The notes under the pieces were generated by a model. It saw only the letters and a program-made list of their open reading frames with translations. It did no database searches and had not been told where the DNA came from. A DNA stretch of 64,000 nt from the IMG/VR virus record IMGVR_UViG_3300031722_000008, positions 1 to 64,000 of that record; one strand, written 5' to 3'. Positions 1-64,000 of this stretch are shown here, in pieces. The position numbers were made by a program, and so were the translations under genes. Source of the stretch: a virus. Each line of letters begins with the position of its first letter. Position 1 is the first letter of the stretch.

Positions 1-118
1 AGCAGATTCTTTCTCTTCTTTATCTTTCTCTTCTTTGTCCTTTTCAGAATCATCAGCAGATTCTTTCTCTTCTTTATCTTTCTCTTCTTTGTCCTTTTCT
101 TTGTCCTTTTCAGAATCT
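1..118 (-). repeat. ~54-bp coding tandem repeat (DSEKDKEEKDKEEKESA)
   Basis: agcagattctttctcttctttatctttctcttctttgtccttttc occurs at 1 and 55. Confidence 0.85.
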
Positions 119-309
119 TCTTCTGCTGCTAATTTTTGCTCTAATGTTAAATCACTTTCATTATCAGCATAACCTTCTATTTCTTGCGCTAATTTTTCAA
201 GAACCGCAGGATCTAAATTGCTTAATGTACTTTTAATGTTAGCATTTTCTGAGGCTTTCTTTTCAAAAAAACCACCCTCTATAAATTCACTATAAAAATT
301 ATTTGACAT
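1..309 (-). CDS. Partial acidic, repeat-rich protein following the prohead protease; putative scaffolding protein (runs off the window start)
   Basis: Manual translation from ATG at 309 (overlaps the protease stop, GGGAG upstream): MSNNFYSEFIEGGFFEKKASENANIK...LEKLAQEIE...EQKLAAEEDSEKDKEKDKEEKDKEEKESADDSEKDKEEK. No stop before base 1. Confidence 0.7.
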   Translation of the reverse strand, partial: MSNNFYSEFIEGGFFEKKASENANIKSTLSNLDPAVLEKLAQEIEGYADNESDLTLEQKLAAEEDSEKDKEKDKEEKDKEEKESADDSEKDKEEKDKEEKESA

Positions 310-2656
310 TTAACATTTCTCCCTTCTTTGTCTTGTTTATTTTATTTGTAGCTTTTTCGATACCTTTTCCTATACCTGCAAATATTAATCCATCAGCTAG
401 AAATCCTGGGATTGATCCTGCAAGTTGACCTTTTTTCGAATTGTTAAAAATAACATCACCTAGCATTGAATCTCCAATATCTCTAATGAAATTGCTTGCT
501 TGCTTTTCAATTTCTATTTTAAAGCAAGAACTTGCAGTTTTCAAGTACTCGTCCATATCTTGATATTTTAAATTTCCCTCAAGAAGTATATTCTCAGCAG
601 TATCTTCATTTCCGACACCAATTAGTACAGAGGCATATTTTATAATCGATATGTCTTTTTTTGAATAACCATTATCTTCCATAGCGCTATCGATGCTAGC
701 ATTTTTAAAAATATTATCATCGAAATCATCAGCTTGTTTTGGAATTTTTTTAGAAATATCTTTAATTAACTTTCCTGCTCCTTTCGAACCTTTATTTATT
801 GCTTTTATTCCTGCAGGTGTAACCATAGAATACAGGAATGCTGCATTTGTAGGGTTTTCAGCTATATACCTATTAAATGATGATGTCTGGTCTCCATTGT
901 TTATTCTGCTTCTTTGGAGTGCTGAATAAGAAAGTGTTAGTGGTATTCCAGCCATCAATGCTTTCATTGTACTTAACTTTGCAGTTTTTTCAAATCCAAA
1001 AGTATTATCATCTAAATAGTTTGCTATTTTCATTATACCATCATTTAACTCTCCGTTATTAGCTCTTTTAATTCTATCGTTTTGATATGCAGAATTAATC
1101 ATTGCTGACATAATAGCTGGAACAGTAAGGTCAGAGGCTTCTTCACTTGCTGCTTTAGTTAATATATTTGGTAGGAAATGATTTCTATTATTTTTTGGCT
1201 CTATTTCTCCTCTTGAAATCTTATCTAATCTAGGATATGCAAACTTTCTATGATTACTTCTAGATTCTAATAAGTGAGATACTATGCCATCCATGATGTC
1301 GTGGTTAAGGAAGTCACCATTGAAGCTTGTCTCTTGAGGTCTTGTTTTCATAATTACAAGTTTTATTTTAGCTGCTGGATGATTATTAAACATTCCATAT
1401 CCACTAGAATCACATTCACTTTTAATAGCATTTATCACATTCATAACATGACCTATTCCCATGTCCATGCCTAAATTTTCAGTTATAGAATTATTATTAC
1501 TAATAATAGATTTATCACCCAAACTACATGGAATCTGTCTTAAATCGTGACAATCCATATTCATGACTTCGAAAAAGATATCATGAATTTCGAGTGGAGA
1601 TAATTCTATAGCTGCAAAATCTAAAACTTTTAAAAATTGACTGAATACTTTTTCTGGAGGAACTTTATTCATCTGAGACAATTCTCTCAATTTCATTCCA
1701 ATATCTTGGCATTTAGCTTTATCCCAATATTCCGAGTAATTTAACTTCAATACATCGACTATATTTTCTAACATATTTAATCCATCTCTCGAAACTTCAT
1801 CACAAGCATTAGCTAATGCCTTATCTCTTATTTTGGTTTTTACTTTATCAACATCTTTAGGTGTTGATTTTTTATCCTCTTTAAAAGAAGAAGCTATCAC
1901 TTCCATATTTAATTCTTCATAAGGTTTTTCTGTTGCAACTTTAAATATATCCTCAATCTCAAGACTATCAATCATACTTGCTGTTTTCTCTAAACCTTTT
2001 CCTGATACAAATGCAACTTTACTTCCCTCGATAATTAGACCTTCAACTTTTGCAGTTCTTTCTGCTCCATTTAATACTGCAGATATATCGTGGAATTTAG
2101 GTCCTATATTGATTTCATAAACTTTCTTTCCATTGTCCATGACTTTACCTTTCATGGTCTTTAAATGCTCACAGTAATCAAATCTAGTTTTTGCAGCTTT
2201 ACCACAATAAGAACATACTACATGGTCTACTCTGCACCCCATAGATACATCGGTCATAAATCCTTTTTCGAAACCTCTAACTATTGATGGCGCTATTCTT
2301 CTATCTATCCTTATTAATAAATAGACAGACTTCATTTTATCTGACCAATCCGCCGTTAGTACATCACCTATGGCTTTTTCTATTAATTTATTTTCGTGAT
2401 TTTTAAATGTGTGAGCAGATAAGAATGTTTTATATCCTTTTAATAATTCTGTTTCAGGAAAATAATCATCATTCTTGTTACTGCCCCAATACTCTCCAGC
2501 ACTAACTGCTTTAACCTTAAGATATAAGTAATCAGGATCATAGGTAAAACCATCTGGTAATTTTACTGAGGCTGTTTTAATTAAGTCATTATCAATGACT
2601 TCAAAATCATTATTTTTAAAATCAATTAAAAATGTTGTGTGTTTGTTAAAAGACAT
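299..2656 (-). CDS. Prohead (capsid maturation) protease with long C-terminal extension
   Basis: N-terminal domain has NxNxDxF, NH, VSMGC (putative Ser nucleophile), a CSYCG...CEH Zn insertion and FHDISAV, typical of caudoviral prohead proteases. The extension has repeated KxA motifs. Confidence 0.75.
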   Translation of the reverse strand: MSFNKHTTFLIDFKNNDFEVIDNDLIKTASVKLPDGFTYDPDYLYLKVKAVSAGEYWGSNKNDDYFPETELLKGYKTFLSAHTFKNHENKLIEKAIGDVLTADWSDKMKSVYLLIRIDRRIAPSIVRGFEKGFMTDVSMGCRVDHVVCSYCGKAAKTRFDYCEHLKTMKGKVMDNGKKVYEINIGPKFHDISAVLNGAERTAKVEGLIIEGSKVAFVSGKGLEKTASMIDSLEIEDIFKVATEKPYEELNMEVIASSFKEDKKSTPKDVDKVKTKIRDKALANACDEVSRDGLNMLENIVDVLKLNYSEYWDKAKCQDIGMKLRELSQMNKVPPEKVFSQFLKVLDFAAIELSPLEIHDIFFEVMNMDCHDLRQIPCSLGDKSIISNNNSITENLGMDMGIGHVMNVINAIKSECDSSGYGMFNNHPAAKIKLVIMKTRPQETSFNGDFLNHDIMDGIVSHLLESRSNHRKFAYPRLDKISRGEIEPKNNRNHFLPNILTKAASEEASDLTVPAIMSAMINSAYQNDRIKRANNGELNDGIMKIANYLDDNTFGFEKTAKLSTMKALMAGIPLTLSYSALQRSRINNGDQTSSFNRYIAENPTNAAFLYSMVTPAGIKAINKGSKGAGKLIKDISKKIPKQADDFDDNIFKNASIDSAMEDNGYSKKDISIIKYASVLIGVGNEDTAENILLEGNLKYQDMDEYLKTASSCFKIEIEKQASNFIRDIGDSMLGDVIFNNSKKGQLAGSIPGFLADGLIFAGIGKGIEKATNKINKTKKGEMLNVK

Positions 2657-2740
2657 ATTGATATCTCTCCTCTCTTTTAATTACTGATTAAAGTATAGCA
2701 TTAATAAAATGGAACGACAATCTTCATGTTATTCCTATTA

Positions 2741-3246
2741 GTGGACACTTTTAAAATAGAAGTGTCCACTTTTTAAAAAAAGTGTCCATGCTTTTTTCCC
2801 GCAGGTAAGCCGAAAAAATAAAAATGGACAAATGGGAATAAAAGGGTGTCCATGCTTTTTCCTTTCACCAAGAGCAGAACTATTAAAAATGATGATTTTG
2901 GACACTTTTGGTTAGGGGTATCCCCCTCTCTTTAAAATTTTTAAAAGAAATTATCAAAATAAGATAGAAATTAAGAGGAAATAGGTGAATTAAAAAAATA
3001 CCCCTATATACTTTATCTTAAACTGTCCTATTATATATATAATAATAATATATATTATATATATATGAACCTATAGTAAGTGTCCATGAGGGTTTAGTAA
3101 AATAGATATATCCATTTTATTCCATTGATGGTGGACACTTGCAGGACATTTGGGGACATTAGAAAATATTCATTATTTTTATTTCCTTTACCTAAGCCAA
3201 ATCAATATAGGAAAATGGACACTTACAAAATTTGTAAGTGTCCATT
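2741..3246. repeat. Intergenic cluster of TGGACAC/GTGTCCA iteron-like repeats around an AT-only tract; putative origin or packaging site
   Basis: About 11-12 GGACA(C)/(G)TGTCC copies in both orientations; (TA)-rich run at ~3029-3066; no ORF; lies between divergent genes. Confidence 0.65.
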
Positions 3247-3272
3247 TTATTTTATAAATGCTAATTTTTGTA

Positions 3273-3287
3273 GTATAAGATATTAAA
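3273..3287 (+). promoter_or_regulatory. Conserved phage promoter-like motif GTATAAGATATTAAA
   Basis: Exact copy upstream of RBS and ORF 3299. Confidence 0.8.
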
Positions 3288-3298
3288 TAAAAAGAAAG

Positions 3299-3682
3299 GT
3301 GATGGTAATTATGAATACAAAAATGAAATTAGGTTTAGGAATTGGAGCAATAGCAACAACAATAACAGGAGTAGTAGCAAGCAAAATTATTACAAGTAAA
3401 AGCAAAAAGAAAATTGAGGAAGGAGAATTTGATGAAGATCAAGAAAAGAAATTCAAGATTAAAAGTAGAATATTCGAAGGAATAGGAATAGCAGGAGTAA
3501 TAGCAGGAGTAGCAACATTAGGAACAATATTAATGGATAGTAACAATAAAAATGAAGATGAAAATGACGTGGAAGAAATAGAATACAACAATGAAGTGGA
3601 AGAAATAGAAATCAATGAAAATGAAATAGATAATGAAAAATTGGAAAATGAAATAAATAATGAAATAAAAGAAAATGAATAA
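3299..3682 (+). CDS. Small membrane protein (two hydrophobic segments, acidic tail)
   Basis: LGLGIGAIATTITGVVAS and GIGIAGVIAGVATLGTIL; purine-rich coding strand. Confidence 0.75.
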   Translation: MMVIMNTKMKLGLGIGAIATTITGVVASKIITSKSKKKIEEGEFDEDQEKKFKIKSRIFEGIGIAGVIAGVATLGTILMDSNNKNEDENDVEEIEYNNEVEEIEINENEIDNEKLENEINNEIKENE

Positions 3683-3771
3683 TAAAAAAGGTGGGGAGAC
3701 TCACCATTTTTTATTGTCAGAATTTTGTTTTAGCATTAGAATAAGAATGAATAATATATGGAGGTAATGTA

Positions 3772-4575
3772 ATGAACGAAAATTTAGAAAATGAAAAGAT
3801 ATTAGCATTAGAAAGTAAGGATTTGAATTCTCATAATCCAGGATATAATGTTGAAAGGAAATCACTAGATAAGATGAATAATAGCATGGCGAACATATCG
3901 CATCTACCTAAAAATCAGATCAAAGAAAATAATGGAATTAAAACCAAAATAAGAACAAGAAAAGAAGCTCGTATTATTTGGCAAACTTTTCTTAAAAAAT
4001 ATGCAGTAGATTTTGAGGCATATATGGGATATGGAATCAATGAAATCAAGAAGATAGGTTGGAGAGAATTTATTGATTTTATGGATTGGAGAGAAAAGGA
4101 AGATATTCCTAGATACAGAACGGACAGAGTAAAAGTTATTCCATGTCAGCATTGTGGAAATCACTTCACTACATTCCAAATAGATTTTGGTTTATGTAAT
4201 CAATGTAAAAAAATATATAATTTAAAGCATTTTGGAGAAGTATGTCAGTATAGTGACCAAGTGGATGCTGGTTCAAGTGGTGCTTTAGTAATAGCCTTTG
4301 CATATATGGATGAATTCAGAAAGATGTACAGGAACGATTTACCGCTAAAAGAGAAGATTGAAATGGCCGGACAGCTAGATGATTTTAGTGGACTATATAC
4401 ATTAAAATTATTAGAGAGTATTATTAGTGAAAATAAGGCAGATGAGTTTTTAAAAATAACAGATGAAACCCTTATAACTCAAAAAGCGATAAATAAATAT
4501 GAGTCTATAAAAACTATTCTTTTATCTTATGATTCTAATGAATTAAAGTTAAAAAGATTAAAAGATATTTTTTAA
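3772..4575 (+). CDS. Hypothetical protein with CxxC..CxxC zinc ribbon
   Basis: CQHCG...CNQC; RBS GGAGG. Confidence 0.75.
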   Translation: MNENLENEKILALESKDLNSHNPGYNVERKSLDKMNNSMANISHLPKNQIKENNGIKTKIRTRKEARIIWQTFLKKYAVDFEAYMGYGINEIKKIGWREFIDFMDWREKEDIPRYRTDRVKVIPCQHCGNHFTTFQIDFGLCNQCKKIYNLKHFGEVCQYSDQVDAGSSGALVIAFAYMDEFRKMYRNDLPLKEKIEMAGQLDDFSGLYTLKLLESIISENKADEFLKITDETLITQKAINKYESIKTILLSYDSNELKLKRLKDIF

Positions 4576-4590
4576 ATGCCTATATTTGTA

Positions 4591-4634
4591 GTATAAGATA
4601 TTAAAGGAGAAACATTAATGTTTCTCCTTTAATA
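4591..4634 (+). promoter_or_regulatory. GTATAAGATATTAAA motif overlapping a 36-bp perfect palindrome
   Basis: Motif at 4591-4605; tattaaaggagaaacatt|aatgtttctcctttaata at 4599-4634. Confidence 0.8.
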
Positions 4635-4655
4635 ATTTTTTAGGAGGAATTAATT

Positions 4656-5087
4656 ATGTCGAAGTCAATCAAGGTAAGCGAAAAACATGGAGTTAATCCC
4701 ACAATACCACTTTGTTTTTATTGTGGTGGACACAAAGAAGAAATTGTACTTATGGGAAAATTAAAAGATGATGCTGAAGCACCTAAGAATTTATTACTTG
4801 ATTATGAACCTTGTGATAAATGTAAGGAGCAATTTAAACAAGGCTTTTTGGTTACGGAAGTTTCTAGTGAACCTACAATTGAAAATCAACCACCGATTAC
4901 TAAGGGGCATTATCCAACAGGAAAGCTTTTACTTATTAAAAAAGAATCAGCAAAAGATATTTTCGGTAAAGACAAGGAATGGGAAAGTATGGAGAGAAGG
5001 AGTGCTGTTCTTCTAGATAAAGAAATCTTTGAACACATATTTGGAGATGCATTAAGAGAACAGCAAAAAGAAGTACAGGCACAATAA
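4656..5087 (+). CDS. Hypothetical Zn-binding protein
   Basis: CFYCG and CDKC; RBS AGGAGG. Confidence 0.75.
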   Translation: MSKSIKVSEKHGVNPTIPLCFYCGGHKEEIVLMGKLKDDAEAPKNLLLDYEPCDKCKEQFKQGFLVTEVSSEPTIENQPPITKGHYPTGKLLLIKKESAKDIFGKDKEWESMERRSAVLLDKEIFEHIFGDALREQQKEVQAQ

Positions 5088-5120
5088 TAAATTATTTCTG
5101 TTAACGAAAGGAGATTAATA

Positions 5121-5795
5121 ATGAGAATAATTTATGGAACCAAGGTGCTGATTGAAAAAGATTTGTTTGAAAACTGTGGTAGACCCATAAATCTCATTCA
5201 ACTCGTTACAGATAATTTAGATAGTGTCTTAGAAGATTTGGATGATGTATGTTTATTCTTTATGCACAGAGGAACCTATCAATCAGCACAATTTAATTTT
5301 AGATTCATTCCATTAAATGTAATAGAACAATACATTCTTTATAAGAGTGTTAAATCTAATGCAGAAGATTCAATAAAAAACATGGCCACGAATTCAACTC
5401 GAAAATATTTTGATCAGATGATTGAAATTGCAAAAGATAGATTGGATTCTTTAATTAAAGAATATACAGATCTAGAACTTAGAAAATTAGAGTATGAAAC
5501 TTGCATGACTTTTATCTTTGATAAAAATGATAAGCTTAAGGATATCTGTCTAGCCATTCCAGAATTAGTGGTATCAAAAATCAATACACTTACAGAGTAT
5601 ACTTGTACGAAATGTGGAGCAACTAAAAAGACTGATATATTGCCCGAAGATATGTATTATAGAATTCATGATGGGCAAGTAATATATTACTGCAATAATT
5701 GTGTTAGTGATTATCCTGATGCAGTTCATGTTGGTGATATCTATGGAAAAGAAATCAAAAGTGCTTTACAAAAGGAAAAAATATATATAAAATAA
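5121..5795 (+). CDS. Hypothetical protein with C-terminal zinc ribbon
   Basis: CTKCG...CNNC; RBS AAGGAG. Confidence 0.75.
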   Translation: MRIIYGTKVLIEKDLFENCGRPINLIQLVTDNLDSVLEDLDDVCLFFMHRGTYQSAQFNFRFIPLNVIEQYILYKSVKSNAEDSIKNMATNSTRKYFDQMIEIAKDRLDSLIKEYTDLELRKLEYETCMTFIFDKNDKLKDICLAIPELVVSKINTLTEYTCTKCGATKKTDILPEDMYYRIHDGQVIYYCNNCVSDYPDAVHVGDIYGKEIKSALQKEKIYIK

Positions 5796-5821
5796 AAAAT
5801 GTTATCAAAAAAATAAATTCA

Positions 5822-5835
5822 TATAAGGTATTAAA
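5822..5835 (+). promoter_or_regulatory. Variant promoter motif TATAAGGTATTAAA followed by a hairpin
   Basis: One mismatch in the 14-bp core; ttaaacga...tcgtttaa stem follows. Confidence 0.6.
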
Positions 5836-5886
5836 CGAGGGAAATTAATCTTCGTTTAAAATAAATTTTTTTAGGAGGAATAAAAA

Positions 5887-6255
5887 ATGAAAACACAACC
5901 AGAATTTTTAGAATCAGTAATGGAAAAGGTAAAAGCGCAAGGTGTGGAATTAAGTGAAGCTGTAGTAAAGAAAGTACTTAAGGCAGCAGATGAAACAAGA
6001 GTAGAGGATCTTGTAGAAACAGGAAAAACAAAACTTACTGATATTGGTACTTTAGAAACAAGATATAGAGCTGCAAGACCAGGAGTTAATCCAAGAACAA
6101 AAGAAGAAATTACAGTTCCTGAAGCATTAACAGTAGGATTATCAGTTAGTTCTATAATCAAAAAGGAAATAGAAGAGAAAGTTGATATCGTTCCTTATAG
6201 AGAAGCAGCAGAAGCTAAGAAAGCAGCAGCAGAAGCTAAGAAAGCAGCAAAATAA
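5887..6255 (+). CDS. hup: HU/IHF-family histone-like DNA-binding protein with Ala/Lys-rich tail
   Basis: IGTLETRYRAARPGVNPRTKEEITVP arm motif; AAEAKKAAAEAKKAAK tail. Confidence 0.9.
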   Translation: MKTQPEFLESVMEKVKAQGVELSEAVVKKVLKAADETRVEDLVETGKTKLTDIGTLETRYRAARPGVNPRTKEEITVPEALTVGLSVSSIIKKEIEEKVDIVPYREAAEAKKAAAEAKKAAK

Positions 6256-6311
6256 TAAAATGTTAATTATTAAAAATAAAATAAAATATAAATCAAGGGG
6301 GACAAATTAAA

Positions 6312-7154
6312 ATGGCAGATGTTAAAGGTAAAAAAGAGGAATTAGCAGTAAAAGACGCAAGCGTAGTAGTTGAAGGATTCGGTGCATTTAAAAGTCCCAA
6401 CGAAGAAGTAGTTGGATTAGATGTAAATCAATCAGATATTCAATTACCAAAATATAAATTATTACAAACAACTTCTCCAGAAGTTACTAAATGTAAAGAT
6501 GGAAGTATAAAGGCTGGACAATTCTATAATACAGTAACAGGCGAAGCTAAAGATGCTATCGATTGTATATTATTAGATCAAGGGAAATCAATGGTAAATT
6601 GGAAGAAACCTTTTAAAAGAGGAGAGGACCCATTATGCAGAAGCTTCAATGGTAAAGTTAAAGTAGATGCTGATGGTGTTGGAGATGGTAACTGTGAAAC
6701 ATGCCAATACTCTTCTCAAAACCAAAAGGCTTGGAATAACTTACCTGAAGGAGAAACAAAACCAGCATGTAATATGAGTTATGTATTCCTTGCTTTAGAT
6801 TGTGAAACTAGAACACCATTTAGAATCATAGCAGCAGGTGCAAGTGTAAAAACTACCAAAGGATTCATGAACAAATTAATTCCACTTAACATTGCTCCTT
6901 TTGCATGTAAGGTAACATTTGGAAGTCACCAAGAAGAAAATGATCAAGGTGTATTCTATGTATTGGATTATAATAACTTTAGACCAAACGATGATGCTAT
7001 GAATCCTGATGGAAAAACTCGTAATGAAAAGGCTTATCAAGAATTAAAAACTATGAGTTTAGCGTTAAAGAAATTATTCATGACTGAAATCGTAGAAAGA
7101 GATATTATAGATGTAGAACAAGGTGCCGATGGCAAAGATGGAGAATTATTCTAA
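6312..7154 (+). CDS. Putative phage ssDNA-binding protein
   Basis: LPKYKLLQ..SPEV N-terminal motif, Cys cluster, acidic C-terminus ending in F; replication context. Confidence 0.45.
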   Translation: MADVKGKKEELAVKDASVVVEGFGAFKSPNEEVVGLDVNQSDIQLPKYKLLQTTSPEVTKCKDGSIKAGQFYNTVTGEAKDAIDCILLDQGKSMVNWKKPFKRGEDPLCRSFNGKVKVDADGVGDGNCETCQYSSQNQKAWNNLPEGETKPACNMSYVFLALDCETRTPFRIIAAGASVKTTKGFMNKLIPLNIAPFACKVTFGSHQEENDQGVFYVLDYNNFRPNDDAMNPDGKTRNEKAYQELKTMSLALKKLFMTEIVERDIIDVEQGADGKDGELF

Positions 7155-7230
7155 AACTATAATAGATAATTAAATGAAAGAGCCTTTCGGCTCTTTCATT
7201 TTTCATATTTTCATTTGGGAGGTAATTGTA

Positions 7231-7977
7231 TTGTTTAAGATAAGTATCGAAAAATCAAAAAATAAATATCTTGATATAGTTAAAGAAATAACTGATATAA
7301 TGAATAGCGAGAAATTAAAGAATGTAGATAAAAATGGATACTACATAGTATCTTGCTTTATAAGAGATATGAACAATTTATTATGCGAAACAACAATAAA
7401 AGAGAAAGAACTTTTGAAACAAAAAGGGTTTAGCAATTCATTGGTACACAATAGAACTGTTAAGTCTGTCTTATTAAATACTGAAATATCTGAACTTGCT
7501 GATGCTGTAAAGAAAGATTTAGGTAAAGAAGCAGAAGGCTTTGAGTTAGCTGATATAGTTATGAGATGTACAAATTTTCTTTGTTCTGATGAAACTATAT
7601 CTCAATACCTAAAATTAAGTATAGAAATTAAGAAAGAATTGAGCGAATTTGAGAATAAGTATTTTGCAATTTCAGTAAATACTTATTCTCAAAGCGAAAA
7701 TGAATCTAAATTTGTTATGATAGAAGATATGATGAGAGTTTGGAATGAAGTTAATACATCTTCAAAGATAATGATGTATGCTTATCATAATTCAGAAAAG
7801 AACTTCTTAAAACTATTTGTGGCAATGTGGAATAATATCATAGAGTTAGTATCATTATGTGATGTGTATGCTGATGTATTTTTGCCAGAGAATTTGCAGT
7901 ATTACGTTGAAACAAAAATGGAACAAAATTTTGGAAGACCGTTCAGATATAACATTTCCGGAAATATAGATAAGTAA
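7231..7977 (+). CDS. Hypothetical protein
   Basis: Long ORF; likely TTG start after GGGAGG. Confidence 0.7.
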   Translation: MFKISIEKSKNKYLDIVKEITDIMNSEKLKNVDKNGYYIVSCFIRDMNNLLCETTIKEKELLKQKGFSNSLVHNRTVKSVLLNTEISELADAVKKDLGKEAEGFELADIVMRCTNFLCSDETISQYLKLSIEIKKELSEFENKYFAISVNTYSQSENESKFVMIEDMMRVWNEVNTSSKIMMYAYHNSEKNFLKLFVAMWNNIIELVSLCDVYADVFLPENLQYYVETKMEQNFGRPFRYNISGNIDK

Positions 7978-7991
7978 TTTTGCATTTCTTT

Positions 7992-8023
7992 AATAGAGCA
8001 TCTATAATTATAGATGCTCTATT
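7992..8023. promoter_or_regulatory. 32-bp perfect palindrome centred on CTATAATTATAG, upstream of nrdD
   Basis: aatagagcatctataa|ttatagatgctctatt. Confidence 0.6.
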
Positions 8024-8047
8024 TTTATTTTGAGGGAGGAAATTTTT

Positions 8048-10210
8048 ATGATAGAAAAGGTTATAAAAAGAGATGGGAGAAGAACAAAATTTTCAGAAAG
8101 GAGAATAAGAGAAGCTATTTCTGAAGCTATGAGAAATTGCGGTGCCAGTACTTATAATGTTATAGGACAAGTTACTGAAGCATGCATTAACGCAATCAAT
8201 GTTAATTTTGATGAAGCTTCATATCCTAAAGTTGAAGAAATCCAAGATGTAATTATTGGAGTGCTTAAGGAAATGGAATTGGGGAATGTAGCGGAACATT
8301 TTGAGGAATACAGACAAGACAGAACTAAGGTTAGAGAAATTAAATCAGATGTAATGCAAGCAATTAAAAAGATTGGTGAAGAAACCACTAGAGATAATGC
8401 TAATGTAGGAAATAATTTCAGTGCTAAATTACTTCAAATAGCCTCTGTAGCAAACAAATATTTTAACCTAGCAAATATGCCCAAAGAACATTCAAAGGCA
8501 CATGAGCGAGGTGATATCCATATACATGACGTAGATAGTTTCAATCTTACTATTAATTGTCTTCATATTGATACTAGGAGAAAATTAGCGGAAGGATTTA
8601 ATACTGGATATGGGACAATAAGATCACCTAAGAGTATTGAAGCTGCTGGAGAATTATCATGTATTCTTCTTCAATCAACTCAGAATGATATGTTTGGTGG
8701 TCAAAGTCATGTTAATTTCGATAATGATATGGCGCCATTTGTAGGAGAAACTAGAAAAAAATATGAGATTGAGGAAATAAATAATTTCATTCACTATAGT
8801 CCTAATTTAATGAGAGAGAATTTAGTTATAAATGATTTTTCCGCGTTTGATCAAAAACTTATAAAAGATAATGTGGAGAAGAGAGTTAAAAAATCAGTTC
8901 GCCAAGCCATGCAAGGTGTATGCTACAACCTAAACACAATGCATTCTCGTGCAGGAAGCCAAGTTCCATTCTCATCAATTAATATTGGTATTCCTAAGAA
9001 TGAAGATGCAGCATTAGTATGTCAAATGTTCCTTGAAGAATATGACAAGGGCATGGGCAAGGGAGAACAAATGATTTTCCCGAATATTTGTTTCAGAACA
9101 AAGAAAGGTGTAAATACAGAAGAAAATGATCCTTACAGATATCTATATGATTTAGCTGTCAAAGTTGCAGCTCACAGAATGAATCCTACATTTAGAAATT
9201 TAGATAATTCTATGGACCTTTCTTATTACATTAGAGGTATATTGGCAGCACAGATGGGTTGTAGAACAAATGTAATGGCAAACAGAAATGGAGAAGATGG
9301 TCCTGAAGCTAGAGGAAATATAGCTCCATGTTCAATGAATATGGTTAGGTTAGGAATAGAAGCCAAAAGTAATTGGGATAAATTCTTCAAGTCACTAGAT
9401 AAATTAATGATACTATCAAAAGAGGAATTATTGTACAGATATGACGTACTTAAGAAATTAAGAATAAAAGATTTACCTTTCGTCGCAGGCCAAAAACTCG
9501 TAAAAGGTTCAGAGGGGTTAGGTCCTGAAGACAGTATTGAACCAATATTAAAACAAGGAACATGGGGAATAGGATTCATAGGTCTTGCAGAAACACTTAT
9601 CGCTATGATGGGAGTTCATCATGGAGAATCAGAAGAAGCTTATGAAAAAGCAAAAGAAATCATGAATTTTATGAGTGACAGAGTTGAAGCGTTTGGAGAT
9701 GAAACAGGCTTAAACTTTTCTCTATATGCAACTCCAGCTGAGGGATTAAGCGGAAGATTCACTGAAATGGATTTGAAAAGATATGGAGAAATAAAGAATG
9801 TAACTGATAGGGGATTCTACACTAATAGTTTTCACATTCCAGTTTACTACAATATTTCAGCACTTAAGAAAGCTGATTTAGAAGCTCCATTTCATAAATT
9901 ATGTACTGGTGGAATGATAAGTTACTTTGAGATCGATGGTGGCGATACAGAAACTAGAGAACGATATATTCATAGACATTTAAAATATTGTAGAGAGAAT
10001 ACCAATATAGTGTATGTTGCTTATAATTTCAGGATAAGGTATTGCAAAGATTGTGGCACAGAAGCAACTATGGATATGACAACTTGCCCTAATTGTGGAG
10101 GAAATCATTTTCAAGGAATATCTAGAGTTACAGGATATTTAAGTTTAGATGAAAGATTTGGGTATGGAAAAGAAAGAGAGAGAGAATCAAGAATAGTCCA
10201 TGAAATATAG
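8048..10210 (+). CDS. nrdD: Anaerobic (class III) ribonucleoside-triphosphate reductase
   Basis: N-terminal ATP cone (VIKRDGR), NTMHSRAGSQVPFSS, MGCR, TPAEGL, YTNSFH, CxxC-CxxC and the RVTGYL glycyl-radical motif. Confidence 0.97.
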   Translation: MIEKVIKRDGRRTKFSERRIREAISEAMRNCGASTYNVIGQVTEACINAINVNFDEASYPKVEEIQDVIIGVLKEMELGNVAEHFEEYRQDRTKVREIKSDVMQAIKKIGEETTRDNANVGNNFSAKLLQIASVANKYFNLANMPKEHSKAHERGDIHIHDVDSFNLTINCLHIDTRRKLAEGFNTGYGTIRSPKSIEAAGELSCILLQSTQNDMFGGQSHVNFDNDMAPFVGETRKKYEIEEINNFIHYSPNLMRENLVINDFSAFDQKLIKDNVEKRVKKSVRQAMQGVCYNLNTMHSRAGSQVPFSSINIGIPKNEDAALVCQMFLEEYDKGMGKGEQMIFPNICFRTKKGVNTEENDPYRYLYDLAVKVAAHRMNPTFRNLDNSMDLSYYIRGILAAQMGCRTNVMANRNGEDGPEARGNIAPCSMNMVRLGIEAKSNWDKFFKSLDKLMILSKEELLYRYDVLKKLRIKDLPFVAGQKLVKGSEGLGPEDSIEPILKQGTWGIGFIGLAETLIAMMGVHHGESEEAYEKAKEIMNFMSDRVEAFGDETGLNFSLYATPAEGLSGRFTEMDLKRYGEIKNVTDRGFYTNSFHIPVYYNISALKKADLEAPFHKLCTGGMISYFEIDGGDTETRERYIHRHLKYCRENTNIVYVAYNFRIRYCKDCGTEATMDMTTCPNCGGNHFQGISRVTGYLSLDERFGYGKERERESRIVHEI

Positions 10211-10221
10211 ATTAAGGGGTG

Positions 10222-10383
10222 ATGATATTGGAAGAAATAAAATATGGATATCTAAGGGAACTAGAAATAAAGGATTTAGTAACTAGAAGATTCCATTTTT
10301 CAGCTAGATCAGTTATAGTTCCAAATACAAAAGAAATTAGAACAGATAATACTGAAAAAATAATAAATGAGAGAAAGGAGTAG
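10222..10383 (+). CDS. Small hypothetical protein (53 aa)
   Basis: Manual ORF after AAGGGG: MILEEIKYGYLRELEIKDLVTRRFHFSARSVIVPNTKE...; fills the gap between nrdD and the next gene. Confidence 0.6.
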   Translation: MILEEIKYGYLRELEIKDLVTRRFHFSARSVIVPNTKEIRTDNTEKIINERKE

Positions 10384-10385
10384 CT

Positions 10386-10589
10386 ATGTTTGAATTCATT
10401 AAGAAAATATTTAAGAAAGTAACACCTGAAATAAAATGTAGCACATGCAAAAAATGTAAGAGAATTAAGGAAGGTTGGTATTGTTCGATTCATTATAGTA
10501 CTCGCAAAAAAGGCTATAATTACTATTCATCAATATGTGGCAAGCAACGAATAAAAACTAAACCTAGATGGTGTCCATTAATTAAGTAG
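10386..10589 (+). CDS. Small Cys-rich protein
   Basis: CSTCKKC...C...C...PRWCPL; RBS. Confidence 0.7.
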   Translation: MFEFIKKIFKKVTPEIKCSTCKKCKRIKEGWYCSIHYSTRKKGYNYYSSICGKQRIKTKPRWCPLIK

Positions 10590-10835
10590 TTGGGAGGAAT
10601 AGCTATGCTCAATAGAATAGGTAAATTTATTTATGAAAAAATAGTCAGGAAAGTATTTAAGTATGAACCACTCCCAAACATAAAATTGGAGAGTTCATTA
10701 GAATTTCAAGGACATATACTCATGATAGAATCTATTTCCATGCATACTGAACTTGGCCAAGGTACAGAAGTTAGTTTCAAATGTAGGGATGATATTCTAT
10801 TACGATTAAAAAGGAGGATTGACATTGAAAATTAA
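10590..10835 (+). CDS. Hypothetical protein
   Basis: ORF in operon; GGAGG RBS before an internal ATG. Confidence 0.6.
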   Translation: MGGIAMLNRIGKFIYEKIVRKVFKYEPLPNIKLESSLEFQGHILMIESISMHTELGQGTEVSFKCRDDILLRLKRRIDIEN

Positions 10836-11055
10836 AATTGGAGACCAAATACATGATAGTAAAGATGAGCCTATAATGGTAATCTTGTCTGATAAAGATA
10901 AAGAAAATATCAGTAATATGTTAACGGAATGTCACAAATATGCTTGTTTTCCTGATACCATAAATAAAGAAGAAGCAGTGGAATTTATGGATACAGAGAA
11001 CCCTAAGAAGATGCGTATCATTCAAGTACCTCACGATGCTAAGAAAGGAGAGTGA
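10819..11055 (+). CDS. Hypothetical protein
   Basis: AGGAGG RBS; operon packing. Confidence 0.6.
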   Translation: MTLKIKIGDQIHDSKDEPIMVILSDKDKENISNMLTECHKYACFPDTINKEEAVEFMDTENPKKMRIIQVPHDAKKGE

Positions 11056-11320
11056 GCTTGATATGGCAGAAGCACTCATCGTTGTTATGATAAGAGTAAT
11101 ATCTAGAGTTGATGGATATTGCGTATTCTGGATGCTGATAGCATTATCTATTGGAGTGAAGTGTGGAGAAAGTTATTATAAGATGTTTCTAGAATCAAAA
11201 TATAAAGATAAAGGTACAATTTATATAAACAAAAAGTCATACAGAATAATAAGTGAAAGCGAGGCTATCGAAAATGATTTACTCAACTTATCTATCAAAT
11301 CTGAAAAAGATACCAAGTGA
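11036..11320 (+). CDS. Hypothetical membrane protein
   Basis: Hydrophobic N-terminal half; RBS before MAEAL. Confidence 0.6.
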   Translation: MLRKESELDMAEALIVVMIRVISRVDGYCVFWMLIALSIGVKCGESYYKMFLESKYKDKGTIYINKKSYRIISESEAIENDLLNLSIKSEKDTK

Positions 11321-11699
11321 TGCAGTAAAAATATTTATTGCAAGGCAAGCGAAGCCAGTAGTAGTGGAATCGCTTAAGAAATATGATTGTTTATGGGCAA
11401 AACGTTTTGCTCCAACAGATGAATTAAGAGATGAATTTAAAAATAAGGAAATAGAATGGAAAGAATTCGTTGAAAAATATCTAGTAGAACAAGCATATGA
11501 CATAATGAAAGTAAGTATTCTAAGATTAGGATTAATGAAAATAATCGAAGATGCTCATAAAGAAGGAAAAGATATTTATTTCATATGCTATGAAAAAGAT
11601 CCATTAGAATGTCACAGAACTCCTTGGTGTAATTTTATTTCTGTATATTTAAAAACAGAATACAAGGAGGCTGATTTCAGTGAAAGCAAGGATAGCTGA
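11253..11699 (+). CDS. DUF488-family protein
   Basis: APTDEL...W..F..KY and ICYEKDPLECHR signature. Confidence 0.75.
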   Translation: MKARLSKMIYSTYLSNLKKIPSDAVKIFIARQAKPVVVESLKKYDCLWAKRFAPTDELRDEFKNKEIEWKEFVEKYLVEQAYDIMKVSILRLGLMKIIEDAHKEGKDIYFICYEKDPLECHRTPWCNFISVYLKTEYKEADFSESKDS

Positions 11700-12174
11700 G
11701 GAAATAATTCATGAATCTTTAGTGAATGGAGAAGGAATCAGAGCTACAGTATTTTTTGCTGGTTGTGATAAAGACTGTAAGGGGTGTCATAACAAGGAAC
11801 TTCAAAATTTCAAAGCAGGTATTTCAAGAGAAGTTGATGCTATTGTTACTGAAATCCTAGAAAGTAAACCAATGATAGATGGTGTTACTTTGAGTGGTGG
11901 AGACCCAATGTGTCAGCAACATGCAGCATTAGGATTATGTAGAAGATTAAAAGATCATGGGATTAATATATGGCTTTATACTGGAAGAACTTATAATGAA
12001 CTGATAGGCAACAGTATCTTATCTAATGTCGATGTCCTTGTTGATGGCAAATTCGAAGAAGATTTAATGAGTGAAAAGATAAAATATAGAGGTTCTTCTA
12101 ATCAAAATATAATGTATTTAAAAGAAGGTATACCATATAGGATAATTTCGGGGGAGGAAAATGGATATGAATAG
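11680..12174 (+). CDS. nrdG: Anaerobic RNR activating radical-SAM protein
   Basis: SLVNGEGIR..VFFAGCxxxCxGCHN, GVTLSGGDP, DVLVDG, RGSSNQ. Confidence 0.95.
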   Translation: MKARIAEEIIHESLVNGEGIRATVFFAGCDKDCKGCHNKELQNFKAGISREVDAIVTEILESKPMIDGVTLSGGDPMCQQHAALGLCRRLKDHGINIWLYTGRTYNELIGNSILSNVDVLVDGKFEEDLMSEKIKYRGSSNQNIMYLKEGIPYRIISGEENGYE

Positions 12175-12955
12175 ATTTCTTCTTGATATAAATCAAGAGC
12201 AATTAATAGAACTAGGAATGTTAATTGATGAGAATATTAAAAAGATTGAAAATAGTTCAGATAAGAAACTTCACATACTTCAGGGAATAGAGTATGCATT
12301 AGTAAGTGCAAAAGTGGTTCCTGAAGAAAGTCTAGCTGAAAGATATTTCAATGAAAGAGAAGTAAAAATGCCAAATAATACTTTAGGGAAAGCAGTCAAC
12401 GATGATAATAAGGTCAAATTAAGTATTGCTCCTCCGGAAACTTTCGAAGGTAAATTTAGTTTTGAATCAGGATATGAAGGTTTATTATCTAGCGAAACCC
12501 ATTACCATGAATTTACTTACGGCAAGTCGGGACAACTCGGAATATTTATCAGATCAAATGTCTCAGCAGTATCTAAGAGCTTATATATATGCAAAGGTGA
12601 TTTAGATGAATTGCATAATATATTTAATTTATTCGAAGAAGATTTGTTTATTTGTAAGCCTAGATTTGATAGATTAGATGAATATGATACCACTACAGAA
12701 CAAAATTTTTCTCCAGAACCCGGAATAATAGCTTACAATATGAATATAGCATCCATAAAAACAGGAGGCAGTTATAAAATCAGGATTGTATCAAGAATCA
12801 AAAATGAAGAAGATCTTAATCTTGAATTTATTTCATTTGAAGTATTCAAGTATAAAGATAATAATTTTGATAGCGAAATGAAATTCAATTACTTTGAGTT
12901 TCAAACATTCAAAAACTTTATTAAATTTTGGCAAGAACATGATTTAGAATTATAA
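12161..12955 (+). CDS. Hypothetical protein
   Basis: 264-aa ORF with RBS. Confidence 0.7.
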   Translation: MDMNRFLLDINQEQLIELGMLIDENIKKIENSSDKKLHILQGIEYALVSAKVVPEESLAERYFNEREVKMPNNTLGKAVNDDNKVKLSIAPPETFEGKFSFESGYEGLLSSETHYHEFTYGKSGQLGIFIRSNVSAVSKSLYICKGDLDELHNIFNLFEEDLFICKPRFDRLDEYDTTTEQNFSPEPGIIAYNMNIASIKTGGSYKIRIVSRIKNEEDLNLEFISFEVFKYKDNNFDSEMKFNYFEFQTFKNFIKFWQEHDLEL

Positions 12956-12970
12956 TAGGGGGAAATTAAA

Positions 12971-13981
12971 ATGGCAAACATAATCGATGGTGGAAAAGGA
13001 ATCAATGTAAAATTAATTGGTTCAATGGAAAGAGAAAGCTTTGTAGATATTGCTGCAACGATAACTAGGTCAGAAAAAAGTCTAGATGAGATTGTAAGTA
13101 TGGACTATAATGAGGACTTGGTTAAAAAGGTAGTTAGTATGAGCCACTTAGCTACAACAGAATTTGACTACTTTGTTTTTGCAGTTGAGGGTGCAAGCAG
13201 AGTGTGTGAAACTCAATTAGTAAGAAAAAGAATAGGTGCAGCATACATGATTAAAACTGGTAGGATTGAAAAGGGTGGAAAAAGAAGTTTCGATGTAATT
13301 AAACCACCCTCACTAGATGGACTATATGTATCAGTTAAATTAAATCCTTCCAAAATACTTATAAATGATCATGAAAATTTAGGAAGAATGATAGGTTTTG
13401 ATGCACTTACTGAAATAGACCTAACGTACGGAGATGTTATGGATATATTGGAACAATTCTATAATGGTGGTGTCGATAAAGGATATCCAGAAGAAGATAT
13501 GAGGTTCGCAAAGCCACAGGGTACAGAATTTAAATGTCTTATCGCTATGACTGGACATGCCCTACTAGATTGGTTTAAAATCAGATGTTGTAATAATGCT
13601 CAATGGGAGATTAAAATTTTAGCTGATAAAAAATTGGCTCTATGTAAATCTCACTCACCAGCATTATTTTCAAATGCAGGAGCGTCATGTAAAGTCCTTG
13701 GTTATTGTCCAGAGAATGGCAGACAATGCGAGCAATGCAAAGGCAAGATAATGACTCACGAAGAAGTTAAAGTTCTTATAAAGGAGCATATGAAACCTAA
13801 ATTCGAATTAAACAGTGAATGTTTTTTAGAATATACATGTCCTGGCGATGAGCATAAACTAATCTTAACTGGTCAAGATGGACCAACTATATATGCTAGG
13901 TGTCCTGAATGTAATAAGTGGTGGGCCATTGATGATAGAGATGGTAGTATCATTTTACATAAAGATAGATACACATTCTAA
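12971..13981 (+). CDS. thyX: FAD-dependent thymidylate synthase-like protein with a non-canonical motif
   Basis: H....EF..F.F.VEG.SR....QLVR, EDMRF..P, R.C.NAQWEI; the RHRx7S motif reads RKRIGAAYMIKTGR. Confidence 0.8.
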   Translation: MANIIDGGKGINVKLIGSMERESFVDIAATITRSEKSLDEIVSMDYNEDLVKKVVSMSHLATTEFDYFVFAVEGASRVCETQLVRKRIGAAYMIKTGRIEKGGKRSFDVIKPPSLDGLYVSVKLNPSKILINDHENLGRMIGFDALTEIDLTYGDVMDILEQFYNGGVDKGYPEEDMRFAKPQGTEFKCLIAMTGHALLDWFKIRCCNNAQWEIKILADKKLALCKSHSPALFSNAGASCKVLGYCPENGRQCEQCKGKIMTHEEVKVLIKEHMKPKFELNSECFLEYTCPGDEHKLILTGQDGPTIYARCPECNKWWAIDDRDGSIILHKDRYTF

Positions 13982-14108
13982 AATAGAGAGGAGATTTTTA
14001 CTAAATAAAAATCTCCTCTCTATCGATATATTAATTTTAGGGGGAATAAACTATGCTCAATTAAATTATAAATCTTCCAAAATTTAAAAGCAAATGAGAG
14101 GTACTTAA

Positions 14109-14810
14109 ATGAAAGATAAATTTACTGTCTTAGTTTTTGACTTATCTAGTGTTTGTGTAGGAGTTATAGCTTCCATTATTGATACAAATACTGGAGACCC
14201 AATACTAGTTAAGAGCTGTCCCATAATACCCAAAAGTTTTAATCCCGAAGAATTAGGATATAAAAAAACTAAGAAAAAATTACTAACCGGAAAAAATGGA
14301 GAGTCTATAAATTCATACTATAGACTTGGAGAAGAGTCTATAAGTAAGGTAGAGAAGAAGAAGAGAGATACTCAAGTAAGAAACAAGAAGAACTCTTTTG
14401 TGCTTAAATATATAGGAGAACAAATTACAAAAATAGTAACAGCCATACAGCCTGATTTAATTGTTGTAGAAAAGAATGAGATATTCAACGGAGTATTAAC
14501 GTCAGTACTTCTCGGAAAAGTAATGGGAGTACTCATTGGTGTTGCGAGTTCAAAGAGTATTGATGTTATTGAATATCCAGTTAAAGAAGTAAGAGGACCT
14601 ATCGACTTAGTAAAAGTCACTCATGATTTAGTAGATAATTTAACTGAAAAAGAAATACTTAAAATACCCGATATAACAAAAAGAGCACTCCGAAAATATA
14701 TGGAAAAGAAATACGGAAAGTATGGATTAGAGTGTAACACCGATGATGAAAGCGATGCGTGCGTGGTATTCAATTACTGGTTAGAGGAAAAGTTCAAAAG
14801 GAGTAGATAG
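14109..14810 (+). CDS. RuvC-like Holliday junction resolvase
   Basis: VFDLSS, VVEK, DDESDA acidic residues of the RNase H fold. Confidence 0.75.
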   Translation: MKDKFTVLVFDLSSVCVGVIASIIDTNTGDPILVKSCPIIPKSFNPEELGYKKTKKKLLTGKNGESINSYYRLGEESISKVEKKKRDTQVRNKKNSFVLKYIGEQITKIVTAIQPDLIVVEKNEIFNGVLTSVLLGKVMGVLIGVASSKSIDVIEYPVKEVRGPIDLVKVTHDLVDNLTEKEILKIPDITKRALRKYMEKKYGKYGLECNTDDESDACVVFNYWLEEKFKRSR

Positions 14811-14944
14811 AGAAAAATGAACCAAGGATATAATATTTGCTCAAAATGTCCACGAAAGCATGAGTGCAGAGTTGTATATACTTCATGTGAATATTTTTGG
14901 AGCGAGTATAACAAAAAGAAATAAAATATAGGGGGACGAGATAT

Positions 14945-15184
14945 ATGCCAAAAAATGTAAGAAACTTTTGGGTAGATGGAGAAATCGATGGATATACAAA
15001 TAATTTAACTGGTGGACCAAGAAACAAAGAGGGTGGTATTGATATAACCATCAAGCAAAGAGATAATGGTGCAGTAACAACAGCACTAAAAATTGAGGGG
15101 TTCGCTAATGACAAAGGAGAACTGTCATTAAGAGTAAAAGATAAAGATGATAATTTAGTTTTTGAAAATGATACAAAGAGATAG
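14945..15184 (+). CDS. Hypothetical protein
   Basis: RBS GGGGG; 79 aa. Confidence 0.7.
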   Translation: MPKNVRNFWVDGEIDGYTNNLTGGPRNKEGGIDITIKQRDNGAVTTALKIEGFANDKGELSLRVKDKDDNLVFENDTKR

Positions 15185-15195
15185 GGGGAAGTAAG

Positions 15196-15648
15196 ATGGA
15201 TAAGAATTTTATTGATTTAATTTATTTTGAACAAACTCCTAATTATATGAAAAATGAAATAAAAAAATTATGGAATCCACAAGTAGGAGATTTGTTTTGC
15301 ACAAACAAAGATAATTTGCATGTAGTTCTTTCATATACAAATAAATTCATATTAACATGGTGTGGTGACAATATAAGAAAAGATAATTGTATGCCATTAT
15401 TAAATGAGACACAGTTAATAAGCTTTATCCGAAATAAATTTCATGCAGTTGCTGATGTAACTTATGTAGATAGAGACTCATCCACTGGATTGTTCGAAAT
15501 TGGCTTTGATTTATTCGAAATTAATTCAAGAGATGGAATATCAACAATGATAGTAAGTCATACATTTAAGGTTGAAAATACTCTTATGGGCTATTGGTTA
15601 TTAATACAGAAGATGCTGGAGGAGGAAGATAGATGTCAAGAAAAATAA
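15196..15648 (+). CDS. Hypothetical protein
   Basis: ORF with RBS. Confidence 0.7.
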   Translation: MDKNFIDLIYFEQTPNYMKNEIKKLWNPQVGDLFCTNKDNLHVVLSYTNKFILTWCGDNIRKDNCMPLLNETQLISFIRNKFHAVADVTYVDRDSSTGLFEIGFDLFEINSRDGISTMIVSHTFKVENTLMGYWLLIQKMLEEEDRCQEK

Positions 15649-17720
15649 TATTAGATGATATATTTAATAATGATGGAGCCATAAGTGACTTAAGAGATGG
15701 CTATAAAGAAAGACCGTCACAGATAGAGGCTGCTCATAGAATAAAGGATTGTTTGGACAATAATAAGATTGGAGTTATTGAGGGTGAAACAGGAATGGGT
15801 AAATCATATGCTTATCTGTTCCCTGTACTATTAGATATAATTGAAAGTGGATTTACGCACAGAGCTGTCATTGCAACATCGGGAATATCACTCCAAGAGC
15901 AATTAAATACTAAGGACGTTCCTTTTGCGATTGAAGTAATGAAATCTTTATATCCAAATATAACCGATGAGTTACAGTATACCTTATTAAAGGGTAGACA
16001 AAACTTTATATGTAATGAAAAGGTAGCAGATTTAGGATTATACGAAACAACAAAAAATATGATTGATAGTTCATTTGAGAAGATTTATGATTTCGTAAAT
16101 AATACAAAAACAGGAGATTTATCGGAACTTAATTTCATTCCTGAACAAGACATATTAGAAAAAATATGCTGTACAAAGAAAGGTGAATGTACAGGGAAGA
16201 ATTGTAAGTATCAACAAGAATGTTTCTATGGGAAACATAAGATAAAATTAAATTCATCAAAAATAATAATAACCAACTATCATATGTTATTTGCTGATAA
16301 TAAAATAGGAGGAAAGATACTACCAGTTTACGACATATTAGTATTTGATGAAGCTCATGAAGCAGCTAATATATTCAGGGATTTTGATGCACTAAAATTA
16401 TCTTATAATACAGTGTCTATGCTTAGAAATAAGAGCAGTGAATTAAATCACATATGCGCAAATTATAAGGATTCATTAGATCCTGAAATGTTTAACTCTG
16501 TTCTCAAGGAATTTGAAATTGCATTTTTTGATATAGAAGGAAAATTTACTGATTTAAGTTCTCCAACTATTATCAATAATAAAGATGAACTACCAAAATC
16601 TTTTTATGAACTAAAAACTCCGATGACAAATATAGATAACTGTATCGCTGACGCATTATCTAATTGCGAACAGAATCTAGCTGCATTCGGAGATAGCTAT
16701 GATGATGAAGAAAGTAAGGAAGTAACGAAAGTATATCAAATTCTGCAAACCATGTCCGATTCATCATCTGACATATTATACTTTATTACATCTATAGAAA
16801 ATATTCTAAAAGATGATAATAAAGTAATTTGGCTGGAAAAGATAAATGAAACAGTAAGCTTGAATTGTAAGAAAGTTGAGGTCGGAGGTTCATTAGCTGA
16901 AGCTTTCTTTGCTAGCGAAACTGTCACTTCTATATTTACATCAGCTACAATGAGTGTCGGTGGTTCCTTTGAATATATAAAAGAACAACTTGGATTAAAT
17001 CTATCAAAAAAAGATGTAGTTGAATTTATAGGTTCATCTCCATTTAATCTTGAAGAACAGCAATTATGGTATTTACCGGAAGGAGCCATAGAGGGAAATA
17101 AATTTGGATTTGATAAAACTATAGCTGGAAATATTCACTCTATAGTAAAAGCTACTGGTGGTGGAGCATTGTGCCTATTTACATCTGTGAAAAATATGAG
17201 AAATACTTTCTATGAACTGCAATATCAATTGCCATATACAATATATGTTCAAGGAGATATGCCAAGAACTAAGCTTGTGGAAAAATTCAAGGAAGATAAA
17301 AACTCTGTATTATTTGGTACACGCTCATTCTTTACTGGTGTTGATGTTCCTGGAGATGCACTTAGATGTGTAATTATAGATAAGTTTCCATTCCCTCAAC
17401 CAACAGATCCAATACAACAAAAACTAAAAGATAGAGCTAATTCATTTTATAAGTATTCAATTCCCGATATGGTAATAACACTTAAGCAAGCCATAGGTAG
17501 AGGAGTAAGAAGTGTAACTGACAAATGTGTAATTGTTATTTTAGATGGAAGAATGTCTACAGCTAAATATAAAGGAAGAATAAATTCTAGCTTTGGATAT
17601 AAGAAAACAGGGACTAGGGATTTAGAGAAAGTAAAAGAATATTGCAAGGATTTTATTGAAGAATCTAAACCTCTTGAATATCCTGAAAACGGAGAGGGCG
17701 ACGAGGATATGCCTTTTTAA
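15633..17720 (+). CDS. dinG: DinG/YoaA-family ATP-dependent helicase (Fe-S type)
   Basis: EGETGMGKS, KGRQNFIC, Cys cluster, DEAH, TSAT, LFTS, GVDVPG, KQAIGRGVRS. Confidence 0.93.
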   Translation: MSRKIILDDIFNNDGAISDLRDGYKERPSQIEAAHRIKDCLDNNKIGVIEGETGMGKSYAYLFPVLLDIIESGFTHRAVIATSGISLQEQLNTKDVPFAIEVMKSLYPNITDELQYTLLKGRQNFICNEKVADLGLYETTKNMIDSSFEKIYDFVNNTKTGDLSELNFIPEQDILEKICCTKKGECTGKNCKYQQECFYGKHKIKLNSSKIIITNYHMLFADNKIGGKILPVYDILVFDEAHEAANIFRDFDALKLSYNTVSMLRNKSSELNHICANYKDSLDPEMFNSVLKEFEIAFFDIEGKFTDLSSPTIINNKDELPKSFYELKTPMTNIDNCIADALSNCEQNLAAFGDSYDDEESKEVTKVYQILQTMSDSSSDILYFITSIENILKDDNKVIWLEKINETVSLNCKKVEVGGSLAEAFFASETVTSIFTSATMSVGGSFEYIKEQLGLNLSKKDVVEFIGSSPFNLEEQQLWYLPEGAIEGNKFGFDKTIAGNIHSIVKATGGGALCLFTSVKNMRNTFYELQYQLPYTIYVQGDMPRTKLVEKFKEDKNSVLFGTRSFFTGVDVPGDALRCVIIDKFPFPQPTDPIQQKLKDRANSFYKYSIPDMVITLKQAIGRGVRSVTDKCVIVILDGRMSTAKYKGRINSSFGYKKTGTRDLEKVKEYCKDFIEESKPLEYPENGEGDEDMPF

Positions 17721-17734
17721 TTAAAAATAATCAA

Positions 17735-17770
17735 AAAAAGAAGAGTTGGCGAAAGCCAACTCTTTTTATT
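17735..17770. terminator. Bidirectional intrinsic terminator
   Basis: aagagttggc-gaaa-gccaactctt flanked by A and T runs between convergent genes. Confidence 0.85.
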
Positions 17771-17856
17771 TTAAACATAGTATTTACGCATTTCTCGGCC
17801 AAGAAATGTGGATTGTTAGGGCCCTAAAACAACCTAACTATGTTTGAAACCTATAA

Positions 17857-18276
17857 TTATTCTTTTACTAATTTTCCTAATACACCATGTTCTTTCACGA
17901 GTTCTTCATTACTAATTTCTTTAGCTCCCTCTATACTTATCTTTTCTGGGAACTTATTATAATCTTTCATGAGTTTCTTAGCTATACTGTTATCTCTTTT
18001 TTCTTTCAAGAAATTAAGTTTTTCAAGAAGAAAAATTTCTTGACCTTTAAGTATTGGTGTATTTGTTTTTGCCATTAATACCATTTGAGCAATCCCAGAA
18101 CCACCATCATCTTTGCCTGCTTCATCTGCATGACTAGATGCAAATTTTTCATAGAATTCTGCTTCGAGTTGAGTTGCAATTAATTCATCCCTAACTCTGT
18201 TTATATTTGCGTTTATTATCTTTTCTCTTGATGTTAGTTTAGGTGCTACATTTTTATTTTTTGTCAAAGTTATCAC
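17857..18276 (-). CDS. Hypothetical protein downstream of the RNAP gene
   Basis: 139-aa ORF. Confidence 0.65.
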   Translation of the reverse strand: MITLTKNKNVAPKLTSREKIINANINRVRDELIATQLEAEFYEKFASSHADEAGKDDGGSGIAQMVLMAKTNTPILKGQEIFLLEKLNFLKEKRDNSIAKKLMKDYNKFPEKISIEGAKEISNEELVKEHGVLGKLVKE

Positions 18277-18312
18277 TCCCTAAATTTTTATTTCTATAAA
18301 CAATATAACAAA

Positions 18313-18348
18313 TAAAAACAAGTTGGTCAATGACCAACTTGTTTTTTG
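18313..18348. terminator. Intrinsic terminator after the RNAP gene
   Basis: aaaacaagttggtc-aat-gaccaacttgtttt. Confidence 0.8.
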
Positions 18349-18353
18349 TGAAT

Positions 18354-21300
18354 CTATTTTAGGTATTTATTTACATCTATTTTGTTATTAAAGAAGTTAG
18401 ACATTTTATTTGTATATTTATCTTTAAATTCATCTTTTAGTTCTGCACCTGCCCCGATGTTCAACATCTTACCAGCCATAAGTCTTGCTCTTGGGTCTTG
18501 TAGATTATCTACTGCTCCCATTTCAGCACCAGAAGCTAATGTTCCCATAAGACCTCCGGAATTTCTACTTCCCATATCACCAAACCAATTTCCAGTAACA
18601 CTTGCTGGCATTTTACCTTGAAGTAAAACTTGATATTCTATTGGTTTATATAATACTTTCACTTTTTCAGTATATTTAGAAAGTAAGGCTACATTCTCTG
18701 ATGTTATTATTGAACCTTTTTTAGCGACCAATTTGCCTCCAATAATAATGTCAGTGGCTAATGTTCTTCCAAGTAATTGAGTTGCATCTACGGGAGAAAT
18801 ATCTACTGTTTTTGTTCCAGTACAATTTTCCTTATTCCATCTATCATAAAGATTTACATCACCTTTTTGTCCTTTCATGAATGATGAATCTCCTGAATCT
18901 GTAATTTGTGCAGTACCTGTTAATTTAGATACTATAGTTTCTGCATGTCTTCTATCCATATAAGCATTGGAAGCCTTGATAGCATATTGCATAGAGTTTG
19001 CTAAATAGTCCCTTGTGTAATTTACTGCTTCATGTTGACCATTAGCTTCTGCTCTCAATTTAAATAATTTGCTAGGATCAGCATTAGTAAGTACTAACGT
19101 TGTTTTGTTATTATCCATTGTAGCAACGATATCGCTGGAATCACCGACAGTTAAGAAATCTCCTTTCTCTACTACATCTCCACGTTTAACCTTTAATGCT
19201 GGAGGTGTTTGACCTAACACTTTTTTGATGACGTGTTTTCTTTTTCCGATCATTATAGTTATTTCATTTGGAGTTTCAGTTACACTATCTACTGTTCCGC
19301 TTTGTTCTGCTAATACAGCTTTATTTGAAGGCTTACTGCTAAGGTCTAGTATATTGTTAACTCTAGGTAATCCAAGAGTAGCAGCTGAATTTGCACCACC
19401 AGTATGGAAAGTATTCATTGTCATTTGAGTAACAGGTTCTCCTATAGCTTGAGAAGCTATAACTCCAACAGCAGTTCCTATCTTGACTGGTTGTATTGTT
19501 CCTGCCATCGCACCGTAGCAATGTTGGCATTTTCCATGTGGAGTTTTACATCTAAGTGGAGAACGTACTGGAACATATTCAATAGTATCATCTTTGAATA
19601 TTGCGTTATACATTTCACCAGTAATTATTTGGTTTCTTTTACAGATAACTCTTCCGGTTGAATCTTTTATGTCTTGACCTGCATATCTACCTTTGATTGT
19701 TTTATCATTCTTTGAAAGATTGATAAATTCCTTTGTTCCACAATCTTTTTCTGTTACAACTAAGTCTTGAGTTGTTGACCAGACATCTCTAGTTAATGCT
19801 CCTGGTGCTTCTGTTGAAACTGATCTGTCATACATACCTTTTCTTGAATCTCTGCCTAGTGTGTAATAATCTTGAGGACTTAATCCATCAAAATGGGAAT
19901 TTCTTATAGGGCTTAATGTTTTTAAACTAACGTCCATACCAACACCGATAGTTGAGAACATTTTTCTGATTTGTTGAGCATTAGCTCTAGCCCCAGAACT
20001 CATCATTACTTGTAATGGATTATCACTAGGAAGTAAACCACCTTTCAATTTACCTTCTATTTCATTTTCAACTTTTTTCCAAGATTCAGGATCTGTACTA
20101 TCTCCTTTTGCAGTAATTTTATTAATCTCAGATGTTACATTCTTATCGAAAGTAAAGTCTTTAACTCCAAGAGATAATCCTGTTCTTGTTGAAGCTTTAA
20201 ATCCTAAGTCTTTAACTGCATCAAATAAATTAGCTATTTCAACTTTTGACATTAATTTGAATCCTGTCAATTCTGATTCCTCATAAGTTTTTATAAGCAT
20301 TTTCATTACTTCATCCTTAGTCCAAACTTTTCTGAAATCTCTGTACTTCTTTATTCTTTCAGGAATTACCCAGTTAAATAAAGCTTGACCTGCAGTTGTT
20401 TCTTGCATACATATTGGAACTCTAACCTTACTATCATGGTTTACTCTGCCCATTAGATAATCTTTTCTAAGGTCTTTTTCATTAGCATAAGATTTCACTG
20501 TACCCTTTGGCTTATCCCAATGATTAGTTAATTGATATATTCCAAGAGCCATTTCATGTCTTATTTCTATAACCATTTTACCATCAGTAGGGTTAATTAA
20601 ATTGTGTGATGGCATAGCAAGTCTTCTAGCTTCTTCTTTAGCTTTTTCTGTTACAGGAACATGAGCTGCCATTGTATCTCCATCGAAGTCAGCATTGTAT
20701 CCAGTAACTACAAGTGGATTAAGTTGTAAACTTCTTACTACACCGCCATCTTCGTATTCTTTAATGACAGGCTTCATAGCTTGAATACTGTATTTATGAA
20801 GTGATGGCTGTCTATTTAAGAATAAAAGTCTATCACTTGCAATCTCTTGTATTATTTTCTTTACTTCTTGGTCAGGTTTATTTACTCTGCTTTCAGCTTC
20901 AATATCATTTTTGCATATACCCTTATCAACTAATCCTTTGATGATGAATGGCTTGTAGAGTTGTTTTGCCATATCTAAAGGAACTCCAACTTCGTCTAAT
21001 CTTAGATTAGGGTCAACAGTTATAACTGATCTTCCAGAGAAATCAACTCTCTTTGCAAGCATTTCTTTTCTAACTAATCCAGCTTTAGAACTTAATGTAT
21101 CTTTCATTGATGTTATTGTTTTGTCTCCATCTTTAGCATCGATGTGGCCTTGAAGCATCTTTAATGAATCGTACATAACTTTACTTCTTTGAGCTAAATC
21201 TTTTGGCGCTAATCCAGTACCATCAACATTTCCGTTGTTATCTAATACAGCCTCTCTCTCGGCTACCTGTTTAGCCGATAAAACTTTAGAGTATAATTTA

Positions 21301-24300
21301 TTCAAGTCATTAATCAATACACTTCTATCCTCTTGTTTAGGAATTATAGGTCTTAAATAAGAAGGAGTAACAGGTAAATATTTAACCATTAAATCTTGTG
21401 GCTTTAAGTTATTGTGCTTTAACATCTCAAAAGCCTTAACTTTTTTGTAAGCTTTATTTATGTCGTCACCATTTTTTGCAACATCTAAATCTATTCTAGC
21501 TTTATCTAATGATTTATCTACATCAATATTTTTCAAAATATATTCTAATGCAGCACCACCTGTCTTATAAGGAATATTAACACCTTGTTCTTTTAGTTTA
21601 TCTAATACATCTATAGGAACTAATTGACCTGTCTTGAATCCATGTTCTTCCATATTAGCTTTGAATTGTTCCTTATACATCTTAACAAGTTCTGGATTCT
21701 CAATTCTAGATAATGATGATTCCATTTCAGAAACATCAGTAATAATAGCCTTAGGTCCTTTTTCTCCTGTCACTGTAGCTGGTGCAGCTAATTGTTTTAG
21801 CTCATCTCTCTTTAATCCAGTTATATGCTCATAAATATTATTAGAAGCATTTTCCATAAATAAAGGATTTGGTACAGGAATAGGAAGTTTTATATAACCC
21901 CACTTATCTCTATCTTCATCTGTTCCTTCACCGAAAATTTCAGAATCCATAAGTCCACCTTTTTGATCTGGTGCAGACTTTTTACTACTATCAGTTTTTG
22001 TATCCTTATCTCCGTATAACTTTCTAGCATCTAGTATTTTAGATTCGAATACTTCTTTATCCTTACCTATAGTTTTTATGAATTCTTCTTGATTTATAGG
22101 AGCTAAACCTAAACTATTAAATGGTTTATCAAGTGATGTTTGCACTCCATTGTACATAGGTTTAACATGAAGTCCTAATGTCTTTAATGAATCAATATAA
22201 ACTTTTAGAGTTTCAGGAGTTGCTGATTTAGATAATTCAGCAGCATCAAGATTACCTGTTGATATAGCTTTAAATATTGCAGCCTTGCCCTTAGAATCGC
22301 CACCACCATCAGCTTTGATAGTTTGGTTCTCTAATAGATTCCATGCTGCTCCATGACCTTGTAATGCTCTCATTTCCATTTCGCCCAATCTTTGAGGATT
22401 GAACTTTTCACCTTGAGCTGTTCCAGTTTCTTTTTTAGGCATATGAGTTTTAGATGTCAAAGAAGTTTCTCTGTTACTTCTCGATTGAATTTTATCATCA
22501 ACCTTATGCTTAAGTTTCATGATGTAACAATTACCAACTGTTACTGGATTTTCGATAGGAACATCAATAATATTTCCATCATCGTCTTCTTCCTTTAATG
22601 TAACTTTCATTTTTCCATCAGGGAATCCGATTTGTTTCAATCCTTCAAGAACTCTATCCTTTTCACGATGGTTAAAGTTATCAACAACAAATGTCTTACC
22701 AGTCTTTTCGGCAATAAGTCCTGCTGCTGCTTCAAGTAATTGTCCTGGGTTCTTTCTTGAAGGTACTGCAAGAGGTGACATCATTAAATCTAATGGCTTT
22801 CCATCTTCTGCTACAGGCATTAGATTGTCAGCTAACACTCTTGTTATTGTTCCTTTATTACCATGTCTACCTGCAATCTTATCTCCTTTTTTCAAAGCCT
22901 TTTTATTAACTATACTGAATATTACCTTTTGTTTATTAACAGCATCAGGACTATTAACAACGGTAATTCTTTCTATTTTACCAGCTACATATGAACCATG
23001 AGGTACATTCATTTCACTATATTTGTATTTAATTTTTCCACTACCTAATGAAATTAAATCAATGATATCATCTGATTCTTTTGTTATTTCTTTTAGATAT
23101 CCAACCAATACAGAGCCAGCTTTGATTTCTGTGCCGACTTTTATAATACCATCATTATCAAATAATGAAAGATTTGAATTTGTAGTTTCTTTCATTAATT
23201 CGCTTTTAATGTTACTTCCTTTTCCTCCTAATGCATTTTGAGGAATCATTATTTCTACTTCATTAAATTCATCAGAAGTCATTCTATTTGCAAAACTTTG
23301 AGATACAATAACACCATCTTCATAGTTATATCCTTTGTAAGGAACATACCCTATTCTAGTATTTAATCCCAATGCTAATTTTCCATCTTTTGTGTGCCAA
23401 CCCTCAGCAATTATTTGCCCTTGATTTACTTTATCTCCTACTTTAACTTTCAGCTCATTATTAATATAACTTTGATTTAAAGGATAATAATGATAGTAAG
23501 CATGAGGATACTCTTTCCCATCTTCTCCGATAACTATGATAGATGAGTTTGTTATAGTTTGAACTGTACCATTAACTGCTGCTCTAATTGGTTTACCTTG
23601 TTCTTCTCCAACCTTTTGATCGAAAGTTTCACCAGTATGCTTGTCAGCTAATGTTGTAACAAGTGCAGCTTGTCTATTAACTAAAGGTATTGCTTGTTTC
23701 TGCATGGCAGCACCCATAAGAGTTCTTGAACCATCATTATGAGCAACAAAGGGAATCATATTAGCTGATGTACCTAAGATAGATTGAGGTGATGCATCCA
23801 CATAATTAATTTTAGAGATTGGATACATTCCGTTCTTATTCATGTATCTAGCAGGAACTACATCTTCTGTAAATACATACTTATTACCATCTTTATTTAC
23901 ATATCTTGAATCATTGAAAGCTATGATATTTTCCTCTTCCTCATTAGGAGATAATCTTAGTTTATTGGCATCACTTATGATAGCCTCACCATTTAACACT
24001 CTTAGGAATTCAGATTTTATTGTATGATTTTCTATCCTAGCTCCAACAGTTAAATGTTGAGTAAAACCTATCTTTCCACTTTCAGGAGTTTCAACTGGGT
24101 CTATTTTATTTATTCCACTTTGAGTTAAATTTCTAGCATCAGTTTCATTTCTCATGGAATTCTTACTCATTCCGTCTGGTCCACCTTGAGTAATTTCTCT
24201 TTGTTTAGCCTCCATAAATAAAGGATTTATTTCTTCTGAAGCTAAGCAAAGTTCACTATTCATAAGACCATTTCTACCATTTAAATCATTGTGAATAGTA

Positions 24301-25340
24301 TTTTGCATACCAGTAAGTAAAGGTGCACCTTTCTTTGTTGAATCATAAGAAGTCATCTTAGTTTTTACTGACTCTAAAAATTTATCTATACCATTAACTA
24401 TTGATTCAAAAATTAAATCATTGTCACTGTATATTTCTTTATATTTTATTAAGTCTTTTGTATCTTCCTCAACAAGTCCTGTAGAAACTGATACAGTCTT
24501 TTTTACAGCTTTAGAAATAAGTTCTTTATTTAGATAAAGATTATTTGTAGTCTTACCTAGTGTTGAACTTATAGCTGAACCATCTCCAAATGTAGCATGT
24601 TGAGCAAAGAAAGCTAATATATTTTCTCTCTTCTTAGCATCACTTAGATTTTCTCCACTGACTGCTCTAGGGAAGAATATTTTATATAATGTATCTAATG
24701 ATTTTTCATTTCTTTTCTTTTGATTTATAGTCATTATTGCATCAGAAGCATCGCTATCGCCGAATGACTTTTTAATTTCTGCATCAGTAAAACCTAATAG
24801 TGTCATTAAATTTACAACATTAAATTTAATTGCTGCACCATAAGATTTTATTTCTGTATTGAATACCTTTGTTTCGGGATCTAATATCATTGTCATTGCT
24901 GGCATGAATGCTCCAGCTACCTTATTTCTTTCAAATCTAAGCTGAGTCTTGATATTCCCATTACTAGATTTATTAGTATAACATCCAGGTTTCATTCTCA
25001 TTTGAGATATTATATTTTTTTCAATTCCATTAACAAGATAGGTACCTCTTTCTGTTGCTACAGGAAAAGTTACCAATTTTGCATAATGTCCATTATGAAC
25101 CGATGTACCTGCTCCATTAGTAATTTTAATTGTACCAGAAACAAACCCCTCAGTATTCCCACTTCCTGAGTATTTCATGTTAAGTTGATTATCGATATTA
25201 TAATTTGATTCAGGAATATTAACTTTTAAATTATCAATGTTAAGTTGTAATCCATGCTCACCTTTTAGGGGTAAACTTCCATTAATATATTTAACTATTC
25301 GATTCGCTAATTCTGTTGATTTATCAATCATTCTATTCAC
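18354..25340 (-). CDS. rpoBC: Single-polypeptide fused beta-beta' DNA-directed RNA polymerase (bacterial type)
   Basis: beta motifs PVETPE, GYNYED, GDKIAGRHGNKG, KLKHKVDDKIQSR, QRLGEME, then beta' motifs KRVDFSGRSVI, NRQPSLH, NADFDGD (20676-20696), SGAR, CxxxxGxCxxCYG, GEPVTQMTMNTFHTGG, all in one ORF. Confidence 0.97.
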   Translation of the reverse strand: MNRMIDKSTELANRIVKYINGSLPLKGEHGLQLNIDNLKVNIPESNYNIDNQLNMKYSGSGNTEGFVSGTIKITNGAGTSVHNGHYAKLVTFPVATERGTYLVNGIEKNIISQMRMKPGCYTNKSSNGNIKTQLRFERNKVAGAFMPAMTMILDPETKVFNTEIKSYGAAIKFNVVNLMTLLGFTDAEIKKSFGDSDASDAIMTINQKKRNEKSLDTLYKIFFPRAVSGENLSDAKKRENILAFFAQHATFGDGSAISSTLGKTTNNLYLNKELISKAVKKTVSVSTGLVEEDTKDLIKYKEIYSDNDLIFESIVNGIDKFLESVKTKMTSYDSTKKGAPLLTGMQNTIHNDLNGRNGLMNSELCLASEEINPLFMEAKQREITQGGPDGMSKNSMRNETDARNLTQSGINKIDPVETPESGKIGFTQHLTVGARIENHTIKSEFLRVLNGEAIISDANKLRLSPNEEEENIIAFNDSRYVNKDGNKYVFTEDVVPARYMNKNGMYPISKINYVDASPQSILGTSANMIPFVAHNDGSRTLMGAAMQKQAIPLVNRQAALVTTLADKHTGETFDQKVGEEQGKPIRAAVNGTVQTITNSSIIVIGEDGKEYPHAYYHYYPLNQSYINNELKVKVGDKVNQGQIIAEGWHTKDGKLALGLNTRIGYVPYKGYNYEDGVIVSQSFANRMTSDEFNEVEIMIPQNALGGKGSNIKSELMKETTNSNLSLFDNDGIIKVGTEIKAGSVLVGYLKEITKESDDIIDLISLGSGKIKYKYSEMNVPHGSYVAGKIERITVVNSPDAVNKQKVIFSIVNKKALKKGDKIAGRHGNKGTITRVLADNLMPVAEDGKPLDLMMSPLAVPSRKNPGQLLEAAAGLIAEKTGKTFVVDNFNHREKDRVLEGLKQIGFPDGKMKVTLKEEDDDGNIIDVPIENPVTVGNCYIMKLKHKVDDKIQSRSNRETSLTSKTHMPKKETGTAQGEKFNPQRLGEMEMRALQGHGAAWNLLENQTIKADGGGDSKGKAAIFKAISTGNLDAAELSKSATPETLKVYIDSLKTLGLHVKPMYNGVQTSLDKPFNSLGLAPINQEEFIKTIGKDKEVFESKILDARKLYGDKDTKTDSSKKSAPDQKGGLMDSEIFGEGTDEDRDKWGYIKLPIPVPNPLFMENASNNIYEHITGLKRDELKQLAAPATVTGEKGPKAIITDVSEMESSLSRIENPELVKMYKEQFKANMEEHGFKTGQLVPIDVLDKLKEQGVNIPYKTGGAALEYILKNIDVDKSLDKARIDLDVAKNGDDINKAYKKVKAFEMLKHNNLKPQDLMVKYLPVTPSYLRPIIPKQEDRSVLINDLNKLYSKVLSAKQVAEREAVLDNNGNVDGTGLAPKDLAQRSKVMYDSLKMLQGHIDAKDGDKTITSMKDTLSSKAGLVRKEMLAKRVDFSGRSVITVDPNLRLDEVGVPLDMAKQLYKPFIIKGLVDKGICKNDIEAESRVNKPDQEVKKIIQEIASDRLLFLNRQPSLHKYSIQAMKPVIKEYEDGGVVRSLQLNPLVVTGYNADFDGDTMAAHVPVTEKAKEEARRLAMPSHNLINPTDGKMVIEIRHEMALGIYQLTNHWDKPKGTVKSYANEKDLRKDYLMGRVNHDSKVRVPICMQETTAGQALFNWVIPERIKKYRDFRKVWTKDEVMKMLIKTYEESELTGFKLMSKVEIANLFDAVKDLGFKASTRTGLSLGVKDFTFDKNVTSEINKITAKGDSTDPESWKKVENEIEGKLKGGLLPSDNPLQVMMSSGARANAQQIRKMFSTIGVGMDVSLKTLSPIRNSHFDGLSPQDYYTLGRDSRKGMYDRSVSTEAPGALTRDVWSTTQDLVVTEKDCGTKEFINLSKNDKTIKGRYAGQDIKDSTGRVICKRNQIITGEMYNAIFKDDTIEYVPVRSPLRCKTPHGKCQHCYGAMAGTIQPVKIGTAVGVIASQAIGEPVTQMTMNTFHTGGANSAATLGLPRVNNILDLSSKPSNKAVLAEQSGTVDSVTETPNEITIMIGKRKHVIKKVLGQTPPALKVKRGDVVEKGDFLTVGDSSDIVATMDNNKTTLVLTNADPSKLFKLRAEANGQHEAVNYTRDYLANSMQYAIKASNAYMDRRHAETIVSKLTGTAQITDSGDSSFMKGQKGDVNLYDRWNKENCTGTKTVDISPVDATQLLGRTLATDIIIGGKLVAKKGSIITSENVALLSKYTEKVKVLYKPIEYQVLLQGKMPASVTGNWFGDMGSRNSGGLMGTLASGAEMGAVDNLQDPRARLMAGKMLNIGAGAELKDEFKDKYTNKMSNFFNNKIDVNKYLK

Positions 25341-25343
25341 TCC

Positions 25344-25508
25344 TTATTCATAACGTTCAATTTCAAGAAGATATAAGATCGTTCCTTCCTTTGGACAAGG
25401 GGAAATTACCTTATTGGTAATGTCTACCATATCATCATTTAATAATTCATTCAGAAGTCTTTCTTCTGCAGGAAGAGTATATACTTTCACCTCTTTTTTC
25501 TTCTTCAT
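25344..25508 (-). CDS. Small protein (54 aa) immediately upstream of the RNAP gene
   Basis: Manual ORF MKKKKEVKVYTLPAEERLLNELLNDDMVDITNKVISPCPKEGTILYLLEIERYE; its stop abuts the RNAP RBS. Confidence 0.6.
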   Translation of the reverse strand: MKKKKEVKVYTLPAEERLLNELLNDDMVDITNKVISPCPKEGTILYLLEIERYE

Positions 25509-25551
25509 TTTACCACACCCCAATCCATTTTTCTATTTAACCCTACACTAA

Positions 25552-25566
25552 GTATAAGATATTAAA
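25552..25566 (+). promoter_or_regulatory. GTATAAGATATTAAA motif with no substantial downstream gene
   Basis: Exact copy; terminator about 30 nt downstream. Confidence 0.75.
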
Positions 25567-25596
25567 GAAGAAATATAAACAGGGAAAGATGTATAA

Positions 25597-25630
25597 ATTA
25601 AAAACGAGGGCATTGCCCTCGTTTTTAATT
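25597..25630. terminator. Bidirectional terminator after the portal gene
   Basis: aattaaaaacgagggc-att-gccctcgtttttaatt. Confidence 0.85.
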
Positions 25631-27501
25631 TAGCTTTCTCTTCTTGGTGGTTTTTGATTAGGTAATGGTCTCATGTCAATTTTATCTTTAGATTGTTTAG
25701 TTTGTTTAGTTTGCTCTAATTCAGCTAATCTCTTTTCTACCATGCCTTTAGCTTCCATTGGTATCTTGGATAAATATTGGGTTTGTTGTTCTTTAGGCAT
25801 TTTAATTAAGCTAAGAGCTATCCTGTTTACTTCTTTCTCAACATCACCATTGTTTTGTTGTCCCTCTTGAGGTTGTTGAGACTGCTTACTTTCCCCTGCT
25901 TGTTGATTAGTGGCTTGTTGTTCACCAGTTCCTCCAGATTGAGGAGCTTGTTGTTCTTCAGGATTAATATTAACTCCGTATTGCTGTGCAAGTTTTTGTT
26001 GCATTGCTTGTAATTTAAACTGCATTTCCATTTGTTTTATTTGGAGTTGTTCCTGTAGCTCCATAGATTCTATTTGCATTTTAATCTTCTCATTTTCGGC
26101 TTTCGTTTGAAGAAGTAGAGCATCCATAGTTTCCTTTTCGATGGCTTCTTTCATCTTATCAGAATCCATACCCATTGCTTTCCACATATAATCATTAGAA
26201 CATTTATTTGCACTATTCAACTGAATAATTAATTGTTTTTGTTGAACATCATCTTGCATTTTTAGGTCAGACATTTTTACTGAAAGTAATGCATCATCAT
26301 CTTCTTCTGATAACCATTCACCCCTGGCTTTTGCCATACCCCTAATTATAAAGTTTTGCATAAAATCTTCTAAAAGAAGTCTATATGTTATAAATTGATT
26401 TTCTAATATTCTAAGAGATATTGAACTTCCTGAATAACTTACTCCACCGAAAATAAATTCTTTAGGCATATTCATACCAGCTAAGATTTCAGATTGAACT
26501 TGGTCTATTTCAGGAGCAAGTAATAAACTTCTTCCTTCTCCACCAACATTTATAACATTAACTGGTACTGGAGATACAACTTTATAGTTAGGATCCCTAA
26601 CAGATTTTTTTATTTGGTCAGCTAAGTCCTGTGCTGTTTTATTCCAATCAGCTTGAATGTTAACAGTATTTGTTCTATCAAGATAATATATTCTCATTGG
26701 CACTATATGCTCTCTAGCGATAGCCTCTTGTGCTTGCCTAAGAACATTTCTGTACATCAATAGTTTTAGTACGTTTGCTACTACAGGAACTCCCCAGACG
26801 CTATTATCACCCATAGAATCGGTCGCTCTACTGAAATGATAAACATTATCAGGGTTTAGTATGATACTTTTATTTTTTCTAACAGCTTGTTTCATAAGTT
26901 CTGGTATTTTTTCATATTCAGCTTTCGGTTGTTTCTTTGTTACTATATCTCTTATTTTTTGAGGAATAGTCCATCGAAATGTCTTACTTCCTGTAGCTGG
27001 ATTATAATCTATAATCATTTTCGAAGGATCTAATCTAATCATATTAGTCCATTCTTTTTCACCCTTAGAGTTTCCTCCAAGCTCACCCATAACAAAGCAA
27101 TTTCCATATAAAAAGTAATCTATCCCTATCTCTATAAGTAATTTATGAAGATTAAGATTTTTAAATAAAACCTTCTCATAGAGTTTAACTGAATCTGATT
27201 TTTCTTTACTTTTATTTTCATCATCTTCTAGTGTAACTTCGGATACAGGGAATGTAGCTAACGCATTGATAGCTCCACTTATTAATGGATCAAATGTATA
27301 GTAATATTTACACCATTTAAATACATCTATAGTTGATTCAGGTAATTGCATATCAGAAAGATTTAAAAAAGGTGATGGATATGGATTTTGCATATTACCT
27401 CTGAATGAGGCTACCTTTTCTTGCGAACCTTCAATGGCTGCATTAAGTTCTTTCTCTAACATGGCTTTTTTATCTTTCTCATCTAAAAACCCTTTACTCA
27501 T
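25630..27501 (-). CDS. Putative portal protein with Gln-rich C-terminal extension
   Basis: DPLISGAIN, DYFLYGNCF, RLDP, NVYHF, WGVP, ILAGMNMP portal-like pattern; near terminase and protease. Confidence 0.75.
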   Translation of the reverse strand: MSKGFLDEKDKKAMLEKELNAAIEGSQEKVASFRGNMQNPYPSPFLNLSDMQLPESTIDVFKWCKYYYTFDPLISGAINALATFPVSEVTLEDDENKSKEKSDSVKLYEKVLFKNLNLHKLLIEIGIDYFLYGNCFVMGELGGNSKGEKEWTNMIRLDPSKMIIDYNPATGSKTFRWTIPQKIRDIVTKKQPKAEYEKIPELMKQAVRKNKSIILNPDNVYHFSRATDSMGDNSVWGVPVVANVLKLLMYRNVLRQAQEAIAREHIVPMRIYYLDRTNTVNIQADWNKTAQDLADQIKKSVRDPNYKVVSPVPVNVINVGGEGRSLLLAPEIDQVQSEILAGMNMPKEFIFGGVSYSGSSISLRILENQFITYRLLLEDFMQNFIIRGMAKARGEWLSEEDDDALLSVKMSDLKMQDDVQQKQLIIQLNSANKCSNDYMWKAMGMDSDKMKEAIEKETMDALLLQTKAENEKIKMQIESMELQEQLQIKQMEMQFKLQAMQQKLAQQYGVNINPEEQQAPQSGGTGEQQATNQQAGESKQSQQPQEGQQNNGDVEKEVNRIALSLIKMPKEQQTQYLSKIPMEAKGMVEKRLAELEQTKQTKQSKDKIDMRPLPNQKPPRRES

Positions 27502-27504
27502 TTA

Positions 27505-29424
27505 TTATTCCCCCTCAGGCCTTACAATATTATAAGTCGAAAGTTGGTTTTGGATAGTTTTGTTATAAAAATCTAAAGCACTATCTAAAGCCATATTCAA
27601 AACAACTTGTCTTTTTATTATAGCAGATAAATCTTGCTTTATTGATTTTTTTGAAATTATTACATCAATTAAATCTCCATTAATCATTTGATTAGCACTC
27701 ATATTTGGATTATCAGCCATATATCTTCTTATCGATTTTAAAATAATCATTGAGTTATCAGCTATATATTCACATTTTGAATTTATTTCTTCGTCTAATT
27801 GTGCATCGTCCGAACTTAATGTCATTTTACCTTTAATTGCTTTTAATAGGGCTTCATTGAGTATTTGATTAAACATTGGCTCTGTAAGTGAACCAACTAT
27901 ACTTGTTGGATTATATATATAAATCTCTTGATCTGATAGAACATCACAGATGTAGTTCACTGCTTCTCTTGAAAAATTATCATAAATATCATCATATGGA
28001 GTTACCCTATCTAAGGCATCTATAGTAAAAGCAATATCTTGAATTTTAACATTATCTTTTTCTGACGATAAGAAATCTACGGATTTAGACGATAAACTTA
28101 GTATTGTTTTTTCGAAAGCATAAGCATTCGTATATGGGCTTTCTGATTGATTTGCTACTAGAATAGTCATTATTTTATTAAGATTTGATTCAGGTATATC
28201 TTCAACATTAAACTCTTTCTTTATAATTGACTCGATTGCACCTATATCATAAGTTAACCAATCAACTCCTAGTTTTGATGTTATAAATAAATACAGTACA
28301 ACTGGGTGAGTATCCGATGATTGTATGCAGTTGGAATAAGATGTTTGTGCTATATTTACTTCTGCTAACTTTTCTATTGCAGATTCTATAGTTACTTCAT
28401 TAGATTGTTTAACCATGTTTTTTATATTATTAACAAAATAATTTTTGAAATATTTAATATCCTGTTTTATGAAGTGTTGATAACCATCCTCATTCATAGA
28501 GATTAAAGGCAATGTACTTACTAATTGATTTTCTAGAGAAAACACAACTCTATCAGGAAAAAATCCTACTTTGATATTACTCATAACATATCCTGGGTTC
28601 TCTAGCTTTCTCTTTATTTCTTTAATATTTTCGCTACTACTATTTAATCCTAATGAGCTTTTTATTCCAGTAATAAATCCTGCATACTTAGTGAATGGTC
28701 TTTCTAAAACTAAATCTATATGTTCCACCTCAGAATCATTTTCCATATCACTAACAACAGCACTTGCTAATTTTTCTTTAATATCATTACCAATAAAAAA
28801 TTCTCCACTTTTTTTAGCTAATGATATTAAATCCACTTCACTTATATCATCTAAAAAAGAGGTGTCACTAGCATCTTTAGATATTGAATCTTTGATACCT
28901 AATTGTTTTCTTACGAAATTCTTAGTAAAACCTTGCTCTGCAATTTGCATTTCAGAATACATTTTGCTCATAAGTAAATTCTTGAAGTATTCCTCATTCT
29001 TGTTTTTCCATGCCATCTTCATATCAGAGTTCATTTCATTAGTTTCTATAGTATCGAGAGTAAATGGTTTATTTTTATTGTTTACTGTATAGATAGCACT
29101 AACAGGAGTAAATACAACTTTCAAATTGTTTGCTACTGAATTGACTTGATTGTAATAATTCCCATCAATTCTTGGCATCTCTTTATTTCTTCTTACATTT
29201 TCTTGAAGTACTCTTTTCTCATTTTCCTTTTCAATATTATTTTTAGCCATAAGTCCACCAACAATTGCTCCGAAAATTGCCCCAGGAGTTACCCCTATTT
29301 TTTTCTGTGGAGATGTTGGCCAATCAATTTGTGGTCTTCTTGATTCAGTAACTCCATCGGGAATTGGAAAACCATAGTCGCCATTAGGTATGAAATTATG
29401 ATTATATTTATAATTTTCGTTCAT
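27505..29424 (-). CDS. Putative virion protein
   Basis: 639 aa; hydrophobic GAIFGAIVGGL segment; several KxA motifs. Confidence 0.7.
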   Translation of the reverse strand: MNENYKYNHNFIPNGDYGFPIPDGVTESRRPQIDWPTSPQKKIGVTPGAIFGAIVGGLMAKNNIEKENEKRVLQENVRRNKEMPRIDGNYYNQVNSVANNLKVVFTPVSAIYTVNNKNKPFTLDTIETNEMNSDMKMAWKNKNEEYFKNLLMSKMYSEMQIAEQGFTKNFVRKQLGIKDSISKDASDTSFLDDISEVDLISLAKKSGEFFIGNDIKEKLASAVVSDMENDSEVEHIDLVLERPFTKYAGFITGIKSSLGLNSSSENIKEIKRKLENPGYVMSNIKVGFFPDRVVFSLENQLVSTLPLISMNEDGYQHFIKQDIKYFKNYFVNNIKNMVKQSNEVTIESAIEKLAEVNIAQTSYSNCIQSSDTHPVVLYLFITSKLGVDWLTYDIGAIESIIKKEFNVEDIPESNLNKIMTILVANQSESPYTNAYAFEKTILSLSSKSVDFLSSEKDNVKIQDIAFTIDALDRVTPYDDIYDNFSREAVNYICDVLSDQEIYIYNPTSIVGSLTEPMFNQILNEALLKAIKGKMTLSSDDAQLDEEINSKCEYIADNSMIILKSIRRYMADNPNMSANQMINGDLIDVIISKKSIKQDLSAIIKRQVVLNMALDSALDFYNKTIQNQLSTYNIVRPEGE

Positions 29425-29473
29425 ATTATAAAACAGACAGAGATACTCTGTCTGTTCGCACCTCCCTTATTAT

Positions 29474-29620
29474 TTATTTTCTGTTAGCATCTGAACCTGT
29501 TTCTTTTGCAGACACTTTCTTTTCTCTTTCTGATTGTGTATCAGAAGTATCTGATTTAACATTAGCACAACCAAAAGGCATAAATCCTGGATGACCTTTT
29601 AACTTATTCATATCAGTCAT
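29474..29620 (-). CDS. Small hypothetical protein (48 aa)
   Basis: GGAGGTG RBS; MTDMNKLKGHPGFMPFGCANVKSD... Confidence 0.6.
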   Translation of the reverse strand: MTDMNKLKGHPGFMPFGCANVKSDTSDTQSEREKKVSAKETGSDANRK

Positions 29621-29688
29621 TTAATTCACCTCCATAAATTCTTTACATTTAAATTCTATAACATTATCTGTTATCAGTAAACAAATAA

Positions 29689-31071
29689 TTATTTTTGCAT
29701 TCTAAAATTCTTCTTTACTCCATTACCGATAGATATTTTATTGGTCTTAATTCTGCTCGAATCACCTAACATATGATTAATATCTTTATCCGCATTGTCA
29801 GCAACATCACCAATATCAAAACCATTAGTACGTGTATCTGCTTGTTTTGATAATGCAGTATCTAGTTGTTTGGATATATCTCTTTTAATTTTTCTTTTTG
29901 TGCCATCGCCACTAACCTGAATGACTATTCCGTTAGCCATGCTATTTTGCATATTAGACTTATTGCTACGGCTATCTTCTAATCTTCCGAAAGAATTTGT
30001 AATATCTCTTCCGGTTGCAGCCATCAATGCAGCAGGGAAAATTGTTCTACCTAATCCCTCGACACCTTTTTCTAAATTCATTTTAACTTCACCCTCAACT
30101 TTAGGTGACATTTTGAATCCTGCTACTTTTTCAGGATCATCTTTTTTTTTTGGTTCTTTTTCAAATCCACGCCTTAAATTTCTACCAAGAGCAAAACTTA
30201 AAGCTGCTGGAGCTACATAATAAGGAATTGATTCTTTTCCTTTTTGAAGAAAGTGTTCATTCAATAATTTTTTTCCATATTCAGCATCGAAGCTAGCTAA
30301 CTTTTCTAAATCTAAAAGTTCATCAGAAGCTTTCTTTTTCCTCTTAAGTCCTTTATTGACTTGCGCAGCAACATCAACTACAACCTTTCCAGCCTTACTA
30401 TTATTTTTCACTACTCTTAATGGATATTTCATCATTTTATCGCCTGCAATGCTAGCCATAACACCCGCAGGTTTAAGTACTTTTTTGTGACTTAATGCAT
30501 TCAGTATTAATCCTGCACTAATACCTGTACCTATAGTATTGTATTCTAAATCTTTCTCAGGACTTCTCTCTTTATCGAATCGTTTCATTGTTTTTGTGGT
30601 TGCAACACCTGCACCCATCATACCCAATAAAGCTGGTATAGTTACTTTTCCAGCCCTAGCACCTTCTTTTAATGTCTCTTTTACGTTTTTATTTTTCGCA
30701 TTTTGAACCATATTTTTCAAATGCTCTGTATTTTTGGTATCTAAATCATCCACCTTACTCTTAACTTTGTTAATGCCTTTTTTTGCATCGTAAGAAAAGT
30801 TATGAACTATTCTTCTTACATCATTCCCACTTGGAATCTTCATTCCAGCCTGTTTACAAAGAAGATCAAGTGTTTCAGATGCTGTTACACCTGGACCTGA
30901 TATCATAGCATTATTTAATCCATTCTTATGAGTTATATTTTTTGAAACTGTAGTACCCATCATAGCATCATATTTATTTTCAGAATTATTATAGGTAGTC
31001 TTTGTTTTCTTAGCTCCATCAATAGCATCCATTGTGCCAAATATAGCATTTAATCCAGCTTGCTTATACAT
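29689..31071 (-). CDS. KxA-punctuated putative virion polyprotein with hydrophobic segments
   Basis: Likely start MYKQA; CKQA, KKKA, LEKLA, EKVA, SKQA; several Gly/Ala-rich helices. Confidence 0.75.
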   Translation of the reverse strand: MYKQAGLNAIFGTMDAIDGAKKTKTTYNNSENKYDAMMGTTVSKNITHKNGLNNAMISGPGVTASETLDLLCKQAGMKIPSGNDVRRIVHNFSYDAKKGINKVKSKVDDLDTKNTEHLKNMVQNAKNKNVKETLKEGARAGKVTIPALLGMMGAGVATTKTMKRFDKERSPEKDLEYNTIGTGISAGLILNALSHKKVLKPAGVMASIAGDKMMKYPLRVVKNNSKAGKVVVDVAAQVNKGLKRKKKASDELLDLEKLASFDAEYGKKLLNEHFLQKGKESIPYYVAPAALSFALGRNLRRGFEKEPKKKDDPEKVAGFKMSPKVEGEVKMNLEKGVEGLGRTIFPAALMAATGRDITNSFGRLEDSRSNKSNMQNSMANGIVIQVSGDGTKRKIKRDISKQLDTALSKQADTRTNGFDIGDVADNADKDINHMLGDSSRIKTNKISIGNGVKKNFRMQK

Positions 31072-31149
31072 ATTTATCCTCCTATTCTCTTCGTTATAAT
31101 ACAAAAGGCATTCCCTTGTAATTTGGGAATGCCTTTTACTCAAGGGATT

Positions 31150-31656
31150 TTATTCAAATTCATATCCATATGAAGCAAGAACTTCCATAGCTGCATTAAC
31201 TTCTATACAAGCATCTGCATAACATTCTTCAGCAGCAGCAATTTTTTCGCTACCATCATCATATATCCCTGCTATTTGATTTGTAAATTGGATAGCTTCT
31301 TCACTTGATTCAGCAGCTTCTTTATCTAATCCATTTTCATCATAAAGACCAGCCTCTGCAAGAGTTTCGATACATGCTTGCTTTTGAATTGTTCCATCTT
31401 CATACATTTCTTGGCAAAGTGCTATTTTATTCATAGCATTTTCATAAACAGCAGCAGCTTTTTCTTCTTCTGATGCTTTAGATCCACCTTGTGCTTGTGC
31501 TTTAGCTTGAGCCTTTTTAGCCTCAATTATTTTTTTAATTTGTTCAGGTGTAAGTTTTTGACCTTCACCAGCAGTTTTTTCAACACCAAAATCCTCGACT
31601 ATTTCATTTGCTAATTTTTCTACCATTTCACTATATTGATTATTAGTTAATTTCAT
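31150..31656 (-). CDS. Acidic KxA-motif protein (scaffold or internal head-like)
   Basis: VEKLA, VEKTA, DKEA, EKIA; RBS AAGGAGG. Confidence 0.75.
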   Translation of the reverse strand: MKLTNNQYSEMVEKLANEIVEDFGVEKTAGEGQKLTPEQIKKIIEAKKAQAKAQAQGGSKASEEEKAAAVYENAMNKIALCQEMYEDGTIQKQACIETLAEAGLYDENGLDKEAAESSEEAIQFTNQIAGIYDDGSEKIAAAEECYADACIEVNAAMEVLASYGYEFE

Positions 31657-31701
31657 TTCATTTTCCTCCTTTAATCTAAAATCTAAATTAATTATATTCT
31701 A

Positions 31702-32433
31702 TTAAAAATTATTATTCAAGTCAGGGAAGTAATTCTGTTGATCTATTGGGTTACTTCTATCTCTGACCTTTTTTATTCCAAAGCCAGCAGCACCTAATCC
31801 CGCAACTGTTCCGAGCCTTGCATTAGTAGTACTTCTAGTAGCTTTGTCAAAAACTTTTTGTTGATCGCCAATTTTACTATTTAAATCAGTAATGCCAATT
31901 TTATCTTCCCAATTTTTCATATTAGCTTTGTTTTTATCAAGCTTAGAATTTAAGTCTGATGTTATATTTTGTTTAGCTTGATTCTTTCTCATATTTAATG
32001 AGTCGAGTTGCTTTTGAGCAGAAGAGACTTCTTTAGTTGCCGCCCTACCTTCGCTATCAAATAAATTTTTTACAAAGCCTTGTTTTTGAGTTCTATCTAA
32101 AATAGTTTTGTTTTTGATTTTTAAGCCATCAACATTCTTCTCTGCATCACCTATTTTTTTATTCAAATTAGGCAAATATTTATCTGTATCATTCAACTTG
32201 CTATTAATCTTATCCATGTTATTTTTTATTGAATTGTATTCTGGACTACTATTCTTAAAATTATTGCCAAGAGATACCATATCATCTAATTTATTTTTGG
32301 ATTCTTTCTTAGCTATTCCAGTAACATTAGATAGATACTTATTTTTCTTAACTAGCTTTGTTAGATTCTCAATAGAGTCATCTAATATTCCAGCAGTTTT
32401 TTCAGGTTCACTTGGCTTTATTGAAAAAAATTT
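31702..32433 (-). CDS. Coiled-coil protein with C-terminal hydrophobic segment, probably made by -1 frameshift from the upstream gene
   Basis: Frame is open from the A-AAU-UUU site; no SD before the ATG at 32280; the extension encodes PEKTAG. Confidence 0.7.
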   Translation of the reverse strand, partial: KFFSIKPSEPEKTAGILDDSIENLTKLVKKNKYLSNVTGIAKKESKNKLDDMVSLGNNFKNSSPEYNSIKNNMDKINSKLNDTDKYLPNLNKKIGDAEKNVDGLKIKNKTILDRTQKQGFVKNLFDSEGRAATKEVSSAQKQLDSLNMRKNQAKQNITSDLNSKLDKNKANMKNWEDKIGITDLNSKIGDQQKVFDKATRSTTNARLGTVAGLGAAGFGIKKVRDRSNPIDQQNYFPDLNNNF

Positions 32434-33506
32434 TCTGGATCTAAAACCTCATCTGTAACTCCACAAGAAGCGCATTTTTCTCTTATTTTAATATATTCAT
32501 CATTTTTTTCAGAAAGAGTATTTACACATTGTTTAAAGTCACTAGCTAATTTAACAATATCATCAATACTTCTTAACGACTTATTTGTAGATAAAAGAAT
32601 ATTTGGTATTTCAGTATCACAAACAACACTTGCAATTTTGCTTAATGAATATTTACCTAGTGTAAATTTTTCACTAGCTTTTTTCTCAACATCAATATTG
32701 TTTAGCTCAACCGAGAAATTATCATGTAGTGCCTTTCTTTCTTTGTACATAGCTATTCTTTCTTCGGTAGCTTCCTTAATTAAGCCTATTTCTCTCTCAT
32801 TTAAATTAGCTGATTTTACTATTGCGGACATAACTTCATTAACATCTGAGCCTAATTTTTCAAGGCTTATAAAAGTATCTCCTAATTCATTACAATAATG
32901 CATAACTTCTTTTGAGATTTTATTAAGTTCATCTTCTTTTCTATCTAGCGTTTCTGCTATTTTTTTTAAGAAGAAATCTCCTCTTGAATATTTCATATTA
33001 ACAGACAAATCACCGAAGCTATGATCAAGATTACCGTTAAATAAATCATAGTGTTCATCACTTGCGATTTTTTCCATATATTCATCATCGATTTTATTTT
33101 GCTCGAAAGCAACTTTTTCTGATTTTTTAGGTTCATCTGTAGGCTCTGTCTTATCGGAATCAGAAGATGAACTTTCACCTCTCATACATTTCTTTACACC
33201 ATCGATTGATGCTATATTAAATTCAACTTCTCTATCTGCACCAACTAACTTCTTGTATTTTATTAGGTATACTTGATTATTAACTTCTTCAACAATTCTA
33301 TGAATCTGATCATCATTCATGTTTTCTCTTTTAGCAATCTTTGCTATTGCTTGATTTAAGTCAATATTGAATTTTAGAAATTCGGAAATAACCACATCTC
33401 TATATTCTAATATTTTTCTTGAAAAATCAGTAGATAAATCTCTCTTGTTTTGTAGATCATAACTTCCATCTGACAATGCTTGTAATAATGTTGACATTTT
33501 TATCAC
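32418..33506 (-). CDS. KxA-motif putative virion/head protein
   Basis: EKVA, EKIA, KKIA, EKKA, SKIA, VKLA, EKCA; directly after the terminase. Confidence 0.75.
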   Translation of the reverse strand: MIKMSTLLQALSDGSYDLQNKRDLSTDFSRKILEYRDVVISEFLKFNIDLNQAIAKIAKRENMNDDQIHRIVEEVNNQVYLIKYKKLVGADREVEFNIASIDGVKKCMRGESSSSDSDKTEPTDEPKKSEKVAFEQNKIDDEYMEKIASDEHYDLFNGNLDHSFGDLSVNMKYSRGDFFLKKIAETLDRKEDELNKISKEVMHYCNELGDTFISLEKLGSDVNEVMSAIVKSANLNEREIGLIKEATEERIAMYKERKALHDNFSVELNNIDVEKKASEKFTLGKYSLSKIASVVCDTEIPNILLSTNKSLRSIDDIVKLASDFKQCVNTLSEKNDEYIKIREKCASCGVTDEVLDPENFFQ

Positions 33507-33521
33507 TTCTTTCTTATTTAT

Positions 33522-35153
33522 TTACCATCCACCACGTTCACTTTCATCAACGCCGCTAAATGCTATTGCTCCACTTCCTGTTTCTCTGAATATCTCTTCG
33601 GCCAATTTAGCATATACGCATGAATGAAGAGCATCATCTGGTTGACCTTCAGGATGAGTATACATCAAATCTTCTGATCGACCAGTTTTTTCAGATTTTC
33701 TATATTCAGCTTGTTCAGATAAATGATGGTCATATAACCAAGGAAACTCTGATTTATCTGCTCCTGGCCATAATATATCTTCTTTCTGAATCGAAGTAAC
33801 ATACTCTTGCATTACTTGAGTCCTGTTAACAATCCATCTTGCTTGATCCAAATCATATTTCTTTCTTAACTTTTGATTAAAAGAATAGTAACAAGCAACA
33901 ACCCTACTTACCCCAAATATATTTTGTAATTTTTTATATCTATCATAACCAAATCCCCAATCCACAACAGCCAAGCAGACGTTGTAGTTTTGCATCATAT
34001 AGCAAATATCGTTTATTTGATAGTCGGGGTCTAATTCTTCTCCGACAGCATATCTTTTTATAAATAATAATTGGAATTTACCATTACTGTTTCTTGCATA
34101 TATACTCACTACAGTATATGATTTTTCTCCAGTTCCCCAATCCACTCCCATATACACAGGAACATTTGCAAATTCTCCTTCACATCGATTAAACATTCTT
34201 TGATTGTTTGCACTGATTCTACCCAACATAACAGGGGTAAATGGCTTCGAAGCATTCTCATAACTTCTTCCAAGAACTTCGTTATGAAACTTATCTAACG
34301 AATAGTTATCTGCATACTTTGACCAAATATCCTCGGCAGTTATCCAAGGAACCATTAATTGAGATATTCTAAAACCTTTTAATTTTTTCTCTGGTGCAAG
34401 TGGCAACCAAAATCCATTAACAATGCTCATTTTTGGTAATTCCATCTCGCACTTTCTACATACAAATTGTTTCGGTCTTAGATTCTTAATTCCCATTATT
34501 TGGTACTTACCACAATGAGGGCATTTTACTACCCATTCATTTTGTGATGATTGGTCCCATTTTTGCTGAATTGTATTGGAGAATGTTTTAGGTGTTCCTG
34601 TATACCAAGTAACTCTCATTCTTGCTCCAGCTTCAAGTGCATGAGATTGACATTCCTTTATTACTGGTAATGCATCAATGTGGATATCTTGTATTTCATC
34701 TCCCCATATTCCATTAACAGTAATACCTCTTATATTATCCCCAAGTCCATAGCAATGCTTTAAGTATACAGTAGAATTAGTCTTTTTTATTGTTTTCATG
34801 AATACAGCTTGTGAATCATGCTTATCTATATAGTCTTTTTTGATAACATCTTGATTGCTGTATTCATACAATTTCCCTAATCTTTCATTTGAGAATTCCT
34901 TAACTTGTGATGTTAAGGGTGCGAAATATAAACCCTTAAAGTTTTCAAGAAGCAACGTATGGTTAGCCATATGAGTGGAATTAGTAGTAGATTTCTCAAC
35001 TTGTCTTCCACTCATAATAAGTCCTTCTTCTATCTGACCATTATATATAGGATCTAGATAATGCCTGTCACTTAATCTAAATGGTTTCCCATCTAATCGA
35101 TATATGGATTCGGCAAACGTAGAAGGCAGTACTTGTTTGATTTGTTTTTCCAT
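33522..35153 (-). CDS. terL: Terminase large subunit (lambda GpA-like)
   Basis: GRQVEKST Walker A variant, DEIQD Walker B, TGTPK, CPHC/CRKC, nuclease GVDWG and PDDALH. Confidence 0.9.
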   Translation of the reverse strand: MEKQIKQVLPSTFAESIYRLDGKPFRLSDRHYLDPIYNGQIEEGLIMSGRQVEKSTTNSTHMANHTLLLENFKGLYFAPLTSQVKEFSNERLGKLYEYSNQDVIKKDYIDKHDSQAVFMKTIKKTNSTVYLKHCYGLGDNIRGITVNGIWGDEIQDIHIDALPVIKECQSHALEAGARMRVTWYTGTPKTFSNTIQQKWDQSSQNEWVVKCPHCGKYQIMGIKNLRPKQFVCRKCEMELPKMSIVNGFWLPLAPEKKLKGFRISQLMVPWITAEDIWSKYADNYSLDKFHNEVLGRSYENASKPFTPVMLGRISANNQRMFNRCEGEFANVPVYMGVDWGTGEKSYTVVSIYARNSNGKFQLLFIKRYAVGEELDPDYQINDICYMMQNYNVCLAVVDWGFGYDRYKKLQNIFGVSRVVACYYSFNQKLRKKYDLDQARWIVNRTQVMQEYVTSIQKEDILWPGADKSEFPWLYDHHLSEQAEYRKSEKTGRSEDLMYTHPEGQPDDALHSCVYAKLAEEIFRETGSGAIAFSGVDESERGGW

Positions 35154-35162
35154 AGAATCACC

Positions 35163-36017
35163 CTACTCTTGCTGTTCTTGTTGTTTTTTTAATCTATGCT
35201 TCTTGAAATTTACTATATTTTCAGGAGTGGCAAAATAAGTAGGTAATGCTGCAACTTCTTGTGCGGCTGCCATAGGAGCTAATGCTGCTCCAACTTTAAG
35301 TGCGCGCTTTGCAACTCTAACTGAATTATCTCCCATTTTTTTACTTACCATTTTTTGGAATTCAGGATTACTTGCCGCATCTACTGTAGTTGCTTTATTT
35401 GATAGGTCTTTAAAATCTCTAGCAAATATCTTTCCACTGGCACCAACTCTTCCCAATGATTGTTCTAGGTTTTTACCTATTTCACCACGAATAGCCTTAC
35501 CTTTCTTTAATCCGTATAAACCTCCCCATAATGCTGCAACTGGTGCTGTGCTTGCGCCTATAGTTGCGGCGATACTTTTAGCATCAGGAGCTGTTCCAAA
35601 TTCTTCTTTGTGTTTTTTATATAATTGATAAGTAGGAATTGTTGCTCCTCCTGCGATATCACCAATTGCCATGCCTGCCATGCCACCATGAACCAAAGCT
35701 TTATTGAATGGCATCTTGCCTTTTTTCATAGCGAGAGCAGTACCAGCTATACCTCCAATTTTCATTGCAGTATCTTGTGCTTCGCCATTAACCATCCCTG
35801 TTGCAATACTCTTGCCTACTGTCTTTACACCACTTTTTATCTTAGCTTTACCTTCATCATTACTTAAAGCGTATGCGCTACCTAATGCTCCTGCACCTAC
35901 ACCTGTTCCTATTCCAACTTTTTTAATTAAACCTTTATTTTTGTTGAACATTTTAATTGCTTTTTCTTTTATGCTTGCAGTCTTTTCTATAGATTCAATA
36001 TAATATTCCTTATTCAT
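35163..36017 (-). CDS. EKxA-tagged glycine-zipper membrane-like protein
   Basis: MNKEYYIESIEKTA followed by several GxxxG hydrophobic segments. Confidence 0.75.
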   Translation of the reverse strand: MNKEYYIESIEKTASIKEKAIKMFNKNKGLIKKVGIGTGVGAGALGSAYALSNDEGKAKIKSGVKTVGKSIATGMVNGEAQDTAMKIGGIAGTALAMKKGKMPFNKALVHGGMAGMAIGDIAGGATIPTYQLYKKHKEEFGTAPDAKSIAATIGASTAPVAALWGGLYGLKKGKAIRGEIGKNLEQSLGRVGASGKIFARDFKDLSNKATTVDAASNPEFQKMVSKKMGDNSVRVAKRALKVGAALAPMAAAQEVAALPTYFATPENIVNFKKHRLKKQQEQQE

Positions 36018-36121
36018 AACAATTATCACCTCCATCAAATTTATTATATATCAATCAATAGATTGTAACAACTTATTGATGAAAGGCTAATAATTGTGTA
36101 TGATTAATTTGAGGTGATAAT

Positions 36122-36757
36122 ATGGATAAAAATAATAACAAAGAAAATGAATTAAATATCGTAAAGTTTGAGGATAACGAAAATCCAATAGACAAAATAT
36201 CAGAATTAATTAAACAATGTTTTGATAGTCTTAAAGGACAAGACTTACTAATAACAAATAGGAGAATTAGTGGTGATTATTTTTCTACATTCGCTGACTC
36301 ATTATATGCGTATGAGAAAGGTATAGTTTTATTGGAGCGTTTCTTTAAAAAAGATAAATGTAAATGGATTGGACAGGAGTATAAGGAGTTTTCAGAAAAG
36401 GATAAAGAACTCTTAAAGGAGTTTGAAGAATTTGCTCATAATATCCCAACTTCTATTGATACAACTCAAGAGGAGAGAACTAAGTATTCTGACAAACTAG
36501 AGGGATATCAAGGAAGAATTAAGAATATAGCTCCCAAGATTGGTATAATTAATGATTATATGTATGATGATATAAGACTGATATTATTAGATGATGTTGA
36601 AGATGAGGGCTTAAAAAATTTAAGTAATTCATATAGTTCTTTCGGAATAGCAATGTTAACAACTCTTACATGGGGAAATATTAATGGATTATCTTTCGGA
36701 ATAACAACTATTAATTATGATGATTATGTGGATTTAATCTTAATACCAATAAAATAA
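36122..36757 (+). CDS. Hypothetical protein
   Basis: GAGGTG RBS; 211 aa. Confidence 0.75.
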   Translation: MDKNNNKENELNIVKFEDNENPIDKISELIKQCFDSLKGQDLLITNRRISGDYFSTFADSLYAYEKGIVLLERFFKKDKCKWIGQEYKEFSEKDKELLKEFEEFAHNIPTSIDTTQEERTKYSDKLEGYQGRIKNIAPKIGIINDYMYDDIRLILLDDVEDEGLKNLSNSYSSFGIAMLTTLTWGNINGLSFGITTINYDDYVDLILIPIK

Positions 36758-36788
36758 AAGTGTGGCTCCAAGAGCCACACTTTTATTT
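36755..36788. terminator. Bidirectional terminator
   Basis: aaaagtgtggctc-caa-gagccacactttt. Confidence 0.85.
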
Positions 36789-38044
36789 TATCTTTCCTCG
36801 TCTTCATTGAAGTTTAATGCTATTTCATCTAAACCTTCAATTTCATCTAACTTTACATTGCCGTAATTTTCATCACCAGTTTGTTCAGCAACTCTTCTCT
36901 TATTTTCTTCAATAAGCTCTTCTTCTCTTTTTCCATATAATTGAAGAACCACTTCTTGAGAGTGTTTATCATTATTTCCACTTCTTCCCGACATAGCTCT
37001 GATTTCTTCCACCTTATCATGAGCGAAAGACATCATTTTAGCGGTTTTAAATAATGGGTCAACTACATCTCTATCCTTATCAGCATCCAATGAAACGAAT
37101 CGCTTGTATGCTTTACCTACAACATCAGCAAACATATCTTCGAAGCTTGCCTCATTCATTTCTGCTATATTAACTGCAGCATTTGTATACATCATATTCA
37201 AACCTTTTATGTTGTCTGATAATTCAGATACTCTTTTTTCGGTTTGATCGATAAGACTAACCCTGTCTCCCATACTTAATTCTTCGTAATCACCAATGCC
37301 ATCTTCCACATCTTTAAGTAATGTGTTCAAGGAATTTTTTTCAGTAACAAGAGAGTTTATTTTATCCTCGATTGTTTGAGTCTGTATATTAAAAAACATT
37401 GATTTATATAATTGGATATCCTGATCATAAACACTAAATTTTAATTGTTCTCTACAATATCTAGTTATTCTATCTGTAGGAACATTTTCCAATAAGAATT
37501 TATCTATTAGGTATCTTTTCTCAAATAACAATATTTTTTCAACAGCACCTTTTCCTCTAGTCGATGTTGATGATGTAAGTAATCTATTTCCTTTTTCATC
37601 AACAGGTAAATTAACTGCACTGCCATGGAATCTGTATATTTCTTGGCACCACATCTCATCTATATCTAGTGATTTTATTAATTTACAAAATTTAACTTGA
37701 CCATCTAAATCATCTCCTAAATCCAGTCTATAATTCAGGAGTTCTTTAGTATATGCACCTCTCTTTGATTTTGCTCTAAGAAGTTTATTTTTATAATCTG
37801 CATAAATATTCGCAAGTCCGAAATGTTTTATCAATGGATCCATAACAGCTAAATAATATAGTGTCAATGGTTTTTCGTGAGGTGCTGATAGTCCCAATTT
37901 TTGTAATTCTTTCTTTATAACTATTGGAGAATACCTTTTACTTAAAAGATATCTGATGTACTTAATGTGAGGCTTCTTCTCTATTCCTTCAATGGTTTGC
38001 CTATATTTAGGATCTAGTTTTTCAAAATCTATTTTTATACCCAC
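36788..38044 (-). CDS. Hypothetical coiled-coil protein (possible terminase small subunit)
   Basis: 418 aa, helical, acidic C-terminus, near terL; function is speculative. Confidence 0.6.
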   Translation of the reverse strand: MGIKIDFEKLDPKYRQTIEGIEKKPHIKYIRYLLSKRYSPIVIKKELQKLGLSAPHEKPLTLYYLAVMDPLIKHFGLANIYADYKNKLLRAKSKRGAYTKELLNYRLDLGDDLDGQVKFCKLIKSLDIDEMWCQEIYRFHGSAVNLPVDEKGNRLLTSSTSTRGKGAVEKILLFEKRYLIDKFLLENVPTDRITRYCREQLKFSVYDQDIQLYKSMFFNIQTQTIEDKINSLVTEKNSLNTLLKDVEDGIGDYEELSMGDRVSLIDQTEKRVSELSDNIKGLNMMYTNAAVNIAEMNEASFEDMFADVVGKAYKRFVSLDADKDRDVVDPLFKTAKMMSFAHDKVEEIRAMSGRSGNNDKHSQEVVLQLYGKREEELIEENKRRVAEQTGDENYGNVKLDEIEGLDEIALNFNEDEER

Positions 38045-38104
38045 GTTATTCCCTCCGTTTCTATTTCATTATAAATGCAAAGATAATTTTTGTAAAACAA
38101 GGCT

Positions 38105-39721
38105 CTAACTACTAAACTTATTTTTTATCTTTTGAATTAAACTTTCTTTTGGTCTCATTTTACGGTTATTTTCATCAAGTAAATTATATAGTAGTTGATT
38201 TTGTTTAGCCTTATTATCAGCTATTTCATAAATAACTTCATCAGGAGTCCTATATGGAGATTTAAATAAACCTAACGTTTTTGGCATAGTAGATAGATAC
38301 CTATTTACTTCGACCTTTCGTTCGCCCTCCGCCCGTTTCGATTGACCGAACGCTCTTATTCCTCTGGCTTCCATTTGCTTCATTCTTTCTGGATTATAGT
38401 GACCATCTAAGGCACCTTCCCATGTAGTATCTCCAAGAGATAATCCTTCTGCTCCTGCCCCACTTATAAGCATTACTCTTTTCTTTCTAGCATTATAATC
38501 ATTAACATCATTCTGTCTAGTTTCTTCTGTAACTCCTTTATTACCCTTACCTATAAACTTTCCATAACTTATTCCTCTATCCTTAAGTCCTGCTTCTAAT
38601 ACATCAGCTCCACCATTAATCATATTAGTTAGTAGTATTGCTTGACCATCAGGAGTTGTCTTTAAATGTTCTTGCATATCACTAAGCATCTTATCTGTTT
38701 TTGGTGATAGCCTTGAACTTTCTTTTAGTGATATTCCAGGAACTACTGAACCAACACTATTAACTAATTTTCTTGCTTCTATCATACGATTAAATGCTTT
38801 TGATATTTCATCATCTTTTAGGGTTTCTAATCTTTTTTGTTTTATTATTTCTCTTAGTTTAGGGTCATTCTTAATTAATTGCTTATAATATTTAGCTTGC
38901 TCTTTAGATAATGGAACTTTTTCGGTATGAGTTTCTTTAAGTGGAATCTTGGCCATAGGTCTAACATCATCAACGCTAGCATAGTCAACATATTTAGCTA
39001 AGTCACCTTGCAATCTTTTCTTATTGTTAAAACCAGTAACAGGAACTCTATTCTCCTTAAGTCCTTTATATTTAGGTGAAGTACTTCTCTTTAGATAATT
39101 CTTATCAAAATCTTTCGAAGTAGCACCTAGATGATGTTCGCCTTGTGAAGCTAAATCAACTAAATTGTACATATCAGGAATATGATTATTTACTATAGAG
39201 CCTGTTAATCCTATAAAATTCTTGTATTTATCTCTAGTGCTTTTGAAACTATCTAATGTCGCAGTATCATTATTTCTAAGCTTATGCATTTCATCAGCTA
39301 TGACTGTGTCAGCACCAGTATCCCTTAAGATAGCTTCAGGATTTTTCCTGAACATTTCATATGAAATTATATTATAGTCAGAATCTTTATTGGGTGCATG
39401 ACCTGTTCCTTTTGATATCTCACCCATATTACCCACAATATTATATTTACTGTCCGTAAATTTTTTTACACCATCATTTCCAAAATTATGTCTTAAACTT
39501 GCTGGAGTAACTACGAGTGCTTTGTTCGCTAAGCCTTTTTCTTTCATCTTTTCGAACTTAGCTATCGATGATAATGTTTTACCACTTCCAACATCGTGCG
39601 CAACAATCATACTGTTTGATGGATTATCAACTACACGTTTTTGAAACGGATTAAATTCTATATCATCATGAAGTTTTGCTTGTTTCTCTATTTGCTCTTT
39701 ATATTTATCTCTTTTCATCAC
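38105..39721 (-). CDS. SNF2-family (SF2) helicase/translocase with N-terminal EKQA tag
   Basis: HDVGSGKT, TPASL, ISYE, DEMH, LTGS, GAEGLSL, QMEARGIR; starts DKYKEQIEKQA. Confidence 0.88.
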   Translation of the reverse strand: MMKRDKYKEQIEKQAKLHDDIEFNPFQKRVVDNPSNSMIVAHDVGSGKTLSSIAKFEKMKEKGLANKALVVTPASLRHNFGNDGVKKFTDSKYNIVGNMGEISKGTGHAPNKDSDYNIISYEMFRKNPEAILRDTGADTVIADEMHKLRNNDTATLDSFKSTRDKYKNFIGLTGSIVNNHIPDMYNLVDLASQGEHHLGATSKDFDKNYLKRSTSPKYKGLKENRVPVTGFNNKKRLQGDLAKYVDYASVDDVRPMAKIPLKETHTEKVPLSKEQAKYYKQLIKNDPKLREIIKQKRLETLKDDEISKAFNRMIEARKLVNSVGSVVPGISLKESSRLSPKTDKMLSDMQEHLKTTPDGQAILLTNMINGGADVLEAGLKDRGISYGKFIGKGNKGVTEETRQNDVNDYNARKKRVMLISGAGAEGLSLGDTTWEGALDGHYNPERMKQMEARGIRAFGQSKRAEGERKVEVNRYLSTMPKTLGLFKSPYRTPDEVIYEIADNKAKQNQLLYNLLDENNRKMRPKESLIQKIKNKFSS

Positions 39722-40544
39722 TATGCCTCCTAAACTTACTTAATCCATAAGCTCCAAGTCCAATACCAGCTGTCCCGATTCCAATTCCAAGTGCAAGCTT
39801 TTTATTTATTCTTGATTTAGGTATATTTCTTATTTTATCTTTATATTTCTCTTTGTTTTTATAGCAATGATCAATTATTATTTTGTCATTATCTCTAGCT
39901 AGATAAGCTTGAAACGGTTTTTTCTGAACATAATCCATTCTTGATATTTCTAAGTCCTTTTTAAATTGATTACTCATATCCTTATTGACAGATATTTTTT
40001 TGCCATAATTTTTCAAACCATCATTTTTAGGATCTAATAGGCTTCTTGATAATTTCAATTTTTTAGGGAAAGATTTATTCTCGTAATATGGAGAGAATGC
40101 TCCCTCATTCATCATTTGAGCATCAAAACCATGAGTTCCCTTTACTATAGCATTTCTCTTCGAAACAGCATTATAGAGTTCTTTATCTCCCTTGCTTAAT
40201 TTTTTTACTCCTGAAAACTTATCAAATACATTTAACATTGCTTTCTCGGATTTACTCATGTTTGAGTTCTTGATATCAAAATCAGCAAGTGATTTTGGTG
40301 ATACTATATTTGTCTTACCACCCTTAGAATTTATTTGCTGAAATTCTTTATCATCCACAATATCATTCATATCCCATTTTTCTATTAAATTTTTATTCCC
40401 TAGTTCCACACCCTTTGCAATTTCGGAATTACTCTTTCCTACAGTTTTAATTAATTTATTTCGATTTTTATTTGATAACTCATGATATTTCTCTTTCCAT
40501 TTTGTTGCAGCTTGCTTTTCTATTTGCTCTTTATATCGATTCAA
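39705..40544 (-). CDS. EKQA-tagged basic protein with C-terminal transmembrane segment
   Basis: MNRYKEQIEKQA...LALGIGIGTAGIGLGAYGL. Confidence 0.75.
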   Translation of the reverse strand: MNRYKEQIEKQAATKWKEKYHELSNKNRNKLIKTVGKSNSEIAKGVELGNKNLIEKWDMNDIVDDKEFQQINSKGGKTNIVSPKSLADFDIKNSNMSKSEKAMLNVFDKFSGVKKLSKGDKELYNAVSKRNAIVKGTHGFDAQMMNEGAFSPYYENKSFPKKLKLSRSLLDPKNDGLKNYGKKISVNKDMSNQFKKDLEISRMDYVQKKPFQAYLARDNDKIIIDHCYKNKEKYKDKIRNIPKSRINKKLALGIGIGTAGIGLGAYGLSKFRRHSDEKR

Positions 40545-40616
40545 TTCAACTCACTCCTCTCTATCTAACACTAATTCTATCACACATATTTTTTAAATTA
40601 AATAAATGATATATTG

Positions 40617-40631
40617 GTATAAGATATTAAA
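40617..40631 (+). promoter_or_regulatory. GTATAAGATATTAAA motif
   Basis: Exact copy upstream of ORF 40660. Confidence 0.8.
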
Positions 40632-40659
40632 GGAATAAAATAGAAAAGGAGAGATAAAT

Positions 40660-41193
40660 ATGGAAAAAATATTAAAAAATAAAAGTAACGTAATAGCAAT
40701 AATAGTGGCAATTTTTATAGTAGGTAGTGTAATGGGGATGAACATAGGAATAAGATATGAACAAACAATTAATACTCAAAGAGCAGCAGATGTAATTAAT
40801 GTGAATATACAAAAACAAATGAAAGAGAAAGAATATTTTGATATAGAGTTTAATAAAATAAAAAATGGATTCGTAGAATCAACAGGAGAATTATATAAAG
40901 AAACTAAGGACAAAACAGGATTTAATTTTGACAAGGATTCGAAACAAAGAATGGCAAATGCATTAGTTAAATTAGGAAACATAACAAAAGAAAGCAGTAA
41001 TTTGAAAGTACCAACAGATTTAGATAATATACAAATATATTCAGATATAAAGGATATAAGTAAATATATAGATAGATTTAGTATTAGATTTATTGATGGA
41101 GTTGATAATAAAAGCAAAGATAGTTTAGATCAAGCAGCAGAAGAAATAAAAAATATAAACAAAATAATTGATAATAACAAATTAAAACAATAA
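40660..41193 (+). CDS. Membrane-anchored protein
   Basis: N-terminal TM VIAIIVAIFIVGSVMGM; purine-rich. Confidence 0.8.
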   Translation: MEKILKNKSNVIAIIVAIFIVGSVMGMNIGIRYEQTINTQRAADVINVNIQKQMKEKEYFDIEFNKIKNGFVESTGELYKETKDKTGFNFDKDSKQRMANALVKLGNITKESSNLKVPTDLDNIQIYSDIKDISKYIDRFSIRFIDGVDNKSKDSLDQAAEEIKNINKIIDNNKLKQ

Positions 41194-41194
41194 A

Positions 41195-41223
41195 AATAAA
41201 GTGGCGAAAGCCACTTTATTTTC
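41195..41223. terminator. Bidirectional terminator
   Basis: aataaagtggc-gaaa-gccactttatt. Confidence 0.85.
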
Positions 41224-42018
41224 TTAATAGTTTAATGAATATCTTGCCTCATTTCTTATTCTATCTAAGTTTGGAGATACCTTATTTTGTGCGTGATTAA
41301 AGGCACCATTTTGATCCATCGCTACTCCAGTTAATCTTCCGAAACCTGCTCCAAGTCCTGCACCTAATCCTCCAGAAAGAACAACTTTCCCTAGTCTATT
41401 AGTTGTTCCTCCTGCCAATCCTAATCCTAATCCTGCTAATGCTCCAACTCCAGTTCCAATCTTAAGACCTGTCTTTTTTGCAGTTAAACTATCATATTTA
41501 TTTTGATATTCTTTAGAGCTGTAGACATTACTTATTGATGAATCTAACTCTTTATATTTATTTAAAGTATCTTCACTAACCCTTTTATTAGTCTTATGAG
41601 CAACTAATACTTTCATAATATCTTCATTCATACCATTAACTAAAGCTGATTGTATATCATTTCTGATATGAGGTTTCAGATCATCTTGAAGAGAATTTGG
41701 TAGTCTCCTATACCAAATAGAATTAGTTACATCACTCAAATGTTTATCGGTCTTTTCGCGTATAGATAAGGCTTCATTATTAGTCTTTTGGTGTTTTGCT
41801 TCGTTGCTTCTCGTCGGAGTGCTCGTCGCATATCTCGTCGCACTCCTTGTATGTTGATTAATATCGTTCTTATATTGTTCTTTAGTCTTTTTGAACTGAC
41901 CACTTCTAAATCCACTATCTGCTGATTGATTGGAATTACCTCCAAAATCTCCGCTTCTGTATTCGCCAGTTACTGCCTCTTTTTCAATTTGTTCTTTGTA
42001 ATTCATATTACAATACAC
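41224..42018 (-). CDS. EKEA-tagged protein with C-terminal glycine zipper
   Basis: MNYKEQIEKEA...GTGVGALAGLGLGLAG...GGLGAGLGAGFG. Confidence 0.75.
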   Translation of the reverse strand: MYCNMNYKEQIEKEAVTGEYRSGDFGGNSNQSADSGFRSGQFKKTKEQYKNDINQHTRSATRYATSTPTRSNEAKHQKTNNEALSIREKTDKHLSDVTNSIWYRRLPNSLQDDLKPHIRNDIQSALVNGMNEDIMKVLVAHKTNKRVSEDTLNKYKELDSSISNVYSSKEYQNKYDSLTAKKTGLKIGTGVGALAGLGLGLAGGTTNRLGKVVLSGGLGAGLGAGFGRLTGVAMDQNGAFNHAQNKVSPNLDRIRNEARYSLNY

Positions 42019-43591
42019 CTTCCTCTTCGCCCATATTCGTTTTAAAAATTTTTGAACTTAAGTCATTAAACTTATCTCTTGCAGGCTGTAACTTATTTGA
42101 AATTGCCCTAATCTTATTCTTGGTATCACTTGCTATCATTGATGCCCTTGGCTTTGCAACCTGTAGTCCGTTTCTTATTCCTTCTTTAGCAATATCCAAA
42201 TCTCTTTGTGACATCGCTAAAAGTGGAAAGGGTGCATCAAAAAGAGTATCGAAAGCATTGTCCTTAACTATTTTAGTTACTTTTTGAACAACTGGAGATT
42301 CTCTTAATTTTTTTCCATACATTTTTCCTCCAGCAAATATTGCTTGTTTTTCTATTTCCTCTATATAGTATTCCTTAGATTTCTTCTCAAAGTTAGAAGA
42401 TTTTTTTCCTTTAAGCTGATTCATAATATGGCTTTCTGATACTTTAAATAGTTTTAATCCATATTCCTTTGCCATATCCTTAAAACTATTAAATTGTTCT
42501 TCAAAGACTATGTGTATATCTTTATTTGTAGTTATGCTCTCAATATCATTCTTATATCTTAGAGGCTTAAAATCACCTTTTATTTTGTACATCGAACAAG
42601 GTTTGTTTATATCTACATCACTAGTATATTTTAATACTGTGCCTGTGTAGTTGCTTTCCGTAGGAACTTTACTATCCTTAGTCAGTACATTGAATCTAGC
42701 AGTACCATCATTCCACTTTAATCCAAAAGCAGCAGAGAAAGAAGGATATTTAGACGCGAATAAAACATCTCCTTTGTTGTTTCCTGATGTATCTTCTGAT
42801 AATCTAAATTTCTTTATTCCTTGAACTGGTGAAGCATGATAATAAACATTTTCTCCAGCTTCTTTTTCAATACTATTATCATTATCCTCGCTAGCTGTGC
42901 TTTTGATGAAAGAAAACTTTCCTATAGCACCTTTTAATGTTGGTGCAGTAGCACATGCTCTATGAGTGTAGCAGAAGTATATAGTTTCTCCACTAGGCAT
43001 AAATGCTTTCGATATACCTAATTCTCCATTATTATACCAAACCGCCTTACCCTCTCTTACTATTTTCTTTTCATCAGAAGTTAAAGGTATTTGATATTTT
43101 TTAAGATCTTTCATTTTGTATCTTTTCTCGGCTACTTTATCAAATCCACTAAGTATCTCATTTGCTTTTTGTTCAATAAGTTCTTCTATGCTTTTTTCTG
43201 CTCCACCTGTGTATTTACCATAATATACAGGAACTTCTTTGATTCCTTTAAATTCGCAAGCTTCCTTTCTATGATGTCCATCAAGCAAAATAGAATGACC
43301 TTTTGTTTGAGGGGTAATTCCTTGGAATTTATCTACCACCATGAAAGGATTAATATTTCCAGGCTTTATAGTTTCTGCAATATTAAACACCTTTTCTTTA
43401 TTTACAGGTTTATCGATACCTTGTAGTTTATCTATCTTCATCATTTTCTTTTGCCATTTATAATTCTTTACAAGTTTTATTGCACCATCTTCATTAGGTG
43501 TCTTGTATTCATGGGAAGTAGCAATCATATAAGCTACTTCTCTATCAATGGAACCTTTCAGAAATGCCCTATCTATCTTCTCTAATTTCAT
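42008..43591 (-). CDS. Multidomain KxA-punctuated protein: ParB/Srx-like domain, small domain, putative ADP-ribosyltransferase-like domain, tail
   Basis: ILLDGHHR (ParB-N); YYHASP...LFAS (ART-like); linkers EQKA/FDKVA, IEKEA, YYIEEIEKQA. Confidence 0.65.
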   Translation of the reverse strand: MKLEKIDRAFLKGSIDREVAYMIATSHEYKTPNEDGAIKLVKNYKWQKKMMKIDKLQGIDKPVNKEKVFNIAETIKPGNINPFMVVDKFQGITPQTKGHSILLDGHHRKEACEFKGIKEVPVYYGKYTGGAEKSIEELIEQKANEILSGFDKVAEKRYKMKDLKKYQIPLTSDEKKIVREGKAVWYNNGELGISKAFMPSGETIYFCYTHRACATAPTLKGAIGKFSFIKSTASEDNDNSIEKEAGENVYYHASPVQGIKKFRLSEDTSGNNKGDVLFASKYPSFSAAFGLKWNDGTARFNVLTKDSKVPTESNYTGTVLKYTSDVDINKPCSMYKIKGDFKPLRYKNDIESITTNKDIHIVFEEQFNSFKDMAKEYGLKLFKVSESHIMNQLKGKKSSNFEKKSKEYYIEEIEKQAIFAGGKMYGKKLRESPVVQKVTKIVKDNAFDTLFDAPFPLLAMSQRDLDIAKEGIRNGLQVAKPRASMIASDTKNKIRAISNKLQPARDKFNDLSSKIFKTNMGEEEGVL

Positions 43592-43611
43592 TGCGTTTCT
43601 CCTTTCATTTA

Positions 43612-44082
<471 letters not shown>

Positions 44083-44159
44083 TAATTTTCCTCCTATCAT
44101 ATAATTATCATAGGTTCATTATAACTTAATTTATTATTTTTTAAAAATAATAATAAATG

Positions 44160-44171
44160 GTATAAGATATT
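44160..44171 (+). promoter_or_regulatory. Variant promoter motif GTATAAGATATT
   Basis: First 12 of 15 bases match; upstream of ORF 44204. Confidence 0.7.
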
Positions 44172-44203
44172 TGTAAATAGAACAAATAATAAAAGAAGGA
44201 AGG

Positions 44204-44413
44204 ATGATTTACATGATAAACAAAATTAAGGAAAAAGTAGGGAAAGCAGGATTAATTGGAGGAGCAGCAATAGTAGTAGCAGGAATAGCAACAGGAGCAA
44301 TAACATTTATGGCAAGAAAAGACAAAAAGGATATAATAAACAAAATTAAAGAAAACAATGAAAAAGTTGAAGAGAAAGTTGAAAATGAAGAAGATCAATC
44401 AGAAACTAAATAA
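44204..44413 (+). CDS. Small single-pass membrane protein
   Basis: AGLIGGAAIVVAGIATGAITFMA; purine-rich. Confidence 0.75.
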   Translation: MIYMINKIKEKVGKAGLIGGAAIVVAGIATGAITFMARKDKKDIINKIKENNEKVEEKVENEEDQSETK

Positions 44414-44447
44414 AGAATAATTTGGAAGAAATATATTAAGAATAAAG

Positions 44448-44942
44448 ATGAAAATCTTTATTCTTTTTGTTCTCAAAAAAGAAAGGATGATATCGATGAT
44501 CAATAAAGAAAAATTAACAGTGTATGGTATACTAGGAGGATTAACAATTATATCAGGAACAATAGGTGGAGCATTAACTGCTGTTATAATGACAAAAAGC
44601 AATAGAGCAAATAAAAAGGCTATAGCAGTAAATGAAAATAAGAATGAAATATTTAAGAATGAGATCTATGAATCATTAAATAAATATAGTGCTGACTTCG
44701 AGAGCAGTATTGAAATACTAGCTAAGTCAAATGATGTAATAGAAGAATCTATCACTAGAGCGAAAGATACAATAACAAAAGTAGCAGAAGCTGAAAATAA
44801 AGCTACAGAAAATATATCCAATGAATTAAAGAAAATAACTAATGATTCTATCATTAAAATACAGCAAGAAGGAAATCGAATTTTCGCTGAAACAAATGAA
44901 CACTTTGAAAAAAATAAACAAAAATATTGGGAAGAAAAATAA
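44448..44942 (+). CDS. Membrane-anchored coiled-coil protein
   Basis: TM VYGILGGLTIISGTIGGALTAVIM; true start probably a downstream ATG. Confidence 0.7.
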   Translation: MKIFILFVLKKERMISMINKEKLTVYGILGGLTIISGTIGGALTAVIMTKSNRANKKAIAVNENKNEIFKNEIYESLNKYSADFESSIEILAKSNDVIEESITRAKDTITKVAEAENKATENISNELKKITNDSIIKIQQEGNRIFAETNEHFEKNKQKYWEEK

Positions 44943-44973
44943 ATAATAGCTGGGGTTCTGCCCCAGCTATTAT

Positions 44974-45654
44974 TTAATAGAAACTATTTATTTCATTTTT
45001 TCCTCTTTCAATATCATCATATAATCTACTTCTGTCATGATCAACATCATGAAGATCATCTCTTCTCTCTTGTGGCGCTTCTTTAGGCATTACACCACAC
45101 ATTGCTCCACATTGAGGGCATCTACCATCCTCACTATCAGGCTTTCCTGCATAGCCACATTGTTCACAATTAATATCACCCATATACCCCGAAAGCTTTA
45201 GTAGTGCTTGTTTCTCTATTTTATTTTTATAGTATTCTTTTTTTTCATCTTCTTCTGTTACGGAATTTACCATTCTTCTTTTCTCATCTTCATTTGGACT
45301 TTCTTGAACTTCCTTTTCCTCATCAGTCATCTTATTATCTTCGTCATGAGGAATTTCCATATCTGCTTTTTTGAATACCCCAAGAGCAGCAGAACCTAAT
45401 TTCTTAGCGGCACTAACACCTGGACCTGCTGCTAATCCACCAAGAGCTAATCCACCCATAACTCCACCAGCTATATTTCCAGCCTTTTCATCCGGAGAAG
45501 CACCAGGATTAGCTTCATTAGCTGATACACCCTTCATTGAGCCGATTCCAGCCCCAAGCAATGCTCCGCCAGTTGTTCTACCTAGAAATTTACCTACTTG
45601 AGCAAATCCAGCAGTTTTAAGTATTTCTTCACTTAAATTATTTATTTCATTCAT
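44974..45654 (-). CDS. KxA-punctuated protein: glycine zipper, acidic linker, zinc ribbon
   Basis: ILKTA, FKKA, YYKNKIEKQA; CEQC...CPQC. Confidence 0.75.
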   Translation of the reverse strand: MNEINNLSEEILKTAGFAQVGKFLGRTTGGALLGAGIGSMKGVSANEANPGASPDEKAGNIAGGVMGGLALGGLAAGPGVSAAKKLGSAALGVFKKADMEIPHDEDNKMTDEEKEVQESPNEDEKRRMVNSVTEEDEKKEYYKNKIEKQALLKLSGYMGDINCEQCGYAGKPDSEDGRCPQCGAMCGVMPKEAPQERRDDLHDVDHDRSRLYDDIERGKNEINSFY

Positions 45655-45723
45655 AACAATCGAACCTCCTTTATTAGTATAATTATATGATAAAAATAAT
45701 TCTTTGGAAAGGAAAGTGATTAT

Positions 45724-46236
45724 ATGTCAAGAATATCATTCTCTAGATGGGCTATGAATATAGCTGAGGAAACAAAAAGAAGAAGTACTTGTTGTTCCAG
45801 AAAAGTAGGTGCAATAATAGTAAAAGATAAAAACCTTATATCTACAGGATATAATGGCGCACCAAGTGGAGCAACTCACTGTACAGATATTGGTTACTGC
45901 AAAAGGAGAGAGATGGGATTTAAGTCAGGGGAGGGATTGGAGTTTTGTAGAGCTGGTCATGCTGAATCAAATGCAATAGATCAATGTGCAAAACATGGAA
46001 ATAGTTGTGATGGAGCAACTATGTATGTTACTACGCAACCATGTGTGTTTTGCACAATAAGACTCATTCAGGCAGGAATAAAAAAGGTTATATTTAAAGG
46101 AGAATATCCAACCAAACTAGCAAAGGAATTAGCTGATGAAAGTGGATTGGAATTTATTAAATATGGGGAGGACGTTTCGTACGAATTTTTGCCAGCTGAT
46201 AAAAATGCAGTAGTCCATCCTCTTAAGATTGATTAA
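45724..46236 (+). CDS. dCMP deaminase
   Basis: RSTC..RKVGA, TGYNG, HAESNAI, PCVFC. Confidence 0.93.
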   Translation: MSRISFSRWAMNIAEETKRRSTCCSRKVGAIIVKDKNLISTGYNGAPSGATHCTDIGYCKRREMGFKSGEGLEFCRAGHAESNAIDQCAKHGNSCDGATMYVTTQPCVFCTIRLIQAGIKKVIFKGEYPTKLAKELADESGLEFIKYGEDVSYEFLPADKNAVVHPLKID

Positions 46237-46261
46237 AACTTAATCAATCCACTATAAAATG

Positions 46262-46276
46262 GTATAAGATATTAAA
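46262..46276 (+). promoter_or_regulatory. GTATAAGATATTAAA motif
   Basis: Exact copy directly upstream of a tRNA-like element. Confidence 0.8.
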
Positions 46277-46286
46277 GAGAAAGAAA

Positions 46287-46353
46287 TAAATTATAGCTCA
46301 GTTGGTTAGAGCGGTCTATATGACATGTCGTAGGTTCAAGTCCTACTGATTTA
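46287..46353 (+). ncRNA. tRNA-like element with a shrunken anticodon arm
   Basis: Acceptor taaatta/tgattta, D arm gctc-agttggtta-gagc, mini arm gtc-tatat-gac, T arm gtagg-ttcaagt-cctac; no CCA. Confidence 0.75.
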
Positions 46354-46424
46354 TTTTTCTTTAATTTTTTATAGATTGGAGGTATACTAAATGAAAGATT
46401 AAAATTATGGGGGTATGAATAACT

Positions 46425-47042
46425 ATGAATACAAACATGGAAGTAATACTAAGAGAGCTAAGAAAAATGTTTATCGAATTTAATATCAAATATTTTGATG
46501 GGCAACTAAAAGAACCTATGATTGTGGTTCAAACTCATGGACAAAAGAAAAGTACATTAGGTTGGTGTTCAGTTCATCAGATATGGAGTGGAGAAAACGA
46601 GGACGAAAAAGAGTATGAAATTACAATGTGTGCAGAATACTTAAACAGAACCTTTCATGAACTTTGCGGAACAATGCAACATGAGATGGTTCATCTCTAT
46701 AATATTTATAACAATATCCAAGACGTCAATGCTAATGGAAAAACACATAATACAAAATTCAGAGATGCAGCAGAATCAAGAGGATTACACATAGAAAGAG
46801 CAGATAAAATTGGTTGGTCAGTAACAACACTAACTGATTCTATGCGAGAGTTTGTTGATTCTTTGGATATTGATAAGTCGGTGTTTTCATGGAAAAGAAC
46901 TAATTTTGTTGCTCCGAAGAAAACTAGAAAGCCATCGACTAAACTCAAATACGTGTGTCCTGATTGTGGAGCAAGCTTTGAGAGTAAAAAAGAAATCAAG
47001 GCTATATGTACAGATTGTGATACAATATTTAATCAAGCATAA
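46425..47042 (+). CDS. SprT-like zinc metalloprotease with C-terminal Zn ribbon
   Basis: FN..YF.G.L, HEMVH, H...F, CPDC..CTDC. Confidence 0.85.
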   Translation: MNTNMEVILRELRKMFIEFNIKYFDGQLKEPMIVVQTHGQKKSTLGWCSVHQIWSGENEDEKEYEITMCAEYLNRTFHELCGTMQHEMVHLYNIYNNIQDVNANGKTHNTKFRDAAESRGLHIERADKIGWSVTTLTDSMREFVDSLDIDKSVFSWKRTNFVAPKKTRKPSTKLKYVCPDCGASFESKKEIKAICTDCDTIFNQA

Positions 47043-47100
47043 TTAAAACAGTCATCAGAAATTGATGACTGTTTTTTATTTGAAAGGAATGAGATAATTC

Positions 47101-47721
47101 ATGAAGATAACAAAAAATACAATGCAAGAAAGTTTAGATAAAGCCCTAGAAATATTTTCGAAAAACGTAATAAAACCTAACTGTTCAGTCATAATAAAAT
47201 ATATCAATGACGAAGATTTCATAGCAAGTGCAAAGGATACACAATTCAATTCTATGCTAATTAATTCTAAATTCTACGAAGATTTCGATAAGGAATATAA
47301 AAGTTTTGCAGCAGTCTATCCGATGGACAAAACTCAAATAATTAAACTTATGGGATTACCTTATCGAATATCAATATCTTTAGACAGAGCCAAAAGAGTG
47401 CTTTCTAAAGAAAGCACTAAAAATACAAAGGAATATCTTTTACATGTTTTCTTCCATGAATTAACACATTTATTTGAGGACGAAATAAAAGATAAATACA
47501 GTGAATGCTATGATATAATTTCAAACAAATATAATAGTGAAAATCATATAAATGAAATGCTTGCAGAAACATTTTCTTATAAATATACTGACCATGTACG
47601 TTGCGATGAAATGGAGAAGAGATTGAATTACAAATTATATAAAAGGCTTAATAATCAGAGAATAAATATAGTGCATCATGATGATGAGAAAGAAATGACG
47701 GAATACATGAAATATATTTAA
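47101..47721 (+). CDS. HEXXH metallopeptidase-like protein
   Basis: FFHELTH...EMLAE. Confidence 0.6.
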   Translation: MKITKNTMQESLDKALEIFSKNVIKPNCSVIIKYINDEDFIASAKDTQFNSMLINSKFYEDFDKEYKSFAAVYPMDKTQIIKLMGLPYRISISLDRAKRVLSKESTKNTKEYLLHVFFHELTHLFEDEIKDKYSECYDIISNKYNSENHINEMLAETFSYKYTDHVRCDEMEKRLNYKLYKRLNNQRINIVHHDDEKEMTEYMKYI

Positions 47722-48029
47722 TTAATTTCAATGTTCCATCTAGCCTCAAAAGGCTTCTTTGTTTCTTTGATACCTTTTATATTTTTTGTTTTGAATCTCC
47801 TAATTTCATTTTTTGTAGTATCGAACCCCCAAAAATCATCACCTGAAAGTTTGTAGGGTTCAACCAATCTTTTTGTTTTAGTACCTTTTTTGTCTTTGTA
47901 AGATATCTCTAAGAGATTTTTATTGAGACCACAATTTTTAATTTTGTTGATTCTTTTATCATTCATAGTTAATTCTTGTGCCTGTTTTTCAATATAATCC
48001 TTATATTTATTTCTAAGATGAATATTCAT
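47718..48029 (-). CDS. Stand-alone WYL-domain protein with N-terminal EKQA tag
   Basis: YKDYIEKQA then EISYKDKKG..TKRLVEPYKL...FWGFD..KNEIRRFK..NI. Confidence 0.75.
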   Translation of the reverse strand: MNIHLRNKYKDYIEKQAQELTMNDKRINKIKNCGLNKNLLEISYKDKKGTKTKRLVEPYKLSGDDFWGFDTTKNEIRRFKTKNIKGIKETKKPFEARWNIEIN

Positions 48030-48098
48030 TAATATCAACTCCTTGATTCTTATTTTAATCAAGGAGTTGATTAGTATCAATAAGAAAGAGGGAGATTT

Positions 48099-48437
48099 AT
48101 GAAAATAATTAATTTAGTAGCACATAATATAAATGTATTAAACAAAGATGGCAAAGAAATAATAATTCCTCCTAGTGGGAAAATAGTAAGAGTAGAATTT
48201 GTTCAAGAAGAAATTAATAATGTAGATAATTTTTCTATCTTTAAGAAAAGTTATAACAATGTAAAGTTTCCTATTGATATAGAAAGTGATAAATTCTACA
48301 TCGTCAGTAGAGAGGTGCTTAAAGCTCTACAAGAGCAAGATTATCCTATGGTTAATAACTTTATGTCTCCGAACACAACGAAGGCTAAGAAAGACGAGAA
48401 TGGGGTTATTTTAAACGTTAGGGGCTTTACTGTATAA
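48099..48437 (+). CDS. Hypothetical phage protein
   Basis: MKIINL..H.I...IPPSG; RBS. Confidence 0.75.
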   Translation: MKIINLVAHNINVLNKDGKEIIIPPSGKIVRVEFVQEEINNVDNFSIFKKSYNNVKFPIDIESDKFYIVSREVLKALQEQDYPMVNNFMSPNTTKAKKDENGVILNVRGFTV

Positions 48438-48446
48438 GATATTAAA
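48432..48446 (+). promoter_or_regulatory. GTATAAGATATTAAA motif
   Basis: Exact copy overlapping the upstream stop codon. Confidence 0.8.
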
Positions 48447-48459
48447 AAGAAGAAAGAGA

Positions 48460-48867
48460 GTGATAGTAATGAAAATGACAGAAAATAACAAAAACAAAAA
48501 AATATTAAAGGGATTAATTAAAGAGTACAAATCAATGACAAAAAAATATGAAAAGGAGAGATTTGCTCATCCAGGATTAAAAAATGATATAAATCAATTA
48601 GGAAATGATATATTGGAATTAAATTCAAAAATAAAACATAACAGTATTATTGTAAATATAGAAAAAAGAAAAACAATTAAAGAGTGTGACAAGAAGATAG
48701 ACAATATGGTATTGGATTACAAAGCAATGAATAAATCATTAGATAAGTATGAAAAAGAAGGTAGTGAATTTAGTAAGAAAAAAGCAGATAAGTTAAAAAT
48801 TAAAATTAAGAAAATAGAAAAAGATATTTTAAGAATAAATGAAGAAAAAGAATTAGCAGCAAAATAA
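48460..48867 (+). CDS. Lys-rich coiled-coil protein
   Basis: Purine-rich ORF behind the motif. Confidence 0.7.
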   Translation: MIVMKMTENNKNKKILKGLIKEYKSMTKKYEKERFAHPGLKNDINQLGNDILELNSKIKHNSIIVNIEKRKTIKECDKKIDNMVLDYKAMNKSLDKYEKEGSEFSKKKADKLKIKIKKIEKDILRINEEKELAAK

Positions 48868-48923
48868 ATTAGGGGAACAGCAATGTTCCTTATTTTTTGC
48901 TTTAATATGAGGGGGAGATTAAA

Positions 48924-49349
48924 ATGTCAAAATATATTTATCAAACAGTTCAAGAAAATGAATATCTAGATGTATATAGGATAACTGAGGGAGTACTCTT
49001 AAAAGTTTACAAAGTTAGAGCAATAGAAGGAGTTTATTTTATTGACATAAATAAGAGAAAAATGGAGAAGATATCTAAAGATATATATAAGCTCAAAGAA
49101 AAGAACAGTGTCTACGGAACTATTCTAGAAGCTGGAACTATAGTACTTGAAAATGTACCAGTAAAAATAACGGAATTAAAGAATTATAGATATGAAATAA
49201 AAACAACAGGAAACTCATTAGGAGGCTCTGCAATTAATTTCTCTAGGTACTTAGATACAATTAATCATCTAATAAATAAAACTCAAAATCCGAGCCAATA
49301 TGAATGGGAGAATGGAAATCCTGAATACATGCAGGGAGGACAAAAATGA
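48924..49349 (+). CDS. Hypothetical protein
   Basis: RBS GGGGGAG. Confidence 0.7.
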   Translation: MSKYIYQTVQENEYLDVYRITEGVLLKVYKVRAIEGVYFIDINKRKMEKISKDIYKLKEKNSVYGTILEAGTIVLENVPVKITELKNYRYEIKTTGNSLGGSAINFSRYLDTINHLINKTQNPSQYEWENGNPEYMQGGQK

Positions 49350-49606
49350 AGAAAGTTATCATAATAGGCGTTGCAAGTGTAGGCTTCGAGGGGAGAGCTT
49401 TTTTACTTGAAGCTATAGCGAATGGGGAACTTGTAATTCCGGCTGAGAAACCTGTAAAGAAAGAGGATATGATACTTAACACTATGGATAGATTTGAAGT
49501 AATGGATGATTTTGATTTTAAGAAGATAGGTAACGAGGTAGGCAAGGCTAACAAGAAAGGTAAGTCAATTAAAAATTGGAATAAGAATAAATTTTGGCAA
49601 GGGTGA
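49346..49606 (+). CDS. Hypothetical protein
   Basis: ATGA overlap with the upstream gene; RBS. Confidence 0.65.
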   Translation: MKKVIIIGVASVGFEGRAFLLEAIANGELVIPAEKPVKKEDMILNTMDRFEVMDDFDFKKIGNEVGKANKKGKSIKNWNKNKFWQG

Positions 49607-49607
49607 T

Positions 49608-49928
49608 ATGATGGCAGTGTGTAATAATTTTTTTGATGGAATGAGAATAGCTAATTTTGGAAACATTTCATTACATGGATTAGAGGTAATAGAAAACGTA
49701 CAACTTACTGATGGATTCTTAGAATACCCATCTAAAAGAAATAAGAACAAAAGGATACAAAAGAAATGGATCAAGAAATATGGATATAAACGCAAGCCAA
49801 TCCCAAATAAAAATATCTATATTTTTGAGAATAAGATATTGATGGCACATCCAGCAATTATTAAGAAAATGATGAAAGGAATGAATAAGGTTGAGAAAAG
49901 TACAGGAATCAATAACAAAAATATTTAA
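49608..49928 (+). CDS. Hypothetical protein
   Basis: KRIQKKWIKKYG basic motif; operon packing. Confidence 0.65.
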   Translation: MMAVCNNFFDGMRIANFGNISLHGLEVIENVQLTDGFLEYPSKRNKNKRIQKKWIKKYGYKRKPIPNKNIYIFENKILMAHPAIIKKMMKGMNKVEKSTGINNKNI

Positions 49929-50232
49929 AGATTTTAAGTCCTTAAATAATCTTGATTTAAATAGTGAAAGGCACGAAGTAATAGAAGTATTGAATTTATT
50001 GGAAAAAGATATATCAAAAACAAAGGAAATGATAAATAATCAAGAAGGAGATTTTAAGCAATATTTAGAGTGCATGGCTTGCGGACACAAAAGCGTTCCA
50101 ATTAAGAGTGATTGTTTTGTTCTTCAGATGAGTAAATGTGAAGATTGCAATATAGAATTTTCTGTTAGGATGTTTAAAAGTGGTAGATTTAGAATGAGGA
50201 ATATGGGGGTAAAAAATGAGCGAAGTTCGTGA
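49891..50232 (+). CDS. Hypothetical protein with zinc ribbon
   Basis: CMACG...CEDC. Confidence 0.6.
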   Translation: MRKVQESITKIFKDFKSLNNLDLNSERHEVIEVLNLLEKDISKTKEMINNQEGDFKQYLECMACGHKSVPIKSDCFVLQMSKCEDCNIEFSVRMFKSGRFRMRNMGVKNERSS

Positions 50233-50431
50233 ATCATTAGAAAAGAAAAAGAATAAAAAGGTTCTATTGGATAGAGAAATCATAAATACAATGCTTAGAG
50301 CTATCACTAAAGATGAAGATGTAGTAAGGAGATGGAACAACAAATGCAGATCAATTAAACAAAAACAGAAATCTATAAGGCGAATTGATAGACATATTCG
50401 TAGATTGGAAAAACTAGCAAAACCATTTTAG
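50216..50431 (+). CDS. Small basic protein
   Basis: RBS GGGGG; operon packing. Confidence 0.6.
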   Translation: MSEVRESLEKKKNKKVLLDREIINTMLRAITKDEDVVRRWNNKCRSIKQKQKSIRRIDRHIRRLEKLAKPF

Positions 50432-50443
50432 GGAGGAATTAAT

Positions 50444-50614
50444 ATGTCTGATAACAAGAAAAATCCTATCATTGGAGAAACTATCAGTGATGTCCATTAT
50501 GGCAATCCTATGATTATAGAATTTGAGAGTGGAGATAAAATAGAAATGGAATTTTGCAGAGTAGATGGAGAAAACACTGCTCTTACGAAATATATAAAAA
50601 AAGAAAATAAATAA
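50444..50614 (+). CDS. Small hypothetical protein (56 aa)
   Basis: Manual ORF after GGGAGG: MSDNKKNPIIGETISDVHYGNPMIIEFESGDK... Confidence 0.6.
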   Translation: MSDNKKNPIIGETISDVHYGNPMIIEFESGDKIEMEFCRVDGENTALTKYIKKENK

Positions 50615-50650
50615 AATAATAGCGTGGCGATAAGCCACGCTATTATTTTT
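50614..50650. terminator. Bidirectional terminator ending the + operon and the - RNA array
   Basis: aataatagcgtggc-gataa-gccacgctattatt. Confidence 0.85.
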
Positions 50651-50933
50651 CGAGGTGCTACTTCATAAAATCCCTCACATAATCGATATAGTTTCAGTTT
50701 ACCATGCAGATTGTTATCTGACAAAGATATCAATTATTTTTACTTGTGGGCTGCAACGGCCACAAGCGAAGTCTTTTTTGTAGGGTTCGAACCCACTAAA
50801 CAGTATCATTCTTCACTATACAAATGCACCGTTTTTTCGCCGAGGTCAAGGATTAGAAGTCCTAGCCTATACCGGAGAGAACTAAAGCAAAAGTACACGA
50901 ATGCTGATATGAGAAACCCACTGTTTCTGCCAC

Positions 50934-51009
50934 TGGCCAAGGGAGCAAGGTTCGAACTTGCGCATACATATTCTAAGAATACAGCTCTACCACATTAAGC
51001 TATCCCCTG
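50934..51009 (-). ncRNA. tRNA-like gene with non-canonical anticodon arm (5-nt loop CUUAG), CCA end
   Basis: Intact acceptor, D arm and T arm gcaag-ttcgaac-cttgc; anticodon arm gtatt-cttag-aatat. Confidence 0.7.
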
Positions 51010-51127
51010 AAAATCTTTTTTGGTATCCATTGCGGTATTTCCGCTAGTCCAATACCTGTATGATAAATCATACTAAATGTCACGATTTGAGCATGTCGTG
51101 AAATGACAGAGGCTTGTGAGGCTCTTT

Positions 51128-51222
51128 TGGCGGAGCGACAGAGATTCGAACTCTGGCATCGGTGACTAACCGACCTAGCAGTTTTCAAGACTGCCCCCTT
51201 ATAGCCACTTGGGTATCGCTCC
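51128..51222 (-). tRNA. tRNA-Ser(TGA)
   Basis: gcagt-ct-TGA-aa-actgc, long variable arm, GCCA end. Confidence 0.93.
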
Positions 51223-51229
51223 ATATGTA

Positions 51230-51345
51230 CGACCAGTGAGGGATTTGAACCGCCTACTCAAATTTAAATCTTTAAATAACCCAATCCGGAAAAGTTAAGT
51301 TAGTGTTTTAAATCGTGCTTTAACCAAACATAAGCTACACTGGGC
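51230..51345 (-). ncRNA. tRNA-like RNA with a greatly elongated anticodon arm
   Basis: ccagtg/cactgg acceptor, D arm gctt..ggtt.aagc, GGTTCAAATCC T loop; ~55-nt hairpin in place of the anticodon arm. Confidence 0.65.
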
Positions 51346-51564
51346 ATGTAAGAGTAAATTAATACTCTAAATATAATACTAGGCTTGCAGAAGTTAACAA
51401 TACTGCAAGATGATGCCTTACTAATCTCGCCTTTATTCGCAAAACTAGGTTTACCTACTTCTTTCTTCTCATACTTCCTAATATTCTATTTACAATATTA
51501 ATTTTATGCCCCACATCATCTTAGCATTTTTAAGTATAAACTTAAAACATTGAATCAGCAGAGC

Positions 51565-51719
51565 AAGCAGAGAATAAGAGGATTCGAACCTCCAATGGAT
51601 TTCCCATGTATAATTTCAACACAGCCAGATTATGAATCATCTGACAAGCTAATCTTATCAGTTTAGTACAAAGCACTAAACTGACTTAGCAGCGTATGCC
51701 CATTCCGCCATATTCTCTG
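51565..51719 (-). ncRNA. Expanded (~150 nt) tRNA-like RNA with extra hairpins
   Basis: cagagaata/tattctctg acceptor, Leu-type D arm (tggcggaatgggcatacgc), T arm ggagg-ttcgaat-cctct, four internal hairpins. Confidence 0.7.
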
Positions 51720-51896
51720 TACTTAGTCCCAACCTACTAAGTGATGAGCTCCTCATGAACTCTCCGAAATTTTCTCCTATTTAGGTACCTAACGGTGGAA
51801 ACTCATGACCTCTTGCGGTGCAGTACTACACATATTTACCAAGATCACTTATTCTCTTTAAGTCGAGGAGACATAATTTCTGAAACCTTTTGACTT

Positions 51897-51969
51897 TGGT
51901 GGACGATTGAGGATTCGAACCTCCGACTTTCAGACCAGCTGACACGCTTTACCCTTAAGCTATTCGCCC
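51897..51969 (-). ncRNA. tRNA-like gene with 5-nt anticodon loop (CUGGU), CCA end
   Basis: tcag-ctggt-ctga arm; D and T arms present; ACCA. Confidence 0.7.
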
Positions 51970-52118
51970 ATATTAAATCCAGTCTTTCCTGGAAGTCACC
52001 TAAAATACTGATTACTCGACAATGGTTATGCCGTTATAACTCCGTATCAGCTTGGAGAGTTTCCTTATACACATCGTAGCCAATCCTAACCGCAAAAGCG
52101 CGGTGTGTACGGATTTAT

Positions 52119-52205
52119 TGGTGGAGCGAGTAGGACTTGAACCTACAATGAGCGAACTCAACAGATTTACAGTCTGCCTGCCTTTTCCAATTTGCATATC
52201 TCTCC
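52119..52205 (-). tRNA. tRNA-Tyr(GTA)
   Basis: gcaga-ct-GTA-aa-tctgt, variable arm, ACCA. Confidence 0.9.
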
Positions 52206-52266
52206 ATAGTGAGAGTTTCTAATTATTTGACCTAGCCCGGAAACTCAATAAGGTAAATGGCTATTT

Positions 52267-52355
52267 TGGCGGAGAAGAAAGGACTCGAACCTCCATGCCG
52301 ATTTCTCGACAATAGCTTAGCAAGCTATCGTGGCTACCAATTTCACCACTTCTCC
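52267..52355 (-). tRNA. tRNA-Ser(GCT)
   Basis: atagc-tt-GCT-aa-gctat, long variable arm, GCCA. Confidence 0.9.
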
Positions 52356-52439
52356 AAGTTGTTTCTAATTATTTTCGTAACTTCTTTTCGTCGTTACTTT
52401 CTAAGCCTAGAAACCTTTCAAATATGGCTCGTATTGTAT

Positions 52440-52514
52440 TGGTGCAAAGAGTAGGAATCAAACCCACTACACTTGATTATTAGTCAAGCGGTTTACCAAT
52501 AAGCCTATCTCCGC
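52440..52514 (-). tRNA. tRNA-Ile(AAT) (unusual A34)
   Basis: cttga-ct-AAT-aa-tcaag; T loop TTTGATT; ACCA. Confidence 0.75.
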
Positions 52515-52589
52515 ATATTATTTTGGCTTAGCGCCAACCGATAATTATCAGTCAACACTAATTGGTAACTTGCTGGATACCAAGCCTTC

Positions 52590-52677
52590 TGGTGCAAGTC
52601 ATGGGATTTCAACCTCATAATCTCTAAGTCACGTTAATGAAGCTTCCTTAGTGTTCTATCATCGAACTAATACTTGC
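52590..52677 (-). ncRNA. tRNA-like gene with 18-nt anticodon loop, CCA end
   Basis: ctaag-gaagcttcattaacgtga-cttag; gcaagt/acttgc acceptor; ACCA. Confidence 0.65.
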
Positions 52678-52686
52678 ATAAAATAG

Positions 52687-52757
52687 TGGGGCTAGATGGA
52701 ATCGAACCATCAACACCAGGCTTACGGCCTGTGCTCTACCGTTTGAGCTATAGTCCC
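52687..52757 (-). ncRNA. tRNA-like gene with 5-nt anticodon loop (CGUAA)
   Basis: Canonical acceptor, D and T arms; caggc-cgtaa-gcctg. Confidence 0.75.
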
Positions 52758-52762
52758 TATAA

Positions 52763-52854
52763 TGCAGAAATGACTGGATTCGAACCAGTAAATATCAAGA
52801 TATACAATTCTAGAAATTGCAAAGCCTCTCCTCTGACTATATCGCGTTCCCACA
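52763..52854 (-). ncRNA. Degenerate tRNA-like element with a CTA anticodon
   Basis: gcaat-tt-CTA-ga-attgt and T arm actgg-ttcgaat-ccagt; weak acceptor and D arm. Confidence 0.45.
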
Positions 52855-52923
52855 TCATGTATAATAATATATCATTTCTAAAAATACTTTGTCAATACTA
52901 TTTTTTAAAATAGTATAAATAGG

Positions 52924-52938
52924 GTATAAGATATTAAA
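52924..52938 (+). promoter_or_regulatory. GTATAAGATATTAAA motif
   Basis: Exact copy upstream of ORF 52958. Confidence 0.8.
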
Positions 52939-52957
52939 TAAAAAACAGAAAGAGAGA

Positions 52958-53305
52958 GTGATAAACATGAAAAAATTTATAGTAAACAGTTTAGCAGTAA
53001 TCGGAGGATTAACAGTAGTAGGAACAATAGCAGGAATGATGATAACAAAGAAAGCAATTAAAGGAATTAATGAAACAATGACACAAGAAGGTTTAGGAGA
53101 TTTAAGTCAAGTAATTAAAAAGGCAAGTGAAGATCATAAAATGAATGAGGAATTAAATAGACATGCAGAAAAATATGAAATTAAAATAGCAAAGAGTGAT
53201 AATGGATCAATAACGTTTATAAAAGATGGAGAAATTAGAGATGAATATGATAGTTTAGAGCAAGCATATAATTATGTAACAGAACATGAGGAAATTAATA
53301 AATAA
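52958..53305 (+). CDS. Membrane-anchored small protein
   Basis: SLAVIGGLTVVGTIAGMMI. Confidence 0.75.
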   Translation: MINMKKFIVNSLAVIGGLTVVGTIAGMMITKKAIKGINETMTQEGLGDLSQVIKKASEDHKMNEELNRHAEKYEIKIAKSDNGSITFIKDGEIRDEYDSLEQAYNYVTEHEEINK

Positions 53306-53327
53306 GAAGTGGGCGAAAGCCCACAAA

Positions 53328-54263
53328 TTATTTTCCTGCAATTTTTTCAAAACATTCTTCGATGATTTCATTTGCTTCTTTGTGATGAGGATTTTTTGTC
53401 TTTTTGAAAGAATCAGCTAACAGTTTTCCCCCTATAGCTATTGGGATTGCTCCTAATCCTACATGTCCAAGACCTTTAGCAAAATGTTTAGGGTTTTCCT
53501 TTATGAACCGACCAATACCTTTTAATGTTTGTTTCTCATAACCCTTTCCACCCTTTACATATTTTGATGCTATATCTCCTTGAATAACATCTGTTTGTGG
53601 ACCTAACTGATTAAATCCACTTCTAGCTACATTCATAGGAATTTTTTGACCCATATACATGATATTGCCATCCACTTTCTTTTGAAGAATTTTTTGAAAT
53701 TCTTTAGCATTCTTAGCTCCCATTAATTCTGGATTGTCTACTTTATGCATACCCTTATAATCCTTAACAGGAATATTAACTTTTAGTGTTTCTTGAGTTT
53801 TCTTTGCACCAAAAAGATCTGGCATAAGTCTTCCGTTATCAATTTGATCTCTTCTCATTCCTATTCCATCAGCTACACCTTTCTTTTTCGCCATATAAGT
53901 TTTACCTGCTTGTTCTTCTTTTCCTATACCTGCTGCCATAGAAGTTAGGTTATCAGGGTCCATAGCTTTATTTGATAATATTCCATGTTCTTTGATTCCA
54001 CTAACATTATCTTTCTTCGTATTGTGATATCTTCTAACTACACCATCTAGCATTCCTTCTTGCCTTGCCTTATTTATAACGTTTGCTCCGACTGCTCCAC
54101 CAACAATTCCTGCTCCACCCTTAGCAACTTTTTTATTATGTTCTTTTTCAGCATAGTCGAGATCTTTATTTGAAATTTCATCTACAGAAACTCCCCACTT
54201 TTTCGCAAGTTGTTTTTTTGTATATTCTACTGCTGTTTTTTCTATTTGATTTCTATAATTCAT
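53328..54263 (-). CDS. EKTA-tagged protein with putative ADP-ribosyltransferase-fold domain flanked by hydrophobic segments
   Basis: MNYRNQIEKTA; RRYHNT....V.GI.EHGI...TYM (ART/KptA-like); C-terminal KEANEIIEECFEKIA. Confidence 0.65.
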   Translation of the reverse strand: MNYRNQIEKTAVEYTKKQLAKKWGVSVDEISNKDLDYAEKEHNKKVAKGGAGIVGGAVGANVINKARQEGMLDGVVRRYHNTKKDNVSGIKEHGILSNKAMDPDNLTSMAAGIGKEEQAGKTYMAKKKGVADGIGMRRDQIDNGRLMPDLFGAKKTQETLKVNIPVKDYKGMHKVDNPELMGAKNAKEFQKILQKKVDGNIMYMGQKIPMNVARSGFNQLGPQTDVIQGDIASKYVKGGKGYEKQTLKGIGRFIKENPKHFAKGLGHVGLGAIPIAIGGKLLADSFKKTKNPHHKEANEIIEECFEKIAGK

Positions 54264-54293
54264 ATATTCTCCTCCTAATGTTTTATATTTATA

Positions 54294-54308
54294 GTATAAG
54301 ATATTAAA
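54294..54308 (+). promoter_or_regulatory. GTATAAGATATTAAA motif
   Basis: Exact copy. Confidence 0.8.
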
Positions 54309-54333
54309 CAAGATATAGAAAGAGGTGAAATTA

Positions 54334-54483
54334 ATGAAAAACAAAACAGTAGCAATAGTATTGGGATTAGGAATACTAGGAATAGTAGCATACAGAAAAA
54401 TAGAAGGAGTGATGTTTCAGAAATACTATTTAATCGCACAAGGCGAAGAAATAAGTAAATATAGAGATTCAATAAAGAAATAA
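54334..54483 (+). CDS. 49-aa single-pass membrane protein
   Basis: Manual ORF MKNKTVAIVLGLGILGIVAYRKIEG...; GAGGTG RBS; terminator follows. Confidence 0.7.
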   Translation: MKNKTVAIVLGLGILGIVAYRKIEGVMFQKYYLIAQGEEISKYRDSIKK

Positions 54484-54506
54484 AGAGTTGGGCAATGCCC
54501 AACTCT

Positions 54507-55697
54507 TTATTTCTTTTCAATTATGTCATTAACTATATCCATAGCTGTTTTTGCTAAAGCTTTTTTTGTAGATATAACACCTGCTCCATGAGTTAAGTTA
54601 TTTTTCTTACCTCTTTCAGCTTCTTCATTTTTTACAATTGTAGCTTTAGAAAGTTTATGATCTAATCCTTTTTCAGCTTCTTCTTTTCTTACACTTTCAG
54701 CTTTGCCAAGCTTATGATTTAATCCATGATGTTCTTCTTCCTTTTTCGTGATAGTAGCTTTCGCAATTGGAGAAGTTACACTTCTTGCAGCTTCTTCTTT
54801 TTTTGTGATTTCAGCTTTAGGTACTGGCGATTTCAAGCCTCTTTCTCTTTCTTCATTTAGTGTAATTGTAGCTTGAGCGATTTTTTCAAAAGTATCACTA
54901 ACTACAGTGCTTGCTTCTTTTTCAGCTAATGCTCTTCTTCTTTTCTTTTGAATTACAGCTTCTGGTGTTGTTCCAAGACTTGCTGCTAATCCTACTAATC
55001 CCATACCAGGAGCATGTTGACTTAATCCACTAGCAGCATAATTAGCAGCACCACCTAATTGTGTTTTTAAGTGCTCTTCCTTGCCTGCTTTTCCTCCGAT
55101 ATATTTTTCATGCAACTTATTAGTATCGTGAGCCCTAAATGCTGCATTTGCTCCAGCACTACCTATCCCCAATACTCCTAATTGCTTTGCACTTAACTGA
55201 CCCATATTTCCTTTACTATGAGAATGCGCCATCATTGCTATTCCAACAGGTAACATTGCTCCGAAAGTTTTAAAGCCTCTTCCGAATTCTGGAGCAATTC
55301 TATCTCTCCACATTCTAGTTTCAGTATCATCATCTCTATCTCTTGCAATTTTTTCGAATTGATCTTCGATTATATCGCTAGCCGTTTTTTGTTTTTTACT
55401 TCCAGCAGCATATCCTGCTCCAGTTGCACCTGCAAGACTTGCTGCACCTACTCCAGTAGCCACCCTTGCGTTCTTTGTCGCAGAACTTGTACTGTCAGCT
55501 TTAGCTTTAGCTTTATCAGCTATATCGCTTATTCTTTGCATGTGAGCTCCTTGATTAGATAAATTTTTGCTTCCATTTGCTGGATCAGTAAGTCTTGTTG
55601 ATGCTTTATCTAATGCTCCCTCTGCTTTATTGAGCGCTCCTTTTGCCTTTTTCAATGTCTTTCCTGTGATTAAATTTTTGTATTCGTTGAAACCCAT
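54507..55697 (-). CDS. KxA-punctuated putative virion polyprotein with hydrophobic modules and ~19-aa repeats
   Basis: KTASDIIEDQFEKIA, EKEASTVVSDTFEKIA, KTAMDIVNDIIEKK; repeats like KATITKKEEE.RGL. Confidence 0.75.
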   Translation of the reverse strand: MGFNEYKNLITGKTLKKAKGALNKAEGALDKASTRLTDPANGSKNLSNQGAHMQRISDIADKAKAKADSTSSATKNARVATGVGAASLAGATGAGYAAGSKKQKTASDIIEDQFEKIARDRDDDTETRMWRDRIAPEFGRGFKTFGAMLPVGIAMMAHSHSKGNMGQLSAKQLGVLGIGSAGANAAFRAHDTNKLHEKYIGGKAGKEEHLKTQLGGAANYAASGLSQHAPGMGLVGLAASLGTTPEAVIQKKRRRALAEKEASTVVSDTFEKIAQATITLNEERERGLKSPVPKAEITKKEEAARSVTSPIAKATITKKEEEHHGLNHKLGKAESVRKEEAEKGLDHKLSKATIVKNEEAERGKKNNLTHGAGVISTKKALAKTAMDIVNDIIEKK

Positions 55698-55741
55698 AAT
55701 ATGATCCTCCTTTTTATTCTTTAATCTTTAATCTATTTATA

Positions 55742-55756
55742 GTATAAGACATTAAA
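55742..55756 (+). promoter_or_regulatory. Variant motif GTATAAGACATTAAA
   Basis: 14/15 match. Confidence 0.75.
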
Positions 55757-55782
55757 CAATAAAATAAAAGGGAATGATTATA

Positions 55783-55869
55783 ATGGAAAGGATGATAGCA
55801 ACGATAATGGTTTTAATAGTGGTTAGTATAGCAACAAAATATATTAAAAATAAGAAGGAGAATGATTAA
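55783..55869 (+). CDS. 28-aa membrane peptide
   Basis: MERMIATIMVLIVVSIATKYIKNKKEND; behind the motif. Confidence 0.55.
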   Translation: MERMIATIMVLIVVSIATKYIKNKKEND

Positions 55870-55870
55870 G

Positions 55871-56002
55871 ATGATTAAAAGAGGAATAGTAGCAGGAATA
55901 GAAATAGGAATAGCAATAGTAGTAGCAAATTTAGTGATGGCAGGGGCATATCATATGTCAGAAAAAGCAAAAAGAAAAATAAAAGAAAATATAAAAAATT
56001 AA
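55871..56002 (+). CDS. 43-aa membrane peptide
   Basis: MIKRGIVAGIEIGIAIVVANLVMAGAYHM...; AAGGAG RBS. Confidence 0.65.
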   Translation: MIKRGIVAGIEIGIAIVVANLVMAGAYHMSEKAKRKIKENIKN

Positions 56003-56034
56003 GGTGAGGGGTTAAAATCCCTCACAATATTCTC

Positions 56035-56049
56035 GTATAAGATATTAAA
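56035..56049 (+). promoter_or_regulatory. GTATAAGATATTAAA motif
   Basis: Exact copy. Confidence 0.8.
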
Positions 56050-56067
56050 AAGAACGGAGTAGATAAT

Positions 56068-56253
56068 ATGGGATACGAAATAAATAAAAATGAATTTGAA
56101 GAATATGAAACAAAGATGAATAAATTGGAAGATATACATAATAGGTTTGATAGTAAAATTAGATTATTAACAAGAAATGGTAAATGTACAAAGACATTAG
56201 ATAAGTTAGATTACATAGAATATAAAAAAGAATTAATGATTGAAGAATTATGA
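56068..56253 (+). CDS. Small hypothetical protein
   Basis: Own motif, RBS and terminator. Confidence 0.7.
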   Translation: MGYEINKNEFEEYETKMNKLEDIHNRFDSKIRLLTRNGKCTKTLDKLDYIEYKKELMIEEL

Positions 56254-56289
56254 TTAATGGGGATAAATCCCCATTAATATTTTTTATTA

Positions 56290-56304
56290 GTATAAGATAT
56301 TAAA
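56290..56304 (+). promoter_or_regulatory. GTATAAGATATTAAA motif
   Basis: Exact copy followed by two hairpins, upstream of the amylase. Confidence 0.8.
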
Positions 56305-56376
56305 TAAAAGACTTGAAGTATTTCAAGCTTTATTTCATAATATTAGTAAATGAACTAATATTATGAAGGAGTTAGA

Positions 56377-57282
56377 GTGAGAATGAAGAGAGAAAAAATA
56401 TTTCAAGCTTTTAACTGGAGGATAAGTGATATTATAGATAACTTAAGAAAAATAGCTAGTCAAGGTTTTACAATTATACAAGTAAGTCCGCTTCAAGGAA
56501 CGAAACAGTGGATTGGTCCCTGGTGGATTTATTACCAACCTACCAATTTTAGGATTGGTAATTTTTTAGGGAATGAAAATGATTTAAGAGAACTTTGCGA
56601 AAAGGCAAATGAATACGGTATTAGAATTATAGTTGATGTGGTTTTCAATCATGTCGCTAATGCAGGTGATGGCTTAAATTCATTTATCCCTCACGAAAAT
56701 GTAGATCCATCAATCAGAAACAATCCTAATTTTTTTCATGAACGAAGAGGTATAGAAAATTATAACGATAGGTGGCAAGTTACTCATTGGGGAATAAATC
56801 TACCTGATTTAAATACAAGTAATGAGGAACTTCAATTTATTATGATTAGATATCTTCATGACTTACTTGGATGTGGAGTAAAAGGATTTAGGTTCGATGC
56901 AGCTAAGCACATAGAATTGCCTGATGATTTTGATGGGTCTAATTTTTGGCCAATGATACTGTCGGGATTAAAAGGTAGGGATTTATTTGTCTATGGTGAA
57001 GTTATAATGGCAGACAAAGAAACTGTTGATAGGTATACTAAATATATAAATGTGGGAACAGATGGATATGGCAGTGATAAGAATAAATTAATATTGTGGT
57101 CGTTTAGTCATGACGAGGACTTAACATTTAATAAGTTATCTAATTTAACTAGAGATATGACTATTAATGAGTGGTCCAATTTATTGCAAGATAACAAAGA
57201 GAGCCATGTTTTATTTTATCCAAGACAATTTGATGATACTTGGACAGATAATAGAATAAGAGAAATAAATGAAAAGTATTGA
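56377..57282 (+). CDS. Alpha-amylase (GH13 catalytic domain, cytoplasmic)
   Basis: QVSP, WWIYYQP, DVVFNH, LPDLNT, GFRFDAAKH, YGEVI, SHD; no signal peptide. Confidence 0.92.
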   Translation: MRMKREKIFQAFNWRISDIIDNLRKIASQGFTIIQVSPLQGTKQWIGPWWIYYQPTNFRIGNFLGNENDLRELCEKANEYGIRIIVDVVFNHVANAGDGLNSFIPHENVDPSIRNNPNFFHERRGIENYNDRWQVTHWGINLPDLNTSNEELQFIMIRYLHDLLGCGVKGFRFDAAKHIELPDDFDGSNFWPMILSGLKGRDLFVYGEVIMADKETVDRYTKYINVGTDGYGSDKNKLILWSFSHDEDLTFNKLSNLTRDMTINEWSNLLQDNKESHVLFYPRQFDDTWTDNRIREINEKY

Positions 57283-57288
57283 AAATTC

Positions 57289-57322
57289 AATAAGATAAGC
57301 TATAATTATAGCTTATCTTATT
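57289..57322. promoter_or_regulatory. 34-bp perfect palindrome centred on CTATAATTATAG
   Basis: aataagataagctataa|ttatagcttatcttatt. Confidence 0.6.
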
Positions 57323-57358
57323 TTTATATACAAAATAAAAGAATGGGGGATCATCAAA

Positions 57359-57940
57359 ATGATGAATATAGTAAAAGATAGTGAAGAAATTATTAAAGAA
57401 ATACGTAACCGAATACGGGGGATAACAAATCAATTCGTTAATAAGCCGATGACTAGCGATACTTTGGCATGTATAAGTTCAAATCTTAATTCGTTTCTAA
57501 AAAGTATTATTAGTCAGGGTAGACTTGATGATGGAATAAGCGCAAAAGTTGATGGAGATAAAGATACTGCTAATATACATTTTTATTATGGCGATAAGGA
57601 ATTGTATTTAGTTGATATATCGAATTTAATTGATTTTAATCCTAATGATTATTATTATGTTGAGAATGATCAAATATATCACTATTGCCCTAATAGCATA
57701 ACATTCACACTGTCATTGGATGAAGAAAAACCAACTAAGATGATACAGATTCATGAATGTAAAAAATGCCCATATATGCAACTTAGAAGTAAACGTAGAA
57801 ATCTTGGAGTTTGTGATAACCTTGATTTAGATTTATCTCATGATGAAGAAAACTTTGAACTCAAGGATAATTATATTCCCGATTGGTGTCCACTTGAAAA
57901 TTATAAGAAAGTTGATGAGGTGAAGAATAATGAAAAATAA
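57359..57940 (+). CDS. Hypothetical protein with C-terminal Cys motif
   Basis: CKKCP...C...IPDWCPL. Confidence 0.7.
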   Translation: MMNIVKDSEEIIKEIRNRIRGITNQFVNKPMTSDTLACISSNLNSFLKSIISQGRLDDGISAKVDGDKDTANIHFYYGDKELYLVDISNLIDFNPNDYYYVENDQIYHYCPNSITFTLSLDEEKPTKMIQIHECKKCPYMQLRSKRRNLGVCDNLDLDLSHDEENFELKDNYIPDWCPLENYKKVDEVKNNEK

Positions 57941-58319
57941 TAACGAAGAATTTGTAAAAGAGTTAGATATAATTGTTAAAGATGTTTGGCAACAAATAAT
58001 AGATAGGCTTGCTATTGATAAGGAGATAGCAATAATAACAGATGTGAATTTCTTCATCGAAGATAAAAGAGTTAAAGAGCTCCTAACTAAATATGAATTA
58101 AAAGCAGATAAATTTGATATAAAAATGGAAACTTCAAAAAATAAATATATTGGAAACAAGTGTAAATATTATTACAATGAAATGGAAATGAAACCAGTAT
58201 GTCATTATATTCAACCTAAAGATCGTAGAGAAGTAACATTATTGCAAATGCTAAGAGAATGTGAGAAGCAAGACACTCATACTCCTGACATCAAGCACTT
58301 GGAAGAACCTGAAAAATAA
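57930..58319 (+). CDS. Hypothetical protein
   Basis: GAGGTG RBS. Confidence 0.65.
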   Translation: MKNNNEEFVKELDIIVKDVWQQIIDRLAIDKEIAIITDVNFFIEDKRVKELLTKYELKADKFDIKMETSKNKYIGNKCKYYYNEMEMKPVCHYIQPKDRREVTLLQMLRECEKQDTHTPDIKHLEEPEK

Positions 58320-58337
58320 AACATATTGGGGGAGGAA

Positions 58338-59783
58338 ATGGAGAGAAAATCTATAAAATTAAAGATAGATTCAAAGGAAGAAATAAGGGAAATGTCTATA
58401 GATGAAGTTTATGAACAATTTAAAAACTTCATCTATAAGTCCTGTCAATCATGGCTCAGACAATATGAATTTGATGATTTATGCCAAATTGCATCAATAG
58501 GATTAACAAAAGCTTATAATAAATATGACGTAAGTAAGGATATATTATTCCTAACATATGCAGCAAGAATAGTGCAAAATGAAATTCTCATGTACAATAG
58601 AAAAAATAAAGAGAATTATTTTTGTGATAGCCTTAATAGAACAATACTTGGAAAAGATGATAGTGAGGAAGAGTTACAATCTTTTATTCCTGACAGTATC
58701 AATATAGAAGATGATGTTGTTCAAAAATATCAATGTATTGAATTACAAGAAGTAATAGAGAATCTAACAGATAGAGATAAAGAGATAGTGACAGAGATTG
58801 CTTTTAATGAAAAGACACAGCTTCAATTATCGGAGAAGTTAGGCTTGTCCCAATCTTACGTATCAAGAATATATAGCAGAACATTAAAAACAATAAAGGG
58901 TAGAATGGAGAATGATGATATGCCTCACGAATTAAAAATAACAAGAGAACAATTACTCAAAGATTGCTTAGTTCTTGGCACTAGCAAAACAGCACAACAA
59001 ATAATTGCTGATACTTATGGATTCTCGAACCGATTAACTGTCGGTAATTATATTTCTAAGTTTAAAATAAAGGAGGAAATGGTAAAAATCAAAGAGAAAG
59101 AAATGAAAGATGAGGGGGAGGATATTAAAGTGAGAAAAGAAGATGCAAAAATAACAAGAGAGCAATTACTCAAGGAATGCATGGCTGTCGGAACCAGTTG
59201 GTCATCAGCTAAAAAAATAGCTGATAAATACGGATTGGCTCACGCAACCATAGGTAATTATATCAATAGAATGAAAATCAGAGAAGAAATTGATAAGATG
59301 GATAATAATAAAAAACCTGAAGAAATTGATAAGATGGATAATAATAAAAAACCTGAAGAAAATAATGTAGTTGAGAATCCTATTCTTGATAATAGGATTT
59401 CTAAAGAGATTGTTAGTGATAATATAAAGCTTTCAAAAACAATAAATAGAAATCCTGCGCTATCAAAGGACAATATTGTTATGAGAGACTATAAACCTAA
59501 AACATGGGATGAATACGCGAAAGACCATGATGGCGATGTTCCTAGACAAAAGATTCTGGAGAATAGATCAAAATTAAGATCTATTCTCCGAGGTAATATT
59601 GGTGAATATGATATTACAGGTGAATTGATAGCAGCAAAAATTAATGGTTCTAGTATAATTATAGATGAATCAGAGATACCAGAACTAATCGAAGAACTTC
59701 AAGAATTAATGAAAGCAATGAAAGGTATGGCTTATGTGAACTATCTAAAGAATGATACAGAAAGGAAAGTAAGTAATGATTAG
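58338..59783 (+). CDS. SigE/SigK-like sigma-70 factor fused to a C-terminal region with duplicated HTH-like repeats
   Basis: Region 2 DDL.Q.ASIGL.KA..KYD...FLTYAARIVQNEILMY; region 4 TQ.QLSEKLGLSQSYVSR; two KITREQLLK.C...GT repeats. Confidence 0.85.
   Translation: MERKSIKLKIDSKEEIREMSIDEVYEQFKNFIYKSCQSWLRQYEFDDLCQIASIGLTKAYNKYDVSKDILFLTYAARIVQNEILMYNRKNKENYFCDSLNRTILGKDDSEEELQSFIPDSINIEDDVVQKYQCIELQEVIENLTDRDKEIVTEIAFNEKTQLQLSEKLGLSQSYVSRIYSRTLKTIKGRMENDDMPHELKITREQLLKDCLVLGTSKTAQQIIADTYGFSNRLTVGNYISKFKIKEEMVKIKEKEMKDEGEDIKVRKEDAKITREQLLKECMAVGTSWSSAKKIADKYGLAHATIGNYINRMKIREEIDKMDNNKKPEEIDKMDNNKKPEENNVVENPILDNRISKEIVSDNIKLSKTINRNPALSKDNIVMRDYKPKTWDEYAKDHDGDVPRQKILENRSKLRSILRGNIGEYDITGELIAAKINGSSIIIDESEIPELIEELQELMKAMKGMAYVNYLKNDTERKVSND
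59283..59354 (+). repeat. Perfect 36-bp tandem duplication in the coding region (EEIDKMDNNKKP x2)
   Basis: gaagaaattgataagatggataataataaaaaacct twice. Confidence 0.9.
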
Positions 59784-60330
59784 AAATAAATATGAGAGTG
59801 ATTATGAAATAAAAAGACTTGGATTAAATAGAATGCTAGAGGGAATATTTACAAAAGATTCAAAGACAGAAGACCTTGAAAAGTTCTTAGATGATAATGT
59901 TTTTGAATATTACAATATAAGAGATAAATCAGTATCATCCGGTAAATTCCTATATAAGCTTACTAGAGAAGAAATTCTAGAAGCAAGTAAGAATTACACC
60001 AAGTTTGCAGTTTATGAAAGCCTAGCGTTGGCAGACGATAGATTAGTGCTGCAAGGAGATATAGAAATAGATAAGGATTTTGTTATGAGGGCATCGCTTA
60101 GTGATATAAAGAATATGTCCAATAGACTGGCGATGCAAGAGCCAGTCTATCATATTTATAATCATGATTTGAGAGAGCGAAAAGAACCATCGATATATGG
60201 TCTATCAAAAGTTATAGATTATATAGCCAGTAAAGAATTAATTGGAATGGTGGTAGAGTTTTCCCTATTTGAGATACCAGTTGGAATAAATAGGGAACAT
60301 TTGATAATATGGGAATTAAGAAATTATTAG
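59776..60330 (+). CDS. Hypothetical phage protein
   Basis: 184 aa; ends VEFS...VG.....IIWELRNY. Confidence 0.75.
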   Translation: MIRNKYESDYEIKRLGLNRMLEGIFTKDSKTEDLEKFLDDNVFEYYNIRDKSVSSGKFLYKLTREEILEASKNYTKFAVYESLALADDRLVLQGDIEIDKDFVMRASLSDIKNMSNRLAMQEPVYHIYNHDLRERKEPSIYGLSKVIDYIASKELIGMVVEFSLFEIPVGINREHLIIWELRNY

Positions 60331-60340
60331 GAGGAAACAG

Positions 60341-60664
60341 ATGAAAGAAATTATAAGAATAAAAAGAAGTACGTTCGAAACACGAAGTAAATTCTTAACT
60401 TTGGTTGCTATAGATTCGAACACATTTATATATAAGAAAAGATTTAAATACAAAATTAAAACCTTTTTAAAGGTAATAGGTATGATATTATGGATACCTA
60501 TTAATATACCTTACTCATTAGTAGTGGCAATACTGTTTACTTTGGCTGAATGGTGGGTAGATATGATTGATAGTTTCAGAGGTAATGACATTAAAGAATG
60601 GTGTCAAGATATCAAGTCAGAATTTAAGTCTATTCAAGATTGTATTTTTGAGATTGAAGATTAG
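60341..60664 (+). CDS. Membrane protein
   Basis: Hydrophobic segment VIGMILWIPINIPYSLVVAILF. Confidence 0.7.
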   Translation: MKEIIRIKRSTFETRSKFLTLVAIDSNTFIYKKRFKYKIKTFLKVIGMILWIPINIPYSLVVAILFTLAEWWVDMIDSFRGNDIKEWCQDIKSEFKSIQDCIFEIED

Positions 60665-60673
60665 GAGGAATAA

Positions 60674-60847
60674 ATGGATTGCAATGTTAGCTGTAAATGT
60701 AAAGAATGTGGAAAATTAATGGAATTTGATACCACAAATGAGGCGTTCAATCTACGGATATTGATGAAAGCTTTAGAAGGAATAGGGCATAAATGTATGC
60801 AATGTGCATTGAGAGATTTAAGCATAGAGGCGCAGGAATCAATATAA
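60674..60847 (+). CDS. Small zinc-finger protein (57 aa)
   Basis: Manual ORF after AGGAGG: MDCNVSCKCKECGK...CMQC. Confidence 0.65.
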   Translation: MDCNVSCKCKECGKLMEFDTTNEAFNLRILMKALEGIGHKCMQCALRDLSIEAQESI

Positions 60848-60875
60848 TAAAAGAAATCTAGATGGGGGTAATGGT

Positions 60876-61061
60876 ATGAGAATAATTGTAGGTATGATAA
60901 CAGGGTTAGGAGTAACAGCAGGAATAGTATCAGAGAGAGAAGATGTAAAATTAATAAATAAAGTACAGAAGATAGAGCCAATAAGTGAATCTCAAAGAAC
61001 AGCATATGATGATAAGTTTCAGAGATTATTAGATAGAAGCAAGAGAAATGTAGGGTTGTAA
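60876..61061 (+). CDS. Small membrane-anchored protein
   Basis: IIVGMITGLGVTAGIV; purine-rich. Confidence 0.65.
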   Translation: MRIIVGMITGLGVTAGIVSEREDVKLINKVQKIEPISESQRTAYDDKFQRLLDRSKRNVGL

Positions 61062-61092
61062 AAATAGAGGTGGCTTAGCCACCTCTATTTTT
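61061..61092. terminator. Bidirectional terminator
   Basis: aaaatagaggtggc-tta-gccacctctatttt. Confidence 0.85.
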
Positions 61093-62239
61093 ACCTTTTC
61101 TTTTTTTGTTCATCAAGCATTGATTTTGTTTTCATTCCTGTATTATATTGCATATGAGAAGATGATGCATTCAATGCTCCCCCAGCTACTCCTGTTCCTA
61201 GAGTAGTTAATGCGGTAAGCGCTCTTTCTCCACCTTCTGATACTTTCTTTCCACCGTAATAGTTTTTAGAAAGGTCCTCACCTACATCTTGCAATTTAGA
61301 ATTTATATCTCTAACTCTTTTACCTGAATCAGCCATACCTTTCATGTGATTTAATGCTTCTTCCTGTTCTTTCTTTGATAACCTCTTGCCCTTTTTAGCT
61401 GCATTAAATAGTTGTTCGGCTTTATCTACGCCACCCATTGTTTTATTAGATTCCCTCATTAAATCGCCACCAAGTCCTTGGAATTCGGATAGCTTACCTA
61501 GTGATTTAGTGTATTTCATTACTCTTTTTGGATTAAAGGAATCCATACTTCCTTTTGCCATATTCATAAGATTATGTGATAACCCTGGCATTTTCTTTCT
61601 TACTGCAAGTGCTGCTGCCCCTGTCATTGCTGCTGGCATTAATGCGCCTGTTGCTGCTCCACTAATAAATCCACTGGCGTCTCCTACAGCTTTATGAATC
61701 TTATGATGCTTTTCATTTTGCAGAGAGTTTCTAAATGTACTAACTCCTGTTGGGTCAAACCCCGATACAAAATCTTTCATATATGATGATTCTGCTAATT
61801 TTTCACAAGCTATCTTTTCTATTTGTTCTTTATAATTCATATTTGCCTCCTTATTCATCCAATTATTAAATTTACCTATTTGCTCAATCAAGTGTTTCGG
61901 ATTACCATCAAAGCATACTGCATTATCATCGACATACATTATTGCTGGTGGTTTTTCTTTTGCCACCCCATCTACTTTAATATCATATTTTTCTAGCCAT
62001 TTTTTAATAGCATCTATCCCACCTTTTTGGAAACATCTGGTAGATACAACAACGATTTTATAATCTTGCCTTAATTTATCTATAGCTTCTTTTATTCCCT
62101 CTACTGGTTTATCAGGTATATTGGTTGTTCCTTTCCAACCACTAATATAGGAGTGAATCACTCCGTCAAAATCAAACACTATGGTTTTTTTAGCGCTTGC
62201 TATTTTTTCTATTAATTTCTTATAATTCAACATCATCAA
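61091..62239 (-). CDS. Two-module KxA-tagged protein: HAD-family phosphatase plus hydrophobic module
   Basis: NYKKLIEKIA, then FDFDGV...STR...KP..YVDD (HAD), then KEANMNYKEQIEKIACEKLA, then Gly/Ala-rich helices. Confidence 0.8.
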   Translation of the reverse strand: MMMLNYKKLIEKIASAKKTIVFDFDGVIHSYISGWKGTTNIPDKPVEGIKEAIDKLRQDYKIVVVSTRCFQKGGIDAIKKWLEKYDIKVDGVAKEKPPAIMYVDDNAVCFDGNPKHLIEQIGKFNNWMNKEANMNYKEQIEKIACEKLAESSYMKDFVSGFDPTGVSTFRNSLQNEKHHKIHKAVGDASGFISGAATGALMPAAMTGAAALAVRKKMPGLSHNLMNMAKGSMDSFNPKRVMKYTKSLGKLSEFQGLGGDLMRESNKTMGGVDKAEQLFNAAKKGKRLSKKEQEEALNHMKGMADSGKRVRDINSKLQDVGEDLSKNYYGGKKVSEGGERALTALTTLGTGVAGGALNASSSHMQYNTGMKTKSMLDEQKKKR

Positions 62240-62306
62240 CTCCCTTCCTCCTTAGTATAAAATAAAAATAAGAAATAAGAAAGCTAATAAACTTTCGAAA
62301 TTTATG

Positions 62307-62351
62307 GTATAAGATATTAAAGCAGAAGAGCAACGATATCGTTGCTCTTCT
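62307..62351 (+). promoter_or_regulatory. GTATAAGATATTAAA motif followed by a 28-bp perfect palindrome
   Basis: Motif at 62307-62321; agaagagcaacgat|atcgttgctcttct at 62324-62351. Confidence 0.8.
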
Positions 62352-62374
62352 CTAATTTTATGGAGGTATTAAAA

Positions 62375-62764
62375 ATGGAGAGAGTATCATTCAAAGAAGC
62401 AATAATAGAAAGTGCAAAAGATATGATTACAGATTTTACAGTGGACGGTGAGTGCTCAAATTGTGGTAATTGCTGTACTAATTTACTACCAATGAGCAAG
62501 GAAGAAATAAAGAGAGTCCAAAAGTATGTCACAGATAATAATATAAAGGAGCAGTCCAATATCAATCCATTAGAAAAATATCCACCAATAGATATGGTAT
62601 GTCCTTTCAGAAACAATAAGAATAAGTCTTGCAATATCCATGATGTTAGACCAAAAGTATGTAGAAAATTTATCTGCAACAAACCAGTAGAAGCTAAGAA
62701 AAATAGAGATTTATTCAGCAGAACATTACAGATAATTAATTGCAGAGCTACATTTTTTAAGTAG
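62375..62764 (+). CDS. YkgJ/CxxCxxCC-family Zn/Fe-chelating protein
   Basis: CSNCGNCC...CPF...CNIHDVRP.VCRKF. Confidence 0.85.
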   Translation: MERVSFKEAIIESAKDMITDFTVDGECSNCGNCCTNLLPMSKEEIKRVQKYVTDNNIKEQSNINPLEKYPPIDMVCPFRNNKNKSCNIHDVRPKVCRKFICNKPVEAKKNRDLFSRTLQIINCRATFFK

Positions 62765-62776
62765 GGGGAATTAAAT

Positions 62777-62968
62777 ATGAAATTTGTAGGAATTATAAAA
62801 TTGAAAAATGGACACAATATACCAGTAAAAATAGATGCTGATAATGAAATTAAAGCGAAAGATGAAATTAAGGAAAACATTAGTCAAGTTACTAACCAAG
62901 AAGTAGAAGATATTATTTGTGCGAGTTTAAATTTTGGATTCAATATTATCACAAGGGGGCATCAATAG
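62777..62968 (+). CDS. Small hypothetical protein
   Basis: RBS GGGGG. Confidence 0.6.
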   Translation: MKFVGIIKLKNGHNIPVKIDADNEIKAKDEIKENISQVTNQEVEDIICASLNFGFNIITRGHQ

Positions 62969-62970
62969 AA

Positions 62971-63657
62971 ATGCAATTATATTTATATGATCCAATGAAC
63001 AATGTTAAAACGCCAACCAGCTACAAATTATTATCAGGAATAACAGGAATGAACAAAGGAGATTTAGCAGTCTATAAGTCTAGACGTAATAAGCTTGGAG
63101 CTCTACATCGCTACATTGTTGATGAAAAAACAACCAAAGAAGAACTCTATGAATTAATGCTTAAAGAGAAACCTAAAGATGAAATATGGAAGAATGTTGA
63201 GAATGAATATCAAATAAGTAATTATGGTAGATTCAGAAGATTGTATAAATCTAAAGGACCAAGACTTCTGATGCCATACAGGAAGAAAAATAAGTGGCTA
63301 GTAGTAAAGATACATGGTAAGGAAGTAGAGATTCATAAGTTAGTTGCCCATGCATTCTTAGAAGTTCCTGAGGGCAAATGTATATATCATAAGAATGAAA
63401 ATATTTGGTACAACCATGTAAGTAATATAGGTTTTGCAACAAGAAAAGAACTTGGCGAAATGTTTGGTGGTAGTAGTTCAAAAGGAATCCCTGTATCAAA
63501 GATAGATTTAGATACAGGCGAAGTCTTAGATGAATATGATAACATGGCTGTCGCAGGTAGAGAAAATTATATGAGTAGAGAAGCTATAAGATTGGCCATT
63601 GAGGAAAATAGACCATCTTGTGGATTCGGTTGGAAGAAATGTGCTAATTGGGACTAA
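62971..63657 (+). CDS. NUMOD4/HNH-type homing endonuclease-like protein
   Basis: EIWK.V...YQISNYGR (NUMOD4), HKLVA.AFL, H.N.N...N.VSN, C-terminal NUMOD1-like region (G.GWK). Confidence 0.8.
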   Translation: MQLYLYDPMNNVKTPTSYKLLSGITGMNKGDLAVYKSRRNKLGALHRYIVDEKTTKEELYELMLKEKPKDEIWKNVENEYQISNYGRFRRLYKSKGPRLLMPYRKKNKWLVVKIHGKEVEIHKLVAHAFLEVPEGKCIYHKNENIWYNHVSNIGFATRKELGEMFGGSSSKGIPVSKIDLDTGEVLDEYDNMAVAGRENYMSREAIRLAIEENRPSCGFGWKKCANWD

Positions 63658-63681
63658 GTACCTAGTAAGGAGGAATTAATT

Positions 63682-63924
63682 ATGAAAAAAGATAAAATGT
63701 ATTGTGGTAAGGTATATATTGACGAGGAATTAAAAAATGTTCTGATTGAATATGGGGTAATAATATTAGGTATCTATGACAAGAAACTTAAATGTTATGA
63801 AAATTGTTTGATGTCAATCCCAGTCTTTAATAAGCTAATGTTATTAGCGAAGAAAGGTGCATTATATTTCGACGGTTCTTTAATGGCCAATGTAGATGAG
63901 TTACAAAAACATATTTCTTTATAG
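63682..63924 (+). CDS. Hypothetical protein
   Basis: AAGGAGG RBS. Confidence 0.65.
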   Translation: MKKDKMYCGKVYIDEELKNVLIEYGVIILGIYDKKLKCYENCLMSIPVFNKLMLLAKKGALYFDGSLMANVDELQKHISL

Positions 63925-63938
63925 TATAAGATATTAAA
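63924..63938 (+). promoter_or_regulatory. GTATAAGATATTAAA motif (precedes a partial ORF starting ~63967)
   Basis: Exact copy. Confidence 0.8.
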
Positions 63939-64000
63939 TAAAAATGAGGAAGAGAGTGTGGTAAACATGAAAAAAGAAATAATGATAGTAATAGGAATGG

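Follow-up and report, generated by a model that had tools for sequence, protein, structure and literature searches.

A phage tRNA array in which tRNA-shaped elements with non-decoding anticodon arms outnumber ordinary tRNA genes

Stable RNAs in phage tRNA regions

For about 50 years, phage tRNA regions have been recognized as a source of tRNA-like stable RNAs that are still unexplained, and phage tRNA arrays have recently been shown to be anti-defence loci. In T4, RNAC (species 1) and RNAD (species 2) are small stable RNAs that come from the tRNA region and whose role is unexplained (PMC3014915). The T5 record (NC_005859) lists RNA1, RNA2 and RNA3 as misc_RNA features, described as "tRNA-like stable RNA with unknown functions". 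Other phage tRNAs resist host defences (van den Berg 2023, PMC10264068); T5 tRNA-Lys acts against PARIS (PMC11464382) and T5 tRNA-Tyr against Retron-Eco7 (PMC11555353).

We analyzed a stretch of 64,000 nucleotides of DNA (the window) from an uncultivated phage. It contains a tRNA array organized as a single promoter-to-terminator unit on the minus strand, from 52,858 to 50,610. The array has 11-12 tRNA-shaped elements (E0 to E11): four ordinary tRNA genes and approximately seven tRNA-shaped RNAs with a non-decoding anticodon arm, which we call mimics. A further mimic, Eplus, lies outside the array on the plus strand. The original prediction, made from the sequence of this DNA, had treated such an arrangement as unprecedented, but the T4 and T5 records annotate tRNA-like stable RNAs in their tRNA regions, and in architecture T4 RNAC and RNAD and T5 RNA1, RNA2 and RNA3 are the closest known kind.

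The T5 RNAs lie within the tRNA region between tRNA genes, as do the mimics in this array. T5 rna2 (125 nt) and rna1 (144 nt) resemble E4 and E3 in that extra hairpins are surrounded by an acceptor helix and a good T arm, and T5 rna3 (73 nt) has a 6-bp stem with a 6-nt loop at the site of the anticodon arm, resembling E1, E5 and E9, although it lacks the G3.U70 pair of E1 and E5. T4 rnaC resembles the mimics in having a terminal helix and, close to the 3' end, a perfect T arm. An acceptor-type terminal helix and a T arm around an interior unlike that of a tRNA are thus common to T5 rna1-3, T4 rnaC, E1, E3, E4, E5 and E9. The proportions differ, in that mimics are a minority in T5, beside 24 working tRNAs, and number two in T4, where they lie at the cluster's end, whereas the mimics here exceed the decoders in number. 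The fold of T4 rnaD has no tRNA features, and the T4 RNAs have no sequence similarity to the elements here. When E1, E4, E5 and E9-E11 were compared by blastn with 50,697 phage records, none of them matched a stable RNA of T4 or T5, which argues that the class is one of architecture and not a single family.

The defence-resisting phage tRNAs are also array products, and differences in their anticodon loops matter against host tRNA nucleases. They do decode, however: they have 7-nt loops and substitute for host tRNAs that have been cleaved, whereas E5, E9 and Eplus cannot decode and so could serve at most as sponges. The operon described here is an extreme case among these loci, and its relatives provide direct comparative evidence for selection on the tRNA body and release of the loop.

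Bodies of tRNA shape without a decoding anticodon arm also occur in the tRNA-like domain of tmRNA and in mascRNA, which RNase P and RNase Z cut free and whose anticodon arm is reduced. We rejected membership of the elements in these and one other known class. ARAGORN found no tmRNA, and there was no tag reading frame and there were no pseudoknots. The score for mascRNA was 17 bits (Rfam threshold 42.5), and that for YrlA/bacterial Y RNA (RF02553) was 18.2 bits (threshold 69), with ends that pair as an acceptor and not as a Ro-binding stem.

Extent and content of the array

The source annotations call no gene in the array interval. A sigma-70-type promoter (52,866-52,895, minus strand; TTGACA, 18-nt spacer, TATATT, TG before the -10; 11 of 12 consensus matches) lies approximately 10 nt upstream of the start of E11, and the unit ends at an intrinsic terminator (50,613-50,649, minus strand) with a 16-bp stem followed by a T run. 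The spacers are approximately 80% identical to those of a related phage, L007, and contain short motifs that occur repeatedly on either side of tRNAs.

A simple scanner for tRNA bodies is expected to find 0.4 matches by chance per shuffled 64 kb; in the window, its matches were limited to the array and the outlier at 46,287-46,354. Because the scanner rarely fires on shuffled sequence, the tRNA shapes in the array do not appear to be due to chance. An identical (100%) array is present in two other assemblies, so it is not an assembly artefact. A loose T-loop pattern had 15 matches in the window compared to 11 expected. Within the 80-kb record, about half of the genome, there was no CCA-adding enzyme, RtcB, RNA ligase or tRNA repair family.

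Using ARAGORN and the Rfam tRNA model (RF00005), we recovered a tRNA-shaped element at every position where one had been predicted, all on the minus strand; E0 and Eplus had been overlooked. The four elements predicted to be canonical are so, each being called by both programs: class II tRNA-Ser(UGA) (E2; 51,128-51,222), class II tRNA-Tyr(GUA) (E6; 52,119-52,205), class II tRNA-Ser(GCU) (E7; 52,267-52,355), and a tRNA with anticodon AAU, Ile by its anticodon, and a 7-nt loop (E8; 52,440-52,514). E2 and E6 have orthologues in L007. E8 has A73 and CCA, and its acceptor contains G3.U70 and G4.U69. Retention of CCA by several elements, also predicted, was borne out, as CCA is encoded after E1, E2, E5, E6, E7, E8 and E10.

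The scores of the mimics covered a wide range. With an Rfam threshold of 29 bits, a cloverleaf body at or above the gathering score was present in E9 (55.1), E1 (51.7), Eplus (47.5), E5 (33.2) and E4 (30.1), and E3 and E10 were not detected, in the case of E10 with E values up to 10. The canonical arrangement of the anticodon arm (5-bp stem, 7-nt loop, U33, purine at 37) is absent from E3, E4, E5, E9, E10 and Eplus. The arms of E5, E9 and Eplus are 2-6 nt short, and those of E3, E4 and E10 are expanded by 26, 73 and 18 nt, respectively.

Three of the elements had been predicted to have 5-nt anticodon loops, and this holds for two of them. E5 (51,897-51,969, minus strand) has a 4-bp anticodon stem and the loop CUGGU, making the arm 2 nt short, on a body of Arg type, since most of the cellular tRNAs that share its 5' part are tRNA-Arg; its acceptor has G1-C72, G2-C71, G3.U70, A73 and CCA. 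E9 (52,686-52,757, minus strand) has a 5-bp stem and the loop CGUAA, an anticodon arm 2 nt shorter than the Rfam model, and no CCA. Its body is of Phe type, being 78% identical to a Vibrio phage tRNA-Phe and aligning with the tRNA-Phe of L007 with a 2-nt gap in the anticodon arm. The ARAGORN call of "Tyr-GUA" for E9 requires a missing N26, an A.G pair, C33 and a Watson-Crick pair at 32-38, and E9 is class I with a 4-5-nt variable loop, whereas the true tRNA-Tyr, E6, is class II. The mimics are shown to be descended from ordinary tRNA genes whose anticodon arm was rebuilt, the body of E9 being of Phe and that of E5 of Arg type.

The third element, E1 (50,934-51,009, minus strand), needs correction, as its loop can be drawn with normal length. 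In the minimum-energy fold, its anticodon arm is a 6-bp stem with the triloop UUA. In an alternative drawing, it has a canonical 7-nt loop with UAG, U33 and a purine at 37 (ARAGORN "Leu-UAG"), on a stem with just two Watson-Crick pairs and a U.U mismatch. The body is class I, with a 4-5-nt variable loop, C1-G72, G3.U70, G73 and CCA; bacterial tRNA-Leu is class II. The possibility that the palindromic anticodon hairpin of E1 is a DNA operator was dropped, as there were 11 matches in the window compared to 10 expected.

The remaining elements, all on the minus strand, are larger or less complete. E4 (51,567-51,718) is a 152-nt RNA with an 8-bp acceptor, a D arm and a T arm, a 13-bp hairpin in place of the anticodon loop, and three more hairpins in the variable region; its minimum free energy is -51 kcal/mol (z = -5.4). 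E3 (51,229-51,346) is a weak element found by ARAGORN in intron mode only. Its acceptor has one mismatch and its T arm is imperfect; its D arm is Leu-like, its "anticodon loop" has 26 nt, and the variable hairpin is long. The hairpin insertions predicted near 51,230 and 51,565 are therefore present, inside the tRNA frame of E3 and E4, and E4, and perhaps E3, are probably tRNA-scaffolded structured RNAs of the T5 RNA1/RNA2 type. E10 (52,588-52,682; fold z = -2.0) is degenerate and has an acceptor, a D stem, a 5-bp stem with the 18-nt loop that had been predicted, an imperfect T arm, A73 and CCA. E11 (52,760-52,856) has a long terminal helix, small internal hairpins and a good T arm, with no D arm and no CCA; consistent with its earlier description as degenerate, the Rfam match covers the acceptor and T arm alone (52,765-52,811), at a sub-threshold 24.2 bits. 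Neither E3 (z = +1) nor E11 (z of about 0) folds better than shuffled sequences. E0, a T-arm-only hairpin at approximately 50,779-50,797, lies just before the terminator and is retained in L007. E10, E11, E0 and possibly E3 may be relics. The predicted preservation of elbow and acceptor thus applies to the bodies of E1, E5 and E9 but not to E10, the elbow of which is lost, C56 being absent from the T loop and GG from the D loop.

Eplus (46,287-46,354, plus strand) is a 68-nt mimic between the genes for dCMP deaminase and a SprT-like protein. It has a phage promoter motif upstream and a U run downstream, no CCA, an extended acceptor helix, and an anticodon arm cut to 3 bp and a 5-nt loop.

Comparison with related phages

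The only close relative, L007, lacks E3, E4, E5 and E8-E11 and has Phe and Met tRNAs instead; E4 is missing precisely. E3, E4, E9, E10 and E11 had no homologue in any search. Scans of IMG/VR with protein patterns, using the neighbouring 338-aa protein and the terminase as queries, found no relatives, and DNA-pattern scans for E1, E9 and the E5 family gave no matches. Of the 80 distant loci (37-45% identity) that a SprT alignment retrieved from IMG/VR, a single one has a tRNA, so that they are uninformative about the array. In metagenomes, a conserved spacer anchor met with two chance matches without further similarity, no phage record matched 24 kb of the window by megablast, and an Atlas search with the neighbouring 396-aa protein found nothing. 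There were no tRNA-like bodies at the P0083 protein locus of L099 and L100 or in L094. The array of the Erwinia jumbo phage pEa_SNUABM_9 has similar but clearly degenerate tRNA-like elements in its gaps, indicating that relics do occur in arrays.

Three families could be compared, on two to three sequences each, so that the covariation rests on few events. E1 and its L007 homologue differ by eight substitutions and one loop indel, an extra U in L007. Pairs 5:68 and 51:63 are compensated, no helix is broken, and the anticodon arm and variable region have no substitutions; in the canonical count, the loop is 7 nt in E1 and 8 nt in L007. For E5, there are syntenic homologues in L091 and L093 with loops of 6 and 8 nt, compared to 5 nt in E5, and with compensatory changes at 6:67 and 11:24. 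In L091, L092 and L093, the sole tRNA-shaped gene at the syntenic locus is of the E5 type, with the same acceptor, including G3.U70, A73 and CC(A). L090 also has a tRNA-like element, with an 8-nt loop. Eplus is also present at this position in L007 (53.7 bits) and L088 (42.2 bits); the SprT proteins of these three phages are 80% and 55% identical. Across them, its 19 pairs are paired in 96% of cells and nine have changed on both sides; no shuffled control of 500 was as good, although relatedness inflates this control. RNAalifold independently recovered the acceptor, D and T helices. The Eplus loops are UAUAU, GCAA and AUAA (5, 4 and 4 nt).

Thus, the loops of relatives vary in length while the bodies are compensated, which is not the scattered decay that would have counted against the original prediction of non-decoding mimics. 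The comparison shows selection, and not decay, on Eplus, E1 and E5. That prediction was supported by comparison for E1 and E5, and also for Eplus, which it had not covered; E3, E4, E9, E10 and E11 are without relatives. Drift in loop length with retention of the body argues against decoding, and by the same comparison the anticodon arms of the mimics are shown to be freed from decoding constraint. The anticodon arm of E1 is unsubstituted between this phage and L007, whereas the orthologous Ser and Tyr tRNAs of the two have changes in their anticodon stems.

Possible roles of the mimics

The reading we prefer, to which we give about even weight, is that the array is an early operon supplying four decoding tRNAs and a set of non-decoding tRNA-shaped RNAs that act as tRNA mimics. 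Transcription on the minus strand from the host-type promoter at approximately 52,895 to the terminator at approximately 50,613 would give a polycistronic precursor. The parts that the mimics retain, the acceptor helix, T arm, D/T elbow and often N73-CCA, are those read by the machinery for tRNA maturation and handling, so the mimics should be excised, trimmed and stabilized like tRNAs. Most likely, they would then occupy proteins that recognize tRNA through the acceptor end and elbow, and decoding would not be their role. Candidate targets include host toxins or defence enzymes that act on the acceptor end, synthetases, EF-Tu and processing enzymes. Recognition by T-boxes and by RelA requires anticodon pairing, with the specifier or the codon, and anticodon nucleases read a 7-nt loop. 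As the loops of the mimics offer neither, a role as acceptor-end, elbow or synthetase ligands is more plausible. If the mimics were decoys or aminoacyl carriers, they would represent a new RNA-based mechanism of counter-defence or takeover and would change the annotation of phage "pseudo-tRNAs".

An unlikely but serious alternative is that the aberrant elements are debris of gene turnover, recently disabled or chimeric tRNA genes that have no function and await deletion. Phage arrays gain and lose genes rapidly by recombination between conserved arms, the content of the array differs sharply between this phage and L007, and the gaps in the pEa_SNUABM_9 array hold degenerate pieces. The missing elbow nucleotides of E10, the unremarkable thermodynamics of E3 and E11, and the lone T arm of E0 fit such an origin, and there is an ascertainment bias, as relics are noticed as tRNA-shaped only if their acceptor and T arms are intact. 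Debris does not, however, account for the nine compensated pairs of Eplus, for the compensated pairs and invariant anticodon arm of E1, or for the E5 family being the sole tRNA-shaped gene kept in L091-L093. Moreover, the anticodon stems of E9 and E5 are new ones with perfect pairing and not damaged old stems, the stability of E4 greatly exceeds that expected by chance, and approximately 1 kb of dead DNA within an operon is rarely kept by phage genomes. RNase P requires only the acceptor/T-arm stack, and this minimal need would by itself explain the freedom of the anticodon arm if the bodies were only signals for RNase P and RNase Z cleavage and for stabilization. The RNAs released or protected would then be the spacers, the E4 hairpins or, for Eplus, the end of a neighbouring mRNA, as with mascRNA and the MALAT1 3' end. 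We consider this improbable. The conservation and recurring motifs of the spacers, the hairpins within the tRNA frames of E4 and E3, and the position of Eplus between a promoter motif and a gene, with its extended acceptor helix and U run, are consistent with it, but structure in the spacers, or conservation above the level of the genome, is at present hypothetical. In addition, the anticodon arm is the most conserved part of E1 although a pure cleavage signal has no need of it, and cleavage has no use for the D arms, elbow nucleotides, N73-CCA or G3.U70, all of which are retained.

It is very doubtful that the mimics are unusual but working decoders, with E1 reading CUA (and perhaps charged with Ala), 8-nt loops reading quadruplets, and insertions removed by splicing. 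There are precedents, as a CUA reader is charged with Ala in Ashbya mitochondria and tRNAs with 8-nt loops exist in nature; E1 has the option of a textbook 7-nt loop with UAG, CUA makes up 13% of the Leu codons of the phage, and ARAGORN in intron mode draws E3 and E4 as intron-bearing tRNAs. Against this, the body of E1 is class I with G73 and not of the bacterial Leu type, its L007 homologue has an 8-nt loop, decoding would require C33 in E5 and E9 and, in E5, a pyrimidine at 37 as well, and loop length differs among close homologues. Recoding of CUA to Ala was rejected, since the six CUA codons in NrdD correspond, in an alignment with a solved homologue, to L, L, M, I, I and D. Splicing of the insertions, which would have restored normal tRNAs, was likewise unsupported: the ARAGORN "introns" of E3 and E4 (19 and 73 nt) are at non-standard positions and leave A34 anticodons and mismatched stems, and inserts of 19, 73 and approximately 11 nt, with no Rfam intron match, are far from the >200 nt expected of a group I intron.

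Within our preferred reading of the elements as mimics, the recurrence of G3.U70 offers a concrete and cheap hypothesis, charging by AlaRS. G3.U70 is the AlaRS determinant, and tmRNA uses it for charging with Ala. We think it improbable, but worth stating, that this lineage maintains anticodon-less bodies from Arg- and Phe-type genes, two families of which have acquired and kept G3.U70 and N73-CCA, as alanylated decoys or alanine donors. The bodies would be matured and alanylated like tRNAs but barred from decoding, and would act as decoys for host enzymes whose target or signal is the tRNA acceptor end or aminoacyl-tRNA, or would donate alanine in a non-ribosomal reaction. The tRNA-like stable RNAs first known from T4 and T5 would thereby gain a function for the first time. 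At such small divergence, the retention of G3.U70 could be due to inheritance alone. The pair was present in none of the 17 canonical tRNAs checked (window, L007 and the Erwinia phage array), and its carriers are E1 and its L007 homologue, E5, the L091 and L093 elements, and E8. An acceptor of the AlaRS type (G3.U70, 7-bp helix, N73 and CCA) is present in E1 (G73), E5 (A73), E8 (A73) and the homologues in L007, L091 and L093.

Composition of the tRNA-shaped array

The source is an IMG/VR phage record of 80 kb (31% G+C; CheckV completeness ~52%), of which the window covers 64 kb. Its genes include those for portal, terminase and NrdD, as well as helicase genes and one for a sigma factor. The same phage is present in further assemblies of up to 160 kb. 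Two arrays from other assemblies (L001 and L002) are 100% identical to the window across 2.4 kb, which rules out assembly errors as the source of the unusual elements. All array elements are on the minus strand, between a strong sigma-70-type promoter upstream (52,895-52,866, minus strand) and a 16-bp terminator downstream (50,649-50,613, minus strand), with no protein-gene calls within the interval. The array is a single operon.

ARAGORN found six tRNAs, and three more once introns were permitted. The Rfam tRNA model detected, at threshold, eight array elements and one plus-strand outlier, and a simple body scanner found tRNA bodies in the window only at the array and at 46,287 (against 0.4 per shuffled window). 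Four elements are textbook tRNAs: E2 (Ser-UGA), E6 (Tyr-GUA), E7 (Ser-GCU) and E8 (Ile-AAU). The identity of E8 (52440-52514, minus strand) is ambiguous because it combines A34 with G3.U70 and G4.U69. A34 is rare among bacterial tRNAs except Arg-ACG; ATA makes up 51% of the phage Ile codons.

The remaining elements include mimics with non-decoding anticodon arms on intact tRNA bodies. E9 has the top Rfam score of all elements (55.1 bits), and its anticodon arm, in which a perfect 5-bp stem closes a 5-nt loop, falls 2 nt under the model length. ARAGORN labels it Tyr-GUA, a reading that calls for four anomalies and is placed on a body of class I. The anticodon arm of E5 (33.2 bits) also falls 2 nt under that length. 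E1 (51.7 bits) is of normal length; drawn canonically, its anticodon stem has a U.U mismatch and only two pairs of the Watson-Crick type, and a shifted register with six pairs and a triloop is both the minimum-energy and the centroid fold. E4, of 152 nt, adds four hairpins to a tRNA frame (fold z = -5.4). E3 and E10 have loops of 26 and 18 nt, E11 consists of a T arm and an acceptor-like helix, and E0 is a solitary T-arm hairpin ahead of the terminator.

Selection on three mimic families

Close relatives of the phage are few. The array in locus L007 (SprT protein 80% identical to that of the window) is shorter, comprising E0, a homologue of E1, an initiator-like Met and the Ser-UGA, Tyr-GUA and Phe-GAA tRNAs. 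It lacks E3, E4, E5 and E8-E11; E4 is absent cleanly, as one unit. In this single comparison, E1 and its homologue differ by eight substitutions and an extra U in the loop; pairs 5:68 and 51:63 are compensated, one further A-U pair has become G.U, and no pairs are broken. Apart from the loop U, the anticodon arm and variable region of E1 are the same in L007, unlike the Ser and Tyr tRNA orthologues, whose anticodon stems are altered.

The plus-strand outlier (Eplus; 46,287-46,354) is located between dCMP deaminase and SprT-like genes, directly 3' of a conserved phage promoter motif, and is found at the same site in L007 and L088 (SprT 55% identical in L088). In the alignment of all three, 96% of cells are paired, and in 9 of 19 pairs both partners have changed; neither shuffling nor sliding the register came near the observed pairing. 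RNAalifold, unaided, finds the acceptor, D and T helices. The anticodon arm has only 3 bp, and its loops are 5, 4 and 4 nt in the three phages.

More distant loci (L090-L093), reached through a neighboring gene for a 311-aa protein, retain the locus order. No canonical tRNA was found at the syntenic locus in these four; each has one tRNA-shaped gene, which ARAGORN labels 'tRNA-???'. The acceptor of E5, including G3.U70 and A73, is common to the L091, L092 and L093 elements. E5 and L093 encode CCA; in L091 and L092 the CC precedes another C. Within this family, compensatory changes are seen at pairs 6:67 and 11:24, and the anticodon loops are 6 and 8 nt in relatives versus 5 nt in E5; the L090 element has an 8-nt loop. 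The comparison shows selection on three mimic families. As judged from these alignments, bodies are held across the clade while loop length drifts, which is the opposite of a decoding requirement and is not predicted by decay. The original prediction that the anticodon-arm changes are not random decay is supported for these families; for E3, E10, E11 and E0, decay is a plausible explanation, and degenerate tRNA-like pieces are present in array gaps of Erwinia phage pEa_SNUABM_9.

Origin and possible targets of the mimics

E9 shares 78% identity with the tRNA-Phe of a Vibrio phage, and its D arm, variable loop and T arm can be aligned to the Vibrio phage and L007 tRNA-Phe genes if a gap of 2 nt is opened in the anticodon arm. 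The best phage matches of E5 are tRNA-Arg genes, and cellular tRNAs with its 5' body are mostly tRNA-Arg, carrying G3-C70. By sequence similarity, then, the mimics have Phe-type and Arg-type ancestry. They are ordinary tRNA genes in which the anticodon arm has been rebuilt, in line with the original proposal.

G3.U70 is reportedly the main AlaRS determinant (Hou and Schimmel 1988; McClain and Foss 1988) and is reportedly avoided by non-Ala tRNAs. It is carried by E1 and its L007 homologue, E5, L091, L093 and E8, and was counted in 0 of 17 canonical tRNAs, a small sample, from the window, L007 and an Erwinia phage array. Its presence suggests that these RNAs could be alanylated; within families it may reflect simple inheritance. 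Recoding of CUA to Ala was considered and rejected: the six CUA codons in NrdD fall opposite L, L, M, I, I and D of a solved homologue.

Splicing of the inserts to give normal tRNAs is unlikely, because the inserts are just 19-73 nt, no intron family was detected with Rfam, and the ARAGORN intron models are poor. A role as pure processing signals would account for the restriction of change to the anticodon arm, but would explain only part of the data, leaving aside the invariant hairpin of E1 and the retained D arms, N73-CCA and G3.U70. We favor mimics that would be matured through the RNase P, RNase Z and CCA pathways, might be alanylated, and would act by binding proteins that read the acceptor end or elbow. 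T-box and RelA are unlikely targets because both require anticodon pairing. Since anticodon nucleases recognize 7-nt loops, acceptor-end-directed toxins, synthetases or EF-Tu would be better candidates.

Known tRNA-like RNAs and neighboring genes

Three RNAs within the T5 tRNA region are annotated in a comparable way: RNA1 and RNA2 bear the label 'tRNA-like stable RNA with unknown functions', and RNA3 is entered as a 'putative tRNA-like RNA'. The rna2 and rna1 folds have an acceptor and T arm enclosing extra hairpins, as in E4 and E3, and in rna3 a 6-bp stem closes a 6-nt loop. RNAs of this kind are also known from T4 (RNAC and RNAD). Using blastn of E1, E4, E5 and E9-E11 against 50,697 phage records, we found no sequence similarity to the T5 or T4 tRNA-like RNAs. 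The array is a new, mimic-dominated variant of a known, unexplained class. In the cultured jumbo phage pEa_SNUABM_9 (L098; MW812341), tRNA-like bodies lie in unannotated array gaps (1368-1485, 1495-1562, 1577-1645 and 2315-2378). One, of 118 nt, is CCA-ended with a 7/7 acceptor; another, of 68 nt, has a 3-bp mini anticodon arm and is 82% identical to E5 across 55 nt.

The 311-aa protein (53328-54263, minus strand), encoded immediately upstream of the promoter of the array, is a protein of the ADP-ribosyltransferase (ART) fold. It matches an RNA 2'-phosphotransferase profile weakly (E = 0.11), and all top Foldseek matches are ART-fold proteins (pertussis-like PltA, DarT, KptA/Tpt1 and Rhs ART toxins; E = 0.015-0.1). 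In L007 and L090-L093 it remains beside the tRNA-like locus, accompanied by a protein of 344-426 aa that corresponds to the 396-aa neighbor in the window. It may be linked to RNA. In L090 (2522-2887), L091 (2386-2751) and L093 (2383-2748), a gene for an Acb2/Tad1-hairpin protein (cyclic-nucleotide sponge) is located a few genes away from the tRNA-like locus, which suggests that this is an anti-defence region. The DUF3800-VIII RNA motif (RF03075) is directly 5' of the tRNA-like gene in L093 (6921-6987; 41.1 bits versus a threshold of 40.2), L091 (6922-6988) and L092 (5694-5760; both 38.7 bits).

A motif containing GTATAAGATATTAAA recurs ahead of several genes and Eplus (46262-46286, ~52924-52975 and other sites), is invariant in L007 and L088, and is probably the phage's own promoter; in contrast, the array promoter is host-type (TTGACA/TATATT). 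Array spacers (51470-51565, 51723-51896, 52206-52266 and 52356-52439, minus strand) are 79-86% identical to L007 and may be processing signals or small RNAs. They contain a small conserved hairpin, GTTTCTAATTATTT (twice, on the plus strand) and AAAGGUUUC, which follows E5 and E8. Between Eplus and the array is a gene for a small WYL-domain protein (47718-48080, minus strand; L007 2486-2797), with a weak Pfam WYL match in the L007 homologue.
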